From IMG/VR virus record IMGVR_UViG_3300008262_000052: a stretch of 64,000 bases of DNA, one strand, 5' to 3'. Under the pieces are notes generated by a model. The model was given only the letters and a program-made list of their open reading frames with translations, had not been told where the DNA came from and did not search any database. The translations under genes were made by a program, and so were the position numbers. The DNA is from a virus (taxonomy: Duplodnaviria; Heunggongvirae; Uroviricota; Caudoviricetes). This document shows, piece by piece, positions 1 through 64,000 of this stretch (position 1 is its first letter; each line of letters begins with the position of its first letter).

Positions 1-93
1 ATCTAGTCCCAGAAGTAAATGAAATAGAAGGTTTCGACGACCCATATAGCAATGTTGCTCCTTATATGATGAGCCCGTATTACGACGAAGACA

Positions 94-807
94 TTGCCGA
101 AGTCACTAACTGGGGATCTGATAGTGACACTAATAGTTAATAAGTTTGAATACACAAAGATTCCTAGAACAGAAGTAGAAGGCAAACGAAGATACTTGAC
201 TCCTGACGGTAGTGCTGTTGCCAGCGTTACTACTATCCTTGGCGAAACCAAAGATCAAACACACTTGATTGAATGGCGCAAACGGGTAGGTGAGACCAAA
301 GCAAAAGAAATTACCACAGAGGCTGCGGGCGTAGGAACTCGTATGCACAAGTATCTCGAAGACTATATTGCTACAGGTGAGTGGCCATCGGCAGGAACAA
401 ATCCGTATGCACAAAAAGCACACGCAATGGCTACTCGTATACGAGTTCATGCACTGGATGATGTAACTGAAATATGGGGCAGCGAAGTGCCTCTGTACAT
501 GCCAAGTTTGTATGCAGGAACAACTGACTTGGTTGGTGTATACAAAGGCAATGCCTGTATTATGGACTTTAAACAAAGCAACAAAGTTAAGAAGAAAGAG
601 TGGATTGAAGACTACTATCTTCAAATGACGGCATATGCACTTGCTCACAACGAAATACACGGGACTAATATACGTGAAGGTCATGTGTTCATGTGTACCA
701 GAGACGAGCAGTATTTGCAATTTGACTTGTGGCCGGACGAGTTTGACGAGTGGTCAAACCGATGGTGGGATCGAGTATACTCCTATTACGAAAAGTACGC
801 TAAATAA
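94..807 (+). CDS. PD-(D/E)XK-type nuclease-like protein
   Basis: N-terminal RYLTPDGSAVASVTTIL block typical of phage RecB/Cas4-like exonucleases. D...DFK (D-x-K) core around TDLVGVYKGNACIMDFKQS. No C-terminal Cys cluster. Confidence 0.5.
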   Translation: MPKSLTGDLIVTLIVNKFEYTKIPRTEVEGKRRYLTPDGSAVASVTTILGETKDQTHLIEWRKRVGETKAKEITTEAAGVGTRMHKYLEDYIATGEWPSAGTNPYAQKAHAMATRIRVHALDDVTEIWGSEVPLYMPSLYAGTTDLVGVYKGNACIMDFKQSNKVKKKEWIEDYYLQMTAYALAHNEIHGTNIREGHVFMCTRDEQYLQFDLWPDEFDEWSNRWWDRVYSYYEKYAK

Positions 808-830
808 TAAAAAGCGTAGGAGTAACGATC

Positions 831-2414
831 GTGGCAATTGTTCAAATCAGCCGAATTCAGCACCGTAGAGGTAGAGGTAACCCACCACAACTAGCATCTG
901 GTGAAATTGCATGGAGCATTGACAACCAACGTCTATACATTGGTAATGGTGCAGTCAGTGAAGGTGCTCCATATGTGGGCAATACCGAACTATTAACTGA
1001 ACACAGCAACATATTTGAACTAGCAGATCAGTACTCATACAAATCCGATAACAACATTTGGGGTATAAATGTTCCAGTATCAAGAAGTCTACAAGACAGA
1101 CTAGACGAAACTGTTAGTGTGTTTTCTTTTGGTGCAACTGGCAATGGATCAGATCAAACAGACGAAATACAATTGGCCATTGATACTCTATTTTTAAACA
1201 GCAGTACAGAGAATAGAGTTATACTTTGGTTTCCAGCAGGTGTATATGTGGTATCCAGTACTATTGAAGTACCTCCGTATGCTGTTATCAGAGGTGCAGG
1301 CAAAGAAAAAACAATATTTAGATCCAGCACCGCAGACGTATTTAAAACTGTACACTACAATCCTGCGGACCCAACTGAAACAATTGACGAAGTTAGTGAT
1401 GAGTATCTAGCCAAGTATGTAGAAATTTCTGATTGCTCAATCGAAGTAAACAGTTTAACTAAAAAAGGTATGATTGTAGACTCGTGCCAACGCAGCATTT
1501 TTAAGAATTTGAAAATCAAAGGTTTTTGGACATTTGGTGATGTAGCAGATATACATAGAGCAATTGATATTATTTCTTACTCTGATGTAAAACTATCAGA
1601 AAATAACGTATTTGATGGAATAGAGATTGACAATTTCAACTACGGCATTTATAGTGATTACTACATTAAAAATAATACATTTAGAAATTTACGTTTAGAA
1701 TCAATGCTCAAAGGAATCGCTTTCGGAACAGATACTTCAATTGGATTGTTGGGTATGTCAGACGGCCCATCCTACAATTTGATTGAAGGTTCTTTCTTTG
1801 ATAGAATTGACGAAGAAGCTATCTTCGTCAGAGAAGGCAACTACAATCTAAGTACTAATAATAAATTCTTTAACGTAGGTAATGATCAAGCCAACACTTC
1901 AAGATCGCCTGTGATTAGATTTACCACAGACACAAACTTGAGTAGTTCAGACTTCTTTGAACGCACACAAAATAAAACCGTAGCAGGTCCTGCTGATAGT
2001 GCTGCTACAAAGTTTTATACTCCTGAAGTACTAGGTAGAATAAACTACAGCAATCTCTACGGTAACAATACTACAATTGGTTTGCTAGCAACAAGCACGT
2101 CAATACTAAAGTTTCCTGTGGTAGACAATGGAACAATCTTTGTTGACTATGTGTATACAGAAGACTCAGAAGACATTGTTAGAGAAGGTACAATTGAGTT
2201 GGTAATTAATCTATCCAATAACAGCGTAGTTTTAAACGACAATTATAATTTCATGGGCGACAGCGGTTATGCATCATCGTTGGTGTTCTCTGCCGCTTTA
2301 GAAACTGTTACAGTACCTAGTGCAGCAACTACTACTATCGTTAACTTATCGGCAGTTAATAGTATTCCGGTAAGCAACGACAATCTTTATTACACAATAA
2401 GAGTCAAGTCATAA
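831..2414 (+). CDS. tail-fibre / beta-helix-like structural protein with Mtd_N-like N-terminus
   Basis: N-terminal ISRIQHRRG...LASGEIAWSIDNQRLYIGNG resembles the conserved N-terminal motif of phage fibre / tropism-determinant proteins. The long Asn/Ser/Thr-rich body suggests a beta-helix. Immediately upstream of nrdA. Confidence 0.35.
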   Translation: MAIVQISRIQHRRGRGNPPQLASGEIAWSIDNQRLYIGNGAVSEGAPYVGNTELLTEHSNIFELADQYSYKSDNNIWGINVPVSRSLQDRLDETVSVFSFGATGNGSDQTDEIQLAIDTLFLNSSTENRVILWFPAGVYVVSSTIEVPPYAVIRGAGKEKTIFRSSTADVFKTVHYNPADPTETIDEVSDEYLAKYVEISDCSIEVNSLTKKGMIVDSCQRSIFKNLKIKGFWTFGDVADIHRAIDIISYSDVKLSENNVFDGIEIDNFNYGIYSDYYIKNNTFRNLRLESMLKGIAFGTDTSIGLLGMSDGPSYNLIEGSFFDRIDEEAIFVREGNYNLSTNNKFFNVGNDQANTSRSPVIRFTTDTNLSSSDFFERTQNKTVAGPADSAATKFYTPEVLGRINYSNLYGNNTTIGLLATSTSILKFPVVDNGTIFVDYVYTEDSEDIVREGTIELVINLSNNSVVLNDNYNFMGDSGYASSLVFSAALETVTVPSAATTTIVNLSAVNSIPVSNDNLYYTIRVKS

Positions 2415-2417
2415 CAT

Positions 2418-2843
2418 ATGTTTGATAAAAAATACGAAGACAGGTTAAGAGCCTGGGTTGATCTTAGAAGTCAACTGGAAACTTCTCACACACCGTTGCA
2501 AGATGCTATTGATTTTTATAATCGAGCACCGTTGGTGACCATATCCGTTGATCCCTACGACGAAGAATCGTGGTTGGATCCTTGGACTCTAATCTATGAA
2601 AATACCTACTGCGAGTTTGCATGTTTATTAGGTATTGCCTATAGTTTGCAGTTAACTACACGCTTTTCCCAGTGTCAGTTTGAGATACATATCTGTACCA
2701 ATAAGGAAATGTCAGAAGTGAAATACCTGCTTTATATTGACAACGACGTAATTGGCTATCTTAGAGATAGAGCGGTAGATGCTGAATCTATACCCAAAAA
2801 TTTAAAGATCGAGAAAAAATATTGCTTGCCACCCTTGCAATAA
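2418..2843 (+). CDS. hypothetical protein
   Basis: ORF tightly packed after the previous gene. No recognisable motif. Confidence 0.4.
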   Translation: MFDKKYEDRLRAWVDLRSQLETSHTPLQDAIDFYNRAPLVTISVDPYDEESWLDPWTLIYENTYCEFACLLGIAYSLQLTTRFSQCQFEIHICTNKEMSEVKYLLYIDNDVIGYLRDRAVDAESIPKNLKIEKKYCLPPLQ

Positions 2844-2889
2844 ATATCTGTCCAAACCTAAACATTTGATAAAGAGGAAACAATAAAAA

Positions 2890-5196
2890 ATGATTCAAGT
2901 TACGAAACGCAATGGGAAAAAAGAACCCCTTGACATAGAAAAGTTACACAAAGTAGTATTTCATGCCTGCGAAGGCATCACAGGGGTTAGTCCAAGCGAA
3001 GTAGAAATCAAGAGTCAAATCCAATTCTATAACGGCATCAAGACCGACGACATTCAAGAAACATTAATCAAGGCAGCAGCAGATCTTATCTCAGAAGAAA
3101 CTCCAAATTATCAATATGTAGGTGGCAGACTAATCAACTATGGTTTACGCAAAGAAGTATACGGACAATACACACCTTGCACAGTTAAAGAACTAGTAAT
3201 TCGTAACATTGAAAACGGCTTTTATGATCCTGATCTAATCAACTACTACAACGAAGACGAATGGGAGAAAATCAACAGTTTCGTCAAACACGACAGAGAC
3301 GAGGACCTAACCTACGTTGCAATGGAACAACTAAGAGGCAAGTACCTAGTACAGAATCGTGTATCCGGCGAGATATTCGAAACTCCGCAGATGTGCTATA
3401 TTTTAATTGCTGCAACACTGTTCCAGAGTTATTCAAAAGAAACAAGACTACAATGGGTCAAAGATTATTATGATGCTATTAGTCTTCACGACATTAGCCT
3501 ACCTACTCCTGTTATGGCCGGTGTTCGTACTCCGCAAAGACAGTTTAGTAGTTGTGTCCTTATTGAGTCTGATGATAGCCTCGACAGTATCAATGCTACT
3601 ACCAGTGCCATTGTTAAATATGTAAGTCAAAAAGCAGGCATTGGCATCGGCGGCGGCAAGATACGTGCTATTGGTTCGCCAGTTCGCAGAGGCGATGCAT
3701 ATCACACAGGCATTATTCCTTTCTATAAAATGTTCCAAGCAGCCGTTAAAAGTTGCAGCCAAGGTGGCGTCAGAGGTGGTGCAGCAACTATCTACTATCC
3801 ACTGTGGCATCTCGAAGTAGAAGAACTGCTGGTTCTAAAGAATAACAAGGGCACAGAAGAAACTCGTGTACGCCACATGGACTACGGTGTACAGTTTAAT
3901 AAACTGATGTACGAACGCCTAATCACCGGCGGTAATATTACTCTGTTTTCTCCAAGCGATGTTCCTGGCTTGTATGATGCGTTCTTTGCAGATCAAGCAC
4001 GGTTTAGAGAACTGTATGAAGCAGCAGAACGCAATCCAAAGATACGTAAAAAAACTGTAACAGCACTTGAAATATTTGGCTCATTCATGGAAGAGCGCAA
4101 ATCAACAGGCCGTATCTATTTACAAAACGTGGACAATGCAAACGATCACGGCAGTTTCTTGCCTGAACTTGCACCTATTCGTCAAAGCAATCTCTGTGCA
4201 GAAATTGACTTGCCAACCAAGCCATTAAGTGATCTAAACGATGCGGAAGGTGAAATCAGCCTTTGCACCCTTTCCGCCATTAATTGGGGTAACATTCGTA
4301 CACCTGCAGACTTCAAGCGTGTCTGCACACTGGCAGTTAGAGGTCTTGATGCACTGCTATCCTATCAAGACTATCCAGTTCTTGCAGCAAGATTGTCAAC
4401 TGAAAAGCGCCGTCCGCTAGGTGTTGGCATTATCAACTTTGCATACTGGATGGCCAAGCATGGACTTAGTTATCAACATATAGATGCAGAAGGACTTGCA
4501 CTGATTGACGAGTGGGCAGAAGCCTGGAGTTACTATTTGATTAAAGCCAGTGCTGATCTAGCAACGGAACAGGGTGCCCCTAGCGGCAACTTAGAAACCA
4601 AGTACGGACACGGCATCACACCTAACCAAACCTACAAGAAGGATGTTGACGATCTTGTGCCACACGTTGAACGCATGGACTGGGCAGAACTTCGCAAACA
4701 GTTGAAAGAAACTGGCATTCGCAACAGTACACTGATGGCATTGATGCCCAGCGAAACTTCAGCACAGATTGCAAATGCTACAAACGGAATTGAGCCGCCA
4801 CGTGCATATATCAGTGTTAAGCAAAGCAAGCACGGCGTACTAAAGCAGGTTGTTCCTGAATACAAGCGTCTAAAGAACAAGTACGATCTACTATGGGATC
4901 AAAAGTCACCAGAAGGTTATCTAAAGATCATGTCAGTGTTGCAAAAATACATTGACCAAGGCATTAGTGTTAATACCAGTTACAATCCAATCTACTTTGA
5001 AGATGAAAAGATTCCTATGAGTGTGATGCTACAGCACATGGTAATGTTCTACAAATACGGCGGCAAGCAGTTGTATTACTTCAACACCAACGACGGCGCT
5101 GGCGAACTAGACGTAGCCAAGATGGTCAAAGAAGACGCATTTGAGCCCGAAATACAAATCAGTGACGAAGCCGCTTGTGAAAGTTGCACAATTTAA
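2890..5196 (+). CDS. nrdA: ribonucleoside-diphosphate reductase alpha subunit (class Ia)
   Basis: ATP-cone N-terminus (VTKRNGKKEPLDIEKLHKVV). Active-site SNLCAEI. C-terminal CESC redox pair. Length 768 aa. RBS AGGAAA upstream. Confidence 0.95.
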   Translation: MIQVTKRNGKKEPLDIEKLHKVVFHACEGITGVSPSEVEIKSQIQFYNGIKTDDIQETLIKAAADLISEETPNYQYVGGRLINYGLRKEVYGQYTPCTVKELVIRNIENGFYDPDLINYYNEDEWEKINSFVKHDRDEDLTYVAMEQLRGKYLVQNRVSGEIFETPQMCYILIAATLFQSYSKETRLQWVKDYYDAISLHDISLPTPVMAGVRTPQRQFSSCVLIESDDSLDSINATTSAIVKYVSQKAGIGIGGGKIRAIGSPVRRGDAYHTGIIPFYKMFQAAVKSCSQGGVRGGAATIYYPLWHLEVEELLVLKNNKGTEETRVRHMDYGVQFNKLMYERLITGGNITLFSPSDVPGLYDAFFADQARFRELYEAAERNPKIRKKTVTALEIFGSFMEERKSTGRIYLQNVDNANDHGSFLPELAPIRQSNLCAEIDLPTKPLSDLNDAEGEISLCTLSAINWGNIRTPADFKRVCTLAVRGLDALLSYQDYPVLAARLSTEKRRPLGVGIINFAYWMAKHGLSYQHIDAEGLALIDEWAEAWSYYLIKASADLATEQGAPSGNLETKYGHGITPNQTYKKDVDDLVPHVERMDWAELRKQLKETGIRNSTLMALMPSETSAQIANATNGIEPPRAYISVKQSKHGVLKQVVPEYKRLKNKYDLLWDQKSPEGYLKIMSVLQKYIDQGISVNTSYNPIYFEDEKIPMSVMLQHMVMFYKYGGKQLYYFNTNDGAGELDVAKMVKEDAFEPEIQISDEAACESCTI

Positions 5197-5251
5197 TTGA
5201 CAGAGCCCGAGGGCTCTGTTACACTCTTATAGCATTTAACAAAGGATAAAA

Positions 5252-6382
5252 ATGAGCAGCGTATTTGATTTAGAAAACCGTGCAGATCATACACAGGTAA
5301 TGGCATTTCTCGACCCAACAGGTGGTCCTACTATCCAGCGTTATGACACGCTGAAGTACAAACAGTTTGATCAACTCACTGATAAACAACTTGGTTTCTT
5401 TTGGCGTCCTGAAGAGATCGACGTTTACAAAGACGCAACAGACTTCAAGGCTCTAACAGCACATGAACAACATATTTTTACCAGCAATCTAAAGCGTCAA
5501 ATTCTACTTGATAGTGTACAAGGTCGTGCTCCTGTAGAAGCATTTAGTCCTATTGTAAGTTTGCCAGAACTTGAAAACTGGATCCTGACTTGGACATTTT
5601 CTGAATCAATTCACAGCCGCAGTTATACACACATCATTCGCAACGTCTATGCCAATCCGAGCAAGATCTTTGACGAGATGATGGACATTGAAGAAATTAT
5701 CGATTGTGCAGAAGATATCAGCAAAAATTATGACGAACTGATTGAACTTGCAACTTGGTATAATTTGCTTGGCGCAGGCACTCACACAGTTAACGGTAAA
5801 GAAGTTGCAGTTGAGTTGTACGAACTAAAGAAGAAACTATGGCTTGCACTGATGAGTGTTAACATTCTAGAAGGTGTTCGCTTCTATGTTAGTTTTGCTT
5901 GTTCGTGGGCATTTGCTGAACTGAAGAAGATGGAAGGCAATGCTAAAATCATCAAATTTATTGCACGTGATGAGAACCTGCATCTTGCATCAACGCAGAT
6001 GCTGCTAAAACTATTGCAAAAAGACGATCCTGATTACGCCAAGATTGCAAAAGAAACAGAAGCAGATTCTATCAAGATGTTTGTTGATGCAGTTGATCAA
6101 GAAAAAACTTGGGCAGACTATCTGTTCAAAGGTGGCAGTATGATTGGTCTCAACACTCAACTGCTAACTGAATACATCGAGTGGATTGCTACCAAGCGTA
6201 TGAACATGGTTGGTCTCAAGAGCCCTTACACTGTAAAGAACAATCCATTGCCGTGGACACAAAAATGGATTTCCGGTTCGGAAGTTCAAGTTGCGCCACA
6301 AGAAACTGAGATCAGTTCATACACTGTGGGCGCTATCAAACAGGATGTAGGCACAGATACATTTAAAGGATTATCATTATGA
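5252..6382 (+). CDS. nrdB: ribonucleoside-diphosphate reductase beta subunit
   Basis: FFWRPEEIDV and a ferritin-like di-iron fold signature. 376 aa, directly downstream of nrdA. Confidence 0.93.
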   Translation: MSSVFDLENRADHTQVMAFLDPTGGPTIQRYDTLKYKQFDQLTDKQLGFFWRPEEIDVYKDATDFKALTAHEQHIFTSNLKRQILLDSVQGRAPVEAFSPIVSLPELENWILTWTFSESIHSRSYTHIIRNVYANPSKIFDEMMDIEEIIDCAEDISKNYDELIELATWYNLLGAGTHTVNGKEVAVELYELKKKLWLALMSVNILEGVRFYVSFACSWAFAELKKMEGNAKIIKFIARDENLHLASTQMLLKLLQKDDPDYAKIAKETEADSIKMFVDAVDQEKTWADYLFKGGSMIGLNTQLLTEYIEWIATKRMNMVGLKSPYTVKNNPLPWTQKWISGSEVQVAPQETEISSYTVGAIKQDVGTDTFKGLSL

Positions 6383-6630
6383 GCGAAACTATTGTATGGA
6401 GCAAGGACAACTGCCCCTATTGCGTTAAAGCAAAGCGTATGCTTGATGGTAAAGGTATACGCTACGAAGAAAGAAATATTACTGCTGGGCCTTGGACCAA
6501 GGAACAGTTGTTAGAAGCAGCACCTAATGCTAGAACTGTTCCACAAATTTTCCTACATGGAAATTACATTGGCGGATCAGACGCACTGGAAAAATACTTT
6601 GAAGATCATGACATGTGGAGAAACGATTAA
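6379..6630 (+). CDS. grx: glutaredoxin (T4 NrdC-like)
   Basis: CPYC active-site motif (DNCPYCVKAKRML). 83 aa. ATGA overlap with nrdB. Confidence 0.85.
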   Translation: MSETIVWSKDNCPYCVKAKRMLDGKGIRYEERNITAGPWTKEQLLEAAPNARTVPQIFLHGNYIGGSDALEKYFEDHDMWRND

Positions 6631-6920
6631 TGCTTATTGAAGCACCAATGAAGGACGGCGATACCGTTACTATTAAAACATTCAACGGCGATGAACTGAT
6701 TGCTAGACTTGTTGAAACCAAAACAAATACCTATGTGGTGTCCAAGCCATTGGCAATTATGGCAACACAGCAAGGACTGGGTCTAGGTCCTTACACATTT
6801 ACAGTTAATCCAGATTCCAAGATCGAGATTAACAAAAATGCAGTGATCTTTATTGCTAAGACTGACAGCGAAATGGCCAAGCAGTATATCAGCAGTACCA
6901 GCGGCATTAAGATGATATAA
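6615..6920 (+). CDS. hypothetical protein
   Basis: ORF overlapping the glutaredoxin stop. No motif recognised. Confidence 0.4.
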   Translation: MEKRLMLIEAPMKDGDTVTIKTFNGDELIARLVETKTNTYVVSKPLAIMATQQGLGLGPYTFTVNPDSKIEINKNAVIFIAKTDSEMAKQYISSTSGIKMI

Positions 6921-6929
6921 GGAGTTATT

Positions 6930-7220
6930 ATGGCAGAGTTGTGGGCAGTCGAAGGAGATCAAAATTCACACGGCGGCGGCGAGTTAAATGCCGACGGAGA
7001 TTCTAGTCCGCAAACTGTTAAAATAAACGGTAAACCTATTATAGTACACGAAAGCACAGCAGAACCAGATGGCTTCTTACATCCTGTGCCACCAACTGAC
7101 ACTGCCGAAGGATCCGGAACTGTTTTTTGTTACGGTGCACCTGTACACCGAAATGGTGATTTACGTAAATGTGGAGCAACTACAGTTGTAACAGGTCAGT
7201 CTACGGTCAAGGTTGGTTGA
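6930..7220 (+). CDS. PAAR-like small beta-rich protein (possible baseplate spike tip)
   Basis: 96 aa, Gly/His rich (NSHGGGE...CYGAPVHRNGDLRKCGATTVV), reminiscent of T4 gp5.4/PAAR proteins. RBS GGAG upstream. Confidence 0.35.
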   Translation: MAELWAVEGDQNSHGGGELNADGDSSPQTVKINGKPIIVHESTAEPDGFLHPVPPTDTAEGSGTVFCYGAPVHRNGDLRKCGATTVVTGQSTVKVG

Positions 7221-7245
7221 CAAACCTTAAAGTTACTGCTATAGT
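7217..7245 (+). promoter_or_regulatory. sigma70-like promoter TTGACA-N17-TATAGT
   Basis: TTGACA at 7217-7222, 17 nt spacer, TATAGT at 7240-7245, about 25 nt upstream of the 7269 gene. Confidence 0.6.
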
Positions 7246-7268
7246 AAGTTGTGAAACAAAGGTGAAAC

Positions 7269-7838
7269 ATGAAAAAGATTCTAACGGACTGTGACGGCGT
7301 GTTGCTGGACTGGGAAGGTCCATTCCACGAGTGGATGATTAAAAAAGGCTATACCAAGATCAAGCACGGTATCTACAACCTTGCTGAAGCATACGGTATC
7401 CCCAAAGAAGACAAGCATGACGTTGTACGTGAATTCAACGAAAGTGCTTGGATGTGTTGCTTGCCAGTGCTGCGAGATGCAGACACAGGTGTTGCTCGAT
7501 TGTTTGCAGAGGGCTACCGCTTTGACGTAATTACCAGTTTGAGCCTCGATCCATATGCCAAAGAACTGCGTTGGATCAACCTTAACCGTACTATCGGCAG
7601 TGCTGCGTTTGACGATCTCATCTGCCTTGATACTGGTGCAGACAAAGATGACGCCTTAGACAAGTACGAGCAGGGACATTGGTGGATCGAAGACAAACCA
7701 GAAAACTGCGACACTGGTTTGAAATACGGTCACCGTCCAATCCTTATTGATCATCCACACAATCAATGGTATCAAAACCCAGCGGTTGTTCGCGTAAACA
7801 ACTGGCAAGAAGTATGTGAGGTAATTCTCGGTGAGTGA
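7269..7838 (+). CDS. HAD-family 5'(3')-deoxyribonucleotidase-like protein
   Basis: N-terminal DCDGVLLDW (HAD motif I DxDxV). Size and pattern like the NT5C family. Confidence 0.55.
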   Translation: MKKILTDCDGVLLDWEGPFHEWMIKKGYTKIKHGIYNLAEAYGIPKEDKHDVVREFNESAWMCCLPVLRDADTGVARLFAEGYRFDVITSLSLDPYAKELRWINLNRTIGSAAFDDLICLDTGADKDDALDKYEQGHWWIEDKPENCDTGLKYGHRPILIDHPHNQWYQNPAVVRVNNWQEVCEVILGE

Positions 7839-8010
7839 CACGCACGAACAGTTAAAACTTGCCTTTGCTATCTATTTGCAGGAAACTGAAAAGTTCGAGC
7901 AAAAAGGTGTAAAGGCGAGTGCTGTTCGAGCAAGACAAGCACTACACGAAATGAAGGATCTAATCATTCAACGTCGCAAAGAGATACAAGAAAAGAAAAC
8001 TGACCTATAA
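7831..8010 (+). CDS. small basic protein (59 aa, GTG start)
   Basis: GTG overlapping the upstream stop (GGTGAGTGA). Lys/Arg-rich C-terminus KDLIIQRRKEIQEKK. Below the ORF-track cutoff. Confidence 0.25.
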   Translation: MSDTHEQLKLAFAIYLQETEKFEQKGVKASAVRARQALHEMKDLIIQRRKEIQEKKTDL

Positions 8011-8030
8011 TAAATACACTATAGAGGTAA

Positions 8031-8306
8031 ATGACGATGGATACACTTAACGATTTAAAAAAATATATTCAAGTTGAATACGGAGTTGAGCCCACTCAAT
8101 TTGACGGCAAAGTGTTGCGTTATCGTGCAATTTCCTTTGAACGCAACCTACCCAGTATTATGGTGCAGAATCAAAAAGTCAGCGATATGTGGACCGTGAA
8201 ACGTACTGGACACAGCATTGACTATTTCCGCACTGAAGAATTAAAATTGGCAGTAAATCCTGGCGGTAGTTTGCTATACTTTTTTATGCCCAAATCGAGG
8301 ATTTAA
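8031..8306 (+). CDS. hypothetical protein
   Basis: ORF with AGAGG RBS. No motif. Confidence 0.45.
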   Translation: MTMDTLNDLKKYIQVEYGVEPTQFDGKVLRYRAISFERNLPSIMVQNQKVSDMWTVKRTGHSIDYFRTEELKLAVNPGGSLLYFFMPKSRI

Positions 8307-8638
8307 TGGACAAAGAAAACATTGATTACCTTTACGGAATTGCACGTAAGGTAACGTTTTATTATAATGTAAGAAAAAAAGCAATTTCATACTTGCTCAA
8401 TAATAAAATCAACAGTAAGGATCTATCAGTTAACGTACTGTTAATGTCTGCAATTTGGGCTGCACATCAATTAAACGATGATTTAACAGAAGAAAACCTG
8501 CTGGTAAATTTTGGTTTAATTGCCAAGGACGATGCTGAATTTAGCAATACAATAATGCGACTGCACCCGGAACAGCATCACTTGACTCTTGAAGAAATTC
8601 TAGACATCATGGTGGAACGTTCCAGAAAAAACACTTGA
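8306..8638 (+). CDS. hypothetical protein
   Basis: ATGA-coupled to the previous ORF. Confidence 0.45.
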   Translation: MDKENIDYLYGIARKVTFYYNVRKKAISYLLNNKINSKDLSVNVLLMSAIWAAHQLNDDLTEENLLVNFGLIAKDDAEFSNTIMRLHPEQHHLTLEEILDIMVERSRKNT

Positions 8639-8685
8639 CAGATATCTATTGTATGCTATAACTCAATAGCAACACGGAGCAAGCA

Positions 8686-8925
8686 ATGAAAAAGTTTTCT
8701 AAACGCTACTACAAGCCCGAAGGTTGGGGACCGTTTAAAAACTCTTTGCTGCTTGGTTTAGAATGGACTGCCAAAGGCAGCAAAAACAACACATATTCCA
8801 TTACAGTTACTGAAAACGGATTCGAGTGCAGTTGCACTGGATTTACTTTCTATGGAAAATGCAAACACGTCACAGAAATTTTAGAAAGGTTTGACAATGA
8901 ACACAATCGGTCGTATGCACCATAA
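8686..8925 (+). CDS. SWIM zinc-finger small protein
   Basis: CSCTGFTFYGKCKH matches the SWIM CxCx(n)CxH pattern. Confidence 0.45.
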   Translation: MKKFSKRYYKPEGWGPFKNSLLLGLEWTAKGSKNNTYSITVTENGFECSCTGFTFYGKCKHVTEILERFDNEHNRSYAP

Positions 8926-9109
8926 TACTCCAAAGGAACTAATTGAGGAGTTTCTCAACCGAGGCGGCAAAGTTAAAGTTTGTTCAACAGGTGAAAGAAC
9001 AGAAGAAATTGAATATACTTCTGGATTCTACGGCAGAAAGAAAAAAAAGGTCGTTGTTGAAGATGTTGAAATTGAAGTTGAAGTTGAAGTCAGCGATGAC
9101 GAAAGTTAA
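8891..9109 (+). CDS. hypothetical acidic-tail protein
   Basis: Overlaps the upstream gene. C-terminus VEDVEIEVEVEVSDDES is encoded by a GAAGTT tandem repeat. Confidence 0.35.
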   Translation: MTMNTIGRMHHNTPKELIEEFLNRGGKVKVCSTGERTEEIEYTSGFYGRKKKKVVVEDVEIEVEVEVSDDES

Positions 9110-9305
9110 AGCACATCTAGTAGATGTGGACTGGCCAATCAAAATTAGCAATCCTTGCAGAGAAATCGCCCTTCCTGTATTGATGCGACCCATTGACATT
9201 ACATACCTACGGTTAAAAGGCATTGGTGTTTATGATTACACCGAAAGCCTAGAAATGGAAGATGAGTGGGTGGATCTTGAATCCTGCTACTCTTTTGGGA
9301 ATTAA
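9096..9305 (+). CDS. hypothetical protein
   Basis: Internal ATG of ORF 8943-9305, placed so that it overlaps the previous stop (GATGACGAAAGTTAA). Confidence 0.3.
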   Translation: MTKVKAHLVDVDWPIKISNPCREIALPVLMRPIDITYLRLKGIGVYDYTESLEMEDEWVDLESCYSFGN

Positions 9306-9319
9306 AAAATAAATACTCT

Positions 9320-9511
9320 GTGACAGCATACGAACACAAAGAAGCCAATAGATATTATTGGATTGTCAAAGGACACCTGATTCCAGATGCATGGAGTGAA
9401 AAAGACATCATGAGTGTGTACAACGGTTACTTTGAACGTATCTGGGGTAATCATGAAAACGTTGTTCACGAAGACGGGTTCGAAGAAGCATGGAGCAAAA
9501 AAACATGGTAA
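9320..9511 (+). CDS. hypothetical protein
   Basis: Last AT-rich ORF before the GC-rich island. Confidence 0.35.
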   Translation: MTAYEHKEANRYYWIVKGHLIPDAWSEKDIMSVYNGYFERIWGNHENVVHEDGFEEAWSKKTW

Positions 9512-9542
9512 GCACTCAAATAGCCCAGATGGACGCCGCCGA

Positions 9543-12422
9543 ATGAAAGACTTCATTATTCCCTCGGACCGCGATTTTGGCACGCCCTATGTGCGTTCGA
9601 CCGCTACGGTGACCCTGAACATCGACGGGTTCGATGTGACCGTGCCCAAAGACACCAGCATAATGCGAGCCGCCGCCGAGATTGGCATCACAGTGCCAAA
9701 GCTGTGCGCGACCGACAACCTTGAGGCCTTTGGCTCCTGCCGCCTGTGCCTTGTGGAAATCGAAGGCCGCAATGGCACGCCCGCCTCTTGCACCACGCCC
9801 GTTGCCCCCGGCATCCGGGTGAAAACCCAAACCGGCAATCTGAAACAACTGCGTCGCGGCGTAATGGAGTTGTATATCTCGGACCACCCGCTGGACTGCC
9901 TGACCTGCTCGGCCAATGGCGATTGCGAGTTGCAGGACATGGCTGGTGCCGTCGGCCTGCGCGATGTGCGCTATGAGGCGATCGACACCCACTTCCGCGC
10001 CAAGAACAACTCTGGCGAGGCCAATCCGCAGTGGAAAGCCAAGGACGAGAGCAACCCCTACTTCACCTATGACCCGGCGAAATGCATCGTCTGCTCGCGC
10101 TGTGTGCGGGCTTGTGAAGAGGTGCAGGGCACCTTTGCGCTGACCATCGAAGGTCGAGGCTTTGACAGCCGTGTGTCGTTCGGTGCAAAAACCGATGATG
10201 CGCTGGCCTCGGATTGCGTGTCCTGCGGTGCCTGCGTACAAGCCTGCCCGACAGCGACCTTGCAGGAAAAGTCGATCATCGAAATCGGCACACCGGAACG
10301 CTCTGTCATCACCACCTGCGCCTATTGCGGTGTGGGTTGCCAGTTTAAAGCTGAACTGCGCGGCGACGAGCTGGTGCGGATGGTCCCTTACAAGCACGGC
10401 AAGGCCAACCGTGGCCATTCCTGCGTCAAGGGCCGCTTTGCCTATGGCTATGCCTCCCACCAAGACCGCATCCTGTCGCCGATGATCCGCGACAGCATCA
10501 ACGACCCGTGGAAAGAAGTCTCGTGGGCCGAGGCGATGGAATTCGCCGCGAACCGCATGAAGGGCATAATTTCCAAATACGGGCAAAAGTCCGTGGGTGT
10601 GATCACCTCGTCGCGCTGCACCAATGAAGAAACCTATCTGGTGCAGAAACTGACTCGAGCAGTGTTCCTGAACAACAACACTGACACCTGCGCCCGCGTC
10701 TGCCATTCGCCCACCGGTTATGGCTTGGGTCAGACTCTTGGTACCAGTGCTGGAACGCAAGACTTTGATTCGGTAGAATATACAGATGTGGCCATTGTGA
10801 TTGGAGCCAATCCTGCTGTAGGTCACCCGGTCTTTGCAAGCCGTCTAAAAAAACGCCTGCGTAAAGGAGCGAAACTGATAGTCATTGACCCTCGCCGCAC
10901 TGAAATTGTAGTAAGCCCGCATATCAAAGCAGTACATCACCTTGCACTTACACCAGGCACCAACGTGGCCATGGTCACCGCACTGGCGCATGTGATCGTG
11001 ACCGAAAAGCTCTACAACGAAGAGTTCATCCGCACCCGCTGCGACTGGGATGAATTCCAAGACTATGCCGAGTTTGTCAGCCGCCCGAACCATTCGCCCG
11101 AAGCGGTGGAAATCCTAACCGGCGTCAAGGCCGAGGATGTCCGCGCCGCGGCCCGCACCTATGCCACCGGCGGCAACGGCTCGATCTACTACGGTCTGGG
11201 CGTGACGGAACATTCGCAAGGCTCGACCACCGTGATCGGCATTGCAAACTTGGCGATGATGACCGGCAACATTGGCCGTCCGGGCGTGGGTGTGAACCCG
11301 CTGCGTGGCCAAAACAACGTGCAAGGCTCGTGCGACATGGGATCCTTCCCGCACGAACTGCCGGGTTACCGCCATGTGAAGAACGACGATGTACGGGCAA
11401 TCTATGAAAACCTCTGGGGCGTGAAGATCGATAATGAGCCGGGCCTGCGTATCCCCAACATGCTGGATGCCGCCGTGGAGGGCACCTTCAAGGGGTTGTA
11501 CTGCCAAGGCGAAGACATCCTGCAATCTGACCCGGACACCAAGCACGTTGCGGCAGGTCTGGCAGCGATGGAATGCGTGATCGTGCATGACCTGTTCCTG
11601 AACGAGACCGCAAACTACGCCCATGTGTTCTTCCCTGGATCGAGTTTCTTGGAAAAGGACGGCACCTTTACCAACACTGAGCGCCGCATCAACATGGTAC
11701 GCAAGGTAATGGCTCCGAAGCCGGGTTATGCCGATTGGGAAGTCACCCAGTTGTTCGCTAACGCAATGGGTGCCAACTGGAACTACACCCACCCGGTGCA
11801 GATCATGGAAGAGATTGCCATGACCACGCCGTCCTTCGCCGGTGTCAGCTATGACAAGATCGAAGAGATGGGCTCGGTCCAGTGGCCCTGCAACGAAAAA
11901 GCGCCTGAAGGCACGCCTTTGATGCACGTCGATGCCTTCGTGCGTGGCAAAGGTCGGTTCATCAACACCGAATATATTGCCACTGATGAACGCACTGGCC
12001 CGCGTTTCCCGCTGCTACTCACCACGGGCCGTATCCTGTCGCAGTACAACGTGGGCGCCCAAACACGCCGCACAGCGAACAGTATATGGCATACTGAAGA
12101 TTTGTTGGAAATCCATCCCCACGATGCTGAAGTGCGCGGTGTCAAAGAGGGTGATTGGGTGCGTCTGGCCTCACGTGCCGGGGAAACCACCCTGCGAGCA
12201 ACACTGACCGACAAAGTCAATCCGGGCGTGGTCTACACCACCTTCCACCACCCCGACACCCAAGCCAATGTTATCACCACCGATTTCAGCGATTGGGCTA
12301 CCAACTGTCCAGAATACAAGGTTACGGCAGTTCAGGTGTCGCCCTCCAACGGCCCGTCGAAATGGCAAGAGGAATACAACGCTCAAGCCACTCTCTCACG
12401 TCGTATTGCAGCAGCGAAATGA
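9543..12422 (+). CDS. fdsA: formate dehydrogenase alpha subunit (FdsA/FdhF-type with N-terminal 2Fe-2S, 4Fe-4S and molybdopterin domains)
   Basis: N-terminus TVTLNIDGFDVTVPKDTSIMRAAAEIGITVPKLCATDNLEAFGSCRLCLVEIEGR (2Fe-2S NuoG-like). CxxCxxC ferredoxin motifs (CIVCSRCVRACEE, CVSCGACVQACP). Molybdopterin oxidoreductase body about 960 aa. About 60% GC against about 37% for the flanks. The true start is the ATG at 9543, because the upstream part of ORF 9414 is AT-rich phage DNA in frame by chance. Confidence 0.9.
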   Translation: MKDFIIPSDRDFGTPYVRSTATVTLNIDGFDVTVPKDTSIMRAAAEIGITVPKLCATDNLEAFGSCRLCLVEIEGRNGTPASCTTPVAPGIRVKTQTGNLKQLRRGVMELYISDHPLDCLTCSANGDCELQDMAGAVGLRDVRYEAIDTHFRAKNNSGEANPQWKAKDESNPYFTYDPAKCIVCSRCVRACEEVQGTFALTIEGRGFDSRVSFGAKTDDALASDCVSCGACVQACPTATLQEKSIIEIGTPERSVITTCAYCGVGCQFKAELRGDELVRMVPYKHGKANRGHSCVKGRFAYGYASHQDRILSPMIRDSINDPWKEVSWAEAMEFAANRMKGIISKYGQKSVGVITSSRCTNEETYLVQKLTRAVFLNNNTDTCARVCHSPTGYGLGQTLGTSAGTQDFDSVEYTDVAIVIGANPAVGHPVFASRLKKRLRKGAKLIVIDPRRTEIVVSPHIKAVHHLALTPGTNVAMVTALAHVIVTEKLYNEEFIRTRCDWDEFQDYAEFVSRPNHSPEAVEILTGVKAEDVRAAARTYATGGNGSIYYGLGVTEHSQGSTTVIGIANLAMMTGNIGRPGVGVNPLRGQNNVQGSCDMGSFPHELPGYRHVKNDDVRAIYENLWGVKIDNEPGLRIPNMLDAAVEGTFKGLYCQGEDILQSDPDTKHVAAGLAAMECVIVHDLFLNETANYAHVFFPGSSFLEKDGTFTNTERRINMVRKVMAPKPGYADWEVTQLFANAMGANWNYTHPVQIMEEIAMTTPSFAGVSYDKIEEMGSVQWPCNEKAPEGTPLMHVDAFVRGKGRFINTEYIATDERTGPRFPLLLTTGRILSQYNVGAQTRRTANSIWHTEDLLEIHPHDAEVRGVKEGDWVRLASRAGETTLRATLTDKVNPGVVYTTFHHPDTQANVITTDFSDWATNCPEYKVTAVQVSPSNGPSKWQEEYNAQATLSRRIAAAK

Positions 12423-12554
12423 CGAACAAGCATACACAAAAAAGTTCTTGACTGGTTGACTGTTTTAGCATATAAATAACTTGTGATGTTGAAGTTCACT
12501 GAACACGGATGAGACCCGGGGGCGGCACCCGGCAGGTCCACCATAAGAAGACTG

Positions 12555-12716
12555 ATGATGTATGTATATTACGATGAGAGTAAAGACAGAAGCGAAGATC
12601 TTGATTGGAAAAAGTACTGTGATGAACAGGTACCGACTGAGCAAGAACAGATCTTTTGGGGTAATGTAAGTATTATATTTGTTTTAGTATTAGGATTAAT
12701 CGCAGTATTTTTATGA
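12555..12716 (+). CDS. small single-TM protein (53 aa)
   Basis: ATGATG start downstream of a TATAAATA box at 12469. Hydrophobic C-terminus IIFVLVLGLIAVFL. Confidence 0.3.
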   Translation: MMYVYYDESKDRSEDLDWKKYCDEQVPTEQEQIFWGNVSIIFVLVLGLIAVFL

Positions 12717-12900
12717 TGGGCCTGACATAGGATCGATCAACGAACTAGGCAGGATGGAGTCACCGGGATCTAAGCGCCGTTACCGCGAAGAAAATGACAA
12801 CTGCAAATGAAAATTTTGCACCTTCTGAGTTTGCTCTAGCAGCATAACTACAGGGCGCCCGGGGAGAGCGTAGCAACAGAATCTCCTCATAAATACTATT

Positions 12901-13056
12901 ATGCACACAGATTACTATGTTTACGAATACCTGCGAGAAGATGGCACTCCCTACTATGTAGGCAAAGGTCGTTGTGGAAGATATAAAGAACGTCACGTCA
13001 CTCTAAAGCCAACAGTGGAACAGCCAAAGAAAAACACTCGTCGTAAAACTAAATAG
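12901..13056 (+). pseudogene. GIY-YIG homing-endonuclease N-terminal fragment (51 aa)
   Basis: YYVYEYLREDGTPYYVGKG...R..Y matches the GIY-(10)-YIG plus conserved Arg half-motif. The ORF stops before the catalytic Glu/Asn region. Confidence 0.4.
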
Positions 13057-13060
13057 TTGT

Positions 13061-13264
13061 ATGGACGACAACGATAACCCAGCACCAGAAGAAAAATTTG
13101 AAATCAGCCTAAGACTGTTGGGCAATGAAATCATTGCTATGGCACTGCTGAGTCAAAGCAAAAAGAAAAATTGGGTTTTATTTGGTTTACTTGCATTCAT
13201 ACTGATTACTGTCATACTTGAAAGACTGGTACCAGTAATTGAAAAAATGCAAGGTGTTATGTAA
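13061..13264 (+). CDS. small membrane protein
   Basis: Hydrophobic helix WVLFGLLAFILITVIL. Confidence 0.35.
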   Translation: MDDNDNPAPEEKFEISLRLLGNEIIAMALLSQSKKKNWVLFGLLAFILITVILERLVPVIEKMQGVM

Positions 13265-13413
13265 CTGTTGCACATTGAACACACATTTAAAAAGCATTTT
13301 CAAAAAACCCTAGATATCTGTTCAAACTAGTTGTATTTTACAGAATATCTGTTATAACTAATATTACGAATGAGCAAGAAATTTGCCATTATAATAACAA
13401 AGGGAAAAACTTT

Positions 13414-14205
13414 ATGAAACTATTACTTACTACTGTTGCAGCCATTGCATTTGCTGGTGCTGCATTTGCTGCTGATTTTGGCGGCACTGTTGGCGCTGAA
13501 TTCACCAAAAACGTTGCTGGCAATTTTGTTGCAACTCCAACTGTTGAATTGTCATTTGGTCACAAAGCCGAAGGCGCAACTGCATTTGGCGCTGTTGGCG
13601 TAGAAGCAGACGGCAGCGATCTTGTTGTTGACTCGTGGCATGTTGGTGTAGCATTTGGCGGCACTAGTGTTAGTTTTGGCGATCAAGGCGACTTGTTTGG
13701 CTTTGGCGGCTTAGAAGTTGTTGGCGGCGATACTCTTGCTGATCCAGCAGACGATCACGAGAGTGTGATTGTTAGCCACGGTGCAGTTGAAGTTCTTGTT
13801 GGTTTAACTGACATCAGCACCAATGTAGGCGACATTGAAAACGTTCAGATTGCTTATAGCAACGACTACGGTAAGATTGATGTAGCCGGAGCACTTGACT
13901 ACAATCTTGACACCGAGGACACTACTGTTGCAGTAGCAACTGGTGTTGATGTTAGCGAAGCACTTTATGCTAACGTAACTGTTACTTATGCTGATGAATT
14001 TGCTTATGAAGCAATGGGTACTTACGGTGCAATGGACGCACTAGACGTTTCTGCTTTCATCAACGGTGACGAAACCGACATGGCACAGAACATCGGTGCT
14101 GGCGTTGTCTACACCAAGGATAGCCTAAGTGCATTTGCTGAAGTTGGTTACAATCTAGACACTGAAGAAACTACTCCTGCAATTGGCGTATCATTTAACT
14201 TCTAA
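13414..14205 (+). CDS. secreted beta-barrel / porin-like protein
   Basis: Signal peptide MKLLLTTVAAIAFAGAAFA|ADFGG. Gly/Ala/Val-rich alternating pattern. C-terminal ...GVSFNF with terminal Phe as in OM beta-barrels. Strong RBS AAAGGG. Followed by a strong terminator. Confidence 0.5.
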   Translation: MKLLLTTVAAIAFAGAAFAADFGGTVGAEFTKNVAGNFVATPTVELSFGHKAEGATAFGAVGVEADGSDLVVDSWHVGVAFGGTSVSFGDQGDLFGFGGLEVVGGDTLADPADDHESVIVSHGAVEVLVGLTDISTNVGDIENVQIAYSNDYGKIDVAGALDYNLDTEDTTVAVATGVDVSEALYANVTVTYADEFAYEAMGTYGAMDALDVSAFINGDETDMAQNIGAGVVYTKDSLSAFAEVGYNLDTEETTPAIGVSFNF

Positions 14206-14225
14206 TCTACGCTAAAATACAAAGT

Positions 14226-14262
14226 CAAAAAGGGTCCTATAAAATAGAACCCTTTTTTTTTT
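14226..14262 (+). terminator. rho-independent terminator
   Basis: AAAGGGTC-loop-GAACCCTTTTTTTTTT hairpin with a T10 run. Confidence 0.8.
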
Positions 14263-14298
14263 GTATTCAATAAATACCTACATAATGGAGGATCGGCA

Positions 14299-14556
14299 AT
14301 GGCCAAAAAAGGCGGAAAGAGTTCGGGTTTTACATCTCAAGGACTTCACAGCAATGTTTCAGCAAGAATTACAAATCAGTTAAGAAGCGAGTATCTTGCA
14401 TCTAGCGAGCGTGTAATAAATCAATTACAGGCCTGGAAAAAGAACAAGAATGTAGTTCTTACTATCGAAAATCCAAACAAGAACGAAACTAACAAGCGAT
14501 TTATCAAAGTCAAAGCATTTGACTATTGGGGTTCTCCAAAGAAGTTTCAATCTTAA
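14299..14556 (+). CDS. hypothetical protein
   Basis: RBS GGAGGA, basic 85 aa. Confidence 0.45.
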   Translation: MAKKGGKSSGFTSQGLHSNVSARITNQLRSEYLASSERVINQLQAWKKNKNVVLTIENPNKNETNKRFIKVKAFDYWGSPKKFQS

Positions 14557-14557
14557 G

Positions 14558-14586
14558 TTGACATCGGGCTCCATATGTGTTACAGT
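14558..14586 (+). promoter_or_regulatory. sigma70-like promoter TTGACA-N17-TACAGT embedded in a palindrome
   Basis: TTGACA at 14558, TACAGT at 14581. GGGCTCCATA (14565-74) and TATGGAGCC (14599-607) form a 9/10 inverted repeat spanning the -10 box to the SD. Confidence 0.45.
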
Positions 14587-14612
14587 ATTTGTATCAACTA
14601 TGGAGCCTTTCT

Positions 14613-14990
14613 ATGAGTATGCACCTTGTGGGACCATACCTTACTACTACAAAATACAATTCAAAGAAGAAGACTTCTAACAGTAAAAAGTTAGAAGCCG
14701 CAAAAGCAGATCATGAAACGTGGCTTAAGAAAATGGGTGTAGGCAAAGCAAAATTGCCTGTGGACAAAAAAGGTCAACGTGTAGGCATTTACGATATTCC
14801 TGATTATTCAACTGGTCCTAGAATGACCAGCGATCGTGTAGCAGGTCACGGGCCTGCTAAAGAACCTATGGTTTATAGCGGAGAACGTCAACTGCTTGGT
14901 GTCGCTACAATGCATAAAAGCAATATGGTTCCTATCTTTGCAGACAAGAAACAAGATGCAACAGATATTGCACAAATGCGTAGAAATTAA
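14613..14990 (+). CDS. hypothetical protein
   Basis: Start moved to the ATG 6 nt after the GGAG SD (internal Met of ORF 14577). Confidence 0.45.
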   Translation: MSMHLVGPYLTTTKYNSKKKTSNSKKLEAAKADHETWLKKMGVGKAKLPVDKKGQRVGIYDIPDYSTGPRMTSDRVAGHGPAKEPMVYSGERQLLGVATMHKSNMVPIFADKKQDATDIAQMRRN

Positions 14991-15030
14991 TCTACTGCTA
15001 TATTGCTAAAAATGGTAGGATAAATATTAC

Positions 15031-16800
15031 ATGGGTTTAGGAATTCTTACAATGCTAACAGCATTGAGTATCAGTGCTGTTGCAATATACTATTCTGTTG
15101 CAGGTCTCGTAGCAATATTTGCTGCGGCAGCAGTGCCTATCATCATAATGGGCAGTATACTTGAAATAGCAAAATTAGTTACCGTAGTGTGGTTACACTA
15201 TTATTGGGAACATGCAGTATGGTGGTTAAAAACTTATCTAACCATATCTGTTGCTGTTCTGATGTTGATCACATCGATGGGTATTTTTGGATTTTTGTCC
15301 AAAGCACACATCGATCAAACTGCCAGTGCCAAAGACGGTCTAGCAAGATTAGAACAGATAGACAGTCAAATACTTAGACAACAAGACGTCATTGCCAAGG
15401 CAGAGCAAGAAATCGAACAACTTGAAGTAGCCGGCACAGATCGCGACACAGAAATACAAGCACAGATTGACAAAGAACAAGAACGTATCGACAGTGCATA
15501 CACTCGTATTCAACCAGCAATTGATGAACAAAACGTTATTATCACCAAAGAAGAACAACGCCTTGGCGGTGGACTATCTTTGTATGAAGACCAACTAAAC
15601 ACAATCACTGGCAATCTACAAAGCATAGAACAATACATTGCAACTGACAACATCAAAGCATTACAAGCATTGGTAGGTGTTCGTGCAGATGGTCAATTAG
15701 GTCCTGCAACTACACAAGCAATTGACTCATACAGAACTGCACAGACTGCTGAAAAACAACGTCTAGCAGAATTAATTGCACAAGAAAGCAGTAAACTATC
15801 ATCACCTGTAATTGATACTGCTCGAGCAGAGATTCAAAGACTACGCAGTTTAGCCGAAACAGAGATTGCAAACTCCAACGAATTAATCAACAGACTTAGA
15901 CAGCAACTAGGTGTAACCGACGAAGCAAAAGTTGCTGCTCAAGTAGAAAAACAAAATAAGATTATTGTCGAGGCTGAAACTGTTGTATCTGCCTTAACAG
16001 AACAGAAATATGGACTTGAGTCTGAATATAGAAAACTAGAAGCAGAAGTAGGTCCTATCAAGTATCTTGCAGAATTTGTATACGGCAAATCTGAAGATAA
16101 AGATCTTTTAGAAGAAGCAGTCCGTTGGGTAATTATTTTAATTATTTTTGTGTTTGATCCATTGGCTGTGTTACTTCTAATTGCAAGTCAGCACACATTT
16201 AATTTTCAAAGAGAACTTCGCAAGGAGTCTCTTCGGCAAAACAGTGTTGATACAAACAAGGATGTAAACAATGATGTATCTGATAGACCTGATAATGAAC
16301 AATCAGATAGTAAAACACCCGCAGCCAGTACAACAAGCGATAGTACTGCCAGCACCACCTCAGAGAACGCCAGCACCGACGATAAAGGATCTGAGACGGA
16401 TGATACCATGTCTGGAACAAGATCTCAAAACGGAGGACTAATCGATGATGGACCTATACAGAAAATTAACGCTGATGCAGATGCAGGCCTGGGAGAACTT
16501 CGTGCAGAAGACCCTGCTACCACCGCAATTGAAGATGATGCAGGATTGGAATCGAGTGAAGTACCAATTGATGCAGATAGACAAAAGCGAATAGACGAAC
16601 TAGTTGCTATTGAAAATCAAGCAGACACTAAACTTGCCAAGATACAGTGGAAACAAGATCATCCAGACTTGACCATCAAAGAGTTTAAAGAAGCATATAT
16701 AAATGGTGAGATAGATAGTCTACCTTGGGAAGGGTATTCTCAAAACTCCGAGCAAAGTGAAAACAGCATCTGGCGTAAAATAAGAAACAAAGATGAATGA
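15031..16800 (+). CDS. membrane protein with coiled-coil and peptidoglycan-binding-like domain
   Basis: Four N-terminal TM helices. LVGVRADGQLGPATTQAIDSYR matches a PG_binding_1-type motif. Long coiled coil. A second TM segment (VIILIIFVFDPLAVLLLIAS). Acidic Ser/Thr-rich tail. Confidence 0.55.
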   Translation: MGLGILTMLTALSISAVAIYYSVAGLVAIFAAAAVPIIIMGSILEIAKLVTVVWLHYYWEHAVWWLKTYLTISVAVLMLITSMGIFGFLSKAHIDQTASAKDGLARLEQIDSQILRQQDVIAKAEQEIEQLEVAGTDRDTEIQAQIDKEQERIDSAYTRIQPAIDEQNVIITKEEQRLGGGLSLYEDQLNTITGNLQSIEQYIATDNIKALQALVGVRADGQLGPATTQAIDSYRTAQTAEKQRLAELIAQESSKLSSPVIDTARAEIQRLRSLAETEIANSNELINRLRQQLGVTDEAKVAAQVEKQNKIIVEAETVVSALTEQKYGLESEYRKLEAEVGPIKYLAEFVYGKSEDKDLLEEAVRWVIILIIFVFDPLAVLLLIASQHTFNFQRELRKESLRQNSVDTNKDVNNDVSDRPDNEQSDSKTPAASTTSDSTASTTSENASTDDKGSETDDTMSGTRSQNGGLIDDGPIQKINADADAGLGELRAEDPATTAIEDDAGLESSEVPIDADRQKRIDELVAIENQADTKLAKIQWKQDHPDLTIKEFKEAYINGEIDSLPWEGYSQNSEQSENSIWRKIRNKDE

Positions 16801-17182
16801 AATTACTGTAATTACACCTCCGGATGTGTTATACAATGATGTATTATCAATATTAGTAATACATCCTAGAGATGAACTTAAATCTATACTCAACAACATT
16901 TTAATAAACGCTGTAGAACCAGTTAATTTGTTTTTATACGAATTAAAAGCCGATCACGATATTGAATGGTTATTGGCACAGGTTAAAAGATGTGATGTAG
17001 TTGTTCTAGATTTAGATAGTACAGAACCATTTACATACGAATTCGCATCTTATATTATTGCACAGCCAAATACTTTTTACTTGACAAGTGACAATATTAC
17101 ACCATATAATTTATTAAGCAAGAACAGAATTTACGATTTGTCTTGGTTAGAAACAGTTTTAAACAGAGGAAATAATGAGTAA
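16793..17182 (+). CDS. hypothetical protein
   Basis: ATGA-coupled ORF. Confidence 0.45.
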   Translation: MNEITVITPPDVLYNDVLSILVIHPRDELKSILNNILINAVEPVNLFLYELKADHDIEWLLAQVKRCDVVVLDLDSTEPFTYEFASYIIAQPNTFYLTSDNITPYNLLSKNRIYDLSWLETVLNRGNNE

Positions 17183-17402
17183 ACATCAATCTACTGACAG
17201 TGCAAAAGGATTTCGAGTTGAGGTCTATGGCAATGATATTTCAAAAGCATTGCGTAAACTTAAAAAGAAATTAGCCGATGATGGCATTTTTCAAGAACTC
17301 CGTAATCGCGAAGCCTTTGAAAGCAAAGGCACCAAGCGTCGCAAAGCAAAAGAAGCCGCAAAGCGCCGCTATAAAAAAGCACAAGCAAACCGAGAGGTTT
17401 GA
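17175..17402 (+). CDS. rpsU: ribosomal protein S21 (bS21) homologue
   Basis: 75 aa. ALRKLKKKLADDGIFQELRNREAFESKGTKRRKAKEAAKRRYKK parallels bacterial S21 (ALRRFKR...GVLAE.RRREFYEKP...RKRAK..A.KR). Confidence 0.8.
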   Translation: MSKHQSTDSAKGFRVEVYGNDISKALRKLKKKLADDGIFQELRNREAFESKGTKRRKAKEAAKRRYKKAQANREV

Positions 17403-17411
17403 TATACAAAC

Positions 17412-18536
17412 ATGCGGTTAGAAACCGACGTTAAATTAGATTATAAGGACGTTCTTATTCGTCCTAAAAGAAGCACACTAGGCAGTCGTAGTGAAGTAGA
17501 CCTAGAACGTAGATTTAGTTTTAGAAATTACGTTCCGAGATTTCCAGATAACATCGAAGATTACCACTATCGTGGCGTTCCTATTATGGCCGCTAACATG
17601 GACGGTGTTGGCACATTTGACATGGCTGACACACTAGCAAAATCCGGTACATTTACTTGCCTTGTTAAAACATACAGTGCTCAAGAACTTATAGATTTCT
17701 TTAAAGGCAACAGCATTCGTACTGAACATGTTGCTATGAGCATTGGCGTTAGCAATGCAGACTACGACAAATTTTGCAAGGTTTATCTTAATGTTAGCGA
17801 ACAACTAAAGTATCTGTGTATTGACGTTGCAAATGGTTACACAGAAACATTTGTAAATCATGTACGAAATATTCGCGAACGTTATCCACATATTGTAATC
17901 ATTGCTGGTAATGTTGTTACTGGCGAAATGACAGAGGAATTAATTCTTGCTGGAGCAGATATTGTTAAAGTCGGCATTGGTCCTGGCAGTGTTTGTACTA
18001 CTCGTATACAAACTGGGGTCGGCTATCCCCAACTATCCGCCATCATCGAGTGTGCGGATGCTGCTCATGGTCTTGGTGGTCATGTTATTGCCGATGGCGG
18101 TTGTACTTGCCCTGGCGATGTTGCTAAAGCCTTTGCTGCTGGTGCTGACTTTGTGATGCTGGGCGGGATGCTGGCCGGACATGATGAAGGCGGTGGTGAA
18201 GTCATTGCCAAATACTACCGAACAAATCAACTACAGCACGATGGTGTAAATCTTGTTGTAGAAGAAAAACGGTTTGTCAAGTTCTATGGTATGAGCAGTA
18301 AAGCAGCAAACGACAAACATTTTGGCGGCTTGAAAGATTATCGAGCGTCAGAAGGCAGGGAGGTGTTAGTGCCTTACAGAGGTCCTGTGAACAACACAGT
18401 ACAGGAACTGCTTGGCGGTATTAGATCTACCTGCACATATGCAGGCGCTAAGACATTAAAACAACTTAGCAAATGCACAACCTTTGTTCGTGTAACACAA
18501 CAATTTAACGGTGTGTATGCGAACAATGGTAAATAA
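17412..18536 (+). CDS. guaC: GMP reductase
   Basis: Near-collinear with bacterial GuaC: [82 protein letters not shown]. Confidence 0.92.
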
Positions 18537-18589
18537 AAGTGGAACGCCACTTGGGTTCCAGAAGATCTTGCTTTAAAAGGAGATAAAAA

Positions 18590-19039
18590 ATGACAAGACT
18601 TACAACTCTAGACTTACCTTCATTTCACCGTGCCACAGTTGGCTTTGATAGAATCTTTCATGATTTAGAACGTCAATTTGCTAACTCACAAAGCACAAGT
18701 AACTATCCTCCATACAACGTTGCAGAAATCAATGAGAACGAATGGATGATCTCTATTGCAGTTGCGGGATTTGGTATGGACAACCTCGACATTGTTCTTG
18801 ATAAGAACACGTTGACTGTTGAGGGTACACCACCAAAGGGTGACGAGGAAGTAAAGTATCTACACAAAGGAATTGCTGGTCGCGTATTCCGTAGAGCCTT
18901 TACACTAGCCGAGCATGTCGAAGTTGCCAATGCAACACTCGAACTTGGTATGTTAAACATTCATCTAGTGCGAAATGTTCCAGAAGCATTGCAGCCTAAG
19001 AAGATTGCTATTGAAATACCAAATCTAATTCAAGGCTAA
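18590..19039 (+). CDS. small heat-shock protein (Hsp20/IbpA family)
   Basis: Alpha-crystallin domain pattern NYPPYNV.E..ENEW.ISIAVAGF...L.I.L....L.V.G.. Confidence 0.85.
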   Translation: MTRLTTLDLPSFHRATVGFDRIFHDLERQFANSQSTSNYPPYNVAEINENEWMISIAVAGFGMDNLDIVLDKNTLTVEGTPPKGDEEVKYLHKGIAGRVFRRAFTLAEHVEVANATLELGMLNIHLVRNVPEALQPKKIAIEIPNLIQG

Positions 19040-19046
19040 AAAGTCT

Positions 19047-19068
19047 AGGGGGAGTGATGAGCTCCCCC
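19047..19068 (+). other. GC hairpin between hsp20 and clpS
   Basis: GGGGGAG-TGATGAG-CTCCCCC, a 7-bp perfect stem with no T-run. Confidence 0.4.
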
Positions 19069-19087
19069 ATCAACAAAGGAAAGAAAT

Positions 19088-19396
19088 ATGAGCACCGCAG
19101 TTGACATAAAAATTGATGAAAAAATTAAAGTAGAAGTTAAAGAACCTAGTTTATACAAAGTTATTTTTCTAAACGATGACAAAACACCAATGGAGTTTGT
19201 TGTTAGTTTATTGATCGAACTATTTAAACATTCTGAAAACACTGCACAAACACTAACAATGAAAATTCACGAAGAAGGTAGTGGAGTAGTAGGTGTTTAT
19301 AGTTACGAAATTGCAGAACAAAAATCTCTCGAAGCAACTAGCCTATGCAGAGACAACGGATTTCCTCTACGCATTAGAGTTGAAGAGGAACTATGA
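19088..19396 (+). CDS. clpS: ATP-dependent Clp protease adaptor ClpS
   Basis: SLYKVIFLNDDKTPMEFVV.LL.ELF closely matches the ClpS core ([25 protein letters not shown]). Confidence 0.85.
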   Translation: MSTAVDIKIDEKIKVEVKEPSLYKVIFLNDDKTPMEFVVSLLIELFKHSENTAQTLTMKIHEEGSGVVGVYSYEIAEQKSLEATSLCRDNGFPLRIRVEEEL

Positions 19397-19920
19397 GCAA
19401 ACTAAAAGAACTCACTTGGGAAGTACATCAACGAGCAGAGCGTACTGAGTTCGCTTGCAAACTACTTAAAGGTCTAACCCCTGAAGAGTATCACAAATAT
19501 CTCTACAATCAATATATGATTTATTCAATACTGGAAGATGCTGCTAAATCATTAGTACCCGAACTCAAGAGTATAAACAGAGCAGAACGAATCTACGCCG
19601 ATCTTAGAGAAATTGAAAAAGAATATGCTATCGGCACAACATCTGCACTACTGATGCCGGTTGTACGTGAATATGAACGTCATGTTATAACTTTAGACAG
19701 GCAAGGAATACTTGCACACATATATGTTCGTCATTTTGGCGATATGTACGGCGGGCAAATGATTAGAAAACGCAATCCTGGTTCGGGCACCATGTACGAT
19801 TTTGATAACGTAGAAGAACTCAAAGCAACTGTTAGATCTATGTTAAACGACTCAATGGCAGAGGAAGCAAATCGTTGTTTTGAATTTGCAATGCAGTTGT
19901 TTGTTGAGTTAGATGAGTAA
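19393..19920 (+). CDS. hemO: heme oxygenase
   Basis: ILAHIYVRHFGDMYGGQMIRKR matches the HO signature ([21 protein letters not shown]). N-terminal helix with conserved His (EVHQRAERTEF). 175 aa, a short phage-type HO. Confidence 0.75.
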   Translation: MSKLKELTWEVHQRAERTEFACKLLKGLTPEEYHKYLYNQYMIYSILEDAAKSLVPELKSINRAERIYADLREIEKEYAIGTTSALLMPVVREYERHVITLDRQGILAHIYVRHFGDMYGGQMIRKRNPGSGTMYDFDNVEELKATVRSMLNDSMAEEANRCFEFAMQLFVELDE

Positions 19921-21085
19921 ACTTTTTGTTCATGTTAGATTACCGTACTTTAGTGATGTAATGGATGATGCACCACAATATGAAGAATGCTTTTCTGACA
20001 TGCAAATATTTTTAAAAAACATAAAGTCTCGTGGAATAAATGAACAAATTGTATTTGTTTTAAATCATATGTGGGAAATAACATTTGTTAAAGATTTAAA
20101 CTTTTTACACAACTTTTTTAAAAACAAACTCAAAAATTACAATGTAGATTTTTTTATTTTATATAGTGTATGTGCAGATGATCAAGATGATCTTCCAAAA
20201 AATATTATAAAATACAATTTTTTCCAAAGCAAGACAGTACATGCAACAACCATCAACAATCAACAAACAGCAAAAAAATGGGATAAATCCAAGTTTAGAG
20301 GATTGTTACTTACAGGAAAAGCGCATAAGCCTCAAAGACTAATACCATTAAAATTTTTATTAGATAATAACTTGTTAAATGAAATTGACATGGAATGGAG
20401 TTTCTTTTATTATAAAGAATATGCAGTAGATATTAAGAGATTTTTAAATATCAACAATGGCGAATTGCAACACTTTGTTTCTTCTGCTTCAAGAAATCCA
20501 GACAACATCAAAGTTTCACAGTACGGAAATCTTTTTAGTTATGATGGATTTCCCTACAGTCAGAATCTATATTCGGATACTTCATGGTCACTAATTTCCG
20601 AAACAGGAGCAAACAGATCTGTCTTATGGATTACTGAAAAAACATATAGAGCCATAATAAATAGACATCCGTTTATATTGTTTGGTCAACCCGGATCAGA
20701 AGAACACTTAAGATCTCAAGGATTTAAAACATTTGAATATTGTTTTCCAATAAATTATGACAACATAACTTCCAACGAACATCGATTCGAAGCAGCATTT
20801 AAAAACATTTGTCATATAAGAGAAAACTGGAAAAATTTAGATTTTGAGAGAATAAACGACGATGTAAATCACAATTACAATGTTTTATTTAATAGTGTTG
20901 TAAATGAGCAAAAACAACTAATTAAAAAATTAAAATTCAATGACGGGGATAAAATTTGTGACATTCTACTTTATGATCTTTTTCACTTCGGCCATGTCTT
21001 CGGGGCCGATGCTGAGGTATCTACTGTAGAAGACGTTGTAAACGGAAAAAAAAGTATAATTTATTATTATTGGGATATCAGATGA
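19913..21085 (+). CDS. hypothetical protein (very AT-rich, Asn/Phe/Lys-rich)
   Basis: 390 aa ORF overlapping the hemO stop. No recognisable motif. Confidence 0.5.
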   Translation: MSKLFVHVRLPYFSDVMDDAPQYEECFSDMQIFLKNIKSRGINEQIVFVLNHMWEITFVKDLNFLHNFFKNKLKNYNVDFFILYSVCADDQDDLPKNIIKYNFFQSKTVHATTINNQQTAKKWDKSKFRGLLLTGKAHKPQRLIPLKFLLDNNLLNEIDMEWSFFYYKEYAVDIKRFLNINNGELQHFVSSASRNPDNIKVSQYGNLFSYDGFPYSQNLYSDTSWSLISETGANRSVLWITEKTYRAIINRHPFILFGQPGSEEHLRSQGFKTFEYCFPINYDNITSNEHRFEAAFKNICHIRENWKNLDFERINDDVNHNYNVLFNSVVNEQKQLIKKLKFNDGDKICDILLYDLFHFGHVFGADAEVSTVEDVVNGKKSIIYYYWDIR

Positions 21086-21765
21086 CAGTATGGAATTACT
21101 TAATTGACTGGCAAGAAGAAGTTGTTGATAACTTAGACTCAGTCGCAGAACGTGTTAATGAACCTGGGATGGACAGATTCAATCAACCCGGCTGGATCAA
21201 TCTTGTTTGGGAAAGTGGCTGGGCAAGACGCATACATCTAGATGTAGTCGATGCCAGAGAAACAAAAGGTCTCTGGATGATGCACTTTTGTATTTTTCCA
21301 CACCTGGACAATTCTGGACCAATCTACGGGCTTGATGTAATTGCAGGCAAAAACAAAGTCACTGGATTCTTTCACGATCTATCTCCTACTGTCGACAACA
21401 ACCATGCTATGATTGAACAGTTTGGTGATGTTCTAAAAGATCACTCTTGGAAGAAAGAACGCGAGTTACCTGAATGGGCGCAGGCAATTTTTAGCAAACA
21501 CATGTTGGCAGTGGGCAATGTTAACACCGAAGAAGAACTGCTTAAACTTCTACAATTGTCGTGGGCTAATCTAGAAGATTACGGTACTGAAATACAAAAG
21601 TATGCAGGCACTTGCACAGCAGAATTGGGTAAGACTGCACAAAATCGCTATGCATATTATCAAAAACAAAATCCACATACACCACGTACTATGACAGCAT
21701 TAGGGCTCAACGAAGAAGATGTAAGAGCATTCGTACAAGAATGTTTGTTTCCAGACATTGAATAA
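21070..21765 (+). CDS. pcyX: ferredoxin-dependent bilin reductase, PcyA family (phage PcyX-like)
   Basis: [37 protein letters not shown] aligns with PcyA [63 protein letters not shown] aligns with [26 protein letters not shown]. Sits directly after the heme oxygenase. Confidence 0.85.
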   Translation: [231 protein letters not shown]

Positions 21766-21789
21766 ATATACTAAATAGGAAATAAATTT

Positions 21790-23259
21790 ATGCGTTATAG
21801 TGATTTTAAATTAGTTGAAGGCCTACTGGGAAAACCCACCGACGACAAATACCTTCCAGCGGTAAACCAATTACTCAAAGATCCAAATCACAAATTTCCA
21901 GTAGGAAAGTCGGGCGAAAAGGGCTCGTTGATGCCTTTGCCAGGACAGCAAGTGTCTTCTAGACAAGATAAAATAGTTGGTTATATGGTCCAAAATACGG
22001 ATCAAAAAATAAGTGATGCGTATCTTCAATCTCTAAAGGACCTAGCTCCTGAACAGGTTCAAGCAGAACTAAAAAAACAGGTTCCTATTACACTTATGCA
22101 GATCGCAGACGCAAACATTCCTAACGCAAGTCAACCTGCACAACAGGAACTTAAAGCTAGAAAAATTTCTGTTCTAGTTAGTACACTGTTTAAATCAGAT
22201 GAAATAAAACTAGCCGCTGGAAAAAGTGTATCCGATAAAGAAAAGTATCAAATTAAACCCAGTCAAATTTTTAATGACGAGAGATTTCCTGCGTCACAGG
22301 TTTTCAATGAAGTAACACAAAATAAAACTTTGTCACAATCTGATATCGGAAAGTATATTATCGAAATGGCAAAAGAAATTCAAGCAGGAAAGTTTCCAAG
22401 TCTAAACAACGTTCCTGATGAATTTCAAACTGCAATTAGAGATTATGCAGGAGAATATCTAGGTGTGTTAGCCTTAATTAAAGGTATTGCTAACTTTCCC
22501 ACAAGAGATCAATGGTTTGAGCATTTAGGTGTAAACAACTTAGAAGGAATTTATATAAACTTTCCACAGCAAAGCAACTTTGCTCTAGGTGATAGCATAG
22601 GTAGTTTTGAAAATGCCAACACCGGAAATATGATCTTAATCAGCAGCAAGGGCGGCAGCAAGGGCGCTCCACCTAGTTTAAACAATTTAAAAATTCCTGA
22701 AAATCTAGAAAAAAGCAACGAATATAGAGTAGAAGTTGATGTAATCAAAACTTTACAATCTTCGGATGCATTAAAGCAGCCGTTCCTAGGGTTGAATAAA
22801 ATTTTTGAATATAATCCAGATGCAATTGATCCATTGTTTAGACAAGCCTTACCGATTACAACCGAAGATCTAGCACTAATAAAACAATTTACTAACAGTC
22901 GCCTTTACAACAAGAGAGATGTAAGTGAATTATCTGATAAATTTAGAAAAATTGTTGGACGATCAAACTTTGAAAGAATTAAACTCGAAGCCACTCCGGG
23001 AGGTATAATTCATTATTTGTTTACTAAAGCAATAATTGAAGCAGTAAATAAAAATAATGCATTACCAAATTTTGAACCAATGGCAAGAGAAATATTGCAA
23101 AAAAACTTTATTCAAATTTTTGCTAGACCCAAAAACGGCAAACTTACATTTGATGTATTGTGGCCAAATAAAGAAATGGCCACAGGTAAAATAGAACTTT
23201 ATAGTAAAGCAAGTTCTACAGATCCTGGCAAAGCCAAATTAAGTTTCAGCGTAACTTAA
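21790..23259 (+). CDS. hypothetical protein
   Basis: 489 aa ORF. No motif recognised. Confidence 0.5.
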   Translation: MRYSDFKLVEGLLGKPTDDKYLPAVNQLLKDPNHKFPVGKSGEKGSLMPLPGQQVSSRQDKIVGYMVQNTDQKISDAYLQSLKDLAPEQVQAELKKQVPITLMQIADANIPNASQPAQQELKARKISVLVSTLFKSDEIKLAAGKSVSDKEKYQIKPSQIFNDERFPASQVFNEVTQNKTLSQSDIGKYIIEMAKEIQAGKFPSLNNVPDEFQTAIRDYAGEYLGVLALIKGIANFPTRDQWFEHLGVNNLEGIYINFPQQSNFALGDSIGSFENANTGNMILISSKGGSKGAPPSLNNLKIPENLEKSNEYRVEVDVIKTLQSSDALKQPFLGLNKIFEYNPDAIDPLFRQALPITTEDLALIKQFTNSRLYNKRDVSELSDKFRKIVGRSNFERIKLEATPGGIIHYLFTKAIIEAVNKNNALPNFEPMAREILQKNFIQIFARPKNGKLTFDVLWPNKEMATGKIELYSKASSTDPGKAKLSFSVT

Positions 23260-23480
23260 TTATTTTACTGCCTTCTCGTCGTGTTCGCACCTGTGGCAAA
23301 CATCGTTACGACAATGTTTGCAGTCTTCGTGACAGTGACATTCGTGTCCGCAATTTTTGCATTTAGGTTTAGGTGCTTTCACAACATTCTCCTCTATACG
23401 GTATTTATTACCCGATCTATAATACGACTACAAAATTTTTTTGCCTCTTACAGTAAATATATAGTGGAGGCGCTGTCTTA

Positions 23481-23945
23481 ATGAAAAAAATCTCGATAGT
23501 CATGTTGATGCTATTACCGACATTTGCAAATGCAGAATTAGTTCATACATTTAAAAATCCAAGTTTTAGCGGTGAAGGGTATAGTAATCATGTGTTGGGT
23601 ATTGAACAACTAGGGTTCAATAGACAAAAAGATATTGACGATGCTATTGCTGCTGAACAAGAACGCATAGAGCGAGAATTAGAAAACTCAACACTCAACA
23701 AATTTTTACGCAACATAGAAAGTAGAATATATGCTACACTATCCAAGCAGATGGTGGATGCTATGTTCGAGTCTTGTGCTGATGAAACAGGAGCAACTTG
23801 TCCGACCAGTGGTACAACTGAAATAGAAGGCAGTACTATTAGTTGGAGCAAAGACACTGTTACCGGTAGTATTACTTTGGAGGTTGTAAGCGATGAAGGA
23901 ACAACCACTATTACTATACCTGGCGCAGGGGAGTTTAACTTTTGA
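23481..23945 (+). CDS. csgF: curli assembly protein CsgF homologue
   Basis: Signal peptide. Mature N-terminus HTFKNPSFSGEGYSNHVLGIEQLGFN matches CsgF [26 protein letters not shown]. Confidence 0.7.
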   Translation: MKKISIVMLMLLPTFANAELVHTFKNPSFSGEGYSNHVLGIEQLGFNRQKDIDDAIAAEQERIERELENSTLNKFLRNIESRIYATLSKQMVDAMFESCADETGATCPTSGTTEIEGSTISWSKDTVTGSITLEVVSDEGTTTITIPGAGEFNF

Positions 23946-24721
23946 TTAAAGCAGCATTAGTAGGATTGTTATTTCTAACTGGATGTGTGTCGATAGAAGA
24001 ACAAGCCAGTGAAATCATAGAAGAACCGAGAATTCAAGATAATCCCTTGCGTGTAGAACTTGCAAATGTTCCTGCACTAAATGGACCTAAGATGACTATC
24101 GGTGTTTACAGTTTCACAGACAAAACCGGGCAACGAGAGCCAGCAGATAACTTTAGCAGTTTGAGTAGTGCAGTAACACAAGGTGCAGAAGTTTGGGTAA
24201 TAGATGCACTGATGCAGGTAGGCAACGGCAGTTGGTTTGAAGTTGTAGAACGTGTAGGCATGGACAATGTAATTGCAGAACGTCAACTTATACGTCAAAC
24301 AAGAGAAAATTATTTAGACAATCCTGATCCATTGAATCCTATGCAATTTGCAGGGTTGATACTAGAAGGCGGAATAGTGGGATATGACAGTAACGTAGCA
24401 ACAGGAGGAACCGGAGCACGTTACTTTGGAATAGGCGCAGGATCGGAGTACAGAGTAGATACTGTAACAGTTGCAATGCGTTTAGTAAGTGTTAGCACAG
24501 GAAGAGTGCTAATAAGTGTGGCTACTGAGAAAACTATAGCTAGTCACAAAACTGGTGCAGATGTATTTAAGTTCTTAGACATGAGCACCAAGGCACTGGA
24601 AATCGAGAGTGGATTTAGTGTCAACGAACCTACCAACTATGCTGTGAGGGCAGCAATAGAGGCAGGAATAATAGAACTAATATACGAAGGAGCTCGTAGA
24701 GAGCTGTGGAGTTTTAAATGA
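23942..24721 (+). CDS. csgG: curli secretion channel lipoprotein CsgG homologue
   Basis: Lipobox LTGC. IGVYSFTDKTGQ. GYDSNVATGGTGARYFGIGAGSEYRVDTVTVAMRLVSVSTGRVLISVATEKTI is near-identical in pattern to E. coli CsgG GYESNVKSGGVGARYFGIGADTQYQLDQIAVNLRVVNVSTGEILSSVNTSKTI. Confidence 0.9.
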   Translation: MIKAALVGLLFLTGCVSIEEQASEIIEEPRIQDNPLRVELANVPALNGPKMTIGVYSFTDKTGQREPADNFSSLSSAVTQGAEVWVIDALMQVGNGSWFEVVERVGMDNVIAERQLIRQTRENYLDNPDPLNPMQFAGLILEGGIVGYDSNVATGGTGARYFGIGAGSEYRVDTVTVAMRLVSVSTGRVLISVATEKTIASHKTGADVFKFLDMSTKALEIESGFSVNEPTNYAVRAAIEAGIIELIYEGARRELWSFK

Positions 24722-24733
24722 GGGCAATAAAAA

Positions 24734-25426
24734 ATGAAAAAAATAATAATAGGGGCCTTGTTTGTACTAGTTAGTTCTGCGGCCTTGGCTAACGAAATCT
24801 ACATACAACAAATAGGGGACAACCTTGCATTGACTGTTAGTCAAACCGGTTCTGGCAACAAGATCGGCGACCTGTCAACAACTGCACCTGCCTTGCTTTC
24901 AGGTGATGATATGACATTTGATATTACACAAAACGGCGATTATAACGTTATAGCAGCAACTATTAAGGGCAATACATATACAGGTGACTGGATATTCAAC
25001 GGGGACAGCAACACAGTTGATTTAACCTGCGATATAACAAACGGCGCAAACTGCGAAATTGTAACAGTTGACATTACAGTTAATGGAAACAGCAACGACT
25101 TTAGCGTATATATTGGTGAAAATAAAGTTACAGATAACCTTGTAGCAGAATTTACCATCGACGGCGACGGCAACGTTATTTTAGCCAACTTGGATGCAAC
25201 CAATGCTGATGTTACATTTACCATTGACAATAGTTTAGCAGCCAGCGGCAACACTGTTACCATAGATCAAGATGATGCAGGCGGTGTAAACGGACACAGT
25301 ATTACCTATGATTTAACAGGTGGCGGAAATAATATCAACATAACACAAAGCGGATTAACGGACAAGACCGTTAATGTAACATCAACGGCCAACGACGGGA
25401 CTGTAACAATTACACAGACTGATTAA
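24734..25426 (+). CDS. secreted curlin-repeat-like protein (candidate amyloid subunit)
   Basis: Signal peptide. First repeat IYIQQIGDNLALTVSQTGSGN fits the curlin repeat S-x5-Q-x-G-x2-N-x-A-x3-Q. Further degenerate Q/N/G repeats (DITQNGDYNVIAATIKGN). Confidence 0.55.
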   Translation: MKKIIIGALFVLVSSAALANEIYIQQIGDNLALTVSQTGSGNKIGDLSTTAPALLSGDDMTFDITQNGDYNVIAATIKGNTYTGDWIFNGDSNTVDLTCDITNGANCEIVTVDITVNGNSNDFSVYIGENKVTDNLVAEFTIDGDGNVILANLDATNADVTFTIDNSLAASGNTVTIDQDDAGGVNGHSITYDLTGGGNNINITQSGLTDKTVNVTSTANDGTVTITQTD

Positions 25427-26520
25427 TGCTGAAATATATTATACCATTGCTGTTGATAGCTAATACCGCATATGCCAATGTAGGCGAAATAGCAACCATC
25501 GATGGCAGTGGTATTGTTAAGCGTGAGTCCACAGAGATACTCGGAGAACAAGGTGTAGGACTCGAAATGCAAGATACAATTGCTACTGCCAACGGTCGTA
25601 TGCAATTACAGTTTGCGGACGATACTCGTGTTGATGTTACTGAACACAGCCGCATGGTCATTGATGAGTTTGTGTATGATCCTAACAGTGGTACTGGTGA
25701 ATTGAGTATGCGAGCAACGCTAGGTGCTGTTCGTTATGCCAGTGGCGCTATTGCTAAGAACAGCAGACAAAATGTTAATATCGAAACACCAAGTGCAACT
25801 ATCGGTGTACGTGGAACAGACTTTATGATGATTGTAGACGAAATCGGCGGCAGTATGGTTACACTGTTGCCAAGTTGCAACACTGCTGGCATGTGCGTGG
25901 TTGGCGAAATAACTGTTGAAACAGACGAAGGTATAGTTATAATGAATCAAGCCTTTCAGACCACAGTGGTTGCTCATAACGGTATGGTACCTAAACCACC
26001 TGTAATATTAGAACTGCCCGAAGACATGCTTCGTAGTATGCTGATTGTTAGACGAGTTGATCCTTATGACGAAGCAGCAGAAGATGCACAGCCAGCAGTT
26101 GATTTACTAGACATAGACTTTTTGGCTTTTGATGAATTAGACAAGGATCCGCTTGTGGAGGGTATTAAAAATATATGGGTAACAGACTTGGATACAAACA
26201 CATATCTCAACGAAGTGTTTGTAGATCAACTGACAGCAGTGATGAAAGAAGTGATGCAAAAGTTATTAAGCGAACTAGACACACAAAATACTGCGTTTTT
26301 TGAAGAAAAGTTTTTAGGATTGGATCCTGAAACAGGAATATTTTATGACGAGGTTCCGCCTAATAATATTTTTAGAAGAAGCGAAAATTCTCATATGATT
26401 GATTTAATGTTAAGTCAAGGATATGGGTATACACTGGGTGTGGTTCAAAATGGATTTAGTATATACGGATATAGGATAGGTGTAGGAAATAATACAATTA
26501 ATATCAATCAACAGGAGTAA
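25426..26520 (+). CDS. secreted FecR-domain protein
   Basis: Signal peptide. GEIATIDGSGIVKRE...TIATANGRMQLQFADDTRVDVTEHSRMVIDEF...ETPSATIGVRGTDFMM matches the FecR domain pattern (...GT.F). Confidence 0.5.
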   Translation: MLKYIIPLLLIANTAYANVGEIATIDGSGIVKRESTEILGEQGVGLEMQDTIATANGRMQLQFADDTRVDVTEHSRMVIDEFVYDPNSGTGELSMRATLGAVRYASGAIAKNSRQNVNIETPSATIGVRGTDFMMIVDEIGGSMVTLLPSCNTAGMCVVGEITVETDEGIVIMNQAFQTTVVAHNGMVPKPPVILELPEDMLRSMLIVRRVDPYDEAAEDAQPAVDLLDIDFLAFDELDKDPLVEGIKNIWVTDLDTNTYLNEVFVDQLTAVMKEVMQKLLSELDTQNTAFFEEKFLGLDPETGIFYDEVPPNNIFRRSENSHMIDLMLSQGYGYTLGVVQNGFSIYGYRIGVGNNTININQQE

Positions 26521-26523
26521 CAA

Positions 26524-26874
26524 ATGGATTTAATATGGGCAATGGCATTAAGCAGTCATTTAGGAATGGAGGGAGATTACAATAGTCTACATCCGCATTT
26601 AAGATTACAAGAAAATAATTTTATCGCAGGCGCATACTACAACAGCGAAGAAAGGATTAGTCTTTACGGAGGTTATAGACTAGAACCAACTGAAAAAACA
26701 GGTATCGAGTTTACTATAGCAACAGGCTATGAAGAACTTGGTGCAATTACTCCGTATGCTAGAGGCACTTACGATATGGGAAAGGCAAGATTTTTTGTTG
26801 CGCCAGGTTTTGAAAAAAACAACGACGAAACTAATATAGGCGTGGTTTTAGGAATAGAACTACAACTTAAATAA
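26524..26874 (+). CDS. hypothetical protein
   Basis: 116 aa, beta-rich, ending ...GIELQLK. Confidence 0.4.
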   Translation: MDLIWAMALSSHLGMEGDYNSLHPHLRLQENNFIAGAYYNSEERISLYGGYRLEPTEKTGIEFTIATGYEELGAITPYARGTYDMGKARFFVAPGFEKNNDETNIGVVLGIELQLK

Positions 26875-26902
26875 CATAACAAGATCTCATGGAGGGCAAA
26901 AA

Positions 26903-28912
26903 ATGAGACGAATAATAGGGGGCACTGTGCTGGCTCTTTTACTAAGCACAACAGCATTTGCTGATACCAGTAGCATTAATGGCACATCCAGCATGGGTGT
27001 ACTTGAAAATAATTGGGTTAAGGCTGGTGTAAACAAAAACTCCGGTACATTTGGAAGCGGTGGCGGAACCAGTCCTGGCCTACTATTCGATCCAACTGGA
27101 ACAGGAACATTCAACGCTGGCTTTGATTATCTAACACCAGGAGCACCGTTTGACGGATTCTCTCTTAAGGTTGACGGCGTCAATGCTGCAAACAACAATA
27201 CCGGTTCTACATCATTTGTTGATGCAGACGGATTAACTGACGGTACTAACACGTTAACATGGAGCGGCGATAGAGCATTTGGCAGTTCAACATGGAATGT
27301 TACAAATACATTTACATTGGGTACAACTGCATCATTTGTTGATGTGACAACAACAATTGTTGCTGGTAGTGCAGCATCAAGTGTTTGGTTTGGTAAATTT
27401 ATCGATCCGGATAGCCAAGGTATGGCCGGCGATAGCTCAAGCACAGACAACGTATTAGGTTACTCAGGTATCCCATCAACTAACGTTGCATTCAGCGAAG
27501 CAACTGTTTCACGTTATGCACTAGGTTTATATTCAACAGATACAAACGTAGCAGCAGGCATCAACAGTTGGAGCTCAGAAGCAGATTCATACATAAATGC
27601 AGATGCATCTTGCGGCGCAGGCGTACTATATTGTAATGCAGATGATACAATTGGTCTTTCGTGGAATTGGTTAAGTGTTAGCGCAGGCGATATTCTCACA
27701 GCAAGTTATGCTTATATATTTGGACCAAGTGCGTTTGATGCAGCAGATTCTGCAATTGACGGTGGTGCTGGCGGCGGAACACCCGGCGTGTTACCAACTG
27801 GATGGACACTAACCGACGTGGGAAGTGCAACTGATGCAGCAAGCGGTGGCGGCACACCTACTATTACTTCTACTACAACTGCTACAATAACTTCAACAAC
27901 CGAAGCACCGAGTACAACACTTCCTGTGCTAACAGCAAGTATTACAACACACGACAGCAGTGTAGCAGATGGCGTGCAAACAATTGCTCGTGAAACCACA
28001 ACAACTACAACAACACCAGTTGATGTAACTACCACATCATTTGTGCGTACTACAGATACTTACAGTGACAGCAGTGTTGTTGTAACAGATGGAACACCAA
28101 CAGTCACAACAGTATTACGCAATGACATCACTACAGCAATTACTTTCCCTCTACCATTTATAGGACGTATGGACCAAATAAATGCAATGTTAGACCTAAA
28201 TCTAGCACATAACATTGGATTCGGTTCTGGTGTTAACGCCGGACGCATCAGCAGTGAAACAGACACCGGATACACTGCTGATACACAGTACTTCTCACTA
28301 GGTGTAAATACCACAACTGACAGTGGTTTAATAATAGGCGGCGGCCTTGTTAGCATGTCATCGGAGTTGTCAGGTAACAATTCAACTGGTGCGTCAAGAA
28401 CAACTAAAATTGGTATAACAGTTGGCAAAGAAATGGAAAAATTTACAATCACCGGTACTGCTAACACTGCGTCAACTGATCTAGCGTACAGTAGAACTAT
28501 TGGTCCTTGCTGTGTACTTTTTAGTCCATACTTTTCTGCACACGGATTAACATCGGCAACTGATAATTGGGCAAGCATTGAACTACGTCCAAATACAAAT
28601 GTTGTACATCCAATATTAGGGTATACTGTTGGCAAAAAATCAACTGATGGGTATGGCGAAATAGGAAGCATACAAGCCAAACTGGTCAACACCGGTTCTG
28701 AAGAAACCTACGGCTATGCAACTATTGGTGCTGACGTAGATGTAGGATTGGTAAATTTGAGTGCAATTTATAACACTGATGGTAGCACAAAGCTAGGGAT
28801 TGGCGTTAACAAAGACATAGGAAAAGCAAATGTAAATGTTTCAGCAACACAGTTTGGAACAGAAACATCAAGCAGCACATCAATCAGTGCTGGTCTTTCA
28901 CTAAAGTTCTAA
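26903..28912 (+). CDS. large secreted Thr-rich protein with C-terminal beta-barrel-like domain (autotransporter/adhesin-like)
   Basis: Signal peptide MRRIIGGTVLALLLSTTAFA. Poly-Thr linker (TTTTTTTPVDVTTTS...). C-terminus ...SAGLSLKF with terminal Phe. RBS GGAGGG. Confidence 0.5.
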   Translation: MRRIIGGTVLALLLSTTAFADTSSINGTSSMGVLENNWVKAGVNKNSGTFGSGGGTSPGLLFDPTGTGTFNAGFDYLTPGAPFDGFSLKVDGVNAANNNTGSTSFVDADGLTDGTNTLTWSGDRAFGSSTWNVTNTFTLGTTASFVDVTTTIVAGSAASSVWFGKFIDPDSQGMAGDSSSTDNVLGYSGIPSTNVAFSEATVSRYALGLYSTDTNVAAGINSWSSEADSYINADASCGAGVLYCNADDTIGLSWNWLSVSAGDILTASYAYIFGPSAFDAADSAIDGGAGGGTPGVLPTGWTLTDVGSATDAASGGGTPTITSTTTATITSTTEAPSTTLPVLTASITTHDSSVADGVQTIARETTTTTTTPVDVTTTSFVRTTDTYSDSSVVVTDGTPTVTTVLRNDITTAITFPLPFIGRMDQINAMLDLNLAHNIGFGSGVNAGRISSETDTGYTADTQYFSLGVNTTTDSGLIIGGGLVSMSSELSGNNSTGASRTTKIGITVGKEMEKFTITGTANTASTDLAYSRTIGPCCVLFSPYFSAHGLTSATDNWASIELRPNTNVVHPILGYTVGKKSTDGYGEIGSIQAKLVNTGSEETYGYATIGADVDVGLVNLSAIYNTDGSTKLGIGVNKDIGKANVNVSATQFGTETSSSTSISAGLSLKF

Positions 28913-28914
28913 TG

Positions 28915-28941
28915 TAAAAACAAGATAGGCTCTTCGGAGCC
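28915..28941 (+). terminator. rho-independent terminator with UUCG tetraloop
   Basis: GATAGGCTC-TTCG-GAGCCTATC followed by TTTCT. Confidence 0.75.
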
Positions 28942-28998
28942 TATCTTTCTAACTAACTATAATTTAAAATTATAGAGTTTATAAAATAAATATACTAA

Positions 28999-29250
28999 AT
29001 GAACTGGTTTAGAAATCTATTCTTGAAAGAAGCAAATGAAAACCCCGGAGCATCAGAAATCTCTGTTAGAGTTGCTGAAATTCAGGCCCGCATCGCCGCT
29101 ATTAGAAGCCGCAATGGATGGGACCAAGAACCCTATAAAAATTCTAAAGCACAATCCCAGTATGTGGTGGCGGAAGAAAAACACCCGGTAAAAAATAAAT
29201 CTCAAGAAATGGATGCACTAAAAGCAAAACTGTTAGGAAAAAAATTGTGA
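28999..29250 (+). CDS. hypothetical protein
   Basis: 83 aa ORF coupled to the cyclase gene. Confidence 0.4.
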   Translation: MNWFRNLFLKEANENPGASEISVRVAEIQARIAAIRSRNGWDQEPYKNSKAQSQYVVAEEKHPVKNKSQEMDALKAKLLGKKL

Positions 29251-31289
29251 AAAAACTGTTATTATCACCTGTTTGGAGCATTGTAATTTTAGGGTTGTTG
29301 GGCTGGTTACAGTTCAGTAACCCTGATTTTTTGGAAAGTCTACGTTTACGATATTTTGATCAGTTGATAGTAAATCAAGCACCTGTAGAAAATAACATTT
29401 ATACAGTTAATATAGATGAAGCAAGTATTACTGCTCGCGGTCAGTGGCCTTGGCCAAGAGGCGATTATGCTAAACTAATAGAGGATCTATATGCACGTGG
29501 CGCAGGACTAGTTGTGTTTAACGTGTTGATGAGCGAAACAGACAGAGCAGGACAAGACAGGATACTATCAACTACTATGGGTAATTATCCTGTTGTAGTT
29601 ACAATGTTAGGAACTGAGGAAAATAAAAATGAACCAATCAACCCTGGTGCTAGTATCATTAATAGTGACTTTATTGATCTTATCCCTGCCGTGCCTGGCA
29701 TCACAGCAAACGTGCCTGCCATTGAAAATGCAGCAGTTGGGTCAGGAATTATCAATACCTTTCCAGAAATTGATGGAGTTGTCAGACGTGCTCCGCTAGT
29801 ACTAGAAAGTGGAGGAATACTATACCCTAACGTTACTATGGAAGTGCTTAGAGTTCTAGCAGGGGATCCTAGTTTCCAAATCAAATTATCACCGTTGGGA
29901 GTTGACAAATTACGAATTCCGCAATACGGTGTACTACAAACTGATGGACTTGGTAGAGTATGGTTAGACTGGAGTCAAGGCTTTAGCAGTCACAGTGCAG
30001 CAGAACTACCTGCAGACTTTGCCGGAGGTATAGTATTTGTAGGTCCTACTGCGGCTGGCATTACACAACCAATTGCAACAGCCAAAGGCGGCGTGTGGCC
30101 ACATGAACTACAGGCTATGATGTTAGGCACAGTGTTTAATGCAAGTAACATAGAACGCCCTGCATGGTCACCAGGTGCCGAATTATTAGCATTTGTACTT
30201 GCCGGATTAGCACTAATAGTTGCTGCACGTTGGACTTATGCGGGCATTGGCATTTTTGTAATACTTGTAGGTGGGTCAATCGGTGGTAGCATCTATGCCT
30301 TTGCTACCTACAACTTCTTGATTGATGGATTTTTACCTGCGGCGTTTCTATTGCTTGTAGGTATTATACGTTATGTAATCAAATTTGTAAGTGAGTTCTT
30401 ACAAAAGCAAGCAATCAAGAAACAGTTCGAAGGATATGCATCACCTGCCGTAGTTAAGTTATTGCAAACAAACCCAGATCTTGTCAAGAAAGGCATGAAG
30501 AAAGAAGTAAGCATACTGTTTAGCGATTTACGTGGCTTTACACCATTAGGTGAAAGTTTCGGCGACGATGTTGCAGGACTTACTAAAATAATGAATGGAT
30601 ACATGGATGCTATCACACAGCCTGTGCTAGATGCAAACGGTATGATTATTAAATATATCGGTGATGCAAGTATGCATATACACAATGCACCAGTAGACGA
30701 TCCTGAACATGCAAAGACAGCAGTTGCTACTGGTTTAAAAATGTTACGAGCAGTAGAGAATTTTAATGAAACAGTCATCATACCCCAAGGAAGACCACCA
30801 GTTGGCATGGGCGCCGGAATCAACACAGGTCTCGGATACATCGGAGAAATGGGGTCAACCAAACGTCACAGTTACGACGTACTTGGAGACGCAGTCAGCA
30901 CCGCCGCAAGAATCGAATCAAAATGTAAAGAATACGGCTGCTTATTACTCGTGGGTGGCGCTACAGTAGAACAGTGCAAAGACGAATTCTTCTTCCTCAA
31001 AGTAGATGACTTAGCAGTTAAAGGTAAAACTGTAGGTGTTGCTATCTATACTGTATTAGACGATGTTAAACCAACATGGAAAACCAGTAAAAAACATCAT
31101 GATCAAATGCACAAACTATATCGTATGAAACAGTTTGATGAAGCAATAGAACAGTGTAATTTAATTCGCAGAGCATTTGACGGCAAAATGGAAAAATACT
31201 ACGATATGTGGATTGAACGTTGTGAATACATGAAAACGCAAACATTGCCAGCAGATTGGAATGGCGTGTTTATTGCCCTGACAAAGTAG
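29247..31289 (+). CDS. membrane CHASE2-sensor class III adenylate/guanylate cyclase
   Basis: N-terminal TM, periplasmic CHASE2-like region, three TM helices. Catalytic domain VSILFSDLRGFTPLGESFGDD...IKYIGDASMH...GAGINTGLGYIGEMGSTKRHSYDVLGDAVSTAARIES matches the CYCc pattern (F.D..GFT, GD, RI.S). GTG start. Confidence 0.8.
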   Translation: MKKLLLSPVWSIVILGLLGWLQFSNPDFLESLRLRYFDQLIVNQAPVENNIYTVNIDEASITARGQWPWPRGDYAKLIEDLYARGAGLVVFNVLMSETDRAGQDRILSTTMGNYPVVVTMLGTEENKNEPINPGASIINSDFIDLIPAVPGITANVPAIENAAVGSGIINTFPEIDGVVRRAPLVLESGGILYPNVTMEVLRVLAGDPSFQIKLSPLGVDKLRIPQYGVLQTDGLGRVWLDWSQGFSSHSAAELPADFAGGIVFVGPTAAGITQPIATAKGGVWPHELQAMMLGTVFNASNIERPAWSPGAELLAFVLAGLALIVAARWTYAGIGIFVILVGGSIGGSIYAFATYNFLIDGFLPAAFLLLVGIIRYVIKFVSEFLQKQAIKKQFEGYASPAVVKLLQTNPDLVKKGMKKEVSILFSDLRGFTPLGESFGDDVAGLTKIMNGYMDAITQPVLDANGMIIKYIGDASMHIHNAPVDDPEHAKTAVATGLKMLRAVENFNETVIIPQGRPPVGMGAGINTGLGYIGEMGSTKRHSYDVLGDAVSTAARIESKCKEYGCLLLVGGATVEQCKDEFFFLKVDDLAVKGKTVGVAIYTVLDDVKPTWKTSKKHHDQMHKLYRMKQFDEAIEQCNLIRRAFDGKMEKYYDMWIERCEYMKTQTLPADWNGVFIALTK

Positions 31290-31509
31290 ATTTTTTACTC
31301 TCATATGTTAACATCAGTGATGTCAATTCTTCTTGTTTAACAAGCCACCCATCCTTGTTAACTATAAAAACATCACCGGGTTGATACAACGGACGTTTCT
31401 TGTTTCCGGGATTGCCCTGTCTGTCGAGCCCCATAACTTCTCCAGGCCATTCACCTTCGACTCTAAAATTGCCGCCGGCTTGAGTTATATTATAATCTAT
31501 CCAAATCAT
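31270..31509 (-). CDS. hypothetical protein (uncertain)
   Basis: Minus-strand ORF convergent with the cyclase gene. Lies beyond the bidirectional terminator and has a weak RBS. Confidence 0.25.
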   Translation of the reverse strand: MIWIDYNITQAGGNFRVEGEWPGEVMGLDRQGNPGNKKRPLYQPGDVFIVNKDGWLVKQEELTSLMLTYESKKSTLSGQ

Positions 31510-31566
31510 GCTAGTTTTGCCTTTTTGTTCTATGTCTTATACATATATATCAGATACAAAATAAAA

Positions 31567-31603
31567 AAGCAGACAAGGAGCCCACAGGCTCCTTGTTATT
31601 ATT
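31567..31603. terminator. bidirectional rho-independent terminator
   Basis: CAAGGAGCC-CACA-GGCTCCTTG flanked by A-runs on one side and T-rich sequence on the other. Sits between the convergent + and - gene blocks. Confidence 0.7.
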
Positions 31604-31618
31604 CAAATAAAACGTTCG

Positions 31619-31954
31619 TTATGAACGACTCATATAAGCACTGGATCCGAAGAATGATGCTACTACGCCTGCTTGTGCAATGTAGAACATGCTTAGGATA
31701 TTATCCAATGCTGCCAATCTTTCAATTCCAATAAAAGGTAAAAACAATAGTACTGTAAAGACAACCATACTTAACATGGCTACCCATGCCATTCTTCTAA
31801 GTTGGTCTTCTTTTTGATCCTTGTTTTCTAAGTCAACAATACGTTCTGCTTTTGCAAGTTCGTCGTCGGAAACAACTCCGTCGCCGTCTGTGTCAAACTT
31901 GTTGAACTGACTGTCTTCTTGTAGTGTTTTTGGTGTTCTTGGTGTTCTTGCCAT
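31619..31954 (-). CDS. membrane protein with EF-hand-like Ca-binding loop
   Basis: FDTDGDGVVSDDEL is a canonical DxDxDG EF-hand loop. C-terminal TM helix. Confidence 0.5.
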   Translation of the reverse strand: MARTPRTPKTLQEDSQFNKFDTDGDGVVSDDELAKAERIVDLENKDQKEDQLRRMAWVAMLSMVVFTVLLFLPFIGIERLAALDNILSMFYIAQAGVVASFFGSSAYMSRS

Positions 31955-31971
31955 TTCTGGTTCTCCCTCTA

Positions 31972-32316
31972 TTATTTTTTTTTATCTTCTCTGCCAGTGC
32001 TGTTGAACACTTGACTTCGACTTTGATACTTGTTGATTATTTCATCAAGATCATCTTTTTTATCCTGTGGTAACATATCTAGGTGCTGGCGATATTCTAA
32101 TACCATTGTTAGTTTGCTGTTTAGACGTATCATGTCGTTGTCTAACATGCGTACACGATCAACAAGTTTAATCAATGTACCCATTGTTTCGCCAACAACT
32201 GGATCAATTTCTTCGGTTACCCATTTCCATATAAAGAAAACAAAGTAGCCCATGCCCATTGCTGCAATGATAGGAAATCCAAAGTCTTTAATTGCACCTG
32301 CTATGTCAAATTCCAT
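31972..32316 (-). CDS. small membrane protein (paralogue A)
   Basis: MEFDIAGAIKDFGFPIIAAMGMGYFVFFIWKW..., paralogous to the next gene. ATGA overlap. Confidence 0.5.
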   Translation of the reverse strand: MEFDIAGAIKDFGFPIIAAMGMGYFVFFIWKWVTEEIDPVVGETMGTLIKLVDRVRMLDNDMIRLNSKLTMVLEYRQHLDMLPQDKKDDLDEIINKYQSRSQVFNSTGREDKKK

Positions 32317-32594
32317 TAGTCACGTCTCGCATCATTTTTACCTTCGTTTGCAGCAATACGATCTATGTTAGGCTTAACACTCAATGCATAACTCAATAAT
32401 GCATCAATTTTAACTAAATCATTATTCATAGTTTGCACACGGTTATCCAGTTGTGCAATAATATTCTTTAGAGTTGTAACACTTCCAGTTACTCCTGCTA
32501 GAATAAACTTTAGTGTTAAGAAAACAAATCCCCCGGCTGCTAATGCCCCGGCTATAGGAAAGCCTACTTCGCCAACAAGTGATAAAAAATCCAT
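32316..32594 (-). CDS. small membrane protein (paralogue B)
   Basis: MDFLSLVGEVGFPIAGALAAGGFVFLTLKF... shares the M-D/E-F...GFPI.A....G.FVF N-terminus and a coiled C-terminus with the downstream paralogue. Confidence 0.5.
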   Translation of the reverse strand: MDFLSLVGEVGFPIAGALAAGGFVFLTLKFILAGVTGSVTTLKNIIAQLDNRVQTMNNDLVKIDALLSYALSVKPNIDRIAANEGKNDARRD

Positions 32595-32847
32595 AAGTGC
32601 GCCCTCACGCCTTGCGTATTGTATTTAGCGCAGTCAACGACTTTTTAAAATAGCACTTGACAAGTGCTAAGATCTATCGTAGTCTAGTAACAGCAGTAGA
32701 GTGCCGCGCTTGGTCCGTCGCGGCCTACTGCCGAAACCATAAATCTTAACTAACGAAATCTATGACTACGAATCTCAAAGTTAGTTAAGGGTCACAAGCA
32801 CTCGTCCAACAGTGTGTGGCTAACGGATCGCCAAACAAGGAAGAACA

Positions 32848-33030
32848 ATGCGCTGGGAAATAGTAACAGAAAAAAATAGATATATAGTTAGTGCTACCAG
32901 CAGCGGCAATGCTGTTGCACATGTTAAAGAAAAAAAGAAAGACAACAGTACATTGAAAAGTGTTAAATTAATGCCAAAGAACTTGGTAGATACTCTACAA
33001 GGCAAATGGAGAGAACGTTTTGGTAAATAA
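32848..33030 (+). CDS. hypothetical protein
   Basis: 60 aa ORF after the divergent intergenic region. Confidence 0.35.
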   Translation: MRWEIVTEKNRYIVSATSSGNAVAHVKEKKKDNSTLKSVKLMPKNLVDTLQGKWRERFGK

Positions 33031-33202
33031 AACGTATTCAGTTGAAGAAGTGTTTCAAGACATCAACGGCGACCCTGAGAACGTGTTAATGAATATTCCT
33101 CAGGAAATTGCTGAACAGTTGGGCTGGAAACCAGGCGACGTCTTAAAGATTGAAGTGTTAGAAGAAGGTGGCGTCGCTATATCCAAGGTAGAGAATGGCT
33201 AA
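33020..33202 (+). CDS. AbrB/MazE-like swapped-hairpin small protein
   Basis: [26 protein letters not shown] resembles the SpoVT/AbrB domain. Confidence 0.45.
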
Positions 33203-33410
33203 AGAAGATATATTAGAATTAGAAGGCAGTATCATAGAGGTACTGCCCAATCAAACATTTCGTGTTGAATTAGAAAACGGGCATAGAGTAACCTGTTATA
33301 CTGGAGGCAAAATGCGCCAGTTCAAAATTCGCCTGGTACAAGGTGATCGTGTTAAAATTGAAATGACACCATACGATCTTGACAAAGGCAGAATTATGTT
33401 TAGAATTTAA
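33195..33410 (+). CDS. infA: translation initiation factor IF-1
   Basis: [70 protein letters not shown] is collinear with bacterial InfA ([70 protein letters not shown]). Confidence 0.9.
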
Positions 33411-33411
33411 C

Positions 33412-33440
33412 TTGACAACAGACTAATCATCGTTTATATT
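33412..33440 (+). promoter_or_regulatory. sigma70-like promoter TTGACA-N17-TATATT
   Basis: Upstream of the 33498 gene. Confidence 0.6.
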
Positions 33441-33497
33441 AACTAAAGCGAAGGGCATTGTGCTCCTAGCAGTTGAATTGTTCAATGGAGAAAATAA

Positions 33498-34556
33498 ATG
33501 AACAAACGTGCGACCCGTAAACTTACGGATATAATTGCCGACGTCAAAGTCGATCTTGCTGCCAATTTTGCTATCAAAGATGAAAATCTTGCGATCTTTC
33601 GTAATCGTGTAGATGTCAACGGACATAAATTTCCCGAAGGTGGAAAACTTGTTCCAATCAACGAACTTTGGATTGACTACGAAGTTCAACGTGATGTAAT
33701 CATCAAACACATCATTACCATTCTTAAAAAATATGATCCTCGTCTTTGCACACCTGCATCTGCTTGCCGTGTGAATGGTGCAAAACAAATTCTAACCTAT
33801 GACGGGCAACACCGTACTATTGCAACTGCATTGCTTGGCTACGAACATGTTCCTTGCACTGTTGTAAACACCGACGACCCTGCATTTCCTAGTTATGCAT
33901 TTGAAGAACTCAACGAGTCTGGTGTTAAGAAACTGAGCCCCGGCGATCTGCATCGTAACGCTCTTACTCGTTACAAACTTGGCAGTACCGAAGAAAAGAA
34001 CTTCAAGGCTCGTACTATGCAGGATCAATTTGATGAGAACGGAATTGATCTTGAAGACAAAGGCACTCGTCGTAGTGTTAAATTGCGCGGATCCAACGAT
34101 TACTTCTTTTCACACTTTGCATATGCCTACAAAGGCATCGACGTTGACAAGAGCGGCAAAACCCTTGACAGTATTCTCAATGCAATTGTAACTGTGTACA
34201 AACACGACGAAGAAGTTAACCAAGACTTGTACATCGGGCTATATGAACTGAGCCGTCTTGATAGTCGTCAGGAACTGCCTGATGGTTGGATGCTAGAAGT
34301 TCTGCAAACCATTGCACAAACATTCAATCGCAGTACTTCGGTTAATGGTTCTTTGTTCAAAGAAAAAGCAAAACTGCAAGTGAGTTATGTTTCGCCGGGT
34401 CGCGGTTGGGATGCACCAAACATTATGTCTAACTTCATTCGTGAACTGTACATAATCAACGGCGGCAAACTCAACCTTCCTTACCACGGCGACGGTGCAA
34501 AACTTCAACTTGCTGAAAATCCTGCTCCTGGACTGTTTCCTAAAAAGGCTGCTTAA
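33498..34556 (+). CDS. DGQHR-domain protein (DndB/DpdB-like, ParB-type nuclease fold)
   Basis: ILTYDGQHRTIA contains the literal DGQHR signature of the DndB/DpdB DNA-modification accessory family. Confidence 0.6.
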   Translation: MNKRATRKLTDIIADVKVDLAANFAIKDENLAIFRNRVDVNGHKFPEGGKLVPINELWIDYEVQRDVIIKHIITILKKYDPRLCTPASACRVNGAKQILTYDGQHRTIATALLGYEHVPCTVVNTDDPAFPSYAFEELNESGVKKLSPGDLHRNALTRYKLGSTEEKNFKARTMQDQFDENGIDLEDKGTRRSVKLRGSNDYFFSHFAYAYKGIDVDKSGKTLDSILNAIVTVYKHDEEVNQDLYIGLYELSRLDSRQELPDGWMLEVLQTIAQTFNRSTSVNGSLFKEKAKLQVSYVSPGRGWDAPNIMSNFIRELYIINGGKLNLPYHGDGAKLQLAENPAPGLFPKKAA

Positions 34557-35102
34557 ATGCTCAAAGAAGCAATTGAACGTTTTCGCGAACCTGTATATGT
34601 TCGCACTAAACGTAACCTAGAATCGTATGCTGCTACGGCAGCATACGTTACTAACAATCTTACTCGTCTTGTTTACCTGTATCATAATACCAAAAACGAT
34701 GAACAGACTTATCGTTTGATTCGTGATGATATCGACAATGCACTGCGGCGTTATCATGGCTACTGCATCAAAGAAAACTTTGGCGCACACTACGTTGAAG
34801 TAGGGCTCGAAGGCAACGGAATTTTTGAACACATGGTTCCTAACAGCACCGTTCGAGATCTATTGTTGGCTGGTGTAATTACTCCTACACAGGCTTGCAA
34901 TATGCCCACAGCACGTATCAGCGTAGAAAAAGACACACTGCTACGTGAAAAGGGTTGGGCTAGCCGCACACCAGATATCTATAACTTTTGGTGCCGCTAT
35001 CAGTATTGCTTTGATACAGCAAATCTGTTTGTAACTCACGACGGTGTATCAGTAGACACAACTATGACCCTAGCAGATCACTTTAGGTTGTTTTTGTCTT
35101 GA
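34557..35102 (+). CDS. hypothetical protein
   Basis: Directly abuts the DGQHR gene stop. Confidence 0.45.
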   Translation: MLKEAIERFREPVYVRTKRNLESYAATAAYVTNNLTRLVYLYHNTKNDEQTYRLIRDDIDNALRRYHGYCIKENFGAHYVEVGLEGNGIFEHMVPNSTVRDLLLAGVITPTQACNMPTARISVEKDTLLREKGWASRTPDIYNFWCRYQYCFDTANLFVTHDGVSVDTTMTLADHFRLFLS

Positions 35103-35127
35103 CACCATGATAAATTGATGTTATACT
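35099..35127 (+). promoter_or_regulatory. sigma70-like promoter TTGACA-N17-TATACT
   Basis: Upstream of the 35152 gene. Confidence 0.55.
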
Positions 35128-35151
35128 TATTAAAATTTAAAGGAACATACA

Positions 35152-35712
35152 ATGCTAAACACAGAAATCCTAACAGATCTAAAGGCGTTTAATTGGCAAG
35201 GAATTGTTGAATATGGAAACTCTCTTGAAGACTTTAATGATGCACAATGGAGATTTCTCAAAGGTCTGATTGCAGAACTAACAGTAGAAACACACTCAAA
35301 CAATAATCTAAAATATGTCGGTGAAGATCACAGAGATTACGTTTGGCCAAAACACAACATCGACGTTGAATTAAAAAGTCAACTCAGCGATAATATGTAC
35401 AAAAAAGATGGTAGTCTACGTAAAAACTACGAAGTAAAACTAAGCAACACAAATGGCACCAACAAGAACAAAACCTTGCCCGAATCACATGTAGCAGATT
35501 GTGTGATTGTAGTACGCAACGACGGTGCTTTTGTTCTCGACAAAAAGACAGTGTTGAAACATGCCAAAGTTCAAGGCGACGGTGTTGTTGTTAAAGTACC
35601 CAAAGCAGCAATTACGGAAGTTTCTGGTCGTATCCTTTGTGAAAACACGTATAATAATAATCTAAAGCAACTAATTATGGATGCAATTCGCAATGACATT
35701 CCAGGTCTATAA
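35152..35712 (+). CDS. hypothetical protein, possible PD-(D/E)XK nuclease
   Basis: GEDHRDY...IDVELK could be a D...(D/E)xK core. Overlaps the methyltransferase start. Confidence 0.4.
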   Translation: MLNTEILTDLKAFNWQGIVEYGNSLEDFNDAQWRFLKGLIAELTVETHSNNNLKYVGEDHRDYVWPKHNIDVELKSQLSDNMYKKDGSLRKNYEVKLSNTNGTNKNKTLPESHVADCVIVVRNDGAFVLDKKTVLKHAKVQGDGVVVKVPKAAITEVSGRILCENTYNNNLKQLIMDAIRNDIPGL

Positions 35713-36565
35713 TCAAGACTGCATTACAGGAATCAAAGACCACGTTGCCGATGGCAACGTGGATCTTATTTTTACAGATCCGCCTTACGGTATTGACGGC
35801 GACAAACTGGACGCTCACTATCATCGTGACGAAAGTTTTGTTGTACCTGGGTATGTGGACGTTCCTTTAGAAACCTATGCACAGTTTAGCAAAGACTGGA
35901 TCGGCGAATGTGCTAGAGTACTACGTCCGGGCGGCAGTATCTATATTGTAAGTGGTTATACAAACCTTCATCATATTCTAAATGCATTGCACAGCACTGA
36001 CTTGAAAGAAGTCAATCATATCATTGCAAAATACAGTTTTGGTGTGAGTACAAAAAACAAGTGGGTCAGCAGTCACTATCACATTCTGTTTTGGCAAAAG
36101 CCCGATAAGGGCAAGCAAACAAGAACATTCAACAGTAATGTTTATTTCACAGATCAAAAAGACAGTTATCACGACCGTCTTACAGTGCAGGACATGCCTC
36201 GGGCTCATAATCCTGGACAATTGAAAAACAAGAATCAACTCAACGAATCGTTTATTGAAAAATTTGTTCTTTACAGCAGCAACAGAGGCGATGTTGTGAT
36301 GGATCCGTTCTGCGGAGGATTTACCACAGCCAGAACCGCACTACGCTATGGAAGAAAATTTGTTGGGTTTGAGATGAATAAAAATGCCTATGATGCATTT
36401 GTTCCTACACTGGACTCAGTCAAGGCTTTGCCAGATCCTACTCCAAAGAGTCCAGAAGCAGAAGAACTTGCCAAGAGAGAAAAAATGCGCGAAGGCTGGC
36501 GCAAAGACAGAAAAAAGAAAAAAGAACTAGATCCTAAATTGTTCGAAGTTAACAAAAAAAAATAA
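35681..36565 (+). CDS. DNA methyltransferase, beta-class (N6-adenine or N4-cytosine)
   Basis: Motif IV LIFTDPPYGI precedes motif I VMDPFCGGFTT (circular permutation of the beta class, PF01555-like). Lys-rich tail. Confidence 0.85.
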   Translation: MQFAMTFQVYNQDCITGIKDHVADGNVDLIFTDPPYGIDGDKLDAHYHRDESFVVPGYVDVPLETYAQFSKDWIGECARVLRPGGSIYIVSGYTNLHHILNALHSTDLKEVNHIIAKYSFGVSTKNKWVSSHYHILFWQKPDKGKQTRTFNSNVYFTDQKDSYHDRLTVQDMPRAHNPGQLKNKNQLNESFIEKFVLYSSNRGDVVMDPFCGGFTTARTALRYGRKFVGFEMNKNAYDAFVPTLDSVKALPDPTPKSPEAEELAKREKMREGWRKDRKKKKELDPKLFEVNKKK

Positions 36566-36568
36566 AGA

Positions 36569-36597
36569 TTGACAACCCGTGCGTCTTGTTGTATGTT
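36569..36597 (+). promoter_or_regulatory. sigma70-like promoter TTGACA-N17-TATGTT
   Basis: Upstream of the 36626 gene. Confidence 0.6.
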
Positions 36598-36625
36598 GAA
36601 CATGTAGGCACACAACGAGGCGGCT

Positions 36626-37330
36626 ATGGATACGTTTTCAACTGATGAAGCACTTAAACTATCATTTGCTATCTATCGTATCAACAAAAACTACTACAAA
36701 GAAACTGTATACGATAAGGATGGCAATGTTTCCTTTTGGGGCAACAAGGATGCTATCAAGTTTATGTTTGCTCTCAAGGCCATCAGCGAAGGCAGCAAGA
36801 ATCACTGGGTTCCTGAACAGTTCGAGCCTGTTGAAGTTACGAATGAAGATGTTGCTGCTCTAGAATCTGCCCGCAGTCATTTCAAGCGTTACACGTTTCT
36901 TATGATTGGCAACGATCTCAGTCAGTTTCAGCGTGATACGTTTGCTGCGTTTAGCAGCGAAGAATGTACACCTAAGAATGTAGGCTTTGTTGCTTATGTT
37001 CCTGCAATGATTCAACGAGAACTGCACGATCTTGCTTACCGTCGTCGTCTCAAAACTGATTTTGTTGATTCTGTGCATTATAACGTTGACAGTTCAATCT
37101 CAGGCGAACTGGAAATCCTTCGTTCGTTTTATCTCAAAGACTACAATCTTTACAGTTATATTGCTGGTGTTGGCGGCAATCTTGTGCATTTTAACAAAGA
37201 CAAAAAATACGAAATCGGCAGTAAATATAGTATAAGGGCAAAAGCCAAAAAGCATGAGATCGAGTATGACACTCGGTTGCCGATGACTAAATTGAATTAC
37301 GTTAAACTTTCATATATTGAGGAAAAATAA
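36626..37330 (+). CDS. hypothetical protein
   Basis: 234 aa, RBS GAGG. Confidence 0.5.
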   Translation: MDTFSTDEALKLSFAIYRINKNYYKETVYDKDGNVSFWGNKDAIKFMFALKAISEGSKNHWVPEQFEPVEVTNEDVAALESARSHFKRYTFLMIGNDLSQFQRDTFAAFSSEECTPKNVGFVAYVPAMIQRELHDLAYRRRLKTDFVDSVHYNVDSSISGELEILRSFYLKDYNLYSYIAGVGGNLVHFNKDKKYEIGSKYSIRAKAKKHEIEYDTRLPMTKLNYVKLSYIEEK

Positions 37331-37542
37331 TGGTTGTTGAATCTTTCATCTTCGGTACCGCAGTTGTGTTTACACTGTTTGGATATTCAGTGGGTCGTAC
37401 AAAAGCAAACTACGATCTGGTTGAACAGTCTGTTTCTACTACCATTGATAGCCTTGCTAAAGATGGCTATCTTAAAACAGTTGGCAGCGGTGACAATATG
37501 ATTATTCTTAAACACGATGACAAAGATGACCAAGCCACTTGA
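37330..37542 (+). CDS. small membrane protein
   Basis: TM helix IFGTAVVFTLFGY. Confidence 0.35.
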   Translation: MVVESFIFGTAVVFTLFGYSVGRTKANYDLVEQSVSTTIDSLAKDGYLKTVGSGDNMIILKHDDKDDQAT

Positions 37543-37679
37543 GTTAGAGCCGTTTTAGCGACTAAAGTCAGACGGTACAGTATCATTTACTAAACATAGG
37601 GAAACAGGCACAATGACTCCAGTGGATATGAAATAGTTTTTTCTTGTCCAATTGCGGTCTATGCCTTATAATAAAAAAT

Positions 37680-38279
37680 ATGATTAAGATCCAAGGCAAA
37701 CTCCCCCGCAAAGTATATCTTGCCTGCTCCGGCGGCATTGATAGTATGGCAATTTTAAATTTTCTACAAAACAATCATGATGTAACTGTATTACATTTTG
37801 ATCATAGAACCAGCAATTCTATGTACACTCTAGACTTTGTTGATGACTACTGTATTAAAAACGATATCAAATTTATCGGCGGTAAGATTCGTGAAGACAA
37901 GCCAAAAGATATGAGTCATGAAGAATTTTGGCGAGAAAAACGCTACGAGTTCTTGGACCTATTTACAGACGCACCTGTGATTACAGGACATCACTTGGAT
38001 GACTGCGTGGAAACTTGGATCTTTAGTTCGCTGCACGGTACTGGTAAAATTGTACCGTATCGTAGAAAGAACGTTATCCGTCCGTTTAGATTAAATATGA
38101 AACGTGATATTGCCTTGTGGTCTAATATGCACACGGTACCGTATGTTGAAGATCCTAGCAATGCGGATATCAAGTACACAAGAAACTATATTAGACATGA
38201 ACTAATGCCACACGCATTAAAAGTAAACCCAGGATTATACAAAACCATCAAAAAGAAGGTAATTGAAAATGGCTGTTAA
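37680..38279 (+). CDS. tilS: tRNA(Ile)-lysidine synthetase-like PP-loop ATPase (TilS N-terminal catalytic domain)
   Basis: PP-loop SGGIDS. HHLDDCVETWIF matches TilS hHLdDqaET. RPFRL..R.DIALW....H.VPYVEDPSN.D..YTRNYIRHELMP matches TilS RPLL..tR.el..wa......wieDeSN.d..y.RNflR..vvP. Start set at the internal ATG (ORF from 37644). Confidence 0.75.
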   Translation: MIKIQGKLPRKVYLACSGGIDSMAILNFLQNNHDVTVLHFDHRTSNSMYTLDFVDDYCIKNDIKFIGGKIREDKPKDMSHEEFWREKRYEFLDLFTDAPVITGHHLDDCVETWIFSSLHGTGKIVPYRRKNVIRPFRLNMKRDIALWSNMHTVPYVEDPSNADIKYTRNYIRHELMPHALKVNPGLYKTIKKKVIENGC

Positions 38280-38517
38280 AACAATTGAAACATATGTAGA
38301 CGTTGACGTAGATCTCGATGAGTTCGACGACAACGAAATAGTGGAAGAATTAAAAAACCGAGGTTATACTGTGTTAGCAGAATCCGCAGTTGATGTGGCG
38401 TTAAGCGACGAAGATCTTGAATATCTACTTACACTGCTTGACAAGCAAGACCGTAATTGGTATAATAATCGTGTAAGAGATAAAATTTTTGATCTACGTT
38501 ATCAGGGTAAACGATGA
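38263..38517 (+). CDS. hypothetical acidic protein
   Basis: 84 aa ORF. Confidence 0.4.
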   Translation: MKMAVKTIETYVDVDVDLDEFDDNEIVEELKNRGYTVLAESAVDVALSDEDLEYLLTLLDKQDRNWYNNRVRDKIFDLRYQGKR

Positions 38518-39008
38518 ACTTTATTGCACGACTTTTTGCTCCGCGGCACGAGCATGATTGGGAACTAGTAGCAGTCAACGACAAGTATCATACAACTTAT
38601 ACTGATACCAAAAAAACCAAGCATTGGCAGATACGGTTTTACAAATGCAACTGTGGCGAACGCAAGTTTAGTGACGACAGACCCTATATACACGTCGATC
38701 ACGAAGGCATAGAAAAGGCCCGAGCCAACTGGATTGATGCCGGCGTTGTTCCTAAGGATAGTTATCATCCTAGTCAAAGCCAACACTATGTTAAGATCGA
38801 TGACATTGAGCGTGAAAAACTAGATCCTATTCTTCAGTATCAAAAATCTCTTGACGAAATAAGCAAGAGTCTAAAAGTTGTAATCAACAGAGACTTTGAT
38901 CTAGAAACCAAATATCCTAAACTAAAATCTGCGGCAGACGAGTATCATTGTCAACTGGACAAATACCGTATGTTAGAGACTCTAAAAGGCGAGAGCAATG
39001 AGGCATGA
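38514..39008 (+). CDS. hypothetical protein
   Basis: ATGA-coupled. CNCGE Cys pair. Confidence 0.45.
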   Translation: MNFIARLFAPRHEHDWELVAVNDKYHTTYTDTKKTKHWQIRFYKCNCGERKFSDDRPYIHVDHEGIEKARANWIDAGVVPKDSYHPSQSQHYVKIDDIEREKLDPILQYQKSLDEISKSLKVVINRDFDLETKYPKLKSAADEYHCQLDKYRMLETLKGESNEA

Positions 39009-39204
39009 TTATTTAGAACTGAGCGAAACACTAGAAGACGATGACTATGGGTTGGTTGTTGGCAAAGACGGCAGTCTCAAAGGTATATGGGTTCCACGCG
39101 GCGAAGAACATTTAAAAGAAGTACCAAACACTATTGCAAGAATGTGTATTGAGTATTTTGGACTTGACCCTAACGACGAATCCAACTATAATACAATTCA
39201 TTGA
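38998..39204 (+). CDS. hypothetical protein
   Basis: 68 aa ORF. Confidence 0.35.
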   Translation: MRHDYLELSETLEDDDYGLVVGKDGSLKGIWVPRGEEHLKEVPNTIARMCIEYFGLDPNDESNYNTIH

Positions 39205-39214
39205 GGAGAAGATT

Positions 39215-39568
39215 ATGAACGCACAACAACCTGCACAGGGTATTTTAAAAACCAGCGAGTGGGGTGATAGCAAATGGTATCATATTCGTTGCAGTTGCGG
39301 CAATGATGATTGCTCACATGAACTGAATGTAGAAGCAGACGAAGTTGATGTTAGTGTTCATATCTATGCAAAGAACCATACTAAATGGTGGAAAATGAAC
39401 CGCTGGCAGCAAATTTGGCAAATTCTCATCAAAGGCTATGCCGAAATGGATACTACTATTGTGCTGGATGAGCAGACTGCAATTAACTATGCAGCCGCAC
39501 TTACCAGTGCAGTCACTGACGTAAAACAGTTCAAAGCCGACTATCGTGCTAAAAAGGAAGCAAAATGA
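39215..39568 (+). CDS. hypothetical protein (Cys/His-rich)
   Basis: Start at the ATG after the GAGGAG SD. CSCGNDDCSHE motif. Confidence 0.4.
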   Translation: MNAQQPAQGILKTSEWGDSKWYHIRCSCGNDDCSHELNVEADEVDVSVHIYAKNHTKWWKMNRWQQIWQILIKGYAEMDTTIVLDEQTAINYAAALTSAVTDVKQFKADYRAKKEAK

Positions 39569-39801
39569 AAAAGCATCTCTGGGATTTGGGATTCTACGCT
39601 ATTATATTCGGTCTAGCGTATTATAATACTGCACACGAAGTTGACTTGATTATGACTGCACTTATTGCTGTTCTGATCATTGGAGCAGTTCAAATTTTTT
39701 CAACTTTCCTTGCTATTGCGTGTCATGGATTGATCGGGTTCTGGAACGCAACTGTAAACTATAGCAAAAATCGAAAAGAGTACAAAGAAGATGAGATCTA
39801 A
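39565..39801 (+). CDS. small membrane protein
   Basis: Two hydrophobic helices. Confidence 0.4.
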   Translation: MKKHLWDLGFYAIIFGLAYYNTAHEVDLIMTALIAVLIIGAVQIFSTFLAIACHGLIGFWNATVNYSKNRKEYKEDEI

Positions 39802-40600
39802 TTACTGGAGTTGCAGCCGTTTTGCCGATTGGCTTCGCGGCACTGCTAAACCCAACTTCGAAACCAGCCCGGGTTGGAAGCAGTGGAAAAATCTTGCTCG
39901 TGCATCACATCCTATCCGTTATTGGATTGCCGAAGAAGGTCTGGATAAACTGCAAAACTTTGTTTGCTGGCCTACCGCTCGTTTATACAGTGTAAAGTAT
40001 TACATTGTAAATCGTTGGATTGATCAAACTCACGCACTTGTTGCTCATCCTAAGCACATTAAGCCTGGTGAGTATCGTGATATGGATACACGTATACTTT
40101 ACTGCCTGTTTGATGAACTTGTAGACTTTGTTGAAATCGAAAAAGCATATAGCGGCTATCGCTGGAGTGAAGAAAAATCCAAAGATATGCGTTGGTGGCA
40201 AGTAGGTCGTTGGCGCACTAGAACTTGGCGCAGTGCCGAAGCAGGACTTGCTCATCTTGCGTGGGAAATGACTCTTACTGACGAAGAATGGATTGACGAT
40301 AAAAGCCAAGCAAAACCCACTTACCAAGCAGAAACTGCACAAGAGATTGTTGCACTTTACCGTTGGTGGACTGAAGTATATCCTAATCGTCCCGAACCTA
40401 TGGATGCAAGCGGTTGGAGCAACTACTGTGACAATCAGCGTGAACGTGGCATCGACCTACTCGACGAAGATCCCGAAGCAGACAAGTGGGATACTGCAAA
40501 AATGCACGACACGATGCGTGAAATGGAAAAGGCTTACGAGGACGAAGATACCGAAATGCTGATCCGTCTTATTAAAATTAGAGCGAGTCTTTGGACATGA
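39791..40600 (+). CDS. hypothetical Trp-rich protein
   Basis: 269 aa ORF. Confidence 0.5.
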   Translation: MRSNYWSCSRFADWLRGTAKPNFETSPGWKQWKNLARASHPIRYWIAEEGLDKLQNFVCWPTARLYSVKYYIVNRWIDQTHALVAHPKHIKPGEYRDMDTRILYCLFDELVDFVEIEKAYSGYRWSEEKSKDMRWWQVGRWRTRTWRSAEAGLAHLAWEMTLTDEEWIDDKSQAKPTYQAETAQEIVALYRWWTEVYPNRPEPMDASGWSNYCDNQRERGIDLLDEDPEADKWDTAKMHDTMREMEKAYEDEDTEMLIRLIKIRASLWT

Positions 40601-41313
40601 ATATAGCACAACCCTTTAACGTGGTATTTTCCGTTGACGACTTTGAGACTGTCAAAAAAATTGAAACAGACCCTGTGGATACTCCGTACGATACTCTTGC
40701 GGCTGTTGTTCAACTTTCAAAAACCACATACGGCACTGAAATTTACACAAACATCTTGAGTGGAAATTACCCAGCAAATTTTGAAATTTCTTCAGAATCA
40801 TATGAACGTGCTGATCAAGTTCGTAAACACTTTCAAAACAATTTCATGTTACGTAGACTTAAAAATCAACACATGAGCGAGTGGATGAAAACTGTTGATC
40901 AAGCACTGTACTCGCCACGTAAGATCAAAAAAGAATGGCTGGCTCCGCTGATCACACTTCCTGGCTTTCATGACGAGAGTGTTGCTACTGTTGAGATTTT
41001 TAAAAATGTACAATCAATCAATCCGCATAGTATCCCTGGTTACTTTGCCGGCGAAATTGAGTTTGTAGGTAAAGTACACAGAACTGCAAAGCGTGAAAAC
41101 ATGTGGCGTTACTACTTTAAAGATCGTCACAATCACCTTATGGTACTAAACTTGGAGTCTTATAGTCCAGCAATTCCTGTGTGGGACTACTTGATTGCTG
41201 CTGGACGTAGTATCGAGATCGAAGCCACTGTTGCGTATAACAAGCATCCTGCTCACGACGCATTACATTATAGATTAACACCGGATTATAAAATTGTCAA
41301 AATTAACAGTTGA
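40591..41313 (+). CDS. hypothetical protein
   Basis: 240 aa ORF. Confidence 0.5.
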   Translation: MDMNIAQPFNVVFSVDDFETVKKIETDPVDTPYDTLAAVVQLSKTTYGTEIYTNILSGNYPANFEISSESYERADQVRKHFQNNFMLRRLKNQHMSEWMKTVDQALYSPRKIKKEWLAPLITLPGFHDESVATVEIFKNVQSINPHSIPGYFAGEIEFVGKVHRTAKRENMWRYYFKDRHNHLMVLNLESYSPAIPVWDYLIAAGRSIEIEATVAYNKHPAHDALHYRLTPDYKIVKINS

Positions 41314-41536
41314 ACAACTTGCAGATCTAGCACAAGAAGCAGAATTCAAAGACCCTATTGATTGGGGTATGTTGCCAATTGAAGAGTCTGCGGCTTATCG
41401 CTTGATGGCTAACAGTGTTGTAGAGCAGTTTAACGACATCAACGACAGCGACATGCTGACTGTTGCTATGGCAACTATTACAAAACTACTTGTAGAAAAC
41501 TTTGTCCTTAACTATCAATTGGAGAAACGTAAATGA
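41294..41536 (+). CDS. hypothetical protein
   Basis: 80 aa ORF. Confidence 0.4.
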   Translation: MSKLTVEQLADLAQEAEFKDPIDWGMLPIEESAAYRLMANSVVEQFNDINDSDMLTVAMATITKLLVENFVLNYQLEKRK

Positions 41537-41943
41537 AAATCGGAACCAGTCTTAGCCGTTGCGTAAAGGATATTTACGAAGACACTGTACACATTGATGA
41601 AGTATTAGTAGTCATCGCCCGTACAGATTTTGATCCAGAAGACGACAAACAATGGACTGGTATTTGGGAAGGTTATGCTGGCGGTAATGGTCTTGGAAGT
41701 ATGTACAGTCAGCCCGAATGGAGCAACATTCCTGCAGAGGATGAACAGGCTGTTCGTGATATTTGTATTAGTTTGAAAAACGAAGGGAAGATGCATCAAC
41801 CGCGACAGTATGGTGCTCATCCGCCTCGTATGAATCACTACTGGTATGATGTAATGTTAACACCTGAGAATCTAGAAACAAACCTAGCTGCTAAAAAAGC
41901 ATGGGAAAATTACAAACTCCTAGCGGAATTAACTTATAAATAA
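41533..41943 (+). CDS. hypothetical protein
   Basis: 136 aa ORF. Confidence 0.45.
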   Translation: MKIGTSLSRCVKDIYEDTVHIDEVLVVIARTDFDPEDDKQWTGIWEGYAGGNGLGSMYSQPEWSNIPAEDEQAVRDICISLKNEGKMHQPRQYGAHPPRMNHYWYDVMLTPENLETNLAAKKAWENYKLLAELTYK

Positions 41944-41959
41944 ACCGAAGGAGATTGAA

Positions 41960-42466
41960 ATGCTTAACACCGGACATATCGAACCAAATTGGAATATTGA
42001 GGACTTTAAAACTCTCAATTACAAGTTCGATACACACAAGGACGACAGATTACTCAATGAGTATGCCAGCCACGGGCATAGCAAAATGTATATGACTCTG
42101 TGGAACTATTTCCAACCAAATCCTATGCCCGAGTCTGTTGACAATTATATCATTCCTGCATTTGATCATTTGGATCATATTGCAATAGCAATTAACTTGT
42201 TCAAGCCCGGACAGTATCTTCCTATGCACGTTGATTTGTTTGGCAGATACAAGCAAGTCAACAAACTCAACAACGAAGAAGTTACTCGTATTATCATCAT
42301 GCTTGAAGACAGCCAGCCGGGACAGGTATCGCAGGCCTGCGGAAAAACATTTGGCGAGTGGTGTGCAGGTGATTGGATACAGTGGGACAGCGATGATCCA
42401 CATGCTGTTTACAATCTAAGTATGCACGATAGATACGCTATTCAACTTACTGGAACCAAGAGATAA
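41960..42466 (+). CDS. cupin / 2OG-Fe(II)-oxygenase-like protein
   Basis: PMHVDLF (HxD) with a distal His (DDPHAVYNLSMHD), compatible with the HxD...H facial triad. Confidence 0.35.
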   Translation: MLNTGHIEPNWNIEDFKTLNYKFDTHKDDRLLNEYASHGHSKMYMTLWNYFQPNPMPESVDNYIIPAFDHLDHIAIAINLFKPGQYLPMHVDLFGRYKQVNKLNNEEVTRIIIMLEDSQPGQVSQACGKTFGEWCAGDWIQWDSDDPHAVYNLSMHDRYAIQLTGTKR

Positions 42467-42472
42467 TTTCTC

Positions 42473-42503
42473 TTGACAATGCTTTAGACTTGCTGTATAA
42501 ATA
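42473..42503 (+). promoter_or_regulatory. sigma70-like promoter overlapping a T4-late-like TATAAATA box
   Basis: TTGACA at 42473, N17, then TATAAATA at 42496-42503. ATG of the downstream gene at 42523. Confidence 0.55.
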
Positions 42504-42522
42504 TATCGAAAGCGAGGCTATC

Positions 42523-43011
42523 ATGAAAACACTACTTCTTTCTGCTGCTCTTATTGCCACTGCATCTTCAGCAACTGCTGAAACAGTTAATGCTCGTGTT
42601 ACCGAAGTCATTACAAACTATACCTATATTTCGCATCCTGTCGAAGTAGAATACTGCTACGATGTGGAAGTGCCGGTATATGGTCGTGTACAAGGTGGAA
42701 GCACTGGTGACGTTCTTGCTGGTGCGCTAATTGGCGGTGCAATTGGTAATCAATTTGGCGGCGGTTCTGGTAAAGATGCTATGACTGTACTTGGCGCTAT
42801 TGTTGGTGCTGATGTAGCAGGTCGCCAAGGCAATCGTCAAGCAGTGGTAGGATATCGTACCGAAGTTCAGTGCAAGTATCATACCGAGTATCAGGATGAA
42901 CAGGTAGTAGATGGCTACATTGTTTATTATCGCTACGGCGATCATGTTGGCTCTGTAATGACAGATCGTCGTTACAAAGTTGGTCAACGTATTCAAATTA
43001 CTTTCCGCTAA
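42523..43011 (+). CDS. secreted glycine-zipper (Rick_17kDa-like) outer-membrane protein
   Basis: Signal peptide MKTLLLSAALIATASSATA. GALIGGAIGNQFGGGSGKDAMTVLGAIVGADVAG glycine zipper. Confidence 0.5.
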   Translation: MKTLLLSAALIATASSATAETVNARVTEVITNYTYISHPVEVEYCYDVEVPVYGRVQGGSTGDVLAGALIGGAIGNQFGGGSGKDAMTVLGAIVGADVAGRQGNRQAVVGYRTEVQCKYHTEYQDEQVVDGYIVYYRYGDHVGSVMTDRRYKVGQRIQITFR

Positions 43012-43026
43012 CAAGGTCTCAAAATT

Positions 43027-43221
43027 ATGAGTTACAAAGTCGATACACTGATCGCCATGATGGACGAAGTTTTAATGCGCCTCGATCGTATAGAACGTAA
43101 ACTGTCGGGAGAAGATGTAAAGTTTTTTTCCGGCGTTGAACCGATCAAGCAGGTAGAAAAACCAGCACTTTCTATTGTAAAAACCAAAGACGAAAACGTA
43201 GTAGATTTTAGGAGAGATTAG
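43027..43221 (+). CDS. hypothetical protein
   Basis: 64 aa ORF. Confidence 0.35.
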   Translation: MSYKVDTLIAMMDEVLMRLDRIERKLSGEDVKFFSGVEPIKQVEKPALSIVKTKDENVVDFRRD

Positions 43222-44348
43222 TGGACGCAATTTATCAGTACATTCGCAACAATACATTCGAACGTCCGACACTGATTCTTGACATTGATCTTGTAGAAGA
43301 AAATTATCTAAACCTAAAAGCAGGTATGCCAGATGCTCATGTGCATTATGCAGTAAAGAGCAATCCGCATCCTGCTATTCTACAACGTCTTGTCGAACTA
43401 GGTTGTAGATTTGATGCTGCTAGTATGGGTGAGATTGAAATGTGTCTTGCTGCCGGTGCAGAACCAGAACACATTAGTTTTGGTAATACTGTAAAACGTT
43501 GGCAAGATATCGAATACGCATACAGAAACGATATTACATTGTTTTCTGCAGATGCTGAAGAAGAACTGGAAAAAATTGCACGTCATGCACCCAACTCACG
43601 TGTGTTTATTCGTGTGCTGATTGGGCAAACCGAAGCAGAATGGCCACTGTCACGCAAGTTCGGTTGTGATCCTGCTATGGCATTAGGCCTTATGGGCTAT
43701 GCAAAAGAACTAGGACTTGAACCAGTTGGTATCAGTTGGCACATTGGTTCGCAAACCAAACATCCTGAGATGTGGTATGACACACTAGAGTTGATGGGTA
43801 ATCTTTGGGACGAAATCTCTCAGTGCGGTTACGAACTTACACTGGTAAACATCGGCGGAGGCTTTCCTGCCTACTACGGTGTAGAAATTACACCTCCTGA
43901 AGAATACGGCAAAAAACTAATGGATCGTGTTCGTAAGCAGTTTCCAGGAGCCAACTACATTATGGTAGAACCTGGTCGCGGCTTAGTAGGCAGCGCAGGT
44001 TGCATTGCCTCAGAAGTATTGTTGGCAAGTAAGAAGTCATCAATGGATGTGGTTCGTTGGGTATACCTAAACGTAGGTAGATTTAGTGGTCTTGCAGAAA
44101 CAGAAGGCGAAGCAATCAAGTATCAATTTACTGTGCTAGGCAAAGAAAATTCTCCAACAGGTCCTTGTATACTTGCTGGTCCAACCTGTGATAGTGCCGA
44201 TGTAATGTATGAAAGAAACAAAGTACAATTACCAATTGACATTGAGAGTGGAGATGTGTTAGTAATTAACAGTTGCGGTGCTTACACAAGCACATACAGC
44301 ACTATAGCATTTAACGGCTTTCCGCCTCTAGAAGTAAAGGTAGTATAA
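43221..44348 (+). CDS. PLP-dependent fold-III decarboxylase (carboxynorspermidine/ornithine/DAP decarboxylase family)
   Basis: HYAVKSNPH (PLP Lys in the AVKSN motif). GGGFPAYY. 375 aa fits carboxynorspermidine decarboxylase size. Confidence 0.75.
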   Translation: MDAIYQYIRNNTFERPTLILDIDLVEENYLNLKAGMPDAHVHYAVKSNPHPAILQRLVELGCRFDAASMGEIEMCLAAGAEPEHISFGNTVKRWQDIEYAYRNDITLFSADAEEELEKIARHAPNSRVFIRVLIGQTEAEWPLSRKFGCDPAMALGLMGYAKELGLEPVGISWHIGSQTKHPEMWYDTLELMGNLWDEISQCGYELTLVNIGGGFPAYYGVEITPPEEYGKKLMDRVRKQFPGANYIMVEPGRGLVGSAGCIASEVLLASKKSSMDVVRWVYLNVGRFSGLAETEGEAIKYQFTVLGKENSPTGPCILAGPTCDSADVMYERNKVQLPIDIESGDVLVINSCGAYTSTYSTIAFNGFPPLEVKVV

Positions 44349-44573
44349 ATGGAAGTTTTAATTTGGTTGTGGGCACTTACGGGTGTAGGACATTTTGTGT
44401 ATGATTGGTTCAAAGGCGAAGACAGTTTGCGAGAAGCAAAAGATGTTCTTTCAACTGGTAACTTTATTATCGAATTTGTACTAAATTTTGTTGTTTTTGT
44501 ACTCGGCGGCCCGGTGTGGTTTGCTTACTCACTTTACAAAAAGTGGAAAGACAATCAACCGTTTACACCCTAA
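44349..44573 (+). CDS. small membrane protein
   Basis: Two TM helices. Confidence 0.4.
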   Translation: MEVLIWLWALTGVGHFVYDWFKGEDSLREAKDVLSTGNFIIEFVLNFVVFVLGGPVWFAYSLYKKWKDNQPFTP

Positions 44574-44624
44574 GTTGTTGAAACAAAAAGATAAATAAAA
44601 TTGTTCAAAACTGAAAAAAAGTTG

Positions 44625-44653
44625 TTGACAAGAGATAAATAAACTAGTATAAC
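44625..44653 (+). promoter_or_regulatory. sigma70-like promoter TTGACA-N17-TATAAC
   Basis: Drives a roughly 190-nt unit that ends at the terminator at 44813. Confidence 0.5.
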
Positions 44654-44812
44654 TACAATATAAGTTAAACAAACAAGAAAGACACTGAACTATGAAACTC
44701 GTTATTAAACATATGTTTGAGATTAGAAGCATTGAAAAATGCCGCGAGTATCGCTTTGGCGTCTCGGAGGGTTTGCGAAACTAACGTGTAGTATATACAC
44801 AAGTTTCCGAAA

Positions 44813-44844
44813 CACCCTCCACCCAAAAGGTAGGAGGGTTTTTT
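44813..44844 (+). terminator. rho-independent terminator
   Basis: CCCTCC-ACCCAAAAGGTA-GGAGGG followed by TTTTTT. Confidence 0.75.
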
Positions 44845-45067
44845 AATGATCAAAGTGGAAATGCGGAACGAGACTGCGAGTAACCACTATAAACAAACTC
44901 AAATGGGCGTGCTTGAGGATGAAACGACTGGTGGTAACGGCGGAGTAAAAATCTAGCGTAGCAAATTCTATTTTCACATGCACAAGCAGAATTGGTGTAA
45001 ATCCGGCTCGGATCTCACTTACGTGGTGGGTCTCCTAACTTGGGGTTGTGGAGTTGAAAATAGAATT

Positions 45068-45151
45068 GGTCGGTGGCCCGGATGGTAAGGGGATGGACTG
45101 CAACTCCATAGCACTGCAAAGTAATGTGTTCGATTCACATACCGACCTCCA
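45068..45151 (+). tRNA. tRNA-Cys(GCA)-like, atypical
   Basis: Acceptor GGTCGGT/ACCGACC. Anticodon arm ATGGA-CTGCAAC-TCCAT. T-arm ATGTG-TTCGATT-CACAT. Encoded CCA. The 14-nt variable region is unusual for Cys. Confidence 0.35.
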
Positions 45152-45206
45152 AACAATGATGTGGTAGCACAACGGTATTCGAATCCAGCCTACATCACCA
45201 AACTAT

Positions 45207-45283
45207 GGGACATTGGACTTCTTGGCGAAGGTCGCCGCCCTTTCAAGGCGGAGAAACGGGTTCGAAACCCGTATGTCCTACCA
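45207..45283 (+). tRNA. tRNA-Glu(TTC)
   Basis: Anticodon arm CCGCC-CTTTCAA-GGCGG as in alphaproteobacterial tRNA-Glu. T-arm ACGGG-TTCGAAA-CCCGT. Encoded CCA. Confidence 0.7.
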
Positions 45284-45289
45284 AAATAA

Positions 45290-45374
45290 GGGAGAGACGC
45301 CTCAAGGTGAGGCAGTGGACTGTAACTCCATCGCGGCAACGCACGGACGGGTTCGATTCCCTCCTCTCCCACCA
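45290..45374 (+). tRNA. tRNA-Tyr(GTA)
   Basis: Anticodon loop CTGTAAC. Long variable arm (GCG-GCAA-CGC). Acceptor GGGAGAG/CTCTCCC. T-stem with 2 mismatches. CCA encoded. Confidence 0.65.
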
Positions 45375-45380
45375 AAATAT

Positions 45381-45456
<76 letters not shown>

Positions 45457-45501
45457 TAATTGTTTTTTTGTTATAAATATTCTAGTATTTAGGAGAACAT
45501 A

Positions 45502-45945
45502 ATGAAAAAAATACTTTTAACTGTAGCACTGATTGTTGCTGCATCCACTGCATTTGCTGAAGTAAAAAAGCCAACTGGTGTAGCACACGACTTAAAAATT
45601 CTACGTGTAGTAGATGGTGATACAGTTGAATTTGAAGCAAAGTTCTTGCTAGATCCACTTCCGAAGAAACTATCACTTCGTGTATGGGGCGTAGATACAC
45701 CTGAAAAAGGTGGCAGAGCAGAATGTAAAAAAGAAGGCGACATGGGTGATGCTGCAAGTAAATTTACAAAAGATTTAGTTGCAAAAGCCAAGACTACTCA
45801 AATTGTATTTTATGAGTGGGACAAGTTCGGCGGCAGAGTGCTAGGTGATGTTCTTATCGACGGTAAGAGCCTAACACAGATGCTTATTGAACAAGGTTAT
45901 GCTAGAGAATACTACGGCGACAAAAAGCAGTCGTGGTGTAACTAA
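45502..45945 (+). CDS. secreted staphylococcal-nuclease (SNase/thermonuclease) homologue
   Basis: Signal peptide. VVDGDTV. RVWGVDTPEKGG matches the SNase catalytic block (RLxGIDAPE). TATAAATA box at 45472 upstream. Confidence 0.75.
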   Translation: MKKILLTVALIVAASTAFAEVKKPTGVAHDLKILRVVDGDTVEFEAKFLLDPLPKKLSLRVWGVDTPEKGGRAECKKEGDMGDAASKFTKDLVAKAKTTQIVFYEWDKFGGRVLGDVLIDGKSLTQMLIEQGYAREYYGDKKQSWCN

Positions 45946-45964
45946 CAAACATACAACTATTAAT

Positions 45965-46042
45965 GCACCGGTAGCTCAGCCAGGTTAGAGCCGCGGACTC
46001 TTAATCCGAAGGTCGTGGGTTCAACTCCCACCCGGTACACCA
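45965..46042 (+). tRNA. tRNA-Lys(CTT)
   Basis: Anticodon loop CTCTTAA. T-arm GTGGG-TTCAACT-CCCAC. One acceptor mismatch and a 27:43 mismatch. CCA encoded. Confidence 0.7.
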
Positions 46043-46101
46043 ATTCAAGGAACAAAAATGAAACGAAAACGTAACAAAGAAGAAAGCGACAAACGAAACG
46101 T

Positions 46102-46177
46102 GGACCGGTAGCTGAGGTGGTTTTAGCACCCGACTTTTAATCGGAGTACGTGGGTTCGAATCCCACCCGGTTCACCA
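46102..46177 (+). tRNA. tRNA-Lys(TTT)
   Basis: Anticodon loop CTTTTAA. T-arm GTGGG-TTCGAAT-CCCAC. 27:43 C:A mismatch. CCA encoded. Confidence 0.75.
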
Positions 46178-46278
46178 TTGGTTTGATGATACACTGAGTG
46201 GCATTTAGGCCGCCACATAAAATAAACCTATCGGACCAGAAATGGTATTGGTCAGTGTATCTTCTAAACAATGAATAT

Positions 46279-46353
46279 TGCCTCTTAGCTCAGTGGTAGA
46301 GCAATCCCCTGATAAGGGATAGGTCACTAGTTCAAATCTAGTAGGGGCAACCA
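46279..46353 (+). tRNA. tRNA-Ile(GAT)
   Basis: Anticodon arm ATCCC-CTGATAA-GGGAT. T-arm ACTAG-TTCAAAT-CTAGT. CCA encoded. Confidence 0.75.
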
Positions 46354-46360
46354 GAATAAT

Positions 46361-46435
46361 GCCGTGCTTGGTGTAAGGGTAGCATACCGCACTGTGACTG
46401 CGTCGGAATAGGTTCAAATCCTATACACGGTACCA
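46361..46435 (+). tRNA. tRNA-His(GTG), irregular acceptor/D region
   Basis: Anticodon loop CTGTGAC. T-arm ATAGG-TTCAAAT-CCTAT. Discriminator A and no G-1, as in many alphaproteobacteria. Confidence 0.55.
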
Positions 46436-46441
46436 AACGAT

Positions 46442-46517
46442 ACTTCCGTAGCTCAACTGGAAGAGCGCCACCCTACGAAGGTGATTGTTGCAGGTTCGAG
46501 TCCTGCCGGGAGTGCCA
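46442..46517 (+). tRNA. tRNA-Arg(ACG)
   Basis: Anticodon arm CCACC-CTACGAA-GGTGA. T-arm GCAGG-TTCGAGT-CCTGC. CCA encoded. Confidence 0.8.
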
Positions 46518-46565
46518 AAGTTAAACTGTACTATTTCTATCTAGACCTATTCTATAAATATTTTT

Positions 46566-47084
46566 ATGATGAGGGCTATGTTACTAACAGTACTGTTACT
46601 ATCAGTATCTGCTTGTGCAAAAATTCAATTGTTTACTACTTCACCGACACCGCCAGAACCATTGGTTGCTGCAACAGAAAAACTAGGGTGGAGTGAAAAG
46701 AGTCATAGAGCAGAAATAAAAGATTTTATCGGTGTTGATCCAGTTGCCACTGAATGGTGTGCTGCATTTGTAAATGCAGTGCTTGCAGAAACTGGATTAC
46801 CTGGGTCTGATGAATATGCAGAACATCCTCTACTGGCAAGAAGTTTTCTTGATTGGGGCGTAGAAGTAGACGAACCAGAATCAGGTGATGTTGTTGTGTT
46901 TAAGCGTGGCAATGCCAATTGGAAAGGTCATGTTGGATTCTTTGTAACTTCAACCTATCACAATGGTCAAGAATACTATTTGGTGCTTGGTGGAAATCAA
47001 GATAACAGTGTTAACTTTAGTGCATATCCTGTTAGAAAATTGCTAGCAGTGAGAAGATACCCATTCGAAGACGAATTAGAATAG
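46566..47084 (+). CDS. lipoprotein CHAP/NlpC-P60-like peptidoglycan hydrolase (TIGR02594-like)
   Basis: Lipobox LSVSAC. Candidate catalytic Cys in EWCAAFVNAVL and His in GHVGFFV. GDVVVFKRG. Confidence 0.55.
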   Translation: MMRAMLLTVLLLSVSACAKIQLFTTSPTPPEPLVAATEKLGWSEKSHRAEIKDFIGVDPVATEWCAAFVNAVLAETGLPGSDEYAEHPLLARSFLDWGVEVDEPESGDVVVFKRGNANWKGHVGFFVTSTYHNGQEYYLVLGGNQDNSVNFSAYPVRKLLAVRRYPFEDELE

Positions 47085-47360
47085 GCTGAGTTCAGTGTTT
47101 CTCGAGATAAACTGTTCCAGCAGATCATCGGCCCGCCCCACCGCGCCGCCTCGGCAAACGTCAACATGCGTGGCAAGAAAACTAAACATATAAGCTGCTG
47201 GTGCTGTATATGCGTTGACATGCGTGAAAAGATCATGTATAGTATACACAAGAAATAAATAAGAGATAAAGAATAGGTGGCGGCAACCACCGTGGCAACT
47301 GACCTTTTGTTGCAGTAACTTCGATGTCGTTGTCGAGATATAGAAAAGTGCTGCAATGAT

Positions 47361-47430
47361 CGTGTGTATCGTCTAGAGGATAGGACGCCGGCGTGGAGTC
47401 GGAGACAAGGGTTCGAGTCCCTTTGCACTT
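47361..47430 (+). pseudogene. degenerate tRNA-like element (tRNA-Glu-type scaffold)
   Basis: ATCGTCTAGAGGATAGGAC...AAGGG-TTCGAGT-CCCTT mirrors the D and T arms of alphaproteobacterial tRNA-Glu. The anticodon and acceptor stems do not pair properly. Confidence 0.3.
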
Positions 47431-47451
47431 TGTCAGTTGTCAGAAATTTAG

Positions 47452-47527
47452 CCTTCGTAGCTCAACTGGAAGAGCAAGGGATTTCTACTCCCTAGGTTGT
47501 GGGTTCGACTCCTGCCGGGGGCACCAA
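47452..47527 (+). tRNA. tRNA-Arg(TCT)
   Basis: Anticodon arm AGGGA-TTTCTAC-TCCCT. D-arm GCTC-AACTGGAA-GAGC. CCA encoded. Confidence 0.8.
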
Positions 47528-47539
47528 ATAAATACTACG

Positions 47540-47615
47540 CTTCCGTAACTCAGCGGTCAGAGTGCCACGCTTCGAACGTGGTGGTCGAGGGTTCGAATCC
47601 TTCCGGGAGCTCCAT
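47540..47615 (+). tRNA. tRNA-Arg(TCG)
   Basis: Anticodon arm CCACG-CTTCGAA-CGTGG. T-arm GAGGG-TTCGAAT-CCTTC. CCA encoded. Confidence 0.75.
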
Positions 47616-47629
47616 ACAAGAGGAAAGAA

Positions 47630-47848
47630 ATGAAAAAGTCAGAGTATCTAAAACCTATTCCTACTCGAATTCTAGTTTCGTGGCGCGAAAAGGCCGAAAC
47701 TGGTGGTGGAGGAACATATACTGCATTTGATTATAAAACTGCAAGAGCAATGATTTTTTCATTGCCTGAACTTGATGCAGAACTAATCACACGAGACGAT
47801 TTTGTAAAAAAAGAAACAAAATCAAAAAAAATACGCAAAGCCGCATAA
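47630..47848 (+). CDS. hypothetical protein
   Basis: 72 aa ORF with GGGG stretch. Confidence 0.4.
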   Translation: MKKSEYLKPIPTRILVSWREKAETGGGGTYTAFDYKTARAMIFSLPELDAELITRDDFVKKETKSKKIRKAA

Positions 47849-47858
47849 GGGCATAAAA

Positions 47859-48509
47859 ATGACACTGACAAGACTAATTGGCGACATTCATGGACTGGTT
47901 AACGATTATAAAACCTATGCCATCGACCGGTTCGAAGGTCCTACAATCCAAATCGGCGACTTCGGTGTAGGTTTTGGTCAAAGTGACTACTGGCACGAAA
48001 GCATCAACGACTATCACACTGCTGGCAATCATCGCTTTATCCGTGGCAACCACGACAATCCTTCTAAGTGTAAGGAGATGAGCGGTTGGATCAAAGACGG
48101 TACTGTTGAAAACGATGTAATGTTCATCGGTGGTGCTTGGAGCATTGATAACCCCGATGCACCTCCTGGTTGGTACAAGCGTACTGCTGGTTATGATTGG
48201 TGGCCTGAGGAAGAACTCAGCCAAGAAGAACTAGAGCGTATGATTGACATTTACAGCACTGTTCGGCCACGTGTGATGATCACACACGATTGTCCAAACA
48301 CTGTCAGTCGAGAAATGTTCTTCAACAGTGGTTTGCTCAAAGGACCCGAATATCCTAACCGTACCAGTGCTGCATTTACACGTATGTTGGCTATTCATCA
48401 GCCTGAAGAATGGTACTTTGGACATTGGCACAAAACCATGCAGTACAAGTACGGACGTACCCATTTCCATTGTATTGGCATTCTTGACTATGTGGATGTA
48501 GAACTTTAA
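47859..48509 (+). CDS. metallophosphoesterase (calcineurin-like Ser/Thr phosphatase family)
   Basis: GDIHG ... GDFGVG ... GNHRFIRGNHD motif series. Confidence 0.7.
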   Translation: MTLTRLIGDIHGLVNDYKTYAIDRFEGPTIQIGDFGVGFGQSDYWHESINDYHTAGNHRFIRGNHDNPSKCKEMSGWIKDGTVENDVMFIGGAWSIDNPDAPPGWYKRTAGYDWWPEEELSQEELERMIDIYSTVRPRVMITHDCPNTVSREMFFNSGLLKGPEYPNRTSAAFTRMLAIHQPEEWYFGHWHKTMQYKYGRTHFHCIGILDYVDVEL

Positions 48510-48510
48510 C

Positions 48511-48539
48511 TTGACAAACACCTACACTAGCAGTATATT
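48511..48539 (+). promoter_or_regulatory. sigma70-like promoter TTGACA-N17-TATATT
   Basis: Upstream of the 48569 gene. Confidence 0.55.
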
Positions 48540-48568
48540 GTTAGTGTAGGTTTTTTATTGAGGACAAA

Positions 48569-48943
48569 ATGGAACCAAGATTTTACATCGTTATGCGTCG
48601 CGACCTGTGGGATATGAACCCAGGTAAGGCTATGGCACAGGCTGCCCATGCTCAGGCAGACTTCGACTCACAGATTCCCGACGTTTTTGAATTTCGTGAT
48701 GCTGTAATAGCATGGCGTGAAGATCGCAACTTCGGTACTACACTAGTTTTGCACGAGCCCATGGATGTCATGAGCAAGATCTCAATGAATGTTGCACACT
48801 GGGGATTTACTACAGATCCTACATATCCATACCGCAACTACTACGGTGATGTGTTTACTCGTAGTGAAGTTACCTGCATGTGGGTGTTTGTTTATAAAGA
48901 AGAAGAACTGGAATACATGCGTCAATTTGCACTGCACAAATAG
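48569..48943 (+). CDS. peptidyl-tRNA hydrolase, PTH2-family-like
   Basis: FYIVMRRDLWDMNPGKAMAQAAHA matches the PTH2 signature V.R.DL.M..GK.AAQ..HA. Confidence 0.55.
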   Translation: MEPRFYIVMRRDLWDMNPGKAMAQAAHAQADFDSQIPDVFEFRDAVIAWREDRNFGTTLVLHEPMDVMSKISMNVAHWGFTTDPTYPYRNYYGDVFTRSEVTCMWVFVYKEEELEYMRQFALHK

Positions 48944-48946
48944 AAG

Positions 48947-48974
48947 TTGACAAAATCCTAAACTGTCGTATATT
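48947..48974 (+). promoter_or_regulatory. sigma70-like promoter TTGACA-N16-TATATT
   Basis: Upstream of the 49003 gene. Confidence 0.5.
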
Positions 48975-49002
48975 AATACATAGGCAATAGAAAGGCACTA
49001 AC

Positions 49003-49317
49003 ATGAAACTGAAAACCAAACTTCACCGTGTTGCTGTTACGCTGGCACTGATTCTAATGTATTCGGGTGTTTCAGCAGAAACCATTTATTACCCAGCGAA
49101 GCCCTGCAAAGAGATTGTGTCTTGGGAATTTAGTTCGGGCAATGGTGACTCTACTATCAATCAGGTAGATTTGCTTTGCCGCGATGAATCAGGCAAGTAC
49201 ACTGGCTTTGTAGGCCAATGGGGTAGCGTTGCAGGCCTGTTTGGTATGGGTCGTTGGAGTTCTCCGGAAACTTTTGACTTTGTTCCTACCAACGAAAACA
49301 AGGTTCGTGTAGAATAA
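49003..49317 (+). CDS. secreted hypothetical protein
   Basis: Signal peptide MKLKTKLHRVAVTLALILMYSGVSA. Confidence 0.45.
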   Translation: MKLKTKLHRVAVTLALILMYSGVSAETIYYPAKPCKEIVSWEFSSGNGDSTINQVDLLCRDESGKYTGFVGQWGSVAGLFGMGRWSSPETFDFVPTNENKVRVE

Positions 49318-49417
49318 TGGCACTCGGTATTGCCATGATAGTTGCTTACATTCCACTGTTTTGGTGGATAGTTAAAGAAATAATCCACCAAAACAAAGAT
49401 AAGAATCGGCATTGAGG

Positions 49418-49446
49418 TTGACACACTGTTTACCTTATGCTATAAA
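49418..49446 (+). promoter_or_regulatory. sigma70-like promoter TTGACA-N17-TATAAA
   Basis: Upstream of the 49465 gene. Confidence 0.55.
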
Positions 49447-49464
49447 CACACATAGGGTAATAAA

Positions 49465-49926
49465 ATGAGGGATAAAATGCTAGTTGTTTTTGATATCGAC
49501 GGCACACTGGCTAACATCGAACACCGGCTGGACTACGTTCGTAGCAAGCCAAAGAACTGGAAGGCATTTGATGCTGGTATTCCAAACGATGCTGTGAATC
49601 CATATGTTGCAGAAGCATTTCACTCGCTGAAGGCTGCTGGTAACGAAATCATCTTTGCAAGCGGACGCAACGAGCGTAGTCGTGATGCTACTATGAAGTG
49701 GTTGCAGGACAACCGCTTTTGGAACTACACTGCCAAACTGTACATGCGTAAGGCAGACGACTTCCGTGGTGACGATATTGTCAAGCGTGAAATCCTTGAC
49801 GAGATCATTGCTGACTACGGCCGTAAGCCTGACATGGTGTTTGACGATCGTCCGCGAGTTGTTCGTATGTGGCGTGAAGAAGGTATCTTTGTTTTCAACG
49901 TATACCAAGGTGATGAGGACTTCTAA
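49465..49926 (+). CDS. HAD-family phosphatase (polynucleotide 3'-phosphatase-like)
   Basis: VVFDIDGTL (HAD motif I DxDGT). 153 aa. Confidence 0.6.
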   Translation: MRDKMLVVFDIDGTLANIEHRLDYVRSKPKNWKAFDAGIPNDAVNPYVAEAFHSLKAAGNEIIFASGRNERSRDATMKWLQDNRFWNYTAKLYMRKADDFRGDDIVKREILDEIIADYGRKPDMVFDDRPRVVRMWREEGIFVFNVYQGDEDF

Positions 49927-49997
49927 ACAACTTTTCTATTTACATTCGTTTAGAATCAGTGTATTCTATATCTGTAGGAAACAAAAGGAACACGACA

Positions 49998-50189
49998 ATG
50001 ACTACCTTTAATAGCCTCGAAGAAGTCAAAACTGCAATCTGCGGTATGACTAATGAAGAACTCGCTCAGCTGATTAAACTCGCAGAGTCACAGTACGACT
50101 CGAATAACATTACCAAGGCGCAGGCGATGGAGGCGATCGAATACGCTCTTGCTACGCTCCTTGGCCGCGTTCATCTCGTTCGTCACTGA
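49998..50189 (+). CDS. hypothetical protein
   Basis: Start at the ATG after the AAAGGA SD (internal Met of ORF 49959). Confidence 0.4.
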   Translation: MTTFNSLEEVKTAICGMTNEELAQLIKLAESQYDSNNITKAQAMEAIEYALATLLGRVHLVRH

Positions 50190-50215
50190 TACATAAATAG
50201 AAAAGGAATAACCTA

Positions 50216-50425
50216 ATGTCTCAATCTAACGATAGACGTCATGGTGGACCCTACGATCGCGGTGGTGCTGATAGTTACTACCGTCGTCCATGTGTTCCTC
50301 ACTACTACGTTGGTGGCACTGGAACCAGCGAATTAGTTCCTGAAGATCGCATGACATCCGATGAAATCGAAGCATATATGGCTGGTTTCAAAGATAACGA
50401 AGCGATGGGAAACTTTAAGTATTGA
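50216..50425 (+). CDS. hypothetical Gly/Arg/Tyr-rich protein
   Basis: 69 aa ORF. Confidence 0.4.
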   Translation: MSQSNDRRHGGPYDRGGADSYYRRPCVPHYYVGGTGTSELVPEDRMTSDEIEAYMAGFKDNEAMGNFKY

Positions 50426-50436
50426 TTGGAGAAAAC

Positions 50437-50940
50437 ATGCCTACTTGTACTGTGATGGTCGGTCTACCCGCTACCGGTAAGAGCACTCTCATTCAGAGAA
50501 TGATCTCTGAAGACACTTGGATCTACAGCACCGATATGTATATCGATACGGTTGCTGAAGACAACGGCATCACTTATAACGAGGCGTTTTCTTTAAACAT
50601 TAAGGCTGCGACGGAGTTCAACGAACGGAAGTTGAACTCGATAGTTACTCTTCGTAAGGATGTCATCTGGGATCAGACCAACCTTGGTGTTGGCAAGCGT
50701 CGTAAGATCATTAATCGTATGCGTAACGCTGGCTATCGTGTTGAGTGCGAGTGCATCCTCTTGCCAGCGGGTGATAGCCAGTGGGAAGATTGGCAGCACC
50801 GTATGGCTAGCCGTCCAGGCAAAACTATTCCTGATCATGTAATTGAATCAATGATGGATAGTTTTGTTCGCCCTACTGTTGACGAAGGATTCGATGCTGT
50901 TCGCTGCTACGACATGTATGGCAACAGAATCAGTGATTGA
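50437..50940 (+). CDS. P-loop kinase (polynucleotide kinase-like)
   Basis: Walker A GLPATGKST. Start at the ATG after the GGAG SD. Located between the HAD phosphatase and the RNA ligase. Confidence 0.6.
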   Translation: MPTCTVMVGLPATGKSTLIQRMISEDTWIYSTDMYIDTVAEDNGITYNEAFSLNIKAATEFNERKLNSIVTLRKDVIWDQTNLGVGKRRKIINRMRNAGYRVECECILLPAGDSQWEDWQHRMASRPGKTIPDHVIESMMDSFVRPTVDEGFDAVRCYDMYGNRISD

Positions 50941-50965
50941 CAACTGCCTATCCTTGTGCTATAAC
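50937..50965 (+). promoter_or_regulatory. sigma70-like promoter TTGACA-N17-TATAAC
   Basis: Upstream of rnlA. Confidence 0.55.
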
Positions 50966-50996
50966 ACTAGGGTAGGTGATACACAAGGATAAAATC

Positions 50997-52130
50997 ATGA
51001 ACTACCGTTTTCCTCTGATCCGTCACATCAGTGATGTGCTGCCGCACGTAGAAGGCCGTGACGAATTTGTCGTAGCCGAACGTGAAGGCTATACTGTGGT
51101 CAACTATGTGGTGGCTATGGCCGATACCTTTGACATGACTGGCCCAGACGACTTGGGCGGTGCGATTCGTCGTGAATGCCGTGGTCTTATCTTTGGTCCT
51201 GATGGTGCTCTTATGAGCCGTCCGTTCCACAAGTTCTTCAACGTGAACGAGCGTGAAGAGACTCAAACTCATACTGTGGACATGTCGCAGCCTCATGTAA
51301 TCATGGAAAAGATGGATGGTAGTATGATCCGTCCGATCTTGGTTGATGGGCACCTGCGACTGGCTACCAAAATGGGAGTGACGTCGGTTGCTATGGATGC
51401 CGAGGCGTGGCTTGCTGCTCAGGACCGCAGATTGAAGGAATGGCTTCGCACTATGGTTGATCTTGGATTAACTCCGCTGTTTGAGTGGGTAAGCCCATTT
51501 AACCAGATTGTGCTGGCTTATGAGGCAGCAGACCTTGTGTATCTTGGTACTCGTGACAACTTGACTGGCGAATATGCAATGGATATCTCTTGTCCGTTCA
51601 ACACTGTTACGCAGTATGGTAGTGTAGCAGGCAATCTTGTTGACTACATTGCTCGTCAGCGTGGTGCAGAAGGTCGTGAAGGCGACATCATCCGCTTTGC
51701 AGATGGTCACATGTGCAAAATCAAGAACGACTGGTACGTGCGTATTCACAAGACTGTGGATCGTATTGTGTTTGATCGTAACATTGTGAACTTGATCCTC
51801 AACGAAGAAGTTGATGATGTTGTTCCTATGTTGCCTAAAGTGCAGGCAGATCGTGTGCGTGACTTTGAACGCAGATTTGCAGAACGTTTGCACAACACTG
51901 TGGAAAAGTATGATCGTTACTGGAACACTGTTGTTGCGTCAGGACTTGATCGCAAGCGTTATGCACAGGAGTGGATGCCTACGATCAAGAACCGCGATCC
52001 GTTTGCGGCTGTGTATGTGTTTGGTCGTTTTGGTGATCGTGACGGTCGTGCTATGATATTGGATCACATTGAAAAGTCAATCACTACCAACGTTCGTTGG
52101 GATGAATGTGCTGCTTGGATGGGAATGTAA
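50997..52130 (+). CDS. rnlA: RNA ligase 1 (T4 RnlA family)
   Basis: ECRGLIFGPDGALMSRPFHKFFNVNE matches T4 Rnl1 [36 protein letters not shown] is the ligase KxDG motif. REGDIIRFADGHMCKIKNDWYVRIH matches [25 protein letters not shown]. Confidence 0.9.
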   Translation: MNYRFPLIRHISDVLPHVEGRDEFVVAEREGYTVVNYVVAMADTFDMTGPDDLGGAIRRECRGLIFGPDGALMSRPFHKFFNVNEREETQTHTVDMSQPHVIMEKMDGSMIRPILVDGHLRLATKMGVTSVAMDAEAWLAAQDRRLKEWLRTMVDLGLTPLFEWVSPFNQIVLAYEAADLVYLGTRDNLTGEYAMDISCPFNTVTQYGSVAGNLVDYIARQRGAEGREGDIIRFADGHMCKIKNDWYVRIHKTVDRIVFDRNIVNLILNEEVDDVVPMLPKVQADRVRDFERRFAERLHNTVEKYDRYWNTVVASGLDRKRYAQEWMPTIKNRDPFAAVYVFGRFGDRDGRAMILDHIEKSITTNVRWDECAAWMGM

Positions 52131-52131
52131 A

Positions 52132-52491
52132 ATGACCTGGACACTGTTTTTAGATGACATTCGCTTCCCCGGTGATGTGCGTTACAACTACGGACCTTAC
52201 AAAAACGTAGTGATCTGCCGCAGCATGGATGATGCTGTTTGGTGTGTGGAAAAGTATGGCTTGCCCACTATGATCAGTTTTGACCATGACTTGGCAGACG
52301 AACATTACGAAAAAGACACAGGCGAGAAAACTGGCTACACCTTTGCCAAATGGTTTTGTGACCATGTGATGGATAACAAACTACGGTTGCCTGTGGGATT
52401 TGGATATCATGTTCATAGTATGAATCCCGTAGGAGCAGAGAACATTCGCAAGTATATGGAAAACTTTTTGAAGGCTTATGACCATGATTAA
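52132..52491 (+). CDS. hypothetical protein
   Basis: Start at the ATG immediately after the rnlA stop. Confidence 0.4.
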   Translation: MTWTLFLDDIRFPGDVRYNYGPYKNVVICRSMDDAVWCVEKYGLPTMISFDHDLADEHYEKDTGEKTGYTFAKWFCDHVMDNKLRLPVGFGYHVHSMNPVGAENIRKYMENFLKAYDHD

Positions 52492-52617
52492 AAAAATTAT
52501 TGAGTTTCCTTACTTTGTTTTCTATGCTGCTGGTATGATTTTAGGTCCAGCATTTTGGTATGTGATCAGTGCTATAGGTCTTGTGTTTGCTTTTGGAATC
52601 GTATTAGGAGTAATGCT

Positions 52618-52902
52618 ATGACTGACTGGGAAACACTGTTGAAGCCTTGTGCTTGTGAACCGCAATACACCATCGAACTGCATGGCGACGGGTATGCTCT
52701 CTACTATGGTCGTTGCGTTCACCGGCACGGCTGGAACTTGGCTTACTTGAAGGAACCCTCTGCCAACTGTGATCTTGCTCACGTTGAATACTTGATCAAC
52801 CTTGGTGCAGAGCAATACAAGAAAACGTTTGATGACCGAGAATATCATGAACGATTTAAGACGGTCAAAGAGTCTAATTTAATTGGAGATAACAATGATT
52901 GA
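52618..52902 (+). CDS. hypothetical Cys/His-rich protein
   Basis: Start after the AGGAG SD. CACEP...CVHRH motifs. Confidence 0.35.
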   Translation: MTDWETLLKPCACEPQYTIELHGDGYALYYGRCVHRHGWNLAYLKEPSANCDLAHVEYLINLGAEQYKKTFDDREYHERFKTVKESNLIGDNND

Positions 52903-53291
52903 ATGTTTGATTTTAGGCGATAGTATTGCAGTTGGCATCGGCCAGATGCGGCCAGAATGTGTTGTGCAGGCTAAATCGGGTATCAATTCCTTATGCCAAC
53001 GGCTTGTATAGACATTTTGTGTTAACTGAATCCAAAAAGACCATTATTAGTCTAGGTTCCAATGATGGCTACGTAGAGTCCTATGGGCCAATGCTGGCCT
53101 TGCGTGAACTTATCTCGGGTGACGTTATTTGGATTCTCAGTGCAAACAACGAAGAATCTAGGTATGCTGCACTTGTCATTGCTAAACAGTTTGGTGACAG
53201 TGTCGTAGATACTAGGGCATATCCAATGAGCAAGGACGGTGTACATCCAACAGGAAACGGATACAAAATGATTGCCAAGGAAACAAAGTAG
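52895..53291 (+). pseudogene. frameshifted SGNH/GDSL hydrolase
   Basis: Frame 2 encodes MIECLILGDSIAVGIG (GDSL block I) and stops at 53011. Frame 0 continues with SLGSNDG (block III) and DGVHPTGNGYKMIA (block V DGxHP). The two halves together make one SGNH hydrolase split by a frameshift near 53000. Confidence 0.5.
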
Positions 53292-53302
53292 TAGGAGTTA
53301 AA

Positions 53303-53665
53303 ATGATCAAATTTAACACTTTAAAGTTTGGCGATAAAGTTTATATTGCCGACGAAAAAAACAATGCATTTACAAAAAATAAAATCAAAACTGTAATTGA
53401 TGGTGTTGAATGGTTTCGGTATGATCGAGATCATTGGGAATATAACATCATCGTTATCGAATATTGCGGCAAGGTAACACACATCGAAGAAGGCGATGTT
53501 CGTTTTGATGAAGATCGTATCACCGAATACCATTTCCGCTATCCAGATGGACAGATCTATGATGAGTGGGCGGGCGAGGACGAACATCATCTAGAACATT
53601 GGTTCTATACAAAAGATGAAGCAGAAGAATACATCAACCGTTGTAAGGCAAAAAGAAACGACTAA
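53303..53665 (+). CDS. hypothetical protein
   Basis: 120 aa ORF, RBS GGAG. Confidence 0.45.
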   Translation: MIKFNTLKFGDKVYIADEKNNAFTKNKIKTVIDGVEWFRYDRDHWEYNIIVIEYCGKVTHIEEGDVRFDEDRITEYHFRYPDGQIYDEWAGEDEHHLEHWFYTKDEAEEYINRCKAKRND

Positions 53666-54173
53666 GATTGTCCGGTCTTAGTATTAGGCACAACTAGGCA
53701 AGCAAAGGCTATATACAGCACAGTTTAGCCGTAAGGTCACCTTGAGCCCGCAGATGCGGTTGGATCTGGTGGTGTTCCTGGCGTGGTTCTCGCACGCCTT
53801 GTAAGTCCGTAATTCGTGTCTCCGTGACTGGAGAAAATGAGTAGGCTCTCCTGACGTTTGGAACCTACAGACAGCAAAACAATTGCTCATATTATTGTTT
53901 TGCGAATCCGCGTTGTAATTAAGCACAAAGTAAAAAGGTACAGCACAACCGCCTTTTCCTTACACAGTAGGTTTTTGAATATGAGTGTGATGAAAGAACT
54001 CAGATAGAGTCTTACTTGCCTTAGCCTGTAAGAAGGCTAAGTGTGAATCCAAATCTAGATAGAATCTCTCTAAAAGAATAATATGTTAAGGATTGAGCCT
54101 GCGAAAGACTTAACTGATCAACTACGTTGATCACACTATAATAATTCAAAATGGATTTAAGGCAAGTTCTGAC

Positions 54174-54202
54174 TTGACAGAACTGTGATTGAGTTGTATG
54201 TT
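54174..54202 (+). promoter_or_regulatory. sigma70-like promoter TTGACA-N17-TATGTT
   Basis: Upstream of the small ORF at 54224. Confidence 0.55.
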
Positions 54203-54223
54203 GAATCATAGAGAGGTATACTT

Positions 54224-54352
54224 ATGGGAATTAACATTCACGTTTACAGTTATTGGGGTGATAATCATGCAGTAGCCGCAGCAATGTTAGAAATTGCAGA
54301 TGTATTAGACGAATGGAGTCGAGAAGGAAAGTACAAAGATGTTGACATTTAA
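54224..54352 (+). CDS. small protein (42 aa)
   Basis: SD AGAGAGG then ATG. Overlaps the next gene start. Confidence 0.3.
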   Translation: MGINIHVYSYWGDNHAVAAAMLEIADVLDEWSREGKYKDVDI

Positions 54353-54827
54353 AGATATCGAAAGTATGCTAGAAGAAGAATACGAGAAACTAGAAGCAGA
54401 TTTTATTAGAAAGGAGTTTGCTATGTTAACCTATCAACAGCAACAGACTCATAAGAGTGATCTCAAAAGCCGTGCCAAAGGCAAACTCAAGAAGCACTAT
54501 ATCATTCGTGAGAGTGCTATTAAAAAGTTGCCTGCTGACATTCGCAAAGATTACGAGATCTCATTCAAGCCTCTTACCAAAGATTACTTTGAGCGTAGAA
54601 AAACTTTCTTTTATCTTAAGAACAAAAAGTATCTGGGTGATCAATATGCAATGCATGACTATCCTAAGGATATGTTGCAGCGTATTACCAACATTCCTCT
54701 GTGGAGCACTGACTACTTGAACTGGTTGATTCGCTACAACGAAAACAACGAAATGGTAGTTCGTGCTGGTATTCGTCAACCGGAAAGCAGACTGGTACTT
54801 GGTGTGTTCAAACTAAAAGGAGATTAA
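54339..54827 (+). CDS. hypothetical protein
   Basis: 162 aa ORF. Confidence 0.5.
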   Translation: MLTFKDIESMLEEEYEKLEADFIRKEFAMLTYQQQQTHKSDLKSRAKGKLKKHYIIRESAIKKLPADIRKDYEISFKPLTKDYFERRKTFFYLKNKKYLGDQYAMHDYPKDMLQRITNIPLWSTDYLNWLIRYNENNEMVVRAGIRQPESRLVLGVFKLKGD

Positions 54828-54828
54828 C

Positions 54829-55377
54829 ATGAGTGATATTTGGGTAATCAGTGATACACACTTCAATCACGCAAATATTCTAACGTTTACAGACAGCACC
54901 ACTGGCAAACTCGTCCGTGGTGCTAGATTCTCCTCTGTAAAGGAAATGGATGACTACATGGTTGAACAGTGGAACAGCCGTGTGAAACCCGGTGACAAAG
55001 TATATCACTTGGGTGACGTGATGTTTGGCGACCGTGAATACTTTCAAAAGTTGTGGCCTAAACTGCATGGCCAAAAGCGGCTGATTGTGGGCAATCACGA
55101 TGACATCAAGTATTTGAGCAGCGGCGGATTCTTCTCCAAAGTTCACATGTGGCGTATGTTCTCTGAATTTGGCTTGCTACTAACACACGTTCCTGTTCAT
55201 CCTAGCAACTTACGGGTTTTTGTTGCAGAAGGTGATGTAGGAACAGTTCAAAAGACATTCCTTAATGTCCACGGACATATCCATCAAAACCCTAGTCCAG
55301 AAGGACCATATCGCAATATGAGTGTAGAAGCCGTTGACTACACGCCCGTTAACATTGAAGAATTGAGGATTAAGTAA
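54829..55377 (+). CDS. metallophosphoesterase
   Basis: ISDTHFNH ... GDVMFGD ... GNHDD motif series. Second phosphoesterase in the window. Confidence 0.7.
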   Translation: MSDIWVISDTHFNHANILTFTDSTTGKLVRGARFSSVKEMDDYMVEQWNSRVKPGDKVYHLGDVMFGDREYFQKLWPKLHGQKRLIVGNHDDIKYLSSGGFFSKVHMWRMFSEFGLLLTHVPVHPSNLRVFVAEGDVGTVQKTFLNVHGHIHQNPSPEGPYRNMSVEAVDYTPVNIEELRIK

Positions 55378-55542
55378 ATGCTGGAAATCGTTCTATGGTA
55401 TGTGTTGCCTAACATTGCACTGTTTGGTGGCATCTATGTTGTTTGCCGAGTTGTTGAAAATGCTGTTCAAGATCATATCGACAACTATGACAAATATCAA
55501 CAAAAACTTCTTGACTTCAAGAAGAAACTAAAGTATACATAA
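55378..55542 (+). CDS. small membrane protein (54 aa)
   Basis: ATG fused to the upstream stop (TAAATG). TM helix IVLWYVLPNIALFGGIYVV. Confidence 0.35.
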   Translation: MLEIVLWYVLPNIALFGGIYVVCRVVENAVQDHIDNYDKYQQKLLDFKKKLKYT

Positions 55543-55578
55543 AACACTTAAACGACACCGTAACAAAAGGAGATATAC

Positions 55579-56991
55579 ATGTTCGGTATTTTTGTTGGAG
55601 TTCTGTTCTTGCTTGGTGCTTTTGCAGTTCTGTTTGTTCCAGTCGATCCTATGCTACGCAAAGTAAAAACGCTTGGATCTGTTGTAATGTTTGCTTTGGC
55701 TGGTGTGTTTAGCCTTGGCGGATCTGTTGGTTATAACGACGCTGGTTTTTGCCAGCACACTCGAACTATTTTTGGTAACGAAACTTCAACTTGCGAAACC
55801 GGTTGGTATTTTGCAGGATGGGGTACTAGCACTGCGTGGCCGCATTACATTACTGTAGCACATACTCTTGATGCAACTGGTGAAAATGCAGGCACTGTGT
55901 TCCAAGGTTCGATTGCAGAGCCCTACCGTGTTCGTCTAGCAGACAACTGGACCGGTGATGTAACTCAAACTACTCGCTTTGGTATTCCGCAAGACTCTGC
56001 ACAGTTTCTTGAAATGGCACGTACCTTCCGTACACCCGAGCGTCTGATTAACACTACTCTAAAGCCTGCTGTTACTGCAAGTCTTGACAGTGTGTCTAAC
56101 ATGTTTACCATGGAAGAATACTACAGCGGCGGTAAGCGTGACCAGTTTAAGAGCGAATTCAAAGATGCAATTGAAAAAGGTCGTGCCCAAGTTCGTCAAA
56201 TCAGTCTTAACCAAGCAGGTGGTGTGATTCGTAGTCGTGCTGCTGCTAGTGACAGTGATGTAGCACAGGATACCAGCGACGTAGGCGATACTGAAGTTCG
56301 TAAAGTGTTGATGGAAAAAATTACAGACACTGCTGGTAATGATGTTCGCACACCGCACGACTTTACTGAAATTGGTGTTACTGTAGCAAGTGCTATTCTT
56401 GAAAACATTGATCCTGATGACGAATATGAACGTCAAATTGGCGAGCGTAAGAAGGCAGCAAGTCGTCGAGTTGTAGCACGTGAACAGCGTCTTGAACAGG
56501 AAGAACAGCGTTTGCTTGCTATCCAACAAGGTGAAACTGATATTGCCAAGCGTCAAGCAGAAGCAAAAGTTGAGCAAATTGAAAAGACCACTAATGCCGA
56601 AACTACCAAGAAATTGGCACTGATTGAAGCAGAACGTGTTCGTGAAGAAGCAGAAATTGCCAAGCAAACGGCTGCAATCAATCTAGACCGAGCGCGAATC
56701 GATGCCGAAGCCGTAACTGTTGCTGCCGATGCTGAAGCCTACGCCAAAGAAGCAATTCTACTTGCTGACGGTGCTCTTGCACAAAAACTGGCTGCATGGA
56801 CAGAAGCACAAAAAGTTTGGGCAGACGCTGCCAGCAAGATCAATGTTCCTGCCACTGTGATTGGCGGCGAAGGTGGAACGGCAGGTAATGCACTGGGCAC
56901 TGTAGATACTTTTATGCAGATGTTGATGATCAAGACTGCCAAAGATCTGCAAGTGGATCCAACTGTTGCTGCTACTCCTGTAAAGCAATAA
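55579..56991 (+). CDS. membrane protein, SPFH/band-7 (flotillin-like) candidate with EA-rich coiled coil
   Basis: N-terminal TM helices. C-terminal ...EQRLEQEEQRLLAIQQGE...AEAKVEQIEK...EAERVREEAEIAKQTAAINLDRARIDAEA... resembles flotillin/YqiK EA repeats. Confidence 0.45.
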   Translation: MFGIFVGVLFLLGAFAVLFVPVDPMLRKVKTLGSVVMFALAGVFSLGGSVGYNDAGFCQHTRTIFGNETSTCETGWYFAGWGTSTAWPHYITVAHTLDATGENAGTVFQGSIAEPYRVRLADNWTGDVTQTTRFGIPQDSAQFLEMARTFRTPERLINTTLKPAVTASLDSVSNMFTMEEYYSGGKRDQFKSEFKDAIEKGRAQVRQISLNQAGGVIRSRAAASDSDVAQDTSDVGDTEVRKVLMEKITDTAGNDVRTPHDFTEIGVTVASAILENIDPDDEYERQIGERKKAASRRVVAREQRLEQEEQRLLAIQQGETDIAKRQAEAKVEQIEKTTNAETTKKLALIEAERVREEAEIAKQTAAINLDRARIDAEAVTVAADAEAYAKEAILLADGALAQKLAAWTEAQKVWADAASKINVPATVIGGEGGTAGNALGTVDTFMQMLMIKTAKDLQVDPTVAATPVKQ

Positions 56992-56998
56992 AAAGATC

Positions 56999-57021
56999 AG
57001 GGCCTTAGGGCCCTTTTCTCT
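56999..57021 (+). terminator. rho-independent terminator
   Basis: GGGCC-TTAG-GGCCC followed by TTTTCTCTT. Confidence 0.7.
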
Positions 57022-57075
57022 TGACCGGTTGTAGAACAAAATTGCAAATGTTTGTTCTTACACGTTTTAATCTAA

Positions 57076-57103
57076 TTGACAACTAACACAAATACTGTAT
57101 ATT
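57076..57103 (+). promoter_or_regulatory. sigma70-like promoter TTGACA-N16-TATATT
   Basis: Upstream of the 57122 gene. Confidence 0.5.
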
Positions 57104-57121
57104 AAACACATACAAGGAGCA

Positions 57122-57451
57122 ATGCTGATGAAACTGCTTGATACTTTGAAATGGATGTGGGATCCTCGTACTGAGGATCAGAAACGTTACGAAACTGATC
57201 CACTGCGTCGTTATACACAAAACTTCCGTATTTACATCAAAGGCGTGGACACGCCGTTTAATCGCGTTATCGAATTTGATGATGCGAGTTTTGGCAATTT
57301 TATGATGCGAGTTCATCTCGAAGATGACGTTCGAGAGTGGCTTGACAAACGTGCTACTAAAGGCATTACAATTGATAAAACTTGGTATGCACCTGATCAG
57401 ATTGTGCGTATTGAAATTGGAGAACACACTGTGGAGAATATCAATGAGTGA
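57122..57451 (+). CDS. hypothetical protein
   Basis: 109 aa ORF. RBS AAGGAG. Confidence 0.45.
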   Translation: MLMKLLDTLKWMWDPRTEDQKRYETDPLRRYTQNFRIYIKGVDTPFNRVIEFDDASFGNFMMRVHLEDDVREWLDKRATKGITIDKTWYAPDQIVRIEIGEHTVENINE

Positions 57452-57650
57452 TTTTGAAAACGTACACCGTCTTGCAGTTTGGATTATCAGCACTATTGGT
57501 AAAAATCAAGCACATTACATGAAAGATGGTGCTGTAGTATGGGACTGGGTTGCTGCTGAGATTTGGAACAACTATCACGGCATCTTTAACGAGTTTGTAA
57601 TCAACGATGCAATTGACTTTATTATGGAAGCCGCAGAGAATTCACAATGA
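57444..57650 (+). CDS. hypothetical protein
   Basis: Internal ATG of ORF 57324 that gives an ATGAGTGA overlap with the upstream stop. Confidence 0.4.
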   Translation: MSDFENVHRLAVWIISTIGKNQAHYMKDGAVVWDWVAAEIWNNYHGIFNEFVINDAIDFIMEAAENSQ

Positions 57651-57913
57651 CACACAACATTGAATGGGAAAGTGAACACCCTGAGTTCACAGAAAATCAG
57701 CGTAAAAAGATCGCTCAAGAACTTGCTCATCTAACAGAAGAATTGGATCAGCCCAGTGACCTAATCTTCCATCACATCTGGCTTACTGAAGATACAGATG
57801 GCCCTGCGATTATGGTTTACGGAAAACCTGATCACAACGATACTTTCTTTATGTCTTACTATGAAGAAACCAAATGGGTTACATTGGATGAAGATGATGC
57901 GTTGGAAAACTGA
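57647..57913 (+). CDS. hypothetical protein
   Basis: 88 aa ORF. Confidence 0.45.
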   Translation: MTHNIEWESEHPEFTENQRKKIAQELAHLTEELDQPSDLIFHHIWLTEDTDGPAIMVYGKPDHNDTFFMSYYEETKWVTLDEDDALEN

Positions 57914-58127
57914 CAAACAAAAAACAGGCGACAGACGTGTAGTAAAGTACTTTGCATTTTGTCCTACTGAACTAAACGACGGACACACTGTTTGGCTAGA
58001 ACACTACTATGCCCTAGAAACCTGGGACGATGGCACAACCGGCACAGGCTTTGGCTATTGGAAAACCAAACTAACCAGCGTACAACACTTCGACAATCCA
58101 AGCACAGGATCATCTACTGGAGGATAA
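57894..58127 (+). CDS. hypothetical protein
   Basis: Internal ATGATG of ORF 57798 overlapping the upstream stop. Confidence 0.4.
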   Translation: MMRWKTDKQKTGDRRVVKYFAFCPTELNDGHTVWLEHYYALETWDDGTTGTGFGYWKTKLTSVQHFDNPSTGSSTGG

Positions 58128-58128
58128 C

Positions 58129-58509
58129 ATGCAAGAAAAAACAGATCCAAACGTATACGTACTCTGTGATTATGGTGCTACTGGTGAAGGTCGCACTGTA
58201 ATGACAATGGTGACTCGTGCTAGCCCGCGTCAGGACGACTATGTAAACAAGAGTTATATTGACGAAAACGGGCGTTGGCAATTTGACAAAACTACTAAAA
58301 ACACACCGGAGGAACGTGCCCTTAACGAGTTCAAAGAACACTTTGGAGACTATTATGCTATGGGCGCAGAGGTACTAGATCGTGTAGAGTTTTTTGACCG
58401 TGCTGGAAAATTTGTACCAGAAGTACTTTACAAACTCACTGATCCAGAAGGCAATGATAATCCTCCAGGATTTCATTGGACTGGTTCTTTCCACTACAAC
58501 TATAGTTGA
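58129..58509 (+). CDS. hypothetical protein
   Basis: 126 aa ORF. Confidence 0.5.
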   Translation: MQEKTDPNVYVLCDYGATGEGRTVMTMVTRASPRQDDYVNKSYIDENGRWQFDKTTKNTPEERALNEFKEHFGDYYAMGAEVLDRVEFFDRAGKFVPEVLYKLTDPEGNDNPPGFHWTGSFHYNYS

Positions 58510-58564
58510 TCAAATTTATTAATATTGTTGACTTACTTGGATAAGTAGTTTAAAGGGGAACACT

Positions 58565-58948
58565 ATGCCTGCAAATATTAAACTTTACGCTTTTACATAC
58601 GACCACAACACAGTTGAGTCAGAAAATCTGCACAACGTAAGTGTTGCAATTGGTGTCTTAGGAAGAAAGAAAAAAATAACAGGATCAGCAACTGGTGATA
58701 TTGCTATAGCATATGACATCAGTAAAGACGGCATTTATGCTTCTGCACATGTCCTGTTGAACGAAGCAGATAAACACAGTTACTGGGGCGAAGATTCTGA
58801 TAAAAGTTTTCCGTACCAATATACAACACATATCTTAGCAGAACGCCAATTAGTTGATTATCAAAACAAAGATGAAATCAAAGACAACAGTGATGTGTTA
58901 CATGCTATCTATCAACAACTGGTACAAAAGTCTCTAGACAAGCGTTAA
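58565..58948 (+). CDS. hypothetical protein
   Basis: 127 aa ORF. RBS AAAGGGGAA. Confidence 0.5.
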   Translation: MPANIKLYAFTYDHNTVESENLHNVSVAIGVLGRKKKITGSATGDIAIAYDISKDGIYASAHVLLNEADKHSYWGEDSDKSFPYQYTTHILAERQLVDYQNKDEIKDNSDVLHAIYQQLVQKSLDKR

Positions 58949-59126
58949 CCAAATTTGAGTTTTTGTCTCAAAGAGATAAATATAATACAACAAAGGACAA
59001 AGAAGTTCAATGAAACTCTCGACCACAACAGTGCAGTTATGGACAGCCGGATCAAGTAATCCAGGCGTTGACCTATGCTCTGGAGGGGTACGAGACTAAG
59101 AACAAACCGAGTTCGCAAAGTTTCAA

Positions 59127-59158
59127 AACCCTCCTAGCAAAACTGGGAGGGTTTTTTC
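59127..59158 (+). terminator. rho-independent terminator (same family as 44813)
   Basis: CCCTCC-TAGCAAAACTG-GGAGGG followed by TTTTTT. Confidence 0.75.
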
Positions 59159-59179
59159 ATTAGTAGTTCAAAAAGACGG

Positions 59180-59208
59180 TTGACAAGTACAGGCACACAC
59201 TATATAAC
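59180..59208 (+). promoter_or_regulatory. sigma70-like promoter TTGACA-N17-TATAAC
   Basis: Start of the tRNA/ncRNA transcription unit. Confidence 0.5.
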
Positions 59209-59270
59209 ACATACATAGGACGCAAAGAACAACAGTTTAGATGCTCCGAAAATAAAAAAGAAAAAAACAG

Positions 59271-59299
59271 TTGACACAGTAAAAAATATACGCTATGTT
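59271..59299 (+). promoter_or_regulatory. sigma70-like promoter TTGACA-N17-TATGTT with conserved leader
   Basis: Followed at 59323 by ACGCAAGTTACACGCTCTTTGAAAATTTAG, a leader motif repeated at 62069. Confidence 0.5.
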
Positions 59300-59679
59300 A
59301 ACTAAACAAACAGTAACGCAAGTTACACGCTCTTTGAAAATTTAGATCAGTTGTTTTGTTTCGTTTAGAAACTTCAAACAACACCTACATAGACGAAAGT
59401 CGATAATTGTGGGGTAAGTAGAGAATGACTCTACTTACACATGCTAATGAATAGAAGTAAACACGGTTCGAGTCCGTGGTCCGTTGGGTTGCGGTGTGCT
59501 GTTCGAGTCAGCTTAACTACGCGGTGTAGCAAATAGGACGGCGGTCCGCTTGTAGGTGCAAATCCTACACGTTAGCAGTTGTAAGTAGAGTTTATTTACA
59601 CATACACAGATATACTCGCAGAGGGCCGTCCGGAGGTCGTTATGCTAAGTTTCTGTGTAGCTGTAAGTAGAGTTAGTGT

Positions 59680-59755
59680 TCCTCGTTAGCTCAGTTGGTA
59701 GAGTATTTGACTGTTAATCAAAGTGTCGCTGGTTCGAGCCCAGCACGAGGAGCCA
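59680..59755 (+). tRNA. tRNA-Asn(GTT)
   Basis: Acceptor TCCTCGT/ACGAGGA. Anticodon arm TTTGA-CTGTTAA-TCAAA. T-arm GCTGG-TTCGAGC-CCAGC. CCA encoded. Confidence 0.85.
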
Positions 59756-59774
59756 AATATACGGAGCGTGGGCC

Positions 59775-59851
59775 GGACGGTAAGGCACAGTTGGGAGAGC
59801 GTATGCTTTGCAAGCATAATGTCGCCGGTTCGATCCCGGCAGGGTCCACCA
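59775..59851 (+). tRNA. tRNA-Ala(TGC), irregular acceptor
   Basis: D-arm AGTTGGGAGAGC. Anticodon arm TATGC-TTTGCAA-GCATA. T-arm GCCGG-TTCGATC-CCGGC. The acceptor pairs only 5 of 7. Confidence 0.5.
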
Positions 59852-60074
59852 TTAATATAATCACTGTTTTCCGAGGGGCTAGAAAAGCCGCGTTGAACAT
59901 TGTGTAAGTTGTTTAACTTGAACAGTACTGCACAATCAGTAAACACGGTATCAAAGTTGCAGTCCGAGACCAGTTAAGAACTTGAAGATTAACGGGGAAG
60001 CCCAGAGATTAACAAGCAATTAACAAATCCCGCTTTGATGGCAAGTTTTCTAGTCACGCGGTAAACAGTGATAT

Positions 60075-60149
60075 GCGGAATTAGCTCAGTGGTAGAGCCC
60101 CTCGTTTACACCGAGGTTGTCGGGAGTTCGACCCTCTCATTCCGCACCA
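60075..60149 (+). tRNA. tRNA-Val(TAC)
   Basis: Anticodon arm CCTCG-TTTACAC-CGAGG. Acceptor GCGGAAT/ATTCCGC. CCA encoded. Confidence 0.85.
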
Positions 60150-60155
60150 ATATAT

Positions 60156-60231
60156 GCAGGTGTAGCTCAGTTGGTAGAGCGTCGGTCTCCAAAACCGAAT
60201 GTCCAGGGTTCAAGTCCTTGCTCCTGTGCCA
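60156..60231 (+). tRNA. tRNA-Trp(CCA)
   Basis: Anticodon arm TCGGT-CTCCAAA-ACCGA. T-arm CAGGG-TTCAAGT-CCTTG. CCA encoded. Confidence 0.8.
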
Positions 60232-60238
60232 AAAATAC

Positions 60239-60326
60239 GGAAGTGTGGCCGAGTGGTTGATGGCTCTAGTCTTGAAAACTAGCGTACCGCAAGGTACCGT
60301 GAGTTCGAATCTCACCGCTTCCGCCA
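60239..60326 (+). tRNA. tRNA-Ser(TGA)
   Basis: Anticodon arm CTAGT-CTTGAAA-ACTAG. Long variable arm GTACC-GCAA-GGTAC. T-arm GTGAG-TTCGAAT-CTCAC. CCA encoded. Confidence 0.85.
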
Positions 60327-60516
60327 TAATAAACACACTGTGAACCTCCTAGTAGCGTAAGCATAGCATCGTGAGTAACTGTTTGAAATAGCAGTGCGTG
60401 GCTTTAAATAGCATATCAACACTAGATGTTGGTTTGGAACGGCGTAGTATACAGTGTTGCATCACACCTTTCACATAGTGGTGGGACGGAACTTGTAAGC
60501 CGTGTGTGATGCTTTT

Positions 60517-60592
60517 GGCCTGTTGGTAAAGTGGTTAATACGTCTGCCTGTCACGCAGAAGAACACCGGTTCGATCCCGGTACAGGTCGCCA
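60517..60592 (+). tRNA. tRNA-Asp(GTC)
   Basis: Anticodon arm TCTGC-CTGTCAC-GCAGA. T-arm ACCGG-TTCGATC-CCGGT. CCA encoded. Confidence 0.75.
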
Positions 60593-60599
60593 ATATAAT

Positions 60600-60673
60600 G
60601 CGGGTATGGTGTAGCGGTAACATGCGAGCCTTCCAAGCTCTTGTCACGAGTTCGAATCTCGTTACCCGCTCCA
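60600..60673 (+). tRNA. tRNA-Gly(TCC)
   Basis: Anticodon loop CTTCCAA. Acceptor GCGGGTA/TACCCGC. Discriminator T. CCA encoded. Confidence 0.8.
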
Positions 60674-60683
60674 AAAAGTTTTT

Positions 60684-60759
60684 GCCCTTATAGCTCAGCT
60701 GGTAGAGCACCTGATTTGTAATCAGGGGGTCGCGGGTTCAAGTCCTGCTGGGGGCACCA
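60684..60759 (+). tRNA. tRNA-Thr(TGT)
   Basis: Anticodon arm CCTGA-TTTGTAA-TCAGG. T-arm GCGGG-TTCAAGT-CCTGC. CCA encoded. Confidence 0.85.
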
Positions 60760-60764
60760 TTAAT

Positions 60765-60846
60765 GCGGATATGGTGTAATGGTAGCCACGCTAGTCTTAG
60801 GAACTAGTGCGTAAGCGTGGGGGTTCGAGTCCCTCTATCCGCACCA
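60765..60846 (+). tRNA. tRNA-Leu(TAG)
   Basis: Anticodon arm CTAGT-CTTAGGA-ACTAG. Long variable arm. Acceptor GCGGATA/TATCCGC. CCA encoded. Confidence 0.8.
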
Positions 60847-60852
60847 AAATGT

Positions 60853-60928
60853 TGGGAAGTAGCTCAATTGGTAGAGTACCGGACTTTGAATCCGTTGGTT
60901 GGTGGTTCGAATCCACCCTTCCCAGCCA
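60853..60928 (+). tRNA. tRNA-Gln(TTG)
   Basis: Anticodon loop CTTTGAA. U1:A72 acceptor TGGGAAG/CTTCCCA. T-arm GGTGG-TTCGAAT-CCACC. CCA encoded. Confidence 0.8.
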
Positions 60929-60934
60929 GTATAT

Positions 60935-61011
60935 CGGAGTGTAGCTCAGTTTGGTAGAGCGCTTGGTTTGGGACCAAGATGTCGTGGGTTCAAATCCTGT
61001 CACTCCGACCA
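60935..61011 (+). tRNA. tRNA-Pro(TGG)
   Basis: C1:G72 acceptor CGGAGTG/CACTCCG. Anticodon arm CTTGG-TTTGGGA-CCAAG. CCA encoded. Confidence 0.8.
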
Positions 61012-61103
61012 TTAAACTGTTGATCAAACTTCGTCCGATACCGATTGGTTAGAAGACGATGACGATATTGATTACGAAGATCTATATGAGGGATAAATAA
61101 AAT

Positions 61104-61817
61104 ATGCACTTTGTATCAAGCGGATGCTCATTTACATACGACAATCATACTTGGCCCTTTCATTTTGCAAAAAAAATGAAATATGCCCATTACCCAATGG
61201 GATTGGGCAGTAATGGAAATGAGCATATCGCTAGACGTGCAATTTATCAAGTTAATGATTTATTCAAAAACAATGTAGAATCGAAAGATATAGTAGTTGG
61301 GGTTATGTGGAGTGCTGCCAACAGAGCATCATTTTATGTAGAAAACTCATTTGTATTAAATCAATTATCAAAGCCAAACATATCCGAAGCCAGTCACCTA
61401 GCGTGGCCAAAAAATGATCCTGCAGGCAAATGGGTATTGATTAATGCAAGTTTTCCTAGTCGATTTTCAACGAATCATTATAAGATTTATACAAACAACA
61501 CATTTGATTTAATCAGAACCTATGAAAATATTCTAAGATTGCAAAATTACTTGAAAGTAAATAATATAAAATACTTTTTTAGTAATATGAATCAAAGCAC
61601 ATTTGATGAGAGTAATGTCAATACTATGCAAACAGAATATTTAAAAGAAATGGTAGACTGGACAAGATTTGTACCAGTTAAGGGTTGCTACGAATGGTCT
61701 AGAGATAACATGCCCAACGACTTTCCTACACCGGGAGATGATCATCCTTCAGGAAAACAACACGAAGCATTTGCTGAAAATGTGGTTATTCCATTTTATA
61801 ATAATTTGCCGGTATAG
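61104..61817 (+). CDS. SGNH/GDSL-family hydrolase
   Basis: N-terminal HFVSSGCSFTYD (block I-like). C-terminal GDDHPSGKQHEAFAE (block V DxxHP). 237 aa. Confidence 0.6.
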   Translation: MHFVSSGCSFTYDNHTWPFHFAKKMKYAHYPMGLGSNGNEHIARRAIYQVNDLFKNNVESKDIVVGVMWSAANRASFYVENSFVLNQLSKPNISEASHLAWPKNDPAGKWVLINASFPSRFSTNHYKIYTNNTFDLIRTYENILRLQNYLKVNNIKYFFSNMNQSTFDESNVNTMQTEYLKEMVDWTRFVPVKGCYEWSRDNMPNDFPTPGDDHPSGKQHEAFAENVVIPFYNNLPV

Positions 61818-61883
61818 CTCATTTGGTAGAGCAGTTGATTAGTAATCATCAGGTGGGGAGTTCGAATCTCTCTACCGGCACCA
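61808..61883 (+). tRNA. tRNA with anticodon-loop TTAGTAA (apparent anticodon AGT, Thr-decoding)
   Basis: Acceptor GCCGGTA/TACCGGC. D-arm GCTC-ATTTGGTA-GAGC. T-arm GGGAG-TTCGAAT-CTCTC. CCA encoded. Starts 9 nt before the upstream CDS stop. Confidence 0.5.
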
Positions 61884-61930
61884 TTAAATTGTCTACATAG
61901 TGAATTTAATAATCACTACAAACTTAAAAT

Positions 61931-62005
61931 GCGGGTGTAGCTCAGGGGTAGAGCGGCTGCTTGCCAAGCACCAGGTCACGGGTTCGAATCCCGTTACCCG
62001 CTCCA
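61931..62005 (+). tRNA. tRNA-Gly(GCC)
   Basis: Anticodon loop TTGCCAA. Acceptor GCGGGTG/TACCCGC. T-arm ACGGG-TTCGAAT-CCCGT. Discriminator T. CCA encoded. Confidence 0.8.
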
Positions 62006-62034
62006 AAAAAAAATAAAAAAAGATAAAAAAGTGG

Positions 62035-62063
62035 TTGACCTTTGGTGCAACATGCACTATATT
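62035..62063 (+). promoter_or_regulatory. sigma70-like promoter TTGACC-N17-TATATT with conserved leader
   Basis: Followed at 62069 by GTAAGCAAGAAGTTGTTTACACGCTCTTTGATAATTTGG, the same TTACACGCTCTTTGAWAATTT leader as at 59323. Confidence 0.5.
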
Positions 62064-62734
62064 AAACAAGTAAGCAAGAAGTTGTTTACACGCTCTTTGA
62101 TAATTTGGTAAACACTGTGTTTACACAGGTATATTGGGTAGTAGCACTGTCAAGTAACTAGGGTGGTTCCTAGCGAAACAACAGGGCCACACGCTACTGA
62201 CAATAAGTTGAAATGGCAATGCTAACCACTATGTCTATCGACTGACGATAAGATAAACAATATATCGTTGTAAACACAGTAAGATGGGCGGCTTAGCGTC
62301 CACGTAAGGGTAAGTGCAGTAATGCACCCAAAGCAAGGTTTCCTATAAACTTGCGCCAGCAATGGTCCATCTAAGCAAGCCTGAACTAGAGTTGACTCGG
62401 GTACCGAAAGCAACTCCCGTCCGTAGAAAGGCGGTAGGCAGTAAGTTAGGAATAGTGTCCGAAAGGATAGTCGCAGAGCCGGTCGGTGAGCGATAAGAGG
62501 GTTGGCGCCCAAACACTGTTCAGCCAAACTAACGAATGCTGAAAGTTAACAGGTAGTTAACTAGTCTGAGCCCGCAAGCAAAGGCAAGTTAGCATCTTGA
62601 GAGTGGAAGGGTTAGGCCCCGGATACTTAAAAAGACGTTGAGTAGCCCGCAAGGCAAAAGACAGTCGGTGTGTTGTATTTTGCGTCTAACAAGACGTGAA
62701 GCAACTGGGACAGCACATCGAAGTAGGTTCGCAA

Positions 62735-62810
62735 ATAGCTCAGCGGTAGAGCAATTCCATTGAACGGAATCGGCGAAGGTTCAATCCCTTCTTTGATAAA
62801 CAAAAGCGAA
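62735..62810 (+). pseudogene. tRNA-like element with TGA anticodon and no long variable arm
   Basis: D-arm TAGCTCAGCGGTAGAGC. Anticodon arm ATTCC-ATTGAAC-GGAAT. T-arm GAAGG-TTCAATC-CCTTC. The acceptor pairs only 5 of 7 and there is no CCA. Confidence 0.3.
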
Positions 62811-63325
62811 AGACTGTCCCGGTACGTTGTGAAAGGTGGTTAATGCCACACTCGCAAGAGAATGTGGTCTACGGATGCTCGCAAGGCTGATGTAGTTGTT
62901 CGGAAAGATAGCGTAACGGTTTAGCGACTGTGAACTGCTCGCAAGGCAGACGAAAGATAGAAGGACGAGTAGCAACGTGCGACGAGAGAAACGCCACTCT
63001 CCAAAAAAGGCACCACTGGGAGATACAAGATGACCGTAAAAGGCTCTTGTGGATAACGACAGAACGTGGCTCGCAAGGCTAACGGTAATGGTCAAAGGCT
63101 CCTACAGCAAGGCATAATCTCAGCCTATGCAAAAATTAAGTTTTTTTAACTTAACTTGTTGAACAGTTTTCGAGTTCCGACCCACTTGGCTGTAGGCGAC
63201 TACTCCATTTCCGAGACTGTTCAACTAGTTAAGTCTGTTTACACATACATCCCGTAGATGAGGGTCGGCCACCCAAACTTTACTGAAACACGCAATGCGC
63301 TGGGGTGTATGTGTAAACAGAATAT

Positions 63326-63401
63326 TGCGGGGTAGAGAAGCGGCATCTCGACTGGCTCATAACCAGTAAATCGCAGGTTCGAGTCCTGCCCACCGCAACC
63401 A
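63326..63401 (+). tRNA. tRNA with CAT anticodon (elongator Met or Ile2/lysidine type)
   Basis: D-arm GAGA-AGCGGCA-TCTC. Anticodon arm ACTGG-CTCATAA-CCAGT. T-arm GCAGG-TTCGAGT-CCTGC. One extra nucleotide at the T/acceptor junction. CCA encoded. Confidence 0.6.
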
Positions 63402-63626
63402 ATTTTAGCCTGCACCTTGGGGGTGTAAGGGAAGTGAGTCGACCGCGACCCGGCGATATGCTATAGGTTATTGCTAGGCTAATTACTATATTGTTTAAAG
63501 GAGTAAGGATAAAAAACATTCTAGTCCTTACGTAGGTGTAAAAACAGACACATAGTTGTTTGAACGCAGCTGGGCCCGATAAATTTGTACTAGACAAGTG
63601 CTGATGCCACCTTTAAACAACACTTT

Positions 63627-63710
63627 GCCCTAGTGGTGTAATGGTAGCCACGGAAGATTCAAAATCTTTTGCCGCAAGGCGTGGGGGTTCAAGTCCCTCC
63701 TGGGGCACCA
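63627..63710 (+). tRNA. tRNA-Leu(CAA)
   Basis: Anticodon arm GAAGA-TTCAAAA-TCTTT. Variable arm GCC-GCAA-GGC. T-arm GGGGG-TTCAAGT-CCCTC. Acceptor GCCCTAG/CTGGGGC. CCA encoded. Confidence 0.8.
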
Positions 63711-63725
63711 AATAATAAATACTAT

Positions 63726-64000
63726 ATGAAAATATTTGAAGTAGTAGCAAAAATAACCAAAGACGTTGATCCTGAAACTGGTGACAGTACTGTCGGTGCC
63801 AATGTAACTGATTTTAAAAACGAATACAACCGAGTTGTTGTAATGCCTATGAATCAGATCCGATCTAGATTCGAAGGAGACGGTAAAGGTGATACTAAAG
63901 ATGTTGATGCTAGAGCAAATATAAACAGTATTAAAAAACAGATAAAACGAGATATCAGCAAGATACCTCCAATACTAGTAAGAAGAATTCCACGAGAAAA
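63726..64000 (+). CDS. hypothetical protein (5' partial, runs off the window)
   Basis: ATG at 63726 with an open frame to the window end. Confidence 0.4.
   Translation, partial: MKIFEVVAKITKDVDPETGDSTVGANVTDFKNEYNRVVVMPMNQIRSRFEGDGKGDTKDVDARANINSIKKQIKRDISKIPPILVRRIPRE

Follow-up and report, generated by a model that had tools for sequence, protein, structure and literature searches.

A GOLLD RNA gene with a tRNA-shaped linker insert inside a phage tRNA operon

GOLLD RNAs form a family of giant, ornate non-coding RNAs of phages and prophages. Published accounts describe a 5′ region of ~420 nt and a 3′ region of ~413 nt, together with a disordered linker that faces the interior of the cage; a tRNA is sometimes found in this linker, and the genes lie near phage or prophage tRNA islands. 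The env-38 GOLLD forms a 14-mer RNA-only cage (PDB 9MEE), and the 3′ domain of the S. agalactiae GOLLD alone assembles into 8-, 10- and 12-mers. Elsewhere in the family, expression is reported to increase during phage lytic growth. The locus described here also has features in common with ROOL RNA, which forms an RNA-only nanocage with an internal disordered linker: both are large, ornate phage or prophage RNAs located near tRNA islands. However, ROOL is unrelated in sequence and secondary structure, and an Rfam scan of the window gave no match to it. A different kind of comparison is offered by the T4 species 1 and 2 RNAs, which are stable RNAs of ~140 nt encoded in a phage tRNA cluster, co-transcribed with the tRNAs and released individually. 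Our locus differs from these in encoding one ~844-nt RNA for which a family model exists, and the analogy is one of description with no homology claimed.

The locus lies in a 64,000-nt stretch of phage DNA, referred to here as the window, which carries 26 tRNAs and is phage-like in its content (ribonucleotide reductase and PHROG matches). Its nearest cultured relatives are Melnitz and HTVC008M, and a megablast comparison of 12 kb of the window with 50,697 phage records returned no match, so that this phage is absent from the collection. An earlier note, made from the letters of the sequence, had described the interval 62040-63325 as a candidate novel ncRNA array and had proposed an Rfam/Infernal scan as a check. 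We find that positions 62283-63126 of the plus strand very probably constitute a single GOLLD RNA gene of ~844 nt. The scan (cmscan against Rfam) identified the conserved 3′ domain of GOLLD (RF02032) at 62665-63126 on the plus strand with 191.7 bits (E 1.8e-52), where the gathering score of the family is 150 bits. The alignment runs untruncated from 1 to 416 of the 416 model positions, the conserved 3′-domain helices and the pseudoknot are all present, and only a minority of pairs are flagged as non-canonical (NC line). GOLLD was the sole non-tRNA Rfam family in 61990-63730, even at E values up to 1. The suggestion of novelty is therefore not sustained, as RF02032 already covers this RNA: the region is a fresh, so far unannotated member of the known GOLLD family, with a tRNA-shaped insert. 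The more general description of an ORF-free, structured non-coding locus embedded in a phage tRNA operon is supported; a tRNA-Gly precedes the promoter by 30 nt, and a tRNA-Met follows GOLLD at a distance of 200 nt. The interval is also richer in GC than the window (41.9%), although at 46.2% rather than the ~48% given previously, and the RNA itself reaches 49.5%. Taken over its whole length, the RNA gives no informative signal of thermodynamic stability: its minimum free energy z-score (sense -1.49, antisense -0.02) is not significant.

The 380 nt upstream of the RF02032 match (62283-62664, plus strand) are a covariation-supported 5′ domain common to a phage-borne clade, and represent a clade-specific variant of the GOLLD 5′ domain defined by conservation and covariation. 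Another 23 viral contigs, all non-identical, conserve this segment, and for the resulting 24 sequences RNAalifold predicts 92 pairs, 64 of which show compensatory double changes; covariation among relatives had been suggested earlier as a further check, and it is present. The cells at these positions are paired in 97.7% of cases, against 33-41% when the partners are slid, and none of 500 shuffles reaches the observed values. Counting duplicate contigs, the domain is found at 71-99% identity in ~35 IMG/VR loci. Its 5′ boundary (62283) is the point at which conservation starts and is uncertain by about 5 nt. The env-38 GOLLD resembles the RNA described here in its 3′ domain, in its total length of ~840 nt and in having a separate 5′ domain, and global alignment of the two 3′ domains gives a z-score of 4.7. 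For the 5′ domain of env-38, in contrast, nhmmer returned no hit with the clade profile and global alignment gave a z-score of 1.0. The absence of detectable sequence similarity between the two 5′ domains agrees with the published variability of that region, and because of this difference an env-38-like 14-mer cannot be assumed here. Given its homology with the solved GOLLD structures, we consider it reasonably probable that the 3′ domains of this copy would oligomerise into a closed RNA-only shell, with the 5′ domains acting as caps and the linker and its tRNA-like module directed into the lumen.

As elsewhere in the GOLLD family, a variable linker follows the first hairpin of the 3′ domain and the gene is located in a phage tRNA island. 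The linker here comprises ~90 nt and includes a tRNA-like module, whereas that of env-38 is a disordered segment of 42 nt. Placement of a tRNA within the J13/15 linker of GOLLD is already described in the literature. The mycobacterial GOLLD of the tRNA arrays likewise sits inside a large tRNA cluster and has a tRNA-like element in J13/15, but it differs in host lineage and in sequence, and the element described here bears a TGA anticodon and has homologues with many different anticodon loops. The module occupies 62729-62801 of the plus strand (start at 62728 or 62729), is detected by ARAGORN and by the Rfam tRNA model (52.5 bits), and falls in the unpaired linker of the GOLLD model alignment. 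Its anticodon loop is ATTGAAC (62759-62765) and there is no long variable arm, exactly as the earlier note had it in describing a tRNA-like cloverleaf with a TGA anticodon that lacks the long arm of a tRNA-Ser. In the acceptor stem (TCGCAAA/TTTGATA), 2-71 and 3-70 are mismatched, and CCA is not encoded.

One explanation for this element is that it is a genuine decoding tRNA, stored in GOLLD and freed by RNase P and RNase Z with addition of CCA, in which case the main role of this RNA would be a regulated tRNA supply. Its score against the Rfam tRNA model is in keeping with this, as is the state of its stems in 32 homologues, where the D, anticodon and T stems covary and form canonical pairs in 127 of 128, 158 of 160 and 160 of 160 cases, respectively. 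In most of the homologue loops listed, position 33 is T and position 37 is a purine, and an 'inhibited storage' idea has been published for a mycobacterial GOLLD with a tRNA-Phe. On balance we regard this explanation as unlikely. Nearly all homologues have an acceptor stem of just 4-5 bp, with canonical pairing in 66% at 1-72, 19% at 2-71 and 53% at 3-70, compared with 94-100% for 4-69 to 7-66, and the lack of an encoded CCA also speaks against a decoding role. A TGA anticodon without a long variable arm does not fit the Ser identity recognised by SerRS, and the phage already has a canonical 88-nt tRNA-Ser(TGA) elsewhere in the window (60239-60326; ARAGORN). Furthermore, the anticodon varies among near-identical homologues: at least 10 different anticodons occur, some loops have 8 nt, and when two homologues share 95% identity or more across the tRNA body, the mean identity of their anticodon triplets is 0.53. 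Finally, the embedded pseudo-tRNA of the mycobacterial GOLLD reportedly gave no separate transcript.

The combination, across relatives, of fixed D, anticodon and T stems, a 4-5 bp acceptor and an anticodon loop that changes far more quickly than the remainder of the RNA may be a new observation. Between phiCbK and Magneto, for instance, there are 5 differences over 896 nt, of which 3 fall in this loop. It is conceivable, though we give it little weight, that the linker element of this GOLLD RNA is a tethered tRNA mimic whose variable loop serves as bait or decoy for a host factor able to read anticodon loops. A mimic of this kind would retain the conserved elbow and anticodon stem and have no free 3′ end, and its 4-5 bp acceptor might be extended by a TTCG:CGAA pairing. 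Multiple copies of the module displayed inside an RNA cage could then act on an anticodon nuclease of anti-phage defence, a modification enzyme or the ribosome, and the changes in the anticodon loop would be driven by the pressure of an arms race. For the RNA as a whole, the role that we tentatively favour is that of a lytic-cycle helper working through tRNA or translation; the tethered module would then be either a stored tRNA or a tRNA mimic.

The linker itself may be closed by a short helix. A GCGAA segment 3′ of the insert (62806-62810, plus strand) is a possible partner of TTCGC (62728-62732), as judged from the pair types in relatives, where TTCGC:GCGAA, TTGCG:CGCAA and TTGCA:TGCAA all occur. 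The exact complement is found on the sequence's own 5′ side 26 times out of 44, whereas for mismatched types the figure is 20 out of 264. Since kinship among the sequences confounds this count, the pairing, which would close the linker, is suggestive only. A partner for the linker GCGA was also sought in the 3′ domain, as an intermolecular L20-J13/15 kissing loop has been published for GOLLD and made one plausible. No convincing candidate emerged: the MAFFT alignment of this domain contained no covarying column, and the scan gave one weak candidate column.

The feature that first drew attention to the region was a set of repeated CGCAAG cores. Six copies are indeed present on the plus strand of 62040-63325 (at 62573, 62648, 62853, 62880, 62940 and 63072), consistent with the previous count of at least six, whereas dinucleotide shuffling gives a mean of 0.5 and none of 2000 shuffles reaches six (~12-fold enrichment). 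Three of them belong to copies of GCTCGCAAGGC at 62877, 62937 and 63069, the number reported before, although the third had been placed 10 nt away at 63079, and the two AGCCCGCAAG units were recovered at 62569 and 62644. These cores do form GNRA-capped hairpins, two of which lie inside the 5′ domain (62569-62578 and 62644-62653) and four within the 3′ domain (62853, 62880, 62940 and 63072). It had been proposed that they make up an array of degenerate GNRA-hairpin units derived from tRNA fragments and cut by RNase P or RNase Z into small stable RNAs. The enrichment of CGCAAG, the short direct repeats around the cores and the tRNA-like element in the middle of the region are all compatible with such an array, as is the variable arm of the neighbouring tRNA-Leu(CAA), which is GCAA-capped as described (GCC-GCAA-GGC at 63673). 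We nevertheless judge the array very improbable. Tandem Repeats Finder (minimum score 30) detects only an A-run at 62005-62030, so that neither a tandem periodicity nor the supposed degenerate units of 60-140 nt are found. The cores are spaced 27-205 nt apart as short hairpin caps, and the likeness around them stops beyond 10-17 nt. Moreover, each of the six hairpins aligns to a helix of its own, either in the covariance model or in the covarying 5′ domain, both of which contain long-range pairs and a pseudoknot, and GNRA tetraloops are generic building blocks of RNA. Each CGCAAG copy is thus a GCAA tetraloop capping its own helix within a single RNA, and the six are not tandem units. There is no sign that the region arose from tRNA fragments, as what it has in common with the tRNA-Leu arm is a GNRA tetraloop hairpin, and processing into several small stable RNAs in the style of T4 species 1 and 2 finds no support here.

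The GOLLD gene is preceded by a promoter and a conserved leader, as the earlier note had recognised. The best promoter-like site in 61800-63800 is a sigma-70-like element on the plus strand (TTGACC-17 nt-TATATT, 62035-62063; 10 of 12 positions). It is followed by a small predicted hairpin (62070-62089, plus strand) and then by a putative boxA-like element, CGCTCTTTGATAA (62091-62103, plus strand), identified by motif and position. The leader core is repeated at 59328-59340, and GCTCTTTRAHAA occurs as an exact match in the window at 62092 and 59329 only, both just downstream of promoter-like sites; with one mismatch allowed there are 4 matches in the window, which is at chance level (shuffle mean 2.7, with 32 of 100 shuffles giving at least 4). 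Among 50 related loci, 13 have the same motif, which in several of them precedes the 5′ end of GOLLD by 20-40 nt. We take the leader motif to resemble the boxA of E. coli rrn (UGCUCUUUAACAA). In comparison with the boxA leaders of rrn operons and lambda nut sites, which act with NusB/NusE, CGCUCUUUGAUAA has the GCUCUUU core of E. coli rrn boxA, and it likewise comes after a small hairpin, a short distance behind the promoter of an operon that is not translated. This likeness, which rests in part on PMC3177189, exists at the level of the motif only. An rrn-type boxA-like leader is thus a candidate assignment made from a 12-nt motif and its position.

Long-stem hairpins flank the RNA on both sides. 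On the 5′ side, a lineage-specific leader hairpin with TGTTTACAC in its arms (62114-62280, plus strand) is formed by a 23-nt inverted repeat that is 87% complementary; its fold z-score is -3.85, and it is conserved in two related loci (L039 and L015), whose basal stem shows compensatory changes. Downstream of GOLLD, a hairpin with 19-nt arms that are 95% complementary (63149-63234, plus strand) is conserved in the closest relatives only, and the segment 63120-63330 has a fold z-score of -5.39. A further hairpin lies directly 5′ of tRNA-Met (63234-63321, plus strand; 20-nt arms, 95% complementary, with TGTTTACAC in an arm). Because locus L049 has this hairpin beside tRNA-Met and away from GOLLD, we assign it as a leader of tRNA-Met and not as part of GOLLD. 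Neither the leader hairpin, nor the two 3′ hairpins, nor the 63402-63626 spacer matched any Rfam family at E values up to 1. We also considered whether TGTTTACAC might serve more generally as a promoter or operator and rejected this idea. The window has 21 copies of its 7-nt core, GTTTACA. Five of these are in the 1.3-kb region, four of the five in the arms of two of the long hairpins, and the others are scattered in coding sequence.

These elements suggest how the GOLLD RNA might be made. Transcription would begin at the promoter at 62035, with GOLLD as the first gene of a unit that also includes tRNA-Met and tRNA-Leu. Since no intrinsic-terminator-like site was found in the region, read-through into these two tRNAs is likely. 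The boxA-like leader could recruit antitermination of the NusB/NusE type, as in rRNA operons, allowing a long untranslated transcript to escape Rho-dependent termination. Trimming of the RNA ends would then take place at the long hairpins on either side and at the adjacent tRNA.

Alternatively, the locus might be a decaying, non-functional GOLLD remnant that is merely carried along in the tRNA cluster, and it is true that no function is on record for GOLLD, that the minimum free energy z-score is not significant and that the insert looks defective as a tRNA. We find this most improbable given the full-length model match well above the cut-off, the compensatory substitutions that maintain both domains in relatives down to ~71% identity, and the retention of the gene's own promoter and leader. 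We also looked for a conserved protein frame, the finding that the earlier note had named as fatal to a non-coding reading. Its statement that the interval has no plausible ORF needs qualification insofar as minus-strand ORFs of 101-105 aa exist there, but it stands in substance, since the longest antisense ORF examined (104 aa, TTG start, 62781-63095, minus strand) shows no coding signal. This frame is open in most relatives and is recovered by tblastn at full length and in a single frame in many. However, its substitutions are distributed evenly among the codon positions (269/290/253), non-synonymous changes outnumber synonymous ones by ~4 to 1 among changed codons, and amino-acid identity (56-67%) lies well below nucleotide identity (77-82%). 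A stop-free run of such length is expected from the purine-rich composition (mean 101 aa in shuffles, 36% of which reach the observed length), and the same columns carry compensatory base-pair changes. A small minus-strand protein, with conservation of the RNA as a secondary effect, can therefore be dismissed with near certainty, as there is no excess of third-position or synonymous change and the length of the frame is an artefact of composition.

The GOLLD RNA described here has relatives in a range of phages. The seven detected by blastn, which are roseophages, phiCbK-like Caulobacter phages and the Sinorhizobium phage Phosso, all score at or above the GOLLD cut-off (150.7-186.6 bits), and phiCbK-like phages were already included in the published GOLLD alignment. 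The junction pattern was found in 43 IMG/VR contigs, and in only 2 contigs (both from MAGs) of a collection in which 185,579 species are each represented by one genome. In the seven related GenBank phage records examined, GOLLD is not annotated in any; the embedded element is annotated as an ordinary tRNA-Arg, tRNA-Gly or tRNA-Lys in five and carries no annotation in two. Annotation of this kind inflates tRNA counts and credits phages with decoding capacities that they may not have. The proper label for the region is GOLLD RNA, in place of candidate novel ncRNA array. For the family, this clade provides a well-sampled, covariation-rich variant of the GOLLD 5′ domain and would connect GOLLD with a boxA-type leader, and its natural series of modules, in which the body stays fixed while the anticodon loop varies, turns the role of the linker tRNA into a testable question.

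The window is phage DNA: a ribonucleotide reductase is encoded, and there are PHROG matches. Its interval 62040-63325, which the earlier note read as a candidate novel ncRNA array, belongs instead to a known family. A scan of the whole window against Rfam placed GOLLD RNA (RF02032) at 62665-63126 (+); the match spans every one of the 416 model positions and, at 191.7 bits (E 1.8e-52), exceeds the curated cut-off of 150. A permissive scan of 61990-63730 returned tRNAs and GOLLD and no further family, and we regard the identity of the locus as virtually certain. What Rfam models is the conserved 3′ half of GOLLD alone. As described in the literature, the full RNA comprises ~420 nt of 5′ region, ~413 nt of 3′ region and a variable linker, which shows disorder in the structure. 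Six copies of CGCAAG are indeed present in 62040-63325 where 0.5 are expected (at least six in none of 2000 dinucleotide shuffles), and the repeated motifs noted earlier, GCTCGCAAGGC three times and AGCCCGCAAG twice, are likewise there. In the alignment to the model, CGCAAG at 62880 is the consensus CGCAAG loop, the copies at 62853 and 62940 cap other hairpins, and the copy at 63072 extends the tip of a fourth as an insertion; the long unpaired linker of the model contains the TGA cloverleaf. The degenerate tandem units once proposed for the interval were not recovered by Tandem Repeats Finder, which gave only an A-run. Its GC content is above background as claimed (46.2% vs 41.9% for the window) but not the ~48% quoted; the RNA proper reaches 49.5%.

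The interval sits within a dense tRNA region, between tRNA-Gly(GCC), which ends at 62005, and tRNA-Met(CAT), which starts at 63326; for the window as a whole ARAGORN reports 26 tRNAs. Rfam adds two weak tRNA matches absent from that output, at 45290-45371 (+) (33.8 bits) and 59784-59840 (+) (35.7 bits, model positions 9-63 only), which may be degenerate or unusual tRNAs. The 225-nt spacer from tRNA-Met to tRNA-Leu(CAA) (63402-63626) matches no Rfam family, and all its ORFs are on the minus strand (31 aa, and 105 aa at 63280-63597); the spacer is 100% conserved in two related contigs, L031 and L028, and ~76-82% identical over ~100 nt in L009 and L015.

Distant blastn matches among phage genomes cover no more than the linker and the beginning of the 3′ domain. 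They come from roseophages (DSS3_MAL1, MD18, DSS3P8 and V10), phiCbK-like Caulobacter phages, members of which are already in the published GOLLD alignment, and Sinorhizobium phage Phosso. Scored with the GOLLD model, none of the seven phage loci retrieved falls below the cut-off. A junction pattern drawn from their alignment was then used to scan IMG/VR, where it occurs in 43 viral contigs, as against only two contigs, both from MAGs, among one-per-species genomes of 185,579 species; this GOLLD clade is therefore phage-borne. Local blastn recovered a near-identical contig, L031 (98.6% over 640 nt), and a graded series of identities down to ~71% covering ~62285-62645. Covariation among relatives, a check named by the earlier note, was examined upstream of the Rfam match. 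From 24 non-identical aligned sequences RNAalifold predicted 92 pairs in the 5′ domain, 64 of them with compensatory double changes, where controls with partners slid by 1-3 columns gave 15-24. Cells on this structure are paired in 97.7% of cases vs 33-41% in the slid controls, and none of 500 shuffles reached the observed values. Since pairing and double changes exceed both kinds of control, 62283-62664 is a real structured domain; the two copies of AGCCCGCAAG cap separate hairpins within it. Compared with env-38, a GOLLD of solved structure, the 3′ domain is alike (global alignment z = 4.7), whereas for the 5′ region nhmmer found no match and global alignment gave z = 1.0, so that sequence similarity is undetectable, in agreement with the published variability of the GOLLD 5′ region.

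A protein-coding origin was also considered. The earlier note saw no plausible ORF; minus-strand ORFs of 101-105 aa do exist, and one of 104 aa (62781-63095) remains open in most relatives, and the refuting condition set by the earlier note, a coding frame conserved among relatives, was therefore tested on it. Differences from 15 relatives are spread evenly over codon positions (269/290/253), the altered codons are in the main non-synonymous, and identity is much lower in amino acids than in nucleotides. The mean stop-free length in shuffles was 101 aa, and 36% were as long as the observed ORF; such a run is expected by chance because this strand is complementary to an RNA with 59% purines. 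We reject the 104-aa ORF as a gene: it is a composition artefact, and on this point the earlier reading holds.

The TGA cloverleaf without a Ser-type long arm is present as described (62729-62801); ARAGORN calls it a 74-nt tRNA-Ser(TGA) at 62728-62801. As such the insert is not new, since tRNAs or pseudo-tRNAs in the GOLLD linker (J13/15) are already in the literature. Serine identity requires a long variable arm. Because this arm is missing and a canonical 88-nt tRNA-Ser(TGA) is encoded at 60239-60326, we do not consider the element an ordinary decoding tRNA. Across 32 non-identical homologues the D stem (127/128 canonical pairs), anticodon stem (158/160) and T stem (160/160) are almost intact, and the acceptor stem retains only pairs 4-69 to 7-66 (4-5 bp), with 2-71 formed in just 19%; the acceptor in the window, TCGCAAA/TTTGATA, is mismatched at 2-71 and 3-70. 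In an otherwise fixed body the anticodon loop is hypervariable, even between near-identical RNAs. At least 10 triplets occur (including TGA, CTT, TCT, TCC, GAT, TAT, TAG, ATG, TCA and CAA), some in 8-nt loops, and mean triplet identity is 0.53 for pairs of modules with ≥95% identity in the body. Between phiCbK and Magneto, three of five differences over 896 nt fall in this loop (P = 4.6e-6); among other pairs, seven gave P of 0.001-0.03 and four P ≥ 0.06, two of the latter having no loop difference. Most listed loops combine T33 with a purine at 37, so the shape of the loop appears to be maintained while the triplet changes. That the variable loop acts as bait or decoy strikes us as improbable. 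TTCGC at 62728-62732, immediately 5′ of the shortened acceptor, is complementary to GCGAA, which follows the insert at 62806-62810, and relatives carry TTGCG:CGCAA or TTGCA:TGCAA instead. An exact complement in a sequence's own 5′ side was found in 26 of 44 cases vs 20 of 264 for mismatched types, counts that are only suggestive of a linker-closing helix because they are confounded by relatedness among the sequences. A search of the 3′ domain for an alternative partner gave one weak candidate column and none that was convincing. Such a helix would prolong the acceptor stack with the distal strand, so that no 3′ end would be free. The stem pattern, the loop hypervariability and the possible closing helix were not found in the literature searched.

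Upstream, the promoter reported earlier is a sigma-70-like TTGACC-17-TATATT at 62035-62063; no terminator-like site was found in 61800-63800. Transcription from this promoter would start near 62068, ahead of a small hairpin (62070-62089) and a boxA-like CGCTCTTTGATAA (62091-62103). The leader that the earlier note described there recurs: ahead of the next tRNA cluster, 59270-59340 mirrors 62035-62103 with a promoter, a GCAA-capped hairpin and CGCTCTTTGAAAA, and exact GCTCTTTRAHAA matches in the window are limited to these two leaders. A module of promoter, small hairpin and CGCTCTTTGA(A/T)AA thus occurs twice, once before the tRNA cluster and once before the GOLLD cluster. Its boxA-like motif is present in 13 of 50 related loci, in several of them 20-40 nt upstream of the GOLLD 5′ end. 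The GCUCUUU core of this motif is the same as that of E. coli rrn boxA, consistent with PMC3177189. The leader may be an rRNA-operon-type NusB/NusE antitermination signal, which would suit a GOLLD transcript that is long and untranslated. On either side of GOLLD stand hairpins with long stems, three in all (arms of 19-23 nt, 87-95% complementarity), for which Rfam has no matching family: a lineage-specific one of 167 nt between boxA and GOLLD (62114-62280; fold z-score -3.85), with compensatory changes in L039 and L015, and two of ~86 nt on the 3′ side (63149-63234, and 63234-63321 before tRNA-Met; z = -5.39). TGTTTACAC is common to the arms of two of the three, and in locus L049 the 63234-63321 hairpin accompanies tRNA-Met, not GOLLD. 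We speculate that they are putative nuclease processing sites.

GOLLD is missing from the annotation of all seven GenBank phage records examined. Five list the embedded 'tRNA' alone, and Phosso and DSS3P8 list nothing at that position. In MN602268, MT270409, PQ287320, JX100812 and NC_019405 it is entered as an ordinary tRNA-Arg, tRNA-Gly or tRNA-Lys (2584-2659 in locus L001, 2598-2671 in L002 and 2094-2165 in L004-L006). At the DNA level the phage itself is missing from the phage collection, in which megablast with 12 kb of the window found no match among 50,697 records; the cultured phages closest to the window are Methylophilales phage Melnitz, with 48.6% amino-acid identity in one protein, and pelagiphage HTVC008M. 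It also holds a permuted two-piece tmRNA gene at 12444-12891 (+), missed by ARAGORN (alpha_tmRNA 95.6 bits, tmRNA_permuted 89.2 bits), which lies 50 kb from GOLLD here and within ~1 kb of it in roseophage and phiCbK-like relatives. Two ORFs represent auxiliary genes of a kind unusual in phages: one of 1002 aa (9414-12422, +) with a PHROG match to a DmsA-like molybdopterin oxidoreductase (E 1e-82), and one of 680 aa (29247-31289, +) whose Melnitz and HTVC008M homologues are annotated as adenylate/guanylate cyclase. Several loci of the GOLLD clade have more than 20 tRNAs within 10-14 kb, and five GOLLD-bearing IMG/VR contigs (L011, L012, L013, L017 and L048) are of jumbo-phage size (357-465 kb).

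By homology with solved structures, the 3′ domains would bring about a closed RNA-only shell whose lumen contains the linker module, an arrangement we consider moderately probable here. How many copies would form the shell is uncertain: the 5′ domain differs, and 8-, 10- and 12-mers arise from the S. agalactiae 3′ domain by itself. Published work locates the linker inside the cage and has proposed 'inhibited storage' of the embedded tRNA. For the phage, the role that we tentatively favour is a putative tRNA- or translation-related one in the lytic cycle.
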